Below are positions 1-32,000 of a DNA stretch of 32,000 nt, piece by piece; the first letter of the stretch is position 1, and the number at the start of each line of letters is the position of its first letter. A program made the position numbers and the translations under genes. The notes beneath the pieces are model-generated. The model made no database searches. It saw nothing but the letters and a program-made list of their open reading frames with translations, and was not told where the DNA came from. The DNA is taken from contig NZ_LT963434.1 in assembly GCF_900199515.1 (NCBI RefSeq), positions 483,272 to 515,271 of the forward strand, written 5' to 3'. This DNA comes from Massilicoli timonensis. Lineage in GTDB: Bacteria; Bacillota_I; Bacilli_A; Erysipelotrichales; Erysipelotrichaceae.

Positions 1-1
1 T

Positions 2-427
2 ACCTTGCCGGACGCATCCGGCAAGCAAATTTCCCTGCATGATTTCAAAGGCAAAAAAGTCGTCGTTTATTTTTATCCGAAGGACAATACGCCCGGATGC
101 ACTAAACAGGCGTGTGCCTTTAAGGATGCTTACAGCGCTTTTCAACAAGCGGATGTCATCGTGATCGGCATTTCAAAGGATTCCCAAAGATCCCATCAAA
201 ACTTTATACAGAAATATGAACTGCCGTTCTTACTGCTTTCAGATCCGCAATTAGAAGCGATACAGGCATATGATGTCTGGCAGGAAAAGAAGTTGTATGG
301 GAAAACCTATATGGGCGTTGTCCGCGCTACTTACATCATTGATGAGGACGGCATGATCGCACATGTATTTGAAAAAGCCGATCCCACAACCAATGCACAG
401 GATGTTTTAGCACTGCTTTCCAAGTAA
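2..427 (+). CDS. bcp: Peroxiredoxin Bcp (AhpC/TSA family thiol peroxidase), 5'-truncated by the window edge
   Basis: The translation carries the peroxiredoxin active-site block VVVYFYPKDNTPGCTKQAC. The track start at nt 5 is a TTG and the frame stays open to nt 2, so the true N-terminus lies outside the window. Stop TAA is at 425-427, followed by a hairpin terminator. Confidence 0.9.
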   Translation, partial: TLPDASGKQISLHDFKGKKVVVYFYPKDNTPGCTKQACAFKDAYSAFQQADVIVIGISKDSQRSHQNFIQKYELPFLLLSDPQLEAIQAYDVWQEKKLYGKTYMGVVRATYIIDEDGMIAHVFEKADPTTNAQDVLALLSK

Positions 428-436
428 ACATGCAGT

Positions 437-474
437 AAAAAAGCGCTCGGCTTTTTGAAAAAGAGCGCTTTTTT
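437..474. terminator. Rho-independent terminator, bidirectional (A-tract, stem, T-tract)
   Basis: AAAAAAGCGCTC (437-448) is the perfect reverse complement of GAGCGCTTTTTT (463-474), with a 14-nt loop. It lies directly after the bcp stop on the plus strand and directly at the stop of the minus-strand micro-ORF 473-553. Confidence 0.85.
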
Positions 475-553
475 ATTTCCCGATGCTTCCGACGCGTCGC
501 TTGATCCAAACGATCGTAACGATAGAGTAAAAGCAAAACAAGACAATCGGCAT
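473..553 (-). CDS. Candidate 26-aa hydrophobic micro-protein (MPIVLFCFYSIVTIVWIKRRVGSIGK)
   Basis: ATG at 553-551 is preceded by AAGGAGGG (567-560) with a 7-nt spacer. The peptide has one predicted TM stretch followed by a KRR tail. Its stop TAA (475-473) lies inside the T-tract arm of the 437-474 terminator. It is too short for the supplied ORF track, and I have no homology evidence. Confidence 0.35.
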   Translation of the reverse strand: MPIVLFCFYSIVTIVWIKRRVGSIGK

Positions 554-647
554 TTTATATCCCTCCTTGTCCTACTCATACGCTCGATCCTGCTTGCTTC
601 CTAACTTTTTTATATTTGACAAACAGACGATCGAACGATTCGTTTCT

Positions 648-2087
648 TTATTTCTTCCAGGTAGAATAAGAAAACAATAAGATCAAAGGAAAGATCTCCA
701 AACGTCCTGCAAGCATATCAAAACTCATAACGATCTTAGAAAGATCACTGAAGCTGGAGAAATTACCGACCGGTCCAGCTACATGCAAAGCCGGTCCGAC
801 ATTGTTCAAGGTCGTTGCGACCGCGGAGAAACTGGAAGTAAAATCCATATTATCCAAAGTGACGATCAGCAGCGAACCCGCAAAGATGATAAGATAAAAA
901 ACCAGATAGGCATAAGCCGCCTGCATAACGCCGTTATTGACCGGACGCCCATCCATATTCATGCTGACGACAGTATTAGGATGTAATTGCCGGCGGATAT
1001 TGCGCCTTGCTGATTTCAGATAAAGCAAGATCCGTGATACCTTGATACCGCCGCCGGTAGAACCCGCACAGGCGCCGATAAACATAAGCATGATCAGGAT
1101 CGTTTGAGAGAACAGCGGCCACAAGCCATAATCTGCCGTTACAAAGCCGGTCGTGGTAATGATCGAAACGACCTGAAACAGCGCATAGCGAAGCGCTTCC
1201 CACAGCGAGCTGTACAGATCCAAAATATTAAAGGTGATCAAAACTGTCGCGCCTAATACGATGCCCGCATACCAGCGCAGCTCCTGTGACTGTAAAGCTG
1301 CCTTAAACTTGCCTAACAAGAAGAAGTAGATCAGATTAAAGTTGATCCCGAATAAAAACATAAAGACGGTAATGACGCCTTCCAAATAAGCGCTTTGATA
1401 ATAAGCGATGCTGGCGTTTTTGATCGCAAAGCCGCCGGTTCCCGCCGTCGCAAACGCATTCAGCAGACTGTCGAATAACGGCATGCCGCCAAGCACCAGC
1501 AATAGAACTTCAAGACATGTCAAAAACAGATAGAGATAATATAAGATCCGTGCCGTTACATTCACTTTTGAAACCAGTTTGCCGACGACCGGACCGGGCA
1601 TCTCCGCTTTTAAGATATGCAGCGTATTCCCTTTGGCATTGCGTAAAAAGGCGACCATCAGCACTAAGATGCCCATACCGCCGACCCAGTGTGAAAAACT
1701 GCGCCAGAACAAAGCGGTATGACTGAGCGCTTCCACATCCGTCAAAATGGAAGACCCGGTGGTGGTAAAACCGGAAACGATCTCAAAAAAGGCATCGACA
1801 TAAGAAGGGATTTCTCCACTGAACCAAAACGGCAAAGCGCCAAAAACAGAAAAAGTGATCCAGGACAGGGCAACGATCAAAAAGCCCTCCCGTGCATACA
1901 TACGCGTATGCTTCATCGGAATGCGGTTTAAGACCCAGCCAAACAGAGATAAGCCAAGCGCACAGCCGGCATAGACAACCCCTTCCCGCTCCTGATAAAG
2001 CAGGGCGATCAAGACCGGAAACAGCAACAATAGCCCCTCTAGGCAAAGCATTTTCCCCAGCATGGCAATAATCATTCTGCGATTCAT
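648..2087 (-). CDS. trkH: Trk-type K+ uptake membrane subunit TrkH
   Basis: 479-aa polytopic membrane protein with repeated TTGF/TGGG selectivity-filter-like motifs (FTTTGSS, ATAGTGGF, ITTTGF, GSTGGGIK). It starts with ATG, has a GGAGGA SD, and sits 3 nt downstream of trkA. Confidence 0.92.
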   Translation of the reverse strand: MNRRMIIAMLGKMLCLEGLLLLFPVLIALLYQEREGVVYAGCALGLSLFGWVLNRIPMKHTRMYAREGFLIVALSWITFSVFGALPFWFSGEIPSYVDAFFEIVSGFTTTGSSILTDVEALSHTALFWRSFSHWVGGMGILVLMVAFLRNAKGNTLHILKAEMPGPVVGKLVSKVNVTARILYYLYLFLTCLEVLLLVLGGMPLFDSLLNAFATAGTGGFAIKNASIAYYQSAYLEGVITVFMFLFGINFNLIYFFLLGKFKAALQSQELRWYAGIVLGATVLITFNILDLYSSLWEALRYALFQVVSIITTTGFVTADYGLWPLFSQTILIMLMFIGACAGSTGGGIKVSRILLYLKSARRNIRRQLHPNTVVSMNMDGRPVNNGVMQAAYAYLVFYLIIFAGSLLIVTLDNMDFTSSFSAVATTLNNVGPALHVAGPVGNFSSFSDLSKIVMSFDMLAGRLEIFPLILLFSYSTWKK

Positions 2088-2090
2088 GTT

Positions 2091-3452
2091 TTAGTCCTCC
2101 AAGATATCATTCAAATCACGAATCGTTTTTCGCTGCGTTACCACAATGACGCGATCACCGCTCAAAATCTGATCATTCCCTTTTGGAACGATGACCTGTC
2201 GGCCGCGCAGGATCGCCGCAACCAGGATATCCTTTTTTACCGGCAATAACGCCAATGACGTCTTTTTCCCTCTGAAATTATCGGTTGCCATAAATTCCAA
2301 TGCTTCGACATGTTCATTTACCAGCTTATAAAGCGTACGTACCGCTGAATCCTCATCTTTATTCGATTTCGCCCGCACATAGGCGAGGATCTGATTGGCT
2401 GCGATCCGCTTCGGCGAGATGACGCCGTCAATATCCATATGATCCACCATATCGGTAAAACGCAGATTATTGACTTTGGCGATCGCCTTTTTCGCATTCA
2501 TGTTTTTACATAACAGCGATACGATCATGTTTTCTTCATCAATGCCGGTCAAGGTAACCACTACATCCATCTCATCGACCCGCTCATCCTCTAACACGCT
2601 CTCATCACTGCCATTGGCATGAATGATGCTCGCCTGCGGCAATCGCTGAGCGAGTTCAATACAGCGCGTCTCATTTTGTTCGATGATCTTCACGCTGTAC
2701 TTTTGATCTAACAGCTGTTTCGCCAGAAAGTAAGCGATCTTGCTGCCGCCGATGATCATGACCTTTTTCTTCTGCTTTTTAGAAAGATGCGTATAAGCAC
2801 AGAAGCTGACCAGTTCCTTATGTGATCCGGTCAAATACGCATGATCGCCCTGTTCTAAAATAAACTGGCCGTTTGGAATATACACCTGTTCACCGCGCTT
2901 GATCGCACAGATCAAAATATTGCTGCGGCTGATCTGGTATAAGTCGCTTAACTGAATGCCGGCAAGCCGATTGTTTTTCGTTACCTTTACCTCGGCGATC
3001 TCTACCCGTCCCCGCGCAAAGGTATTGACCTTCATCGCCGAAGGAAACAAAATGCTGCGCACGATTTCATTCGCCGCTTCCGCTTCCGGATTCAAGATCA
3101 TATTAAAGCCCAGTTCTTCTCTTAAAAAGCGCAGCTGGGTATAATAATCCGGATTACGCACCCGCGCGATCGTATAGCGCACCCCTAAGCGCTTTGCGAT
3201 CAAACCGCTCAAGATATTGAGTTCATCAGAAGAAGTAACCGCCAGCAGCACATCTGCGTCCTCTACGCCGGCCTCTCTTAAAACATCGCAGTTTGCCCCA
3301 TTTCCGCAGATTCCAAATATATCATTGCGTTCTACTACTTCATCGACCTTCTGTTCGATCGGATCGATCCCTACGATGTCGTGCCCCTCTGCTGACAGAT
3401 ATGCACATAAAAGCTGTCCTACTTTGCCTAAGCCTACAATTAAGATTTTCAT
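2091..3452 (-). CDS. trkA: Trk system NAD-binding subunit TrkA (two RCK/TrkA-N plus TrkA-C modules)
   Basis: It has two Rossmann GxGxxG motifs (IVGLGKVG; IIGGSKIA) and a length typical of TrkA. The track start at 3461 abuts the SD AGAGG with 0-nt spacing. The ATG at 3452 (MKILIVGLGKVG) has 9-nt spacing and is the more likely start. Confidence 0.9.
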   Translation of the reverse strand: MKILIVGLGKVGQLLCAYLSAEGHDIVGIDPIEQKVDEVVERNDIFGICGNGANCDVLREAGVEDADVLLAVTSSDELNILSGLIAKRLGVRYTIARVRNPDYYTQLRFLREELGFNMILNPEAEAANEIVRSILFPSAMKVNTFARGRVEIAEVKVTKNNRLAGIQLSDLYQISRSNILICAIKRGEQVYIPNGQFILEQGDHAYLTGSHKELVSFCAYTHLSKKQKKKVMIIGGSKIAYFLAKQLLDQKYSVKIIEQNETRCIELAQRLPQASIIHANGSDESVLEDERVDEMDVVVTLTGIDEENMIVSLLCKNMNAKKAIAKVNNLRFTDMVDHMDIDGVISPKRIAANQILAYVRAKSNKDEDSAVRTLYKLVNEHVEALEFMATDNFRGKKTSLALLPVKKDILVAAILRGRQVIVPKGNDQILSGDRVIVVTQRKTIRDLNDILED

Positions 3453-3467
3453 TTCATTCATCCTCTA

Positions 3468-3536
3468 ATCATTTTACAAAGTGCTATCATTATACCACAT
3501 TTTCTATATTGTAGTGCATGATCTTTGTAAAATGAT
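3468..3536. repeat. Perfect 14-bp inverted repeat (ATCATTTTACAAAG / CTTTGTAAAATGAT) bracketing the trkA promoter
   Basis: The arms lie at 3468-3481 and 3523-3536, 41 nt apart, and the -10 element lies between them. Confidence 0.8.
3489..3497 (-). promoter_or_regulatory. Extended -10 promoter (TGgTATAAT) for trkA-trkH
   Basis: The minus strand reads TGGTATAAT (3497-3489), about 37 nt upstream of the trkA ATG. The best -35 is only a weak TGCACT 18 nt upstream. Confidence 0.55.
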
Positions 3537-3580
3537 CATGGAGCGGTTTTGATCATCACTCCTCTCTGACCCAAAAATGA

Positions 3581-4597
3581 TCAAAGCGCGCCCAGTTCGA
3601 TCGCCGCTTCGGCAATCTGCACCGCATTGAGCGCCGCTCCTTTTCGCAGCTGATCGCCGCAGCACCAAAGCGTTAAGGAATGCGTCTGATCATGCATGCT
3701 TGCACGCACTCTGCCGACATAGATGTCATCTTTGCCGCTTGCAAACAGCGGCATCGGATAGACTGCCTGCTCTTTTTCATCTAACAAGATGACCCCTTCA
3801 CTTTCCTTTAAGGCGGCTTTGGCCGCTTCCACACTGATCGCATCTTCAAAAAACAACGTGATTGCTTCACTGTGCGCCCGCATGATCGGCAGTCTGACAC
3901 AGGTGCAGGTAACACATAAGTTTGGCTCATGCAGGATCTTGCGTCCTTCCCTTTGCAGCTTCCACTCTTCGCTGCTGTATCCGCTCTCATCAAAATCACC
4001 GATCTGGGGAATCAGATTATAAGCGATCGGATAAGGAAATACCTGTATCGGCAATGCTTCCCCACGCAGTTCTGCCTGCATTTGCTTTTTCAATTCTTCC
4101 ATGCCCGCATGACCTGCCCCGGAAACCGCCTGATACGTGGAAACCACCATTGATTTGATCTTCGCTAAACGATGCAGCGGCGCTGCTGCCATGAGGGCAA
4201 TGATCGTCGTACAGTTAGGATTGGCGATCAGTCCCTGATGCTTTTTTATGTCCTCCCGATTGATCTGCGGTATGACCAAAGGCACCTGCGGCTTCAAACG
4301 ATATGCGCTGGAATTGTCGATGACCAGTGCACCGGCGCTGATCGCATATGGCAGAAAACGTTTGGCAGTTTTTTCGTCCACTGCCCCAAACACCAGATCC
4401 ATGCCCTGAAAACTATGAGCGTTCACTTCCTCTATCACGATGACTTCATCGCGAAACAATATCTTTTCACCGGCACTGCGCTTTGATGCGAGCAGCTTCA
4501 AAGAAGCGATCGGCAGATCACATTCCTCTAAGATCTGACAGATTTCTTTCCCCACAGCGCCGCTCGCACCGAGAATGGCAATATGATAGGCTCTCAT
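3581..4597 (-). CDS. asd: Aspartate-semialdehyde dehydrogenase
   Basis: 338 aa with an N-terminal ILGASGAVG Rossmann motif and the NPNCTTI active-site cysteine block. The SD AAGGAGG lies upstream of the ATG. Confidence 0.93.
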   Translation of the reverse strand: MRAYHIAILGASGAVGKEICQILEECDLPIASLKLLASKRSAGEKILFRDEVIVIEEVNAHSFQGMDLVFGAVDEKTAKRFLPYAISAGALVIDNSSAYRLKPQVPLVIPQINREDIKKHQGLIANPNCTTIIALMAAAPLHRLAKIKSMVVSTYQAVSGAGHAGMEELKKQMQAELRGEALPIQVFPYPIAYNLIPQIGDFDESGYSSEEWKLQREGRKILHEPNLCVTCTCVRLPIMRAHSEAITLFFEDAISVEAAKAALKESEGVILLDEKEQAVYPMPLFASGKDDIYVGRVRASMHDQTHSLTLWCCGDQLRKGAALNAVQIAEAAIELGAL

Positions 4598-4749
4598 CCT
4601 GATTCCTCCTTACTAGGATCATACCCTCGTTATCCTATTCTTCTCATCACCCTTATGTGACTGAAAAACGCTTGGCTAAGCGACAAAGCACCATACTTTC
4701 GCTTCGCTCATACGGAGAAAACACTGGCTGCTCATTTCATCTAAGCCAT

Positions 4750-4775
4750 TAAAAAAACCGGCATAAAGCCGGTTC
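4750..4775 (-). terminator. Rho-independent terminator of the PTS operon
   Basis: The minus strand reads AACCGGC-TTTAT-GCCGGTT followed by TTTTTTT, about 15 nt after the IID stop (4790-4792). Confidence 0.85.
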
Positions 4776-4789
4776 CCACTATCAGTGAT

Positions 4790-5632
4790 TTACATGATGC
4801 CGAAGAAAGAAGCCGCACATCCCAAGATCACCAGTCCGATCAAAATCGTCGTCGTTTTCACATTCTTGCCTAAAAGCCAATACATTATCCCAAACGCACA
4901 AGCCGGCAAGAAGCAAGGCATGATCTGATCGATATAGGTCTGCAATGATTCTGTTACTTCGCCCACTCCGACCGTCATCGTGATCTGCATGCTGACAGTC
5001 GTTGCGACCATTGCGCCGATGACCATCAAGCCGAGGATCGAAGCACATTTGGTAATCTTTTCGATCACCGCGCTGCTCGACATGTCCGCAAAGAACTTAA
5101 CCCCGTAATCAAATCCAAACTTCAAGCAGTAATAACGTGCCAAAAAGCCCGGAATATTGATGATCAGCAAGAACAGGATCGGTCCTAGAATGCTGCCTTC
5201 TTTTGCAAAAGAAACCCCGATTCCTACCGCAATGGTAAGCAGCGTGCCCCAGAAGAAGCTGTCGCCTAATCCTGCCATCGGTCCCATCAAGGAAGTCTTG
5301 ACGGCGCTGATCGACGTTGCGTCAAATTCCGGATCATTCGCATTTTGTTCTTCCATCGTCGCCGTAATACCTGCTAATAATGTAACGATATGCGGAGTGC
5401 AGGCCATAAATTCCATATGTCTTTGCAAAGCCGCCGCCATTTCCTCACTGCCTTCCGGATAAAGGCGTTTTAATACCGGGATCATCATATAGCAGTACAT
5501 CAAGTGCTGCTGGCGTTCGTAGTTCCATGCCGAATCCAGCGTACAGGAACGGGTAAACACTTTCCAGAAATCACGTTTTGTTAGTTTTGTATTCGCATTG
5601 ATCGTCTGCTTAGAATTCGTTGTCATCGTCAT
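4790..5632 (-). CDS. PTS mannose/fructose/sorbose-family EIID component
   Basis: The translation matches the EIID pattern (FWKVFTRS...WNYERQQ...). I place the start at the ATG at 5632 (MTMTTNSK), which is preceded by GGAGG (5640-5636). The track's longer N-terminus (to 5692) overlaps EIIC and has no SD. Confidence 0.9.
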   Translation of the reverse strand: MTMTTNSKQTINANTKLTKRDFWKVFTRSCTLDSAWNYERQQHLMYCYMMIPVLKRLYPEGSEEMAAALQRHMEFMACTPHIVTLLAGITATMEEQNANDPEFDATSISAVKTSLMGPMAGLGDSFFWGTLLTIAVGIGVSFAKEGSILGPILFLLIINIPGFLARYYCLKFGFDYGVKFFADMSSSAVIEKITKCASILGLMVIGAMVATTVSMQITMTVGVGEVTESLQTYIDQIMPCFLPACAFGIMYWLLGKNVKTTTILIGLVILGCAASFFGIM

Positions 5633-6389
5633 ACACCTCCATCGCTGCATCCTGCTTACGGTTGCCGCTGAAGAAATAAACGACCAAAGCAACCGCTAAA
5701 CCAAATAAAGCCACACCGAATACCGAAACGCCCAAATAAGCCGCCAGCAGGAATCCCACTAACAAGAACGCTGCCAGTTCTTTGGTCAAGATCATCCGTG
5801 CCAACATCGCAAAACCGATTGCCGGCAAGATACCTGCCGCAATATCCATACCATGCGTTACCCATTCCGGAATGAATGCCAATACATCTTTCACTGCATT
5901 CACACCCAAATAGAAAGAAACTGCCACCAGTAAAGACAATAATACTTTATTGCCGATGCCGGCAATGCGGCATACCCATTCGACCTTACGCGCTTTGCCT
6001 TCTTTCGCATAGCGATCGGCAATATGCGCAGCCCATGTCAAAATAAACATCATCTGTAAGTTATCCAGCAATAATACCAATGTAGCAACCGGAATCGCCA
6101 ACGCCACCGCTTCCCCGACGCCCGCACCCGATGCGATGACAAACGCCGTTCCGATGATCGAACCGGAGGTCATATCCGGCGGATTGCTTGCCCCGATCGG
6201 CACTGCCCCTAAAAATGCCAGTTCCAGCGCCGCTCCGACGATGATCCCGGTTTCCAGATCACCTAAAACAAGGCCGGTCAGCGTGGAAACGATGATCGGA
6301 CGATTCCACATCGTTGAGCCCATATAACTGTGCATATAGCCGAAGAATGCCACCAGTCCGATCAGTAAAGCCTGTAAACCTAAACTCAT
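5610..6389 (-). CDS. PTS mannose/fructose/sorbose-family EIIC component
   Basis: 259-aa polytopic membrane protein of EIIC-Man type, lying between EIIB and EIID and overlapping the EIID start by 23 nt. Confidence 0.9.
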   Translation of the reverse strand: MSLGLQALLIGLVAFFGYMHSYMGSTMWNRPIIVSTLTGLVLGDLETGIIVGAALELAFLGAVPIGASNPPDMTSGSIIGTAFVIASGAGVGEAVALAIPVATLVLLLDNLQMMFILTWAAHIADRYAKEGKARKVEWVCRIAGIGNKVLLSLLVAVSFYLGVNAVKDVLAFIPEWVTHGMDIAAGILPAIGFAMLARMILTKELAAFLLVGFLLAAYLGVSVFGVALFGLAVALVVYFFSGNRKQDAAMEVYDDDNEF

Positions 6390-6417
6390 GTTCTTTTCCC
6401 TCTCTTTCTTTTACCAT

Positions 6418-6891
6418 CTATTTCAGCAGATCCATTAGATCCTGCTTATGGTCGCTCGGTACTAAACGCACCTCTAATGCAATTCCTTTTTCGTGCATCT
6501 CTTTTAACATCGCTTCATCTTCTTCTGATACGAATACCGCCTTTGCGATCTGACGGCGATCATCCGCCGCTTTCATACCGCCGATATTGACAGAGCGGAT
6601 CGCATCTACTCCCTTTGTCAAACGATAAGCATCTGCCACGCTTTCCACTAAGATGAACAGCTTGTATTTATCCGTAACGCCGCTGTTGAGCGCTTTGATC
6701 GAATCCTCCATGTTCTTCATCACCAGTTTGACACCGGTAGGCTTTGCCATCCGCATCGCCGCCATTTTTAATTCATCTTTCATCAAATGATCGCTGGCGA
6801 TCAAGATACAATCGCTTTCCAAAAACTTCGTCCAAGAGAACGCGACCTGACCATGCACCAAGCGATGATCGATTCTTACTAATTTAATCAT
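6418..6891 (-). CDS. PTS mannose/sorbose-family EIIB component
   Basis: The N-terminus MIKLVRIDHRLVHGQV carries the EIIB-Man phospho-histidine motif (RIDxRLxHGQV). The ATG at 6891 is preceded by AAAGGAG with a 6-nt spacer, and the 11 extra track codons have no SD. Confidence 0.92.
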   Translation of the reverse strand: MIKLVRIDHRLVHGQVAFSWTKFLESDCILIASDHLMKDELKMAAMRMAKPTGVKLVMKNMEDSIKALNSGVTDKYKLFILVESVADAYRLTKGVDAIRSVNIGGMKAADDRRQIAKAVFVSEEDEAMLKEMHEKGIALEVRLVPSDHKQDLMDLLK

Positions 6892-6951
6892 ATGATTCTC
6901 CTTTGTTGATTGGGTTTGCTTCATTGATGACGCTCATCACTTCATCATCAA

Positions 6952-7692
6952 TTACTGTTTTGCTCTAATCTGATTGCAGGCATCTACCAATGCCTTCACA
7001 TGGCTGCCGTCCACGTCGCCGCTGTCTTTGTAAGTGTCTTTGAAATAACTGCCGACGATCGCGCCATCGCCTACCTGAAACTGCTCGGCACAGTTTTCTG
7101 CGGTTACCCCCGCGCCGATGATCAATGGGAAATCACCGATGATCGAACGAAACTCCTTGATCTTCTCCATGGATGTTTCCTGTCCGGTCGCATCCTGCGT
7201 CACAACGATCGCATCACAGCGCGTCATGGCGATCTGCAAGTCTTCTTCCAGTGATCTGCCTGATAAATACGGCTGGTATTTGAAACGTACGCCGCCCAGC
7301 ACATACCCCTTATAAGTTTCACGGTTCAGCTTCATAAATTCATGAAATGCCGGATCATCTCTTACCTTCAAATGTCCCGCTACCGAATCCAGCTGCACAA
7401 AAGCCGCGTTGTATCTGCGTGCCAGCTCAAATCCCATCGGATCGACATTCAGGCAGTTTACGCCGTAGATCAGATCAAGATCCGCCTTTTGCAAATATGC
7501 CAGTACCCGTTCCATATCATAGTAATTGCCATAATAGCTTTCTACGATTACCGCATCGACACCGTTTTCACGATACAGCTCAATTTCCCGTTTCGCCCGC
7601 TCTAAAACGTCCTGCGCAGCATCGCCTTTCAGATGCAGCATCGCCAAGATCGGCTTTTTGTGTCTGAAGATGTCTAAAAACTGTTTTTTCAT
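6952..7692 (-). CDS. BtpA/SgcQ-family TIM-barrel protein (function unknown) embedded in the PTS operon
   Basis: 246 aa. From memory the sequence (PILAMLHLKG..., VDAVIVESYYG, IIGAGVT) resembles the BtpA/SgcQ family. The start ATG at 7692 follows AGGAGGG with 6-nt spacing, and the track's upstream extension overlaps EIIA. Confidence 0.7.
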   Translation of the reverse strand: MKKQFLDIFRHKKPILAMLHLKGDAAQDVLERAKREIELYRENGVDAVIVESYYGNYYDMERVLAYLQKADLDLIYGVNCLNVDPMGFELARRYNAAFVQLDSVAGHLKVRDDPAFHEFMKLNRETYKGYVLGGVRFKYQPYLSGRSLEEDLQIAMTRCDAIVVTQDATGQETSMEKIKEFRSIIGDFPLIIGAGVTAENCAEQFQVGDGAIVGSYFKDTYKDSGDVDGSHVKALVDACNQIRAKQ

Positions 7693-7703
7693 TTCTTGCC
7701 CTC

Positions 7704-8114
7704 CTAAAAATCCTCCGCTTCTTCCTGTTTGATCCCGTTTTGATAAGTAATGCCTTCTTTGGCTTCTTGCACAGCAGTTAAGATCTGTTCTTCCTTCAGC
7801 CCGCATTGCTGGGTGATCAACAGGCTCAATACCAAATTCATGTTCATGCCGGAACAGATGGATACCCGTGGGTGCACACTTAACTGTGATAAAGCCGTAT
7901 AAACGCTGCCGCCCAGAATATCGCAGACAAATAAATAGTCATCGTTATCCTGCTCGATGCGCGCTTTCATCGCTTTGGCATAATCTTCCGGGTTCATGCC
8001 CGGATACAGGCAAAATACTTCTAAAGACGCTGCCGGCGCACCGATGATCATCTGCACGCTGTCTTTCATCCCTTTCGCCAGCTCCCCATGCGATGCCAAG
8101 ATAATGGTACTCAT
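7704..8114 (-). CDS. PTS mannose-family EIIA component
   Basis: MSTIILASHGELAKG carries the EIIA-Man phospho-histidine motif. The ATG at 8114 follows GGGAGGG. The track's longer version (to 8270) runs through the promoter and terminator into levR. Confidence 0.9.
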   Translation of the reverse strand: MSTIILASHGELAKGMKDSVQMIIGAPAASLEVFCLYPGMNPEDYAKAMKARIEQDNDDYLFVCDILGGSVYTALSQLSVHPRVSICSGMNMNLVLSLLITQQCGLKEEQILTAVQEAKEGITYQNGIKQEEAEDF

Positions 8115-8140
8115 AAGATCCCTCCCTTCACTTATCTTAT

Positions 8141-8157
8141 AGCAAAAACCGTGCCAA
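8141..8157 (-). promoter_or_regulatory. Sigma-54 (-24/-12) promoter of the PTS operon
   Basis: The minus strand reads TTGGCACGGTTTTTGCT (8157-8141), a full match to YTGGCACGrNNNTTGCW. It lies about 27 nt upstream of the EIIA ATG and immediately downstream of a LevR-type sigma-54 activator gene. Confidence 0.85.
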
Positions 8158-8177
8158 CTTATGATCGGCACGGTTTT
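8144..8177 (-). terminator. Rho-independent terminator of levR, overlapping the sigma-54 promoter
   Basis: The minus strand reads AAAACCGTGCC (8177-8167), an 11-nt loop, then GGCACGGTTTT (8155-8145) plus one more T. It starts 2 nt after the levR stop TGA (8181-8179). Confidence 0.7.
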
Positions 8178-8178
8178 A

Positions 8179-10920
8179 TCAGCTTTTTTCTTCATTATGT
8201 TCGATGTATTCATAGATATAAGCGATCTCGCTTGGGGCAATTTCGACACTATAGTAGCGCTCCACGACACTAAAGCAGCGTTTTACGACAGCTATAAAAT
8301 CCTGATGCTGCGCGACAAAGGCTTCCAGATATGGATAAGTGTCAATACCCGCATGGGTTACCAGCCGTTCGATCAAACAGCAGATATGCACATACAGACC
8401 GACACATGTCGCATTGGATAAGACGACGCCCATTTCCTCCTGCAAATGATCTAACGCCGTTGCCACATGCTCCAATAAGATTCCCGGATTTAAGATCGTC
8501 AAAGTCGTGATCAGATTGCTCAAAGAGAAATTCTTTAAGATATTGCTTTTGAACTGCCGCATTTCTTCCATATCCAGATAATTGCGGAAATAGTCGTGCA
8601 GTTTGTCCATCGTTACATTGATGACCAGATCCTCTAATGGAATAAAAGGCACTTCATCTATATTGGGGTTCAGTGTTCCGACAATGCAGATGACCTCATA
8701 GTCATCAAAGAAAGCCGGTGTCAATCGTTTCTCGATCAGCGTGTTATAATCATAGGTCAAGACCTTGATCGCTTTCTTTTTCGGCAGGGAATCCTCTAAG
8801 ATATGCTGCAGGCGCTCCGCTGTTCCAAGTCCGCTCGCACAGGAACAAAGAATCAACGGATCTTTATGACGGCGGGCAATCAAATGGTAGGTCGGCACCG
8901 CTGCCTGCGCGACTTCTTCAAAGATTTCCTGCAAAGAACGGCCCTGCTTGATGCCGTTACCCACTGCTAACGCCATCTTCGTCGATACGTGATTCATCAT
9001 TGCGATATTGATATTGCGGCTCGCATCGATGCCCTGATCGATCGCTTCCAAAGAACCCATATCCACCAAAAGCACCAGCTCTTCAAAATGCCCCATCTTG
9101 GAGAGATGGGCATTCAGTTGTTCCACCACGGCCGCGGTGCTGACATTCATCGGCATATCGATCGCATCAAAGATATACTGATCCAAAGAACGATTGACCG
9201 CATCGGCAATGGAAGAAGCGGTGGAATAGCCATGTGCCAAGATCAAACCGACTCGTTTGTTCCAATCGTTGGCACGATTGAATTTCTTAAAATATAAAGT
9301 GAAGATACACAAAGCAAGCAGATCTAAGTGCAGATCGGCATTCGCATGCAGATGATTCGCCACTTCTTTGGCAATCATATATTCCCGATGCAGTTCTTCC
9401 TGTAATAAATCATGCAGAGCGCTGATCGTATGTACCTGATGCTGCTCATGATCATTTCGGGCATAGGCGCCGCGCGTGCAGTCATGCAGATAAGCGCTCA
9501 TCGCGATCAGATCGCTGTTGTGAAAATGAATGCCATAAGGATCGGCAATCAGATCCAGCGCATGTTTTAACAACGTCTGTACATAAGTGAACTCCGCATT
9601 TTGACGATAACGCTTTTTTAATACGATCGCATCATAATAATCATCCAATACCGCAAAGCACCCTTCTAAAAACGAAGCATAACCGATCTTCGCTTCTTCA
9701 TAAGCCGCAAACTTTTCTAAGATCCGTTTATTCAAGCGTCCCTGTCTTTGATCATTTCCCGCCATATGCGACAGATCTGCTAATGTCAGTACGGCATTTT
9801 GCGCATCAAGTGCCCCGCGTTTATCCGAAACGGCTTTTAAGGAAACAAGATTTGCGGGAAGATCAAATGCATCGACTACCAAAGTAGGCTCCTTGGGAGG
9901 GCATTTATAATACGCATGCACACATCCTGCTTGGATACAGTTCTTCAAATCACCGATATTGCCGGGAAAATCGGTCGTTACCAATGTCTGATACACCGTA
10001 TTGGTCATCATGATCGTTTTATGCAGGCGTTTGCTTTCCGCCTGAAACATCGTCAAGATCAGCTGGATCCGCTCACGCATGCCGCGCTCTTGCAGGCTGG
10101 GAACGGTAATGATCATCGGAATGCGCCGCAACAGTGTTTTTAACAGACATTTTTTCGGATCCTTGGTCGTCGCAAAGATCAAACGGGCATTGGACTCATA
10201 CCAGTGCTCATGATCCCCCACCATATGATAAATGCCTTTATCCATGAATAAAAACAGTTTCTCCTGACATTCTGCCTTCAGATCATGCACCTCATCTAAA
10301 AATAAGATCCCTCCCTGCGCCAGCTTCAATAACCCGGGATTATCCTTGTCCGCACCGGTGAAAGCACCCTTTTTATGTCCGAATAAGTTGGCGGACAACA
10401 GTTCCGGATTATTGGCGTACTCGCTGCAGTTCAAGATCAAAAAGGGCTGTTCCTGCGTGATCAGTCCCTGATGCAGTGCATATTCATAAGTTTTCTGAGC
10501 AATCAGGCTTTTCCCGGTACCGGTCGGGCCATAAAGCAAAAACGGCAGACCGTTTGGCGGATAAGAAATGGTCGCCTTGCACGTGTCGATCACGCTTTGC
10601 AAAGAGTCATCATAGCCGATCAGCTCTTCAAAATCTAAGTGCCGCTGCTTGTTGATCGCTGCTTCCAGTTCTGCCTCAGAGCCATAAAGCGTGTCGGACA
10701 GCGTTATTTGATTTTGTTCTTCGATCAAGAAACGATCTAAAAACAAGACCGGCCGGGTATTGATCTTAATACATCTGCCTTCCTTGAAAAATTCATTCAG
10801 ATATTGTGATACGACGTTGCGGCTTACGTGCAGCGCATCTGCGATCATCTGTGCGCTTGCCTTTTCATAAGCATGATCAGCAGTGCACTGCTTGATCTGC
10901 TCATAAATTTGTTCCTTCAT
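8179..10920 (-). CDS. levR: Sigma-54-dependent, PTS-regulated transcriptional activator of the LevR family
   Basis: 913 aa. It has an N-terminal HTH and an AAA+ sigma-54 interaction domain (GPTGTGKS Walker A, GAFTGA loop in KKGAFTGADK). It also has PRD regions, an EIIA-Man-like domain (LILAHGYSTASSIA) and an EIIB-Gat-like cysteine motif (CSCASGLGTA). Confidence 0.9.
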   Translation of the reverse strand: MKEQIYEQIKQCTADHAYEKASAQMIADALHVSRNVVSQYLNEFFKEGRCIKINTRPVLFLDRFLIEEQNQITLSDTLYGSEAELEAAINKQRHLDFEELIGYDDSLQSVIDTCKATISYPPNGLPFLLYGPTGTGKSLIAQKTYEYALHQGLITQEQPFLILNCSEYANNPELLSANLFGHKKGAFTGADKDNPGLLKLAQGGILFLDEVHDLKAECQEKLFLFMDKGIYHMVGDHEHWYESNARLIFATTKDPKKCLLKTLLRRIPMIITVPSLQERGMRERIQLILTMFQAESKRLHKTIMMTNTVYQTLVTTDFPGNIGDLKNCIQAGCVHAYYKCPPKEPTLVVDAFDLPANLVSLKAVSDKRGALDAQNAVLTLADLSHMAGNDQRQGRLNKRILEKFAAYEEAKIGYASFLEGCFAVLDDYYDAIVLKKRYRQNAEFTYVQTLLKHALDLIADPYGIHFHNSDLIAMSAYLHDCTRGAYARNDHEQHQVHTISALHDLLQEELHREYMIAKEVANHLHANADLHLDLLALCIFTLYFKKFNRANDWNKRVGLILAHGYSTASSIADAVNRSLDQYIFDAIDMPMNVSTAAVVEQLNAHLSKMGHFEELVLLVDMGSLEAIDQGIDASRNINIAMMNHVSTKMALAVGNGIKQGRSLQEIFEEVAQAAVPTYHLIARRHKDPLILCSCASGLGTAERLQHILEDSLPKKKAIKVLTYDYNTLIEKRLTPAFFDDYEVICIVGTLNPNIDEVPFIPLEDLVINVTMDKLHDYFRNYLDMEEMRQFKSNILKNFSLSNLITTLTILNPGILLEHVATALDHLQEEMGVVLSNATCVGLYVHICCLIERLVTHAGIDTYPYLEAFVAQHQDFIAVVKRCFSVVERYYSVEIAPSEIAYIYEYIEHNEEKS

Positions 10921-10948
10921 GAAATCCCCTCCTTATAAGCGGTCTGCT

Positions 10949-11500
10949 TTACTGATCGCTTTGACATTTGGTATAAGTGAAGCACTGCTCACAATCCGGC
11001 AATGTTCCCAGTTTCAAATATACGATCATCTGATCACGGGTCAATACCAGCGGGCAGCGATCATGATAATCCGCCATTTCGCCATAGGCGGCGCAGGTGA
11101 TGATGACAAATTCCTGTGCATCGTTGTATAAGCCTGCCAAATACACATACCTCTCTTTTTTCCCGATATGATACTTGACTTTCCGTTTGCCTTCTTTGCG
11201 CCATTCATAAAACCCATTGGTGACGATCACACAGCGGTTTTCCAGCCATCTTTGAAAGGTCGGCCGCTGATGCAGCGTTTCTACCCGCGCATTGATCAGA
11301 CGATTGCCGCGTTCTCCCTGAAAGCCCCACTTTAACAGCTTTGGTACGACCTTGTTTTGTTCCAGCACAAACAGCAGTGCGCTTTGAGAAGGAAAACGCT
11401 CTCCCTCTAAAAAGTGAAACGAATCCATTTCCGGATAATATGCTTTCAACCATTCCTTTTGCTCACGATTTTCAAAATGAAACTGAAATCTTCCGCACAT
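10949..11500 (-). CDS. SOS response-associated peptidase (SRAP/YedK-type abasic-site processing protein)
   Basis: It begins MCGRF, with the catalytic Cys2 that is the hallmark of SRAP. It also carries NARVET, GFYEW and HDRCP motifs. At 183 aa it is on the short side for the family. Confidence 0.8.
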   Translation of the reverse strand: MCGRFQFHFENREQKEWLKAYYPEMDSFHFLEGERFPSQSALLFVLEQNKVVPKLLKWGFQGERGNRLINARVETLHQRPTFQRWLENRCVIVTNGFYEWRKEGKRKVKYHIGKKERYVYLAGLYNDAQEFVIITCAAYGEMADYHDRCPLVLTRDQMIVYLKLGTLPDCEQCFTYTKCQSDQ

Positions 11501-11548
11501 CTTATCACCTGCCTATTCTCAGTTTTTCCAAAGTGATGCTCTTTATCT

Positions 11549-11579
11549 AAAAAAACAGAAGGAAATGTTACGCATTTCC
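11549..11579 (-). terminator. Rho-independent terminator after the S41 peptidase gene
   Basis: The minus strand reads GGAAATG-CGTAA-CATTTCC followed by TTCTGTTTTTTT. The stop codon TAA (11570-11568) sits in the loop. Confidence 0.6.
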
Positions 11580-12773
11580 CCCTGTATCATCCTGATTTTC
11601 TTCTACCGGCGCCGGATAAAGCTCCCTTAGCTTCGCCATGACTGCTCCATAAAGGTTTTCACTTTCGATGCGGATGTCCGGAGCAGTGCCGTATTCCGCA
11701 TTGCTGGCACCGTCTAAATTCAAATGGTGATCCGCACTCATCCGAATGATCATACCGCTGTTTGGCAGCTTGATCAAAAGCGGTTCAAGACTGCTGCCGC
11801 CGCCGCTGTAATCACCGACCAGCGTCGCAAAGCCGCTCTGCTTACAAAACATCGCAAAGCGTTCGGCACTGTCAGCGGTCGATCCATCGATCATCACATA
11901 GAAATCACCCTTGAATATCGCCTTCTTGGCGGCAGGCGCAATCGTTTTGCTTGACTTGACATAATCGGTCATGCCTTCCAGATCTTTTAACTGCAGCGCC
12001 GGAAGGGCCGCCAGCTTTCTGATTTCCAACAACTGATATTCTGTGCTCATATACTCTTTGGCCAATCCGCCCTTTACTAATGCAAGTGTTTCATAAGACG
12101 TTTTTTCACTGATATTAGGCGCTACGATATTTTCGATCCAGTATTGCTCGATTCCCGATGTAACACCTCTTAGATCGATCACACATACCGGATAGCTTTT
12201 GATCTCCTTAAAGAATTTCTTTAAGGTCTTTCCATCTTCCTTCATGGAGTTTTGATCCATATCGCTCATTTTGATATAAGCGATGCGATCCTTTTCGATA
12301 ACGGAGGTGATCAAATTCTTTTCCGCGTCTTCATCGGAAAGCTTGGTATCCTCAAAGTCATAATAGCTCTTTGACTTGCCGTTATTGATGACATCATAAA
12401 GATAGTTCAAAGAATTTGTCATAGAAGCGCTGTCCTTCAGTTTTTCATACAGCCGTTTATAGCTGACCGCATTCAGTTTTTCCATTTTTCCAATGCCTTC
12501 AAATTCATTCAGAAACAGACTGACATAAGAATCAAACTGCTGTGTCGTCGTATCCTCGGTGATCTTATTGCGATAATGATCTTTTACCGCCAGAAAATTC
12601 TTACCGGTCATACGCTGTGCCACATTCATCATCGCATAGTTTTCCTGTATCGTCGTCCACAGATAATCATAATCCTCCAGCATCTGTTCATAAGTCAAAG
12701 GACCGTTGTCATCACATGCGGTGCACATGAGCGTTAAGCATGCCATCATGATCCATTTTACGATTTTTTTCAT
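11568..12773 (-). CDS. S41-family peptidase, exported (probable lipoprotein)
   Basis: It shows the S41 core pattern (VIDLRG..., IDGSTADSAERFAMF..., LVGDYSGGG). The N-terminal signal sequence MKKIVKWIMMACLTLMCTAC has a Cys-containing lipobox-like end. The ATG at 12773 follows AGGAGG and overlaps the TPR gene stop (ATGA). Confidence 0.75.
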   Translation of the reverse strand: MKKIVKWIMMACLTLMCTACDDNGPLTYEQMLEDYDYLWTTIQENYAMMNVAQRMTGKNFLAVKDHYRNKITEDTTTQQFDSYVSLFLNEFEGIGKMEKLNAVSYKRLYEKLKDSASMTNSLNYLYDVINNGKSKSYYDFEDTKLSDEDAEKNLITSVIEKDRIAYIKMSDMDQNSMKEDGKTLKKFFKEIKSYPVCVIDLRGVTSGIEQYWIENIVAPNISEKTSYETLALVKGGLAKEYMSTEYQLLEIRKLAALPALQLKDLEGMTDYVKSSKTIAPAAKKAIFKGDFYVMIDGSTADSAERFAMFCKQSGFATLVGDYSGGGSSLEPLLIKLPNSGMIIRMSADHHLNLDGASNAEYGTAPDIRIESENLYGAVMAKLRELYPAPVEENQDDTGGNA

Positions 12774-14260
12774 AACTGCCTCCTGTCTGTTTCCATATGC
12801 GCAAGCTGTTCCCTGATCCATTCATCCTCCGGATCATATGCCTTCGCTTTCAGCAGCGCCGCATAGGCTTTTTGCGTTTTCTTTTCTTCTAAGTAGTTCC
12901 ATGCCAGATTCGCATACAGCCAACCGTTTTCATAGTGCTCGGATATGAGGGCGGAAAACAATGCGATTGCTTCTTCATGCCGCTTCAGCATGCCATAGTT
13001 CCAAGCGATCTGGGAACGGATCCAAGCATCGTTTTCACTCATCGCCAAGGCCTTCTCATAGTGCGCAAGTGATCGTTCATATGCCTTTAACTGCGTATAA
13101 TTCCATGCGACCTCTAACTCAAACCAGACATCATTTCGCCCAAGCTTTTCCGCCTGCTTCAAGCAGCGAAGCGCCTGTTCATGTTCCCGCAGCCTGCCAT
13201 AATTCCAAGCCAGCTGCGAATGCCACTCAATGCCTCTTTCACTTTCCTTGCACTTCCATAAAAAGATGACCGCCTGCTCATGATCGCCCATCTTGCCATA
13301 AAGGTGGGCAATCTGCTCCCATAGCGCATCGTTTGCCTGGTCTTGCTCCGCTATTTTCATCAAACAGTCGATCGCCTGCTCATATTCCTGAATCTGATCA
13401 TATAAAAGCGCCATCTCATGATAGATATCCACTGTATGACGCTCCTTGCGCAGCGCCTGCTGATAATAGGAAAGCGCCTGACGAAAGCAAGCATCCGCCT
13501 GCTCTTTTTCATTGCTTTGCAGATAAACATAGCCTAATTCACTTTGTAACGCCGTATCATCCTTTCCCGCTTCATGAGCGCGCAAAAGATATGCCAGTGC
13601 TTGTTGAGGATCGTTTATTCTTCGCAAGCAAACACCCAGATGAAACAAAACCTCCGCGTCATTTGTCTTTTCAAGACAGCTTAAGACCTCGATCGCCGCC
13701 TGATAGTCCGCCTGCTGCTCATAGAGCGATGCCAACAACAGCCTGCTTTCGATCTGTTTTGGCTCTTGTTCGATCACTTGTCTAAGCAAGATCGAAGCTT
13801 CCTCATATTCCTGCTGCGCAAGCATACATTTGGCGCATTGTTCTTTGACCCAGATATTGTTTTGATCTTCCAACAAAGCATTTTGATAAGCTTCGATCGC
13901 TTTTTTATACGCACCCTGCACATGATAGGCATAGCCGATCTCCGCGTGTACCCATGCCACATCCTCTCCATATTCCAAGGCCTTCCGCAGATAGAAAAGG
14001 CTGTTTTGCACATCATCTAAATGATTGTAGGCAAAACCGATCTGACCATAGATCCAGCCATCCTTTTCATCCTGACGCAGCGCTTTGCGCAAATACGCCA
14101 GCGCCTCCTCATAACGGCGCAGCTGATTCAATACCCAACCCATGTTGGCATTGATAAAATTATCCTCATAGGCGTGGATGGCATGCTCTTGCAAATGCTG
14201 ATACGCCGCCAAATACTGCTCTTTTTCAACGAGCTGATCAAACTTCGCTTTATAATCCAT
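12770..14260 (-). CDS. Tetratricopeptide (TPR) repeat protein, cytoplasmic
   Basis: 496 aa built almost entirely of roughly 34-aa repeats (recurring W..xxAWNY...YExAL..xxKAL pattern). It has no signal peptide. A GAGGTGAGG SD is present. Confidence 0.8.
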   Translation of the reverse strand: MDYKAKFDQLVEKEQYLAAYQHLQEHAIHAYEDNFINANMGWVLNQLRRYEEALAYLRKALRQDEKDGWIYGQIGFAYNHLDDVQNSLFYLRKALEYGEDVAWVHAEIGYAYHVQGAYKKAIEAYQNALLEDQNNIWVKEQCAKCMLAQQEYEEASILLRQVIEQEPKQIESRLLLASLYEQQADYQAAIEVLSCLEKTNDAEVLFHLGVCLRRINDPQQALAYLLRAHEAGKDDTALQSELGYVYLQSNEKEQADACFRQALSYYQQALRKERHTVDIYHEMALLYDQIQEYEQAIDCLMKIAEQDQANDALWEQIAHLYGKMGDHEQAVIFLWKCKESERGIEWHSQLAWNYGRLREHEQALRCLKQAEKLGRNDVWFELEVAWNYTQLKAYERSLAHYEKALAMSENDAWIRSQIAWNYGMLKRHEEAIALFSALISEHYENGWLYANLAWNYLEEKKTQKAYAALLKAKAYDPEDEWIREQLAHMETDRRQL

Positions 14261-14286
14261 GACATCCTCACCTCTTTTCTTTTCTT

Positions 14287-14315
14287 ATTATACATGAAAA
14301 ACAGCGCTAAGAAAA
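14287..14315 (-). promoter_or_regulatory. Putative sigma-A promoter of the TPR/S41 operon
   Basis: The minus strand has a perfect TATAAT (14292-14287) with a weak -35 TTTTCT (14315-14310) at 17-nt spacing, 27 nt upstream of the ATG. Confidence 0.35.
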
Positions 14316-14342
14316 TGTGAAAGCACGGCTTCGCTAAGAAAA
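14305..14342. repeat. 11-nt exact direct repeat CGCTAAGAAAA (minus strand TTTTCTTAGCG), two copies 27 nt apart
   Basis: The copies lie at 14305-14315 and 14332-14342. One overlaps the putative -35, and the other overlaps the T-tract of the upstream terminator. Confidence 0.75.
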
Positions 14343-14363
14343 AACTGTTCCCGGGAACAGTTT
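14335..14363 (-). terminator. Rho-independent terminator after the CaCA gene
   Basis: The minus strand reads AAACTGTTC-CCGG-GAACAGTTT, extended to TTTTTT. The stop TAA (14364-14362) abuts the stem. Confidence 0.8.
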
Positions 14364-15345
14364 ACATAGAAAGCATGATGCTTGCGACATAGCTTGCTAA
14401 TATCAGCACTGCGGCGATCTGCACGGCCGCTTTGCTTTTTCGTGCAGCGAGCACAACGATCATGATGATGCTGGAAAGCAGACCAAAAAGCAACAGATTG
14501 CCAACCTGTGATGCAAACAAAGTCGCACCGTCTAAAATATAAATGCTGGCTTTTTGATAAAGCAGATCCGCAAAGCATAAGATCGTAAAGTTAAACAGAT
14601 TGCTGCAGACGACATTGCCGATAGAGGCATTGAAGTTGTTGAGACGCACCAATGAAGCAGAAGCGCTTAGCTCCGGCAGCGAGGTCGCTACCCCTAAAAA
14701 GATCGCACCGGCTACCGTCGTGCCTAATTGCAATGCATCGGCAATTTGATCGGTTACCTGCGTCAAAGCGATGCTGACTGCTACTAAAGCAAGGGAAAAT
14801 AAGACAAAGCGGACCATGATCTGACGAATCGACAGATCCAGATCGCTCTCCTCTTCCTGTTCCACACTGTCATCGTTTTTCATGAGGCGGATGCCGATCA
14901 CATATAAAACGATGATGACCGGCGTCATCAGATTGACCTGCGTAAAGCCAAGGGAAACGCTAAAAGGGGAAACGATCGCCAAGGCACAGCATACATACAT
15001 CGCCAGTCCAAAGTACAGCGTGTTATAGTGTGACTGCGCGATCCTGCTTTGCCGATAACGCTTGTTAAAGCTTAAAACCAATACCGCCGGGATACACAGA
15101 TTGAATATATTGCTGCCAAGTACGTTCCCCTGCACAAGCTGCGGCTCATCTAATGACAAAACCGCAGTCAATGAGGTAAACAACTCCGGTAATGAAGTAA
15201 CCGCCGCAAGCAGCACACCGCCCAAAAAGGCACCGGACAGATTCGTCTTTTTATCTAATGCATCTACGTAAGCGGATAATTTAGTGGAACACAAAACGAC
15301 GAGAACTGCCAATATCACATAAATCAGATAGATCATACCTGCCAT
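14362..15345 (-). CDS. Ca2+/cation antiporter (CaCA, Na+/Ca2+ exchanger family) membrane protein
   Basis: It has two alpha-repeat motifs (GNVLGSNIFNL and GNVVCSNLFNF) in a roughly 10-TM protein. The start is ambiguous. The ATG at 15336 (MIYLIY) has better SD spacing from AAAGGA than the ATG at 15345. Confidence 0.85.
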   Translation of the reverse strand: MAGMIYLIYVILAVLVVLCSTKLSAYVDALDKKTNLSGAFLGGVLLAAVTSLPELFTSLTAVLSLDEPQLVQGNVLGSNIFNLCIPAVLVLSFNKRYRQSRIAQSHYNTLYFGLAMYVCCALAIVSPFSVSLGFTQVNLMTPVIIVLYVIGIRLMKNDDSVEQEEESDLDLSIRQIMVRFVLFSLALVAVSIALTQVTDQIADALQLGTTVAGAIFLGVATSLPELSASASLVRLNNFNASIGNVVCSNLFNFTILCFADLLYQKASIYILDGATLFASQVGNLLLFGLLSSIIMIVVLAARKSKAAVQIAAVLILASYVASIMLSM

Positions 15346-15369
15346 TCCTTTCTTTTAACGACAGCGTTT

Positions 15370-15378
15370 ATTGTACCA
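15370..15378 (-). promoter_or_regulatory. Extended -10 promoter (TGgTACAAT) for the CaCA gene
   Basis: The minus strand reads TGGTACAAT (15378-15370), about 25 nt upstream of the ATG. No good -35 is present. Confidence 0.4.
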
Positions 15379-15395
15379 TATTCAAAATGAAAAAA

Positions 15396-16748
15396 CTATC
15401 GTTTCTGCCGCTGATATAAAAGTGCACTGCGGTAGCTTTTGCGACGGCGCTTTTTACGGCGATAACGATGCAAACACCAAATAAGCATATAAACGATCAT
15501 TGCGATCACAAGCAGCCGCACCAGCGAATCACTCATCCACCACCAGATCGAGAATAGGATATATAAGAACGGATGCGCGTCGATATCCTGATGCGCGTTT
15601 AATGCTATCTCTCCTAAATACAGATCCTCATAAGTAAAAGCAACCTTGGCGAGCGTATCTCCTTTTTGATAAGGCGCCTGCAAAGAAGCAAGCGGTTCTA
15701 CGCTTTTTTTGATCTGTTTTGTCGTGATCGGCTGTGGAACGTATAGCGCGATCTTTTCCGATGCATAGAAAGTACCGGCACTGCGATCCAAACTGTCTTT
15801 GATCGAAAGATCCGCGATCAGATCGCCTTTTTGATAAAGCACTTTATTTTCATAGTGCTCCTTAAAATAAGTTAACGCCGTATAAGCATCTGTAAAATGA
15901 TCGTGGGTATAGTAATCCCCTTCGGCTTGCATACCGACATAAAGCAAATGCACATCATCATCCCAAGTTGAGGTAGCCAGACATTTCCCGGCTTCTGTGG
16001 TAAATCCGGTCTTGCTGCCTTCAAAAAAATCTTCAGGGATCCCTAATGCCTCTAATTCCGAAAGACGGGTGGAAGAAAGCTCGACGCCATAAGGATGCAC
16101 CTCATTGCCCGCGGTCACAAATACATCCGTTCCATAAGCTTCTAAAAAGCGTTCATCCTGTAATGCCGCTTCCAACAGAAGCAGCATATCACCGGCGCTT
16201 GTATAGTGATCATCATCATGCAAGCCGCTCGTATTGACAAAATGGGTATGCGTCATTCCCAACTGTTCTGCCTGACGATTCATCTCCGCCACAAATTCCT
16301 CCACACTGCCCTTGGTCGCGATCGCCAATGCCTGACATGCCTCGGCTCCGCTTGGAAGCATCGCCCCGTAAATCAAATCCTTAAAACGTACCGTTTCACC
16401 GACCGCAAAGCCAGCCATGCTCGCGTTTTCTTCATAAAGGCCGCGAAACATCACTTCATCCAATACGATCTCACGGTTGTCATCCTCTTCCAGCTGAAGC
16501 GCCGCATATACGGTCATCATCTTGGTGAGCGACGCCGGATAGCGCTTTTCATCCTTGTTTTTTTCATAGAGGATCCGCCCATTGCTCGCATCATAAACGA
16601 TCGCACTGGAACTGTATAGCGAAAGCTGTGGCTGCGGCAAAGCGTTTTTGCGTTCCTTGCCGAAGGTGCTTGGCGTTACGCTTCCTACAAACACGATGCA
16701 CAAAAGCAGCACGATTGCCTGTTTCATCCAACTGCTGTTTCGTTTCAT
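15396..16748 (-). CDS. D-alanyl-D-alanine carboxypeptidase (peptidase S11, PBP5-like) with a C-terminal TM anchor and polybasic tail
   Basis: It has a signal peptide, the SxxK motif (ASLTKMMT) and the KTG motif (SKTGFT). The C-terminal hydrophobic segment is followed by RYRRKKRRRK. The ATG lies directly after the rnc stop (TAAATG). Confidence 0.88.
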   Translation of the reverse strand: MKRNSSWMKQAIVLLLCIVFVGSVTPSTFGKERKNALPQPQLSLYSSSAIVYDASNGRILYEKNKDEKRYPASLTKMMTVYAALQLEEDDNREIVLDEVMFRGLYEENASMAGFAVGETVRFKDLIYGAMLPSGAEACQALAIATKGSVEEFVAEMNRQAEQLGMTHTHFVNTSGLHDDDHYTSAGDMLLLLEAALQDERFLEAYGTDVFVTAGNEVHPYGVELSSTRLSELEALGIPEDFFEGSKTGFTTEAGKCLATSTWDDDVHLLYVGMQAEGDYYTHDHFTDAYTALTYFKEHYENKVLYQKGDLIADLSIKDSLDRSAGTFYASEKIALYVPQPITTKQIKKSVEPLASLQAPYQKGDTLAKVAFTYEDLYLGEIALNAHQDIDAHPFLYILFSIWWWMSDSLVRLLVIAMIVYMLIWCLHRYRRKKRRRKSYRSALLYQRQKR

Positions 16749-17438
16749 TTACTTCACCATCTTTTCAAATGCGTCCTTCGCCGCCATCTGCTCAGCCCGT
16801 TTCTTTGACTGCCCGCTTCCTTTTCCTAAGATGATATCATCTAGCAAAACGATCACATCAAAGGTCGGCTGGTTGCTTGGACCGCTCATCTTCACCAGTT
16901 CATAATGCACATTTTTTCTTGTATCCGACTGCACATACTCCTGTAAACGCGTCTTATAGTCGATCACTAATTCACTTTTCGGCGATGTGATCATCGGCGT
17001 CAGCACCTCTTCTAAAATAATATCCACTGCCGCCATGCCCTGATCCAAATACAAAGCGCCCAAAAAGGCCTCAAACATATCCGCCAGTATCGAATCACGA
17101 TTGCGCCCGCCGGTTTTTTCCTCACCGATGCCAAGCCGCAAAAACCGTCCCAGCTTCAGCTTTCGGCTATATTCCGCCAACGCCTCTTCACAGACCAGCT
17201 GTGCTCTTAACGTCGTCATCTTTCCTTCACTTAATTCCGGTTCCAGCTTAAACAGCTTTTCGCTTGACCATACCTGCAAGACCGCATCGCCCATAAACTC
17301 CAGACGCTCATTGTCATGCGTCTGCTTTTTATGCTCATTCACATAGGAAGAATGGGTAAACGCCTCCATCATGCGCTTGCGGTCATGACAGGCGATCTTT
17401 TTCTTTTTCAGCCAATCAAATATCGTTTCCATCATCAT
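16749..17438 (-). CDS. rnc: Ribonuclease III
   Basis: It carries the RNase III signature NERLEFMGDAVL and a C-terminal dsRBD (GSGQSKKRAEQMAA). There are three consecutive ATGs at the start, so the exact start is uncertain by up to 6 nt. Confidence 0.95.
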   Translation of the reverse strand: MMMETIFDWLKKKKIACHDRKRMMEAFTHSSYVNEHKKQTHDNERLEFMGDAVLQVWSSEKLFKLEPELSEGKMTTLRAQLVCEEALAEYSRKLKLGRFLRLGIGEEKTGGRNRDSILADMFEAFLGALYLDQGMAAVDIILEEVLTPMITSPKSELVIDYKTRLQEYVQSDTRKNVHYELVKMSGPSNQPTFDVIVLLDDIILGKGSGQSKKRAEQMAAKDAFEKMVK

Positions 17439-17452
17439 TTCCTCATTTCTTA

Positions 17453-19459
17453 TCAGTCAAAACACTGTGCCTCCCGCAGATGTGTATCCAAATAACGTTT
17501 CAATGCGGGATATGCCCCCGTTTCCATTTGTTTCAAGACGATACCGGCATCTTTGCGGGCCACTTCCAAAATATTAGAATCCGCAATGATATCCCCTAAA
17601 ATAAAGCCCGGTACTCCGCTTTGCCGCGTTCCTAAAATATCGCCCGGACCACGCAGCGCCAGATCCCTGCGGGCGATCTCAAAGCCATTGCACGTTTCCT
17701 CCAAGATCTGTAAGCGTGCTTGGGCATCGACGTCCTTACTGTCACTGAGCAGCCAGCAGTACCCCTGCCGATCTCCTCTGCCCACCCGTCCGCGCAGCTG
17801 ATGAATCTGTGACAGGCCAAAACGATTCGCATCGTAAATGACCATCAGGTTCGCATTTTTCACATCCACGCCGACTTCGATCACCGTCGTCGAAACCAGA
17901 ATTTGATAATCCCCCTGCTGAAAGGCCTGCATGACCTCATCTTTCTGCGCACTGCTCATCTTCCCATGCAGCAAGCCAATTTGATAAACTCTGCCGATGC
18001 TCTCCTTTAATGCCTCATATAGATCGCTGGCATTGCGCATCGCATAATCCTCATTTTTTTCAATTGCCGGACAGACGATATAGCATTGATCCCCTTGATC
18101 CAAATGCGCCAGCACTTCCTCTAAGATCGAACGCATCGAGTTTTCCTTTACCACTTTCGTAATGATCGCTTTACGTCCTTGCGGCAGCACCTCGATCGTC
18201 GATACATCCATATCGCCGAATAACGACATCGCCAGCGTTCTTGGGATCGGCGTTGCGCTCATCAGCAGAAAATCGACCTTGTCTCCCTTCTGCAACAGTT
18301 TTTTTCGCTGTTCTACGCCAAAGCGATGCTGTTCATCGGCAATGACCAATCCCAGATCATAAAAATAGACATCTTCCTGAAACAAGGCATGCGTGCCTAC
18401 GATAATATCGATTTCGTGATGCACCAGCCGTTCCAAGATCCGCTGTTTTTCCTTCCCCTTCAAGGCGGAATACAGCACCTCTACCTCTACCTCATAGTCC
18501 TGAAACAGTCGCTTTAGATTCTCTGCATGCTGCTTGGCTAAGATCTCGGTAGGCGCCATGAACGCCGCCTGCTTATGTGCAAGCACACAGGCATACATCG
18601 CAAAGGCCGCCACCATCGTCTTGCCGCTGCCGACATCGCCCTGTACCATTCGATACATCGAAGCACTGCTTTGCAGATCGTCTAAAATATCCTGGATGCA
18701 TGTCTTCTGATCCTTTGTCAATGCAAACGGCAAAGCCCGCGTCAGTTCCCATACTTCATCCTGTTCAAACTGCTTGCGCGGCTTATCCCCATGCGCATGA
18801 TTGTTTTTGCGAAGCCCCTGCATCACCAGCTGAAATAAAAAGAATTCTTCATATTTCAAATGGCGAAACGCCTGCTTCAGCATCGCCGAAGAAGTCGGTG
18901 CATGCACTTCATGCAGCGCCTGATCCCGACTGATCAAGCGATAGTGTGCGATCAATTCATCCGGGATGCGATTTTCCTGATGCGGCAGCACCTGAAAAGC
19001 CTTTTTGACATAGCGTGCCAGATCATTCTGCGTAATGCCCTCTTTTAACGCATACACCGGTTTGATCCCTTCCTGCTCATGCAGCGGCTGAAAGTTATAA
19101 GAGGCGGCGGTAATCCGGTTGCCACCCTCATATTTCCCCATCAGCGTAATCGTTTTCCCAACCTGAAAAGCGCTGATCCAAGGCCGGTTGAACAAAGAAA
19201 CTTCAAACAGTTTATTTTGGCAGACGATCTGAAAACGGGTTACGCTGCGCTTTGGCGCATAGCGCACGACCCGTGCCCGATTGACGATCACACCTTCCAG
19301 CGTTACTTTCCCATCCTTTTCCCAACTGCTGAGCGGTGTTTCCTCCACCACTTCATAGCGAAACGGATAATGGGTCAAAAGCGCCTCGACAGAATCGATC
19401 CCCATTGTGACAAGCGCCTGTCTTTTTTTCTCTGAAATCGCAAGCTTCTTTAGTTCCAT
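17453..19459 (-). CDS. recG: ATP-dependent DNA helicase RecG
   Basis: 668 aa with a wedge/OB N-terminal region, Walker A GDVGSGKT, DEQHRFG, and the TRG-like motif region (RGPGDILGTRQSG). Confidence 0.95.
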   Translation of the reverse strand: MELKKLAISEKKRQALVTMGIDSVEALLTHYPFRYEVVEETPLSSWEKDGKVTLEGVIVNRARVVRYAPKRSVTRFQIVCQNKLFEVSLFNRPWISAFQVGKTITLMGKYEGGNRITAASYNFQPLHEQEGIKPVYALKEGITQNDLARYVKKAFQVLPHQENRIPDELIAHYRLISRDQALHEVHAPTSSAMLKQAFRHLKYEEFFLFQLVMQGLRKNNHAHGDKPRKQFEQDEVWELTRALPFALTKDQKTCIQDILDDLQSSASMYRMVQGDVGSGKTMVAAFAMYACVLAHKQAAFMAPTEILAKQHAENLKRLFQDYEVEVEVLYSALKGKEKQRILERLVHHEIDIIVGTHALFQEDVYFYDLGLVIADEQHRFGVEQRKKLLQKGDKVDFLLMSATPIPRTLAMSLFGDMDVSTIEVLPQGRKAIITKVVKENSMRSILEEVLAHLDQGDQCYIVCPAIEKNEDYAMRNASDLYEALKESIGRVYQIGLLHGKMSSAQKDEVMQAFQQGDYQILVSTTVIEVGVDVKNANLMVIYDANRFGLSQIHQLRGRVGRGDRQGYCWLLSDSKDVDAQARLQILEETCNGFEIARRDLALRGPGDILGTRQSGVPGFILGDIIADSNILEVARKDAGIVLKQMETGAYPALKRYLDTHLREAQCFD

Positions 19460-19465
19460 GCCCGT

Positions 19466-19474
19466 ATTATACCA
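19466..19474 (-). promoter_or_regulatory. Extended -10 promoter (TGgTATAAT) placed for leaderless transcription of recG
   Basis: The minus strand reads TGGTATAAT (19474-19466), then ACGGGC (6 nt), then the recG ATG (19459). A -35-like TTCAAA lies 17 nt upstream. Confidence 0.5.
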
Positions 19475-19496
19475 TGTTTCCTAAAAGATTTGAAAC

Positions 19497-19521
19497 GAAA
19501 AAGATCGCCGTTTGACGATCT
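19497..19521 (-). terminator. Weak rho-independent terminator after the SPFH gene
   Basis: The minus strand reads AGATCG-TCAAACGG-CGATCT followed by TTTTT. The stop TAG (19522-19520) overlaps the 5' arm of the stem. Confidence 0.45.
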
Positions 19522-20449
19522 ATTCTTTTCCATCACTATGCAAAAAACTCTCTGCGCTGGTTAATATGCTTGCCATATCCTGCAAGTTGGAAGGCACTAC
19601 CAGCTTCGTTGCCTTGCCATCGGCAATCTGGGCATAGGTTTCCAATCCCTTTAATGTCAGATAGGCGCTGGATGGATCAGCCTCTTTGATCATCTGGATC
19701 CCTTTTGCCTGTGCTTCATAGCGCTTTAAGGTCGCCTCTGCTTCACCCTGCGCTTCTGCGATCATCGCTTCTTTTTTCGCTGTCGCCCGCAGCACCATCG
19801 CTTCCTTTTCACCCTCAGCGGTCAAGATCGCACTGCGTTTGTCTCCTTCCGCACGCAAGATCGCTTCACGGCGTTCCCGTTCGGCACGCATCTGTTTTTC
19901 CATCGCTTCCTGAATATCGCGCGGCGGAATGATGTTTTTTACTTCCACACGACCGACCTTGATGCCCCAAGGATCTGTCGCTTCATCCAAGATCGCCCGC
20001 ATCTTCGTATTGATGATATCACGACTGGTAAGCGTTTGGTCTAATTCCAGCTCCCCGATCAGATTACGCAGCGTCGTTGCCGTTAAGTTTTCGATCGCGG
20101 TGATCGGTCCGACTACCCCATACGTATAAAGCTTTGGATCAGTGATCTGAAAATAGACGACCGTATCGATCTGCATCGTGACATTATCCTTCGTAATGAC
20201 CGGCTGCGGCGCAAAATCCTTTACGATTTCTTTCAGCGTTACTTTATTGGCAACCCGATCAATAAAAGGAATCAAGACATGCGGACCGGTAGACCAAGTC
20301 GTATGATAAGCACCCAAGCGCTCGATCACATAAGATTCCGCCTGCGGCACGATTCGCACGATATAAATGAGAATCGCCGCCAGCACCACAAACAATACGA
20401 TTACCAAAAAAATGGTTTTCATTCCCGAGAATGTGTCAAACATCATCAT
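19520..20449 (-). CDS. SPFH/Band 7 (stomatin-like, flotillin-related) membrane protein
   Basis: It has an N-terminal TM, an SPFH core (VPQAESYVIERLG...) and a C-terminal coiled-coil rich in EA/AE repeats. It is paired with NfeD. There are three consecutive ATGs after AAAGGAGG, so the start is uncertain by up to 6 nt. Confidence 0.9.
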   Translation of the reverse strand: MMMFDTFSGMKTIFLVIVLFVVLAAILIYIVRIVPQAESYVIERLGAYHTTWSTGPHVLIPFIDRVANKVTLKEIVKDFAPQPVITKDNVTMQIDTVVYFQITDPKLYTYGVVGPITAIENLTATTLRNLIGELELDQTLTSRDIINTKMRAILDEATDPWGIKVGRVEVKNIIPPRDIQEAMEKQMRAERERREAILRAEGDKRSAILTAEGEKEAMVLRATAKKEAMIAEAQGEAEATLKRYEAQAKGIQMIKEADPSSAYLTLKGLETYAQIADGKATKLVVPSNLQDMASILTSAESFLHSDGKE

Positions 20450-20458
20450 TTCCTCCTT

Positions 20459-20887
20459 TTACTGTTTGCGCACCAAAAGCTTAGCGCCTTCGATCGCAAT
20501 GATCTTGACTTCTTCATTCACCTCTGCCTGCTTTCCATCAATTTCAACAGCGCTCCATTTCGCCCCGTTCACTTTGACCACTCCCCATCGCTCCTTGGTG
20601 ATCGCTTCAATCACGACCGCATTCTCACCGATCAGCCGATCGGCATTGGTCCTTACGATATTGCCGCGCAGATAGCGGGTAGACATCGGCCGTATGACCA
20701 GCATGGAAGCCAGCGATACGATAAAAAACAAGACGATCTGCACCCAGAGATCCATATGCAGAAATGCCAATACAAAAGCGGCCAGCGAGCCTGCCGCAAA
20801 CCAGATACAGATCAAGGCTGTCGGCGTCATCAGTTCTAATAGAATGAACAAAATACACGCGATTACCCAAAAAATACTCATATTCAT
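20459..20887 (-). CDS. NfeD-family membrane protein (short form with C-terminal OB-fold)
   Basis: 142 aa with three N-terminal TM segments and a C-terminal beta-rich domain (GVVKVNGAKWSA). It sits in the canonical position upstream of an SPFH gene. Confidence 0.85.
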   Translation of the reverse strand: MNMSIFWVIACILFILLELMTPTALICIWFAAGSLAAFVLAFLHMDLWVQIVLFFIVSLASMLVIRPMSTRYLRGNIVRTNADRLIGENAVVIEAITKERWGVVKVNGAKWSAVEIDGKQAEVNEEVKIIAIEGAKLLVRKQ

Positions 20888-21264
20888 GCTTTCACCCCTT
20901 CACATAATTCTTTCAGATCAAAGACCAGCAGCGTTTCCTCTTCTCGAAACTGTGCAGACACCTTTTCGCCGTTCACTTCTCTGCCGATCATTGCTGCGAT
21001 CTGCTTCATGATCGTTTTATTGGAGATACGGGCATAGCCATTGCCGATCGAAATACGATGCAGCTGATTTTGATCTACTAAATGCAGGTCGATCTCACGT
21101 TTGCTGATCGGACGAATTGCCACTTGCTTTTGGTCATGATCTACTCCCAGCATGACCCATCGCACATCCTGGAAATAAGAAGCGGCGCTGCTGTTCAGCG
21201 TAAGATTGCCGGGATATAGCGTAATGGTCGAAGTAGAAACCGTATTATGGATCCATTCAAACAC
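20884..21264 (-). CDS. Hypothetical 126-aa protein, first gene of the NfeD/SPFH operon
   Basis: It uses a GTG start at 21264 preceded by AGGAGG with a 6-nt spacer. Its stop overlaps the nfeD ATG (ATGA at 20887-20884). I do not recognise the family. The two-part beta-rich pattern is loosely AbrB/SpoVT-like. Confidence 0.6.
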   Translation of the reverse strand: MFEWIHNTVSTSTITLYPGNLTLNSSAASYFQDVRWVMLGVDHDQKQVAIRPISKREIDLHLVDQNQLHRISIGNGYARISNKTIMKQIAAMIGREVNGEKVSAQFREEETLLVFDLKELCEGVKA

Positions 21265-21287
21265 TGTGATCCTCCTCTCTTATCTTC

Positions 21288-21316
21288 ATTATATTACTTT
21301 TCTTATTTTTCTGCAA
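21288..21316 (-). promoter_or_regulatory. Putative sigma-A promoter of the hypothetical-NfeD-SPFH operon
   Basis: The minus strand reads TTGCAG (21316-21311), a 17-nt spacer, then a perfect TATAAT (21293-21288), 24 nt upstream of the GTG. Confidence 0.5.
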
Positions 21317-21374
21317 TAACTTATCCTTCATATGCACTATGCCATGCACTTTCTTTCGCGGCTTTGCCGTTTAT

Positions 21375-21407
21375 CAAAAGAATAAGGAAAGACCTGCGCC
21401 TTTCCTT
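21375..21407 (-). terminator. Rho-independent terminator after the adhesin gene
   Basis: The minus strand reads AAGGAAAG, an 8-nt loop, then CTTTCCTT (21407-21384), followed by ATTCTTTTG. Confidence 0.5.
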
Positions 21408-21416
21408 CTTTCATTC

Positions 21417-22283
21417 TCATTCCTGCTTATATCGCTTCCACATATAACAGCCTGCCAAGGCGCTGATCAGCAGCAATCCCAGCCATAAACCTGAAACTGT
21501 CGTATCTCCGGTATCGATGCCATCTATTTGGCTGTTATCCGGTGTTGGATTCGGGGTGTTTGGCTCACTTGGCTCGATCACGATCGTATCATCGGGATCA
21601 TCCGGCTGCTCGCTCGGCTTTTCCCCGCTTTCTGTATCGATTCGCTTAAATGAAACATGAATGATATGATCCGCATCGACCGCTTTGAACAGACAAGTAT
21701 AGGTCGATTGTCCGATCGCCTCTGTGACTGCGTTTTCATCGATCGTCAGCGCTTCGATCACGTAGCCTTTTTTTGCCGTTATCACAAACTGCTGATCTTT
21801 TCCTTCCGCGACCTGTACGCTGCCGGAAGGATCGATCGATCCATTTACGCCTGCCTCTGCCTGGATCCGGTACATGTTCGGATTCTTCGCAGATACGATG
21901 ATCTCCGCTTGCAGATCCTCATAGTTCGCCGACTTGATCGTCAAACGAATCGTACCGATCACACCTTCTTGATCACTGTCATGCGCATTGATCTCGATCT
22001 TCAAATACTGCTCATTCAATAAGAAAGAAATACCGTCGTCTGCAAGATAACCTTCCTGAAGCGATATCTGATCTAATTCATACGTGCAGGCGCCGAGCGT
22101 CAAGATCGTGCCATCTTCCGCTGCTGATGGCTTTGGCAATAGTGTGGATAATGGAAAATAATACGTTTGTGCTTTTTGATTATAGATCTGCAAAGCACCG
22201 GAGCTGGCTTCCATGCCTGCCGTTTGTGGATCGGCTTTGGTAATGGTGATCGATCCTTTTCCCGTATCCGGATCCAGTCGATA
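21417..22283 (-). pseudogene. C-terminal continuation of the surface adhesin (repeat domains, Pro/Asp-rich linker, TM anchor), cut off by an upstream in-frame TAG
   Basis: It is in the same reading frame as 22284-24599 (both frames have start coordinates of 2 modulo 3). The frame is open all the way from the TAG. It has no SD and no signal peptide of its own. It ends with ...GIDTGDTT, a hydrophobic segment, then KRYKQE. Confidence 0.75.
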
Positions 22284-24599
22284 CTACTTGGCGTCGTTTC
22301 CCTGCAAGGCATAATGAATCTGTACTTCTTTTTTTGCGGCATCGGCGTTTGCATCCTCGATCATGCCGGCCGCCGTTACCGTCACATCATCCCCTTTTAT
22401 GATCATGGACTGCTGCAATGCAGCTTTGACAGCCACTTCCTTTTTACCGTTATAGGCGCGGTCTTTGATTTCTACACTGCTTGGGTCCACGCTGATCGGC
22501 TTCGGCGTTACCATGACCGTTACCGTACCGCTGGCAGAAGCATAGCTGTTATCGGGATCACCGCTTATTTCATGCTCCGGCACCGTTACGATCAAATGCG
22601 CTTCCCCGACACCGACAAATTCAAACCGGTTCCCATCATCCGACAACTTCACAACGCTCTCATCATCAGATGTCCATACCAGACCGCTTGTGATCGGAAG
22701 GATCGTATCCGTATTGTTTTGCTGCACCTTCACACTGACCTGCAGATCGGCGATCGCTTTAGTATTGCCATAAACATCTTGTATCTGATCCTCATTTATG
22801 ATTACCGTTGCCGGTTGATACTTCACGACATGAATTTCGGTTTTACCGCTTTTTACGCTCTCAAAGTTCGGATCATTTTGCACATAGCTCCAATACAGCG
22901 TCGTATTCTCACCGACTTTCTTGTTTGCCAAGGAAGTATCACTTGCCTGTATACTGTGCGTTTCATCCAGATACCATGTCAGCGTACCGTTTTTTAAGGC
23001 GGTCTGATCGACCGGAAGCATACTGGAAACCTTTGCTTCCGGCAGTTTTTCTAATAACCGGTCTTCTCCTTGCTTGATCGACCATTTCTCCGGCAGGGTA
23101 AGCGTAAATTTTGCCGGGGCGATCGAGAACGTATGCACATACTCGCTTGGTGCGATCAGATTGCCATTGTTTGCAGCAGATGCCGTTAGTTTTGCCGTTT
23201 GATCGCCGGCATTGATATTGTTTTGATAGGAAAGCACATAATCTTTGTCTGTCCCCTCATAAAAGGATTGCCGATATCCCCATAACGTCATAGCAACGCT
23301 GATCTGCGGCTTTTTCTCAGTGCCATCGTAAATAAGATGATCCATACCGCTTACTTGTACCAAAGCATCTTCTAAAGGAAGCTGTACGGCAGCCGGCTGC
23401 GTTCCACTTAATGAACCTGTACCGGCAGTATCCTGCAAGCCGCCTAATAACCGCAACAAAGAGGCATCCACATAGTCGTTTCCATCACTGCCTGTGATGA
23501 TCCCATTGCCCAGTGTGATCATTCCATTATTGGTCAAGACATTGCCCGCTGCCATGGTCAAAGAGGCAGAACGATCATTGCGATCATTCATGACGATGCG
23601 CAAAGTCGCACCTTCCGCAACCGTCAGCGGATAGTCGATGATCGGATCTCCCCATACTTGAATATTAGCGACGGAATCATTTAGCACAACGGTTCCATCT
23701 GCTGTTACATACGCTGAATTCTCATTTCCTTCATAACTGATGAAAATACCATCCCAATTAGCGGCATCGCGATTGGCGCCGATTCCCTTTGGCGCAATGA
23801 TGACCGCATTGCCGTTTGTTCCGGTTGAAAAGGCGCCGTGGTAATTCTCACTGTCCCCGCCGGTAATACGGGCACCGCCGCCGATGCTGACGGGGTTCCC
23901 GTTAGCATAAACGACACCGCCGCTCACTTCGACCATACCCGTATAAGCACAGTTTTGTCCAGCCCCAATACCAGCGCCATTGCTTCCGCCGACAGCGCTT
24001 ACCTGTCCACCGCGAATCGTAATATTGCCGCTGACATCGGAAATGCCGGCATAGTATCCGCCGCCGATCCCGGCTCCGCCCTGTGAACCGCTTGCACTGA
24101 CATGACCGCTTTCAATGATGATGTCGCCGAAATTCACATTGCCGATCCCATAGCCGCCGCCAATGCCCGCAGCGCCCCTGCCAAGCGTTGTACTTCCCGC
24201 AGCTGCTATCAAAGCGCCATCTCCCTTGATCGTCAGACGCGCACCTTCTTCTACCCAGATTGCAGGATGATTATTCGCTCCATACAGTTCATTGTCGCCT
24301 TCCAAAATCAGAGTAACCTCAGCACCGCTTCGCACATTCATCGCTGATGAAGTACCACCGGCATCAATGCTCACATCACGAAGGGTAATCGTATGATTGC
24401 CGCTCGCGACATTGACATGATGTCCGCCAAAATAACCTGATGTTTGCCCGGTAATGACATGACTTCCGGCATTATTCGCATTTAACTCGACATCGTCATG
24501 ACCGATGTCATAGTCCGCCGCATGTGCTTTTTCAACAAACGTCGGCAATGTCAGAAAACACGCAAGCAGAATCGTCGCAATCCGATAAATTCTCTTCAT
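22284..24599 (-). CDS. Large secreted/cell-surface adhesin-like protein, N-terminal 771 aa (beta-helix Gly-rich repeats plus Ig/MBG-like repeats), ending at a premature TAG
   Basis: The signal peptide MKRIYRIATILLACFLTLPTFVEKAHA is followed by cleavage before AD. It carries repeated GAAGIGGGYG / GGAGIGGGYY / GAGIGAGQN motifs typical of parallel beta-helix passengers, followed by YDGT/YNGK-type repeat domains. I chose the ATG at 24599 (AAGGAGAG upstream). The track start at 24671 adds 24 codons that are not signal-like. Confidence 0.8.
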   Translation of the reverse strand: MKRIYRIATILLACFLTLPTFVEKAHAADYDIGHDDVELNANNAGSHVITGQTSGYFGGHHVNVASGNHTITLRDVSIDAGGTSSAMNVRSGAEVTLILEGDNELYGANNHPAIWVEEGARLTIKGDGALIAAAGSTTLGRGAAGIGGGYGIGNVNFGDIIIESGHVSASGSQGGAGIGGGYYAGISDVSGNITIRGGQVSAVGGSNGAGIGAGQNCAYTGMVEVSGGVVYANGNPVSIGGGARITGGDSENYHGAFSTGTNGNAVIIAPKGIGANRDAANWDGIFISYEGNENSAYVTADGTVVLNDSVANIQVWGDPIIDYPLTVAEGATLRIVMNDRNDRSASLTMAAGNVLTNNGMITLGNGIITGSDGNDYVDASLLRLLGGLQDTAGTGSLSGTQPAAVQLPLEDALVQVSGMDHLIYDGTEKKPQISVAMTLWGYRQSFYEGTDKDYVLSYQNNINAGDQTAKLTASAANNGNLIAPSEYVHTFSIAPAKFTLTLPEKWSIKQGEDRLLEKLPEAKVSSMLPVDQTALKNGTLTWYLDETHSIQASDTSLANKKVGENTTLYWSYVQNDPNFESVKSGKTEIHVVKYQPATVIINEDQIQDVYGNTKAIADLQVSVKVQQNNTDTILPITSGLVWTSDDESVVKLSDDGNRFEFVGVGEAHLIVTVPEHEISGDPDNSYASASGTVTVMVTPKPISVDPSSVEIKDRAYNGKKEVAVKAALQQSMIIKGDDVTVTAAGMIEDANADAAKKEVQIHYALQGNDAK

Positions 24600-24767
24600 A
24601 AAACTTCCTACTCTCCTTTCTCTCATATTGCTGCACCTTGCTTTGAAAAGACATGCGCCTAGAGGATGCACATGTTCTTTTCGCTATACTATATTCACAA
24701 GCAGTCCTAAATTCGCACTTGCATGAAAGAAAGCATCACAAGATGCAGTATGACTTCTTTCTGTTTT

Positions 24768-24800
24768 ATTATACCCCCCCCCCCCGTATCAAAAATGCAA
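24768..24800 (-). promoter_or_regulatory. Putative adhesin promoter with the G12 tract in its spacer
   Basis: The minus strand reads TTGCAT TTTTGATAC G12 TATAAT. A perfect -10 lies at 24773-24768. The -35 candidates are TTGCAT (24800-24795, 21-nt spacer) and TTGATA (24792-24787, 13-nt spacer). Confidence 0.5.
24774..24785. repeat. Homopolymeric C12 (G12 on the minus strand) tract
   Basis: Counted directly: ata-ccccccc/ccccc-gtatc gives 12 C residues at 24774-24785. Confidence 0.95.
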
Positions 24801-24803
24801 GCA

Positions 24804-24833
24804 TAAAAAAAGAGATGTTGTCTCCAACATCTC
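24804..24833 (-). terminator. Rho-independent terminator after the NlpC/P60 hydrolase gene
   Basis: The minus strand reads GAGATGTTG-GAGA-CAACATCTC followed by TTTTTTT, about 20 nt after the stop at 24853-24855. Confidence 0.8.
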
Positions 24834-24852
24834 CGTTCTATTCTTGTTTTTC

Positions 24853-25980
24853 TTAATGTACGCGGATAAATACCGGACCGGTTCCGACAAACGCAGAAGC
24901 AACTACCGTATTATTGCCCTGCCAGCCGCCGTGAACAGCACGCCCACCGCCGATATAAACGGCTACATGCGGTACTCCGACACCTGCATCAGCGTAATAG
25001 ATCACATCTCCCGGTTGCGCCTCAGAAGCGGAAACGATCGTTCCCAGCGACATATAGCCTGCCGGCCAGCCATGATAATAAATTCCGGCTGCTGCCAACG
25101 CATTGCTTACCAACCAAGTACAATCCTGTTTACGGCCGACCTGCGCCAATGCCGCATTCGCAATATTGCCGTCCGCGGCAATATTTACCGCTTCATAGTT
25201 ATAATTGGTCGTCGCTTTTTTCTGTTCTGTGATCTTTGTCGCTACTCCATAACTGTCAAAGCTATAGCCTTCAAATTCACGATCACCGTACATCATGCCT
25301 TTTTCATTGAAATAATACTTATTGCCGTCGATATCCTGCCAGCCGGTCAAATAAACACCGGTTTCCGTATAGTAGTATTTCTCGCCTTGATACCAGTGCC
25401 AGCCGACAATGATCGTACCATTCTCTTGGAACGTATAAGTCGTACCGTCAATATCCACTTCACCGACAGCCATAGAACCGTCTTCTTTGAAATAGTATTT
25501 GCTGCCGTCCAATTCCTGCCAGCCCAGCAGTGCGACTCCTTCTTCATTGAAGTAATATTTCTGACCGTCAATTTCCTGCCAGCCAGTCTGCGCATAGCCA
25601 TAATTGTTGTAATACATCGTATGGTCTTCCTGCCATCCTTGCAGCAATCTTCCGTCTTTTTGGAAATTGTATGTCTCTCCATCAACTTCCTGTTCGCCGG
25701 TTACCATCTTACCGGATTTTTTGAAATAATAGCGGCCTTCGTCCAGTTCCAGCCATCCGGTTACCGGATTTCCTTTTTTATTCAGATAATATGTAGCGTC
25801 ATCTAATTTCAACCAACCGATGACTTTCTCGTTATCTTTGATGTAGTAGCGTTCTTCTTTCGTACCGTGCCATCCTTCTTCCGAGCTGGAATTCGCATAG
25901 ATCACACTTCCGATACATGCACACACAAGAATACTAACTAACGTGATTAACCATTTATTCGCATGTCTGACTAAGTTCAT
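24853..25980 (-). CDS. Cell-wall hydrolase with signal/TM segment, about 10 cell-wall-binding (choline-binding-type) repeats and a C-terminal NlpC/P60 domain
   Basis: It has GW..xDGxxYYFxxxGxxxxG repeats. The C-terminal domain carries the catalytic Cys context (QDCTWLVSNALAAAGI) and His context (PHVAVYIGGGRAVHGG). The ATG at 25980 follows GAGGTG, and the track's 50 upstream codons have no support. Confidence 0.88.
   Translation of the reverse strand: MNLVRHANKWLITLVSILVCACIGSVIYANSSSEEGWHGTKEERYYIKDNEKVIGWLKLDDATYYLNKKGNPVTGWLELDEGRYYFKKSGKMVTGEQEVDGETYNFQKDGRLLQGWQEDHTMYYNNYGYAQTGWQEIDGQKYYFNEEGVALLGWQELDGSKYYFKEDGSMAVGEVDIDGTTYTFQENGTIIVGWHWYQGEKYYYTETGVYLTGWQDIDGNKYYFNEKGMMYGDREFEGYSFDSYGVATKITEQKKATTNYNYEAVNIAADGNIANAALAQVGRKQDCTWLVSNALAAAGIYYHGWPAGYMSLGTIVSASEAQPGDVIYYADAGVGVPHVAVYIGGGRAVHGGWQGNNTVVASAFVGTGPVFIRVH
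25237..25875 (-). repeat. Tandem array of roughly 60-bp (18-20 aa) coding repeats (cell-wall-binding repeats)
   Basis: There are about 10-11 consecutive units such as GWLKLDDATYYLNKKGNPVT, GWLELDEGRYYFKKSGKMVT and GWQEIDGQKYYFNEEGVALL. Confidence 0.85.
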
Positions 25981-26032
25981 AAATGCACCTCGTTTCGTTT
26001 TTTTGTTTGTGTCATCCCCACATACAACCCTA

Positions 26033-26061
26033 AGTTTACACATCCCTTTTTTCTTTGTCAA
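26033..26061 (-). promoter_or_regulatory. Putative sigma-A promoter of the hydrolase gene
   Basis: The minus strand has a perfect TTGACA (26061-26056), a 17-nt spacer, then TAAACT (26038-26033), about 50 nt upstream of the ATG. Confidence 0.55.
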
Positions 26062-26482
26062 GTTATCACACATTTTAACATATTTGACGAAACCACTGAT
26101 GAAAGCAAAACTTTTTCTTTCATTTTCCATGTTCTTTTTTGTAAAAAAGCAAAAATTATCTATTATGCCACCCCTATTTTACCCCATAAACAAAGGGTTT
26201 GGGAGACTTTTCACAGCATGGTGTCAAGCCGGCACGCAAGATGAAAAGATTTTTCATCGCTCTTTTTCTCCCTTTGTTAGTATCCTAAATAATGGCATTT
26301 TTATACTTAAAAAGTACAAATATAAAACTATTTTGTGCAAACGCTATTTCTCTTTATTTTACTTGTATTCCTTAAAAAGCACGAATCGATCATGATCCTG
26401 CCCGATCGATGTATCATTTATCTGATATGTGCTTAGTTCCATCAGCCTTGCCCACTCTATTGCTTTTTTCACAACCTCTGCT

Positions 26483-27238
26483 TTACTTGGCACGCTTCGG
26501 TGATCCTAAAAAGACAAAGGTATGTGCGTCGGATCGCTGCGCATCATAGCGAAAGCCCAATCGATCGAACTGTTTGACCTCCTCCAGATCCTCGATCTGT
26601 CGTTCTGCCAAAAAGCGTACCATTTCCCCGCGCGCCATCTTGACATAAACCCCTTTTTCTTTTACCTGACCGCTGATCAGCTCACCAAACACACAGGTTA
26701 CCAGTCGATCCTGTTCGCTTAAAAACGGCTGGATACAGCGGCTGTACTCTTTGGAAGCAAGATTCAAAATAACGCCCTCGTCACATACTTCCCGATACAG
26801 ATCTTCTTGCCAAAAATCATAGAGATTTCGGCAATCGCCCACCTTTAGCTTTGCCTGCATTTCCAAACGGTACGGCACGATCGCATCAAACGGCTTCAAT
26901 ATACCGTAGAAACCGGACAAGATCCGCAAATGCTTTTGTACATATGTATAGTAGTCTGCTTCAAATACCTGCGGTGCCATATACTGATACTGAATGCCGA
27001 CATATGCCAGTAAAGCAGGCGTATCAGCCTTTCCCAGATCCATTTTCTGATAGCGTTCATAGCTTTCCCATGCCAAAGCATCACTGCATGCCAGCACTTC
27101 CTTTAACTGCTCATAAGACAGCGACCGCAATCGCTCTAACAATATTTTACTTTTCTGTAAATAAACCGGTTCACTTTCTGCCGCAAGATAAGCAATGTCA
27201 TCACGCATCTTCTTCGCCGGGGAAATGATGATTTTCAT
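26483..27238 (-). CDS. yaaA: Peroxide stress protein YaaA (UPF0246/DUF328)
   Basis: It has the characteristic N-terminus MKIIISPAKKM and a length of 251 aa. Confidence 0.9.
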   Translation of the reverse strand: MKIIISPAKKMRDDIAYLAAESEPVYLQKSKILLERLRSLSYEQLKEVLACSDALAWESYERYQKMDLGKADTPALLAYVGIQYQYMAPQVFEADYYTYVQKHLRILSGFYGILKPFDAIVPYRLEMQAKLKVGDCRNLYDFWQEDLYREVCDEGVILNLASKEYSRCIQPFLSEQDRLVTCVFGELISGQVKEKGVYVKMARGEMVRFLAERQIEDLEEVKQFDRLGFRYDAQRSDAHTFVFLGSPKRAK

Positions 27239-27432
27239 AAGCCGTTCTCCTATTCATTTTTTTATAGTTTATCATACTGCCGCATCAAAAAGAAAGCATG
27301 CTGCTAATAAAGTCAGTAAATAAAAAAGGCCAAATAAACGTACTTTTTCCTATGCAGCGTGAAATATGATACAGCACTTTTTATGACTTGTCCTATGGAT
27401 TTTACTAAAACGCCATTCTTATTGCGATCTCA

Positions 27433-27462
27433 CAAAAAAGAAGTCCGATTTCTCAGACTTCC
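27433..27462 (-). terminator. Rho-independent terminator after yloV
   Basis: The minus strand reads GAAGTC, a 10-nt loop, then GACTTC, followed by TTTTTT. The stem can be extended by A-U and G-U pairs. It lies about 10 nt after the stop at 27473-27475. Confidence 0.55.
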
Positions 27463-27472
27463 TTTCGCTGCT

Positions 27473-29092
27473 TTATTCTACGGCAATGATCCAGCTGTAA
27501 ACCGGCTGCTTGCCAAACTGCACTTCCACTTCGATATCGCCCTTTTCCTCCACATAGGCACGCAATACCTCTGCTTCTTCCTCATCTGCTCCTTCGCCGG
27601 CGATCAGCGTTACGATCTCGGTTTCCTCATCTACCATCTGATCCAGCAGTTTTTTGGTTACTTCCAGTCGATCAGGCATACAGACAACGATATCCTTTTC
27701 CAGCATGCCCATGAAATCGCCTTCCTTGATTTCCAACCCTTCAAAGGTCGTATCCTTGATCGCATACGTTACCTGACCGGTCTTGACCATCGCAAGTGCG
27801 TCATTCATCTCCGCAATGTTCATATCCGCATCCACATCTGGATTGAAATTCATGCAGGCAGTTAAGCCCTGTGGGATGCTCTTACTTGGAATGACCGTAA
27901 CTTTGCTGTCCTCATATACATCAGCCGCCTGCTGCGCCGCCAGTACGATATTTGAATTGTTCGGCAGAACAAAGATATGCTCGGCATGCAGCTGCTTCAT
28001 CGCTTCCACAAAGTCCTCGGTCGACGGATTCATCGTCTGTCCGCCGCTGATCACATGATCAACGCGCAGCTCCTCAAACATCGCTTTCAGTCCATCTCCC
28101 GCCGCTACGGCAATCAAAGCATATTTCTGCTTCGGCTTGCTTTCCTGATTCATTTCATTTGTCAAAATATTTTCATGCTGTTCCTGCATATTTTCAATTT
28201 TCAATTTGATAAATTCGCCATAACGCTGTCCTAAATTCAGCGCATCGCCCGGCTTCAGCGTGTGCACATGCACCTTTACCAAATCTTCATCCTGTACGCA
28301 GACGATCGAATTGCCAAGTCTTGCCAAACCTTTTTTCAGAGCATCTTCCTGAAAATGTTTTTGCGCATGCGGGGTCAAGCGAATGATGAACTCCGTGCAA
28401 TATCCAAATTCATCGCTTTCTAAATCAGCAGCGGCTTTGCTTTGCGTCGTTTCACTTTCCGCCAACGCAACGATCTCGCCGTCCATTGCCATCAAAAAGC
28501 CTTCCAGCACCGTAACCAGACCGGCACCGCCGCTATCCACAACGCCCACTTCCGCCAATACCGGAAGCAGCTCCGGCGTACGCTTCAAGGATTCCTTGGC
28601 CTCCACCAGCATTTTTTCCATCACAGCACGGCAGTCCACCTGCTCTTGCTTGCTCGCAAAATCCATCGTATAGTCTGCCGCTTCTCTTACGACCGTTAAG
28701 ATCGTTCCCTCTACCGGCCGCATGACCGCTTTATAAGCAACTCTTGAACCGTTGAAGAACGCATTTGCCAACTGCAATCCGTTGATCTCTTTCATGCCTT
28801 CTACGGCCTGCGAGAAGCCTCTGAAGATCTGCGACAAAATAACTCCTGAATTTCCACGCGCCCCCATCAAAAGACCGCGTGACAAAACTTTCGCAATGTC
28901 GCACACATCGCTGTGCTCTACTTTTTTCACTTCTTTTACGCCGTTGCTGAAGGTCATTGACATATTGGTGCCAGTATCTCCATCCGGAACCGGGAAAACG
29001 TTCAGCGCATCAATTTCCCCTTTTTTATTTGCCAGCAGATGGGCACCGTTCAACAGCATCTGCGTAAACAGCTTACCGCTTATCTGTTCCAT
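27473..29092 (-). CDS. yloV: DAK2 domain-containing protein YloV
   Basis: It has the N-terminal Dak2 phosphatase-like motif (NVFPVPDGDTGTNM), is 539 aa long, and sits in the conserved pairing downstream of an Asp23-family gene. Confidence 0.9.
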   Translation of the reverse strand: MEQISGKLFTQMLLNGAHLLANKKGEIDALNVFPVPDGDTGTNMSMTFSNGVKEVKKVEHSDVCDIAKVLSRGLLMGARGNSGVILSQIFRGFSQAVEGMKEINGLQLANAFFNGSRVAYKAVMRPVEGTILTVVREAADYTMDFASKQEQVDCRAVMEKMLVEAKESLKRTPELLPVLAEVGVVDSGGAGLVTVLEGFLMAMDGEIVALAESETTQSKAAADLESDEFGYCTEFIIRLTPHAQKHFQEDALKKGLARLGNSIVCVQDEDLVKVHVHTLKPGDALNLGQRYGEFIKLKIENMQEQHENILTNEMNQESKPKQKYALIAVAAGDGLKAMFEELRVDHVISGGQTMNPSTEDFVEAMKQLHAEHIFVLPNNSNIVLAAQQAADVYEDSKVTVIPSKSIPQGLTACMNFNPDVDADMNIAEMNDALAMVKTGQVTYAIKDTTFEGLEIKEGDFMGMLEKDIVVCMPDRLEVTKKLLDQMVDEETEIVTLIAGEGADEEEAEVLRAYVEEKGDIEVEVQFGKQPVYSWIIAVE

Positions 29093-29103
29093 TTATATTC
29101 CCT

Positions 29104-29466
29104 CTATTTGATCACTTTAACGCCCTGAACATAGACATTGATCACGTTAAAGTCCAGTTCCAAAGAACGCTCCAGCGCATATTTTACCCGTTTCTGAACT
29201 TCGCTGACCACTTCAGAAATCTTAACGCCGTGTGATACGATAATATAAAGATCCAATTCCAAATGATCCTCGTTTTGACGAACGACGACCCCTTTTGAAT
29301 AATTTTCCATTTTTAACAGTTCCGCTAAACCGTCTTTGAATATTTTTTGTGAAGCCATACCGACTACGCCGTAGCATTCAGACACGACTCCGCCGGCAAG
29401 GCTGGCGATTGCTTCGATTGCGATATTGATATTGCCATACTGTGTATTTTTTGTAATAGCCATCAT
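29104..29466 (-). CDS. yloU: Asp23/Gls24-family envelope stress protein (YloU-like)
   Basis: 120 aa with the pattern IAIEAIASLAGGVVSECYGVVGM typical of Asp23 family proteins. The SD AAGGAGGG is present, and two adjacent ATGs begin the ORF. Confidence 0.88.
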   Translation of the reverse strand: MMAITKNTQYGNINIAIEAIASLAGGVVSECYGVVGMASQKIFKDGLAELLKMENYSKGVVVRQNEDHLELDLYIIVSHGVKISEVVSEVQKRVKYALERSLELDFNVINVYVQGVKVIK

Positions 29467-29561
29467 AAGCCCTCCTTACATCTCACTGATATCTGCATTA
29501 TTATATCAAACTTCCTATGAAAATACCACTTCTATTTATGTATTCCTGCGTACAGCCGCTT

Positions 29562-30419
29562 TTATTCATTTTCTGTTTCACTTTGCTCCCCGCTTTTTTC
29601 TTCTTCGCTTCCATCCTGTGCGCCGTCCTCATCTCCCTGTGCCGTTTCGCTTGGACAAGCGCGTTTGGCAATGGCCTTTGTTTCTTCATCGATCCACAGA
29701 CAGACATGATTTCCCTCCAAAGGCTTTAATACATCCTTATAATGGGTAAGCAAAGCGATGCCCTGATACGATACAAACACACTGTTGCCATCCTGCATGA
29801 TCAACTTTACCATGTGTGCATCATAGCTTTCCGCATGGGGCATGATCTCCGAAATCATCTGAATATAGCTTTCATCCTTTAATTTCTTAAACGCCGCCGC
29901 CAGATTAGCAAGCTCCGTTTTTGAAAAATCATGAATATAAGGAAGATCGGCGCGATTCCCCAGCATGCCTTTCTCTAATTGCAGGGTATCGCCGTTTACA
30001 TCCAGCACTTGCAAAGTCTGCTTGTTTTCACCCAGATAGCCGATCAGTGTCTTTTCTTTCACTTCGATCGTAATACCGCCATTCGCATTTTTATTTATCT
30101 TTGCAGATGCAATCAAATCTTCTTTTTCCAAAAGATGTCGGATCCAAAAAGAAGGATGCAACAAGAACCGAGAATCATAATCCAGCCCGGCAATTTCCAA
30201 GATCTGCTCATCGCTGTAATAGCGATTGCCGACGACCCGCAAAGACTTTACCTTAGAATAATCACTGAGAAAGTAAAATATCCCCACGGCAAGTATCACC
30301 AGTACTGCCAGATTGCGAATTCTGCGAAATTTACGGCGCCGCTTTCTTTTTTTCTGTTTTAACTGCTCGAACTGTTCTTCTACTTCGTCGTGCAGCAGTT
30401 CCTGTATTCCCGCTTTCAT
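29562..30419 (-). CDS. divIB: Cell division protein DivIB/FtsQ
   Basis: It has a basic cytoplasmic N-terminus (KKRKRRRKFRR), a single TM and a POTRA-like region (VKSLRVVGNRYYSDEQILEIAGL). It follows murB with an ATGA overlap. It ends in an acidic C-terminal tail. Confidence 0.85.
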   Translation of the reverse strand: MKAGIQELLHDEVEEQFEQLKQKKRKRRRKFRRIRNLAVLVILAVGIFYFLSDYSKVKSLRVVGNRYYSDEQILEIAGLDYDSRFLLHPSFWIRHLLEKEDLIASAKINKNANGGITIEVKEKTLIGYLGENKQTLQVLDVNGDTLQLEKGMLGNRADLPYIHDFSKTELANLAAAFKKLKDESYIQMISEIMPHAESYDAHMVKLIMQDGNSVFVSYQGIALLTHYKDVLKPLEGNHVCLWIDEETKAIAKRACPSETAQGDEDGAQDGSEEEKSGEQSETENE

Positions 30420-31324
30420 AAATTAAACCGTTCCACTTCCAAAATCAATTCCAGCCCATAGGCTTTTTTTACTTCTCGCTGCACCAGTTCGATCAAAGCG
30501 ATGACATCTTCTGCCCGCGCATGATCGACATTGATAATGAAATTCGCATGCTTTTCTGAAATGCACGCACCGCCGATCTGCTTGCCTCTTAATCCCAGTT
30601 CTTCGATGAGCTTCCATGCGAATTGATCTTGCGGATTACGGAAAATACTGCCGGCACATGGATAATTTAAGGGCTGAGAAGCGATGCGCCGCTGCCGTCT
30701 TGCATCCATCAAGGCTCTGATTTCATCCTGATCGCCCTTTGTAAGCTGCAAGCGCGCACCTAAAATGATCCAATCGGGTTGTTTTTGAAAGATCGAGTGA
30801 CGATAGGAAAAGCCAAGCTCCTCTGCCGGCTTCCATTCACACGCTCCATCTTCGCCGCACATGACATATACTTCCCTGACGTTTGCCGCCATATCGCTTT
30901 TATACGCACCGGCATTCATAAAGATCGCACCGCCGAGCGTTCCCGGAATGCCCGAAGCAAATTCCAAGCCGCTGAAACCGTGCTTCATCGCTTCCTGTGC
31001 CAATAGGATAATGCTGGTTCCCGCCTGTACGACGCAAGTCCCGTCCTCCTCAAACGAAAACTCGTTGAAATAGCGATCCAAAGCAATGATGATGCCATCA
31101 TAGTCCTGATCGCCTGCCAAGATGTTGCTGCCCTTGCCAAACAGCTTATAAGGCACCCGCTCCTCTTTGGCTAATGCAATGATCCGCGATAAGCATAATT
31201 CATTTTTCGGATAGACATAGTATTTTGCTTTCCCGCCGATCCGAAAAGTCGTATGTTTGCAAAGCGGCTCGCCGCATTCCACATCTCCATACTGCATCAA
31301 TCTATTTTTCAATTCCATTTCCAT
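30416..31324 (-). CDS. murB: UDP-N-acetylenolpyruvoylglucosamine reductase MurB
   Basis: It has the FAD-binding region (HTTFRIGGKAKYYV) and the GSIFRNP motif. I place the start at the ATG at 31324, giving 302 aa. That ATG overlaps the murG stop by 1 nt (TGATG) and is preceded by AAAAGGTG. The track start at 31396 overlaps murG. Confidence 0.92.
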   Translation of the reverse strand: MEMELKNRLMQYGDVECGEPLCKHTTFRIGGKAKYYVYPKNELCLSRIIALAKEERVPYKLFGKGSNILAGDQDYDGIIIALDRYFNEFSFEEDGTCVVQAGTSIILLAQEAMKHGFSGLEFASGIPGTLGGAIFMNAGAYKSDMAANVREVYVMCGEDGACEWKPAEELGFSYRHSIFQKQPDWIILGARLQLTKGDQDEIRALMDARRQRRIASQPLNYPCAGSIFRNPQDQFAWKLIEELGLRGKQIGGACISEKHANFIINVDHARAEDVIALIELVQREVKKAYGLELILEVERFNL

Positions 31325-32000
31325 CACCTTTTCAGTTGTTCTATCCATCTCAGCATATCGTCCGCCGCATTGGGCTTGCCCATCTTTTTGGCGCACGCCG
31401 CCACATCCGCAAGCCTGAGCGGATCATCTAACAGCTCATGCATTTTGGCATTGAGCGTATCCGCACACAGATCTTTTTCTTCGATCATCAAAGCGGCGCC
31501 CTGCTCACAAAGCTGCATCGCATTGAAATACTGATGATTGTGTGCGACATAAGGGCTGGGAATCAAAATGCTCGCAATTCCTTTGGCGCTTAATTCCGCA
31601 ATGGTCGTCGCACCTGCACGGCACACCAAAAGATCGATATGATCCAGGATCGAAAGCGTCCTGACATAGTCTACTACATGAATATCCGGATTGTCAAAGC
31701 AATCCTTCATTTCCTCATAATTGTTCCTGCCGCTTACATAAAGCACCTGTATGCCTTCCGGTATGGCGACCAGCGCATCTTTCATCACCTCGTTCACACT
31801 GGTAGAACCAAGCGAACCCATTACGATAAGCACCGTGCGTTTGGCAGGCGAAAGCCCAAGTGAAAGAAAATAGGCTTCATCAAAAGGCGTCTGTGCTGCC
31901 AAGGTCGCACGGGGATTACCTAAAAGACGCACGTTGCCGTGAAAGACCTCATTGCATTTTTCGTAGCAGGTTACGATTGCATCCACTTTCCCCATGACCA
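31324..32000 (-). CDS. murG: MurG (undecaprenyl-PP-MurNAc-pentapeptide GlcNAc transferase), C-terminal about 225 aa with the N-terminus beyond the window
   Basis: It shows the C-terminal glycosyltransferase-28 pattern (VMGSLGSTSVNE, RAGATTIAELSAKGIASILIPSPYVAHNHQ). The frame remains open upstream of the track's ATG at 31995 to the window edge. Confidence 0.92.
   Translation of the reverse strand, partial: VMGKVDAIVTCYEKCNEVFHGNVRLLGNPRATLAAQTPFDEAYFLSLGLSPAKRTVLIVMGSLGSTSVNEVMKDALVAIPEGIQVLYVSGRNNYEEMKDCFDNPDIHVVDYVRTLSILDHIDLLVCRAGATTIAELSAKGIASILIPSPYVAHNHQYFNAMQLCEQGAALMIEEKDLCADTLNAKMHELLDDPLRLADVAACAKKMGKPNAADDMLRWIEQLKR

Follow-up and report, generated by a model that had tools for sequence, protein, structure and literature searches.

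Phase variation by repeat slippage is textbook knowledge for pathogens, and attention in gut commensals has gone mainly to invertible promoters. Promoters of the sigma-70 type lose activity when the spacing between their -35 and -10 hexamers falls outside 16-18 nt. The classical example of an outer-surface protein switched by spacer length is Neisseria meningitidis porA, in which the usual tract lengths lie at the optimum or within 1-2 nt of it. In Mycoplasma hyorhinis, which belongs to a lineage related to Bacillota/Erysipelotrichia, a poly-A tract occupies the -35/-10 spacer of the vlp genes, a multigene lipoprotein family. In Bordetella pertussis fim, the length of a poly-C tract upstream of the -10 sets expression; in both fim and N. 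meningitidis opc, the tract stands in place of the -35 or overlaps it, and probably acts through a regulator or through the distance to an activator.

In Treponema pallidum, a poly-G tract lies between the -35 and -10 of tp0126, where transcription is optimal at 17 nt, and the poly-G promoters of tprE/G/J/L are permissive only with about eight or fewer G's; tract lengths of 7-11 coexist within isolates, and the system is supported by 5'RACE, fragment-length analysis of the tracts and GFP reporters (PMC7864442). Passages of the same report present porA as having poly-G in its -35/-10 spacer, with expression graded by tract length, and opc as having a poly-C tract upstream of the -10 whose length sets expression (PMC7864442). 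The Vlp system of M. hyorhinis is cited in a passage of PMC11868660. For Campylobacter and Helicobacter, passages of two reports describe poly-G 'phasomes': in a gut organism, surface structures are controlled by hypermutable G/C tracts of 8-14 nt (PMC8355987, PMC6321876).

The locus described here lies in a 32,000-nt stretch of the Massilicoli timonensis genome, the whole of which was analyzed and is called the window below. We hold with moderate confidence that a G tract in this stretch is the variable spacer of a sigma-A-type promoter and acts as a slipped-strand on/off switch for a surface protein. Four things are direct observations: the anatomy of the site, the hypervariability of the tract between near-identical strains, the homology of the promoter to others and the surface character of the gene product. 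As in tp0126 and the tpr genes, a poly-G tract is found in the promoter of a surface-protein gene, and the predicted optimum is also G8. T. pallidum is a spirochaete pathogen, however, whereas M. timonensis is a gut commensal of the Bacillota in which the switch is predicted from sequence, and its modal length of G12 is much further from the optimum. Likewise, in contrast to Gram-negative porA, the usual M. timonensis lengths are 2-6 nt longer than the predicted optimum. The locus shares with vlp a homopolymer in the spacer of a surface-protein promoter, but the repeat is poly-G rather than poly-A, and there is one locus in the 32-kb window rather than a multigene family.

Two other types of switch fit less well. 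Like opc and fim, the locus has a G/C homopolymer immediately upstream of its -10; the homologue of the -35 lies 9 nt upstream of the tract, so a tract that sets the distance to an activator, as in the opc/fim type, is not what is found. The Campylobacter and Helicobacter tracts are mostly intragenic frameshift switches, whereas the M. timonensis switch would be transcriptional. Frameshift switching inside the gene was rejected, as no indels occur in 2.7 kb of coding sequence from nine strains, and the locus is therefore not of the intragenic Campylobacter type. The repeat lies between the -35 and -10 of a promoter that is itself inferred from sequence, which supports the locus as a candidate member of the porA/tp0126/vlp type, a known mechanism in an unusual host group. 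A literature search, too limited to prove novelty, found no poly-G or other homopolymer spacer switch described in Erysipelotrichaceae or other gut Bacillota commensals.

Promoter anatomy and tract length

The features of the locus, in the direction of transcription, are as follows.
24853..25980, minus strand: upstream gene for an NlpC/P60 hydrolase with choline-binding repeats (probable true start ATG 25980, 375 aa)
24804..24834, minus strand: intrinsic terminator of the NlpC/P60 gene, with a 10-bp stem (24834-24811) followed by T7, from a terminator scan
24800-24768, minus strand: the whole putative promoter, TTGCAT-TTTTGATAC-G12-TATAAT, by direct reading
24795..24800, minus strand: probable -35 hexamer TTGCAT, matching TTGACA at 4/6 positions; TTGTAT in some strains
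24786..24794, minus strand: fixed 9-nt part of the spacer, TTTTGATAC (TTTAGACAC in other strains); its last six letters, TGATAC, are the same in homologous promoters
24787-24792, minus strand: alternative -35-like hexamer, TTGATA/TAGACA, inside the fixed part of the spacer
24774..24785, minus strand: G12 homopolymer (C12 on the plus strand), the hypervariable part of the spacer, G4-G14 in 32 assemblies
24768..24773, minus strand: -10 hexamer TATAAT, a perfect consensus abutting the G tract
24600..24767, minus strand: leader of 168 nt from the -10 to the ATG, with ribosome-binding site GAAAGGAGAG at about 24611-24620
21417..24599, minus strand: surface-protein gene, a frame of 1060 codons split here into ORFs of 771 and 265 aa (WP_102267211.1, 'YDG domain-containing protein')
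22284-22286, minus strand: in-frame TAG at codon 772, which is CAG in intact alleles, inside the YDG domain and beside the invariant Y773

Most of this anatomy had been foreseen. The original prediction placed G12 in a promoter spacer, abutting TATAAT and giving spacers of 21 nt from TTGCAT and 13 nt from TTGATA, and a re-reading of the sequence agrees; its arithmetic, by which G8 or G16 would bring the spacing to 17 nt, is correct. The tract had been noted as the longest G/C homopolymer in the window and is in fact the sole G/C run of at least 6 nt in the 32 kb, in which no A/T run reaches 8 nt and about 0.004 C12 runs are expected from base composition. A terminator just upstream was found where one had been proposed, and the distance of about 170 nt to the gene start comes to 168 nt from TATAAT to the ATG at 24599. 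The claim of an adhesin-like gene of about 1060 codons holds for the length of the frame and for the surface nature of the product, but the frame is broken by the TAG at codon 772.

Only 3 nt separate the end of the terminator from the -35 hexamer, and the terminator is conserved throughout the strains, a T7/T8 variant being the one difference. TATAAT is likewise kept everywhere, apart from two assemblies that probably contain errors beside the tract. None of 100 shuffled sequences matches G8-TATAAT with at most one mismatch, and a promoter scan of the minus strand from the terminator to the ATG found, at its threshold, no other sigma-70-like site. The weakness (4/6) and polymorphism of the -35 hexamer speak against a switch. 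Among the window and L001-L168, each of the -35-like hexamers occurs in two forms (TTGCAT/TTGTAT and TTGATA/TAGACA), and TAGACA matches TTGACA at 5/6 positions. Tracts are a little longer in the TAGACA strains (mean 11.9 against 11.5, or 12.6 with the G4 strain left out), a difference that is not significant (p = 0.13).

In the leader, the minimum-energy fold pairs a CUUUCUUUC stretch with the Shine-Dalgarno region GAAAGGAGAG, an apparent anti-SD pairing, and a small hairpin followed by a U-rich run is present at 24746-24733. The stability of the fold is not significantly higher than that of shuffled sequences (z = -1.6), and a search of the leader against Rfam returned no credible family, with one chance-level match (E = 0.71).

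Tract length was compared in contigs encoding exactly the neighboring proteins, together with one pattern scan of metagenomes. With duplicates removed, these yielded 31 further independent assemblies of the locus (32 including the window), mostly from human gut metagenomes of different studies; the locus-specific gapped pattern matched one metagenomic contig, with G11T, which is the record of L137. The tract is G12 in eleven assemblies (the mode, which includes the window), G11 in seven, G14 in five, G13 in four and G10 in three, with single cases of G9 (L006) and G4. Tracts of 11-13 thus make up 22/32. The surrounding DNA diverges by at most 1.6% among strains, and a 4.6-kb alignment of 24 strains contains just two other indels, each of 1 nt, in an A7 and a T7 run.

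Tract length also varies where the flanking DNA does not. Over 3.1-4.6 kb, three pairs of contigs show zero SNPs yet different tracts, by 1-7 nt: L006 (G9) and L149 (G12), L002 (G12) and L164 (G11), and L137 (G11T) and L141 (G4). The window (G12) is one SNP from L006 (G9), and the tract differs in 7 of 12 pairs separated by at most two SNPs. SNP distance and tract-length difference are uncorrelated (Spearman rho = -0.09). Such hypervariability among close relatives is characteristic of promoter-spacer switches. An invariant tract would have spoken against the original prediction; instead there are seven length classes in 32 assemblies, with differences between strains whose flanks are identical. 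The predicted spacer phase switch is strengthened in two respects, the hypervariability of the tract and its spacer position, to which homologous promoters and a survey of similar sites (below) point. On a third point, the occurrence of permissive lengths, one strain (G9) has a spacer of 16-18 nt.

Under the proposed switch, a promoter consisting of a -35 (TTGCAT), 9 fixed nt, G(n) and a -10 (TATAAT) would drive a secreted beta-helix/Ig-like/YDG surface protein. Slipped-strand mispairing at replication would add or remove G's, shifting the spacing between the weak -35 and the perfect -10. With about 8 G's (7-9), the hexamers would stand 16-18 nt apart and the promoter would fire; with 10-14 (G12 and 21 nt in the window), they would be misaligned and transcription would be off or very low, and G4 would give 13 nt. 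The bulk of a population would be silent, with rare ON cells arising continuously. Since predicted OFF lengths predominate and slippage would yield such rare ON cells, the surface-protein gene would behave as a contingency locus. For this scheme, we infer which hexamers are used, where transcription starts, that expression depends on tract length, that the change is reversible and that it brings a selective benefit.

The consensus lengths set limits on this scheme. L006 (G9, 18 nt) is the only strain with a predicted spacer within 16-18 nt, and the other 31 have spacers of 13 nt (G4) or 19-23 nt. Neither G7 nor G8 was seen among the 32 consensus assemblies, each of which gives the majority state only, and G9 was seen once. 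The modal G12 is three to four steps from the permissive range, so the locus is not a one-step toggle. Since G12 lies midway between G8, which would suit TTGCAT, and G16, which would suit TTGATA/TAGACA, it would be the deepest OFF state. The clustering of tracts at 11-13 needs either mutational equilibrium or selection as an explanation. The G12 mode can be read in three ways, one being that selection usually acts against expression in the gut populations sampled.

The surface-protein gene

The product of the gene carries a signal peptide and, at its C-terminus, a hydrophobic anchor that has a basic tail; it also contains a YDG domain (E = 2.9e-8), along with weak beta-helix repeats. In an AlphaFold model, for which 30 homologues were used, the fold is all-beta (mean pLDDT 82), with an array of Ig-like domains that matches S-layer, cadherin-type and other elongated surface proteins. 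Homologues with 34-46% identity carry SLH, CW_binding_2, Big_2 or Listeria-Bacteroides repeat domains, and a sequence search of the PDB with the protein gave no match. Signal peptide, anchor, YDG domain, all-beta Ig-like model and homologue domains together make 'surface protein' a well-supported description, and the protein may be an 'adhesin'. A surface product of this kind is typical of contingency loci.

The gene has been disrupted seven times independently, in 13/32 strains. Six of the disruptions are nonsense codons, at positions 52, 272 (GGA>TGA), 442, 735 (AAA>TAA), 772 (CAG>TAG) and 844, and the seventh is a mobile-element insertion after codon ~172. Recoding of TAG was rejected, since the codon is CAG wherever the allele is intact and the remaining disruptions involve TGA, TAA or different positions. 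L006, the only G9 strain, also carries the TAG allele. The contigs grouped with these disruptions are the window, L001, L003, L136, L147, L148, L162, L166 and L168. In L162 (~4396-6128), homology to the window ends after codon ~172 and the foreign DNA encodes a DUF3991/Toprim/AAA primase-like protein, which is typical of a conjugative or integrative element.

Alternatively, though in our judgment this is unlikely, the promoter may be silenced and decaying: a G-rich segment of 8-9 nt would have become a pure G run and overexpanded, lengths would drift neutrally among OFF states, and the gene would be in the course of being lost, with no adaptive reversible switching. The 19-23 nt spacers of nearly all consensus lengths are consistent with such a course, as are the seven disruptions, the strain that has collapsed to a locked G4 and the degeneration of the -35 from TTGACA in homologues to TTGCAT/TTGTAT. 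Purifying selection, however, still acts on the protein sequence: its first 705 codons have a pN/pS of 0.20, and the same measure gives 0.02 for the neighboring NlpC/P60 and FakA genes and 0.17 for YaaA. In most strains, the frame is intact over the part seen, and TATAAT and the rest of the promoter are conserved, the two assemblies with probable errors apart. No two disruptions are alike and all are recent, as would be the case for a gene that is by turns useful and costly, and unbounded neutral drift would not hold 22/32 tracts at 11-13.

Long-term purifying selection combined with many recent knock-outs is what one would expect if the gene were of use under some conditions and carried a cost under others. 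This selection pattern favors, without proving, a contingency locus over simple decay. Taken with the hypermutability of the tract, the recurrent inactivation of the gene suggests strong, fluctuating selection on the surface protein, for example by IgA, phage or changes of niche.

Related promoters

Homologous promoters bear on which hexamer serves as the -35. In L153, L154 and L156, from a gut organism, genes for proteins 40-42% identical to the surface protein in amino acid sequence are preceded by TTGACA-AAGTGATAC-GGAAGGGG-TATTAT, with a spacer of 17 nt, or TTGACA-AAGTGATAC-GGGAGGGGG-TATTAT, with a spacer of 18 nt. These promoters and that of the window share one layout: a -35, 9 nt ending in TGATAC, a G-rich block and a -10. 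The block is interrupted and 8-9 nt long in all three, so the M. timonensis tract looks like a purified and expanded form of it. Between L153 (~1925-1960) and L156 (~1425-1460), the interrupted block already differs by one base. The upstream regions of four other homologues (L152, L155, L157 and L158) are unrelated and contain no G tract.

Similar sites in other genomes were surveyed with the pattern G10TATAAT, one genome per species, in a scan that is biased by design to tracts of at least 10. It returned at least 120 loci, of which 118 sites had full upstream sequence. Among the matches listed, 74 of these 118 have a hexamer that equals TTGACA at 5/6 or more positions and lies 4-10 nt upstream of the tract, where background positions predict about six. 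The position peaks at 9 nt, with 29 sites, 25 of them perfect TTGACA, among the same listed matches. None of those listed has a -35-like hexamer 1 nt upstream of the tract. G tracts that abut TATAAT are thus, overwhelmingly, true promoter spacers as judged from their layout, and the peak at 9 nt means that the usual design corresponds to TTGCAT-N9 here rather than TTGATA-N1. Together with the 17-18 nt spacers of the homologous promoters, the survey favors TTGCAT, not TTGATA, as the -35 and G8, with 17-nt spacing, as the predicted optimum.

The same evidence bears on another geometry, which seems to us distinctly improbable, in which the tract sets the distance from the -10 to an activator site or an UP-like T-rich element; G12 (±1) would then be the expressing length and the nonsense alleles the route to the off state. 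With a sharp mode at G12, 22/32 tracts at 11-13, weak and polymorphic -35 candidates, and T7 plus AT-rich DNA at about -50 to -40 when n = 12, such an arrangement is conceivable, and frequent loss-of-function alleles would be sensible if the promoter were ON. The homologous promoters, though, show a perfect TTGACA in exactly the matching place, spaced 17-18 nt from the -10, and among the matches listed for the 118 similar sites, the -35 sits where about 8 G's give 17 nt. Moreover, there is no TG extended -10 to offset a missing -35, and no activator or regulator site was identified.

Returning to the spacer switch, the survey also indicates what kind of gene such promoters serve. Among the matches listed, 51 of 78 first ORFs downstream of the site look secreted; for control ORFs taken from these loci, the figure is 69 of 353 (odds ratio 7.8). 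Some MAGs contain three or four such promoters each, upstream of paralogous genes with conserved leaders. Recurrence of G≥10-TATAAT within a genome, upstream of secreted paralogues, was noted in uncultured gut 'Bacilli' and Oscillospiraceae MAGs (L011-L130), for example in the groups L026/L052/L063/L081, L038/L060/L065, L017/L057/L106/L114 and L045/L051/L116. The recurrent paralogues share conserved N-termini, one of which reads ...IGYAAF.T.L.INGT..., and Pfam recognized essentially nothing in four downstream proteins from the survey.

It is quite possible, if not quite probable, that the M. timonensis locus belongs to a large and apparently undescribed class of sigma-A promoters of secreted-protein genes with the design TTGACA-N(~9)-G(n)-TATAAT, often in paralogous families with conserved leaders. 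The class would span many uncultured gut Bacillota ('Bacilli' MAGs, Oscillospiraceae and Lachnospiraceae) and also Treponema and Saccharibacteria. In M. timonensis, G12 would keep the population in the deepest OFF state, and the loss-of-function alleles would silence the gene at a second level. Gut commensals would then have, in poly-G spacer switches, a general means of varying their surface in addition to invertible promoters. The survey suggests that the same promoter design may be common in uncultured gut Bacillota; in that case, the reading of metagenome assemblies would be affected, since tract length would be an expression state, as would the cataloguing of commensal surface antigens. 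The present locus is a specific case, readily open to testing, in an Erysipelotrichaceae species of the human gut that has received little study.

Homopolymer noise and neighboring genes

Substitutions directly beside the tract occur in L131/L137 (G11T), L139/L165 (G14-CATAAC) and L166 (G14A), and the L010 contig stops at the tract. They are probably homopolymer sequencing or assembly noise, or else real interruptions that would stabilize the tract. Because they look like noise, length differences of ±1 should not be over-read, and part of them may be technical. Even so, it is highly improbable that a stable tract underlies all of the length differences as sequencing or assembly errors of a long G homopolymer: Illumina is error-prone at long G runs, and the irregularities in L131, L139, L166 and L010 are of that kind, but the range is 4-14 rather than ±1, eleven assemblies made in different studies and with different assemblers all have 12, contigs of the same haplotype have equal lengths (L147/L148 and L004/L135), and in these contigs the A7 and T7 runs hardly vary. 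That most of the length variation is real is supported by differences of 2-8 nt and by the agreement within same-haplotype pairs.

Other neighbors of the locus in the window are YaaA, FakA, Asp23, an SPFH/NfeD pair and RecG. Phase variation of the NlpC/P60 gene, an idea arising from calls of 425 versus 375 aa, was rejected, as an A7/A8 polymorphism in its 5'UTR explains the calls. This polymorphism lies at 25998-26004 (minus strand), about 17 nt upstream of the probable ATG at 25980, and has two alleles only, which follow the strain genealogy.
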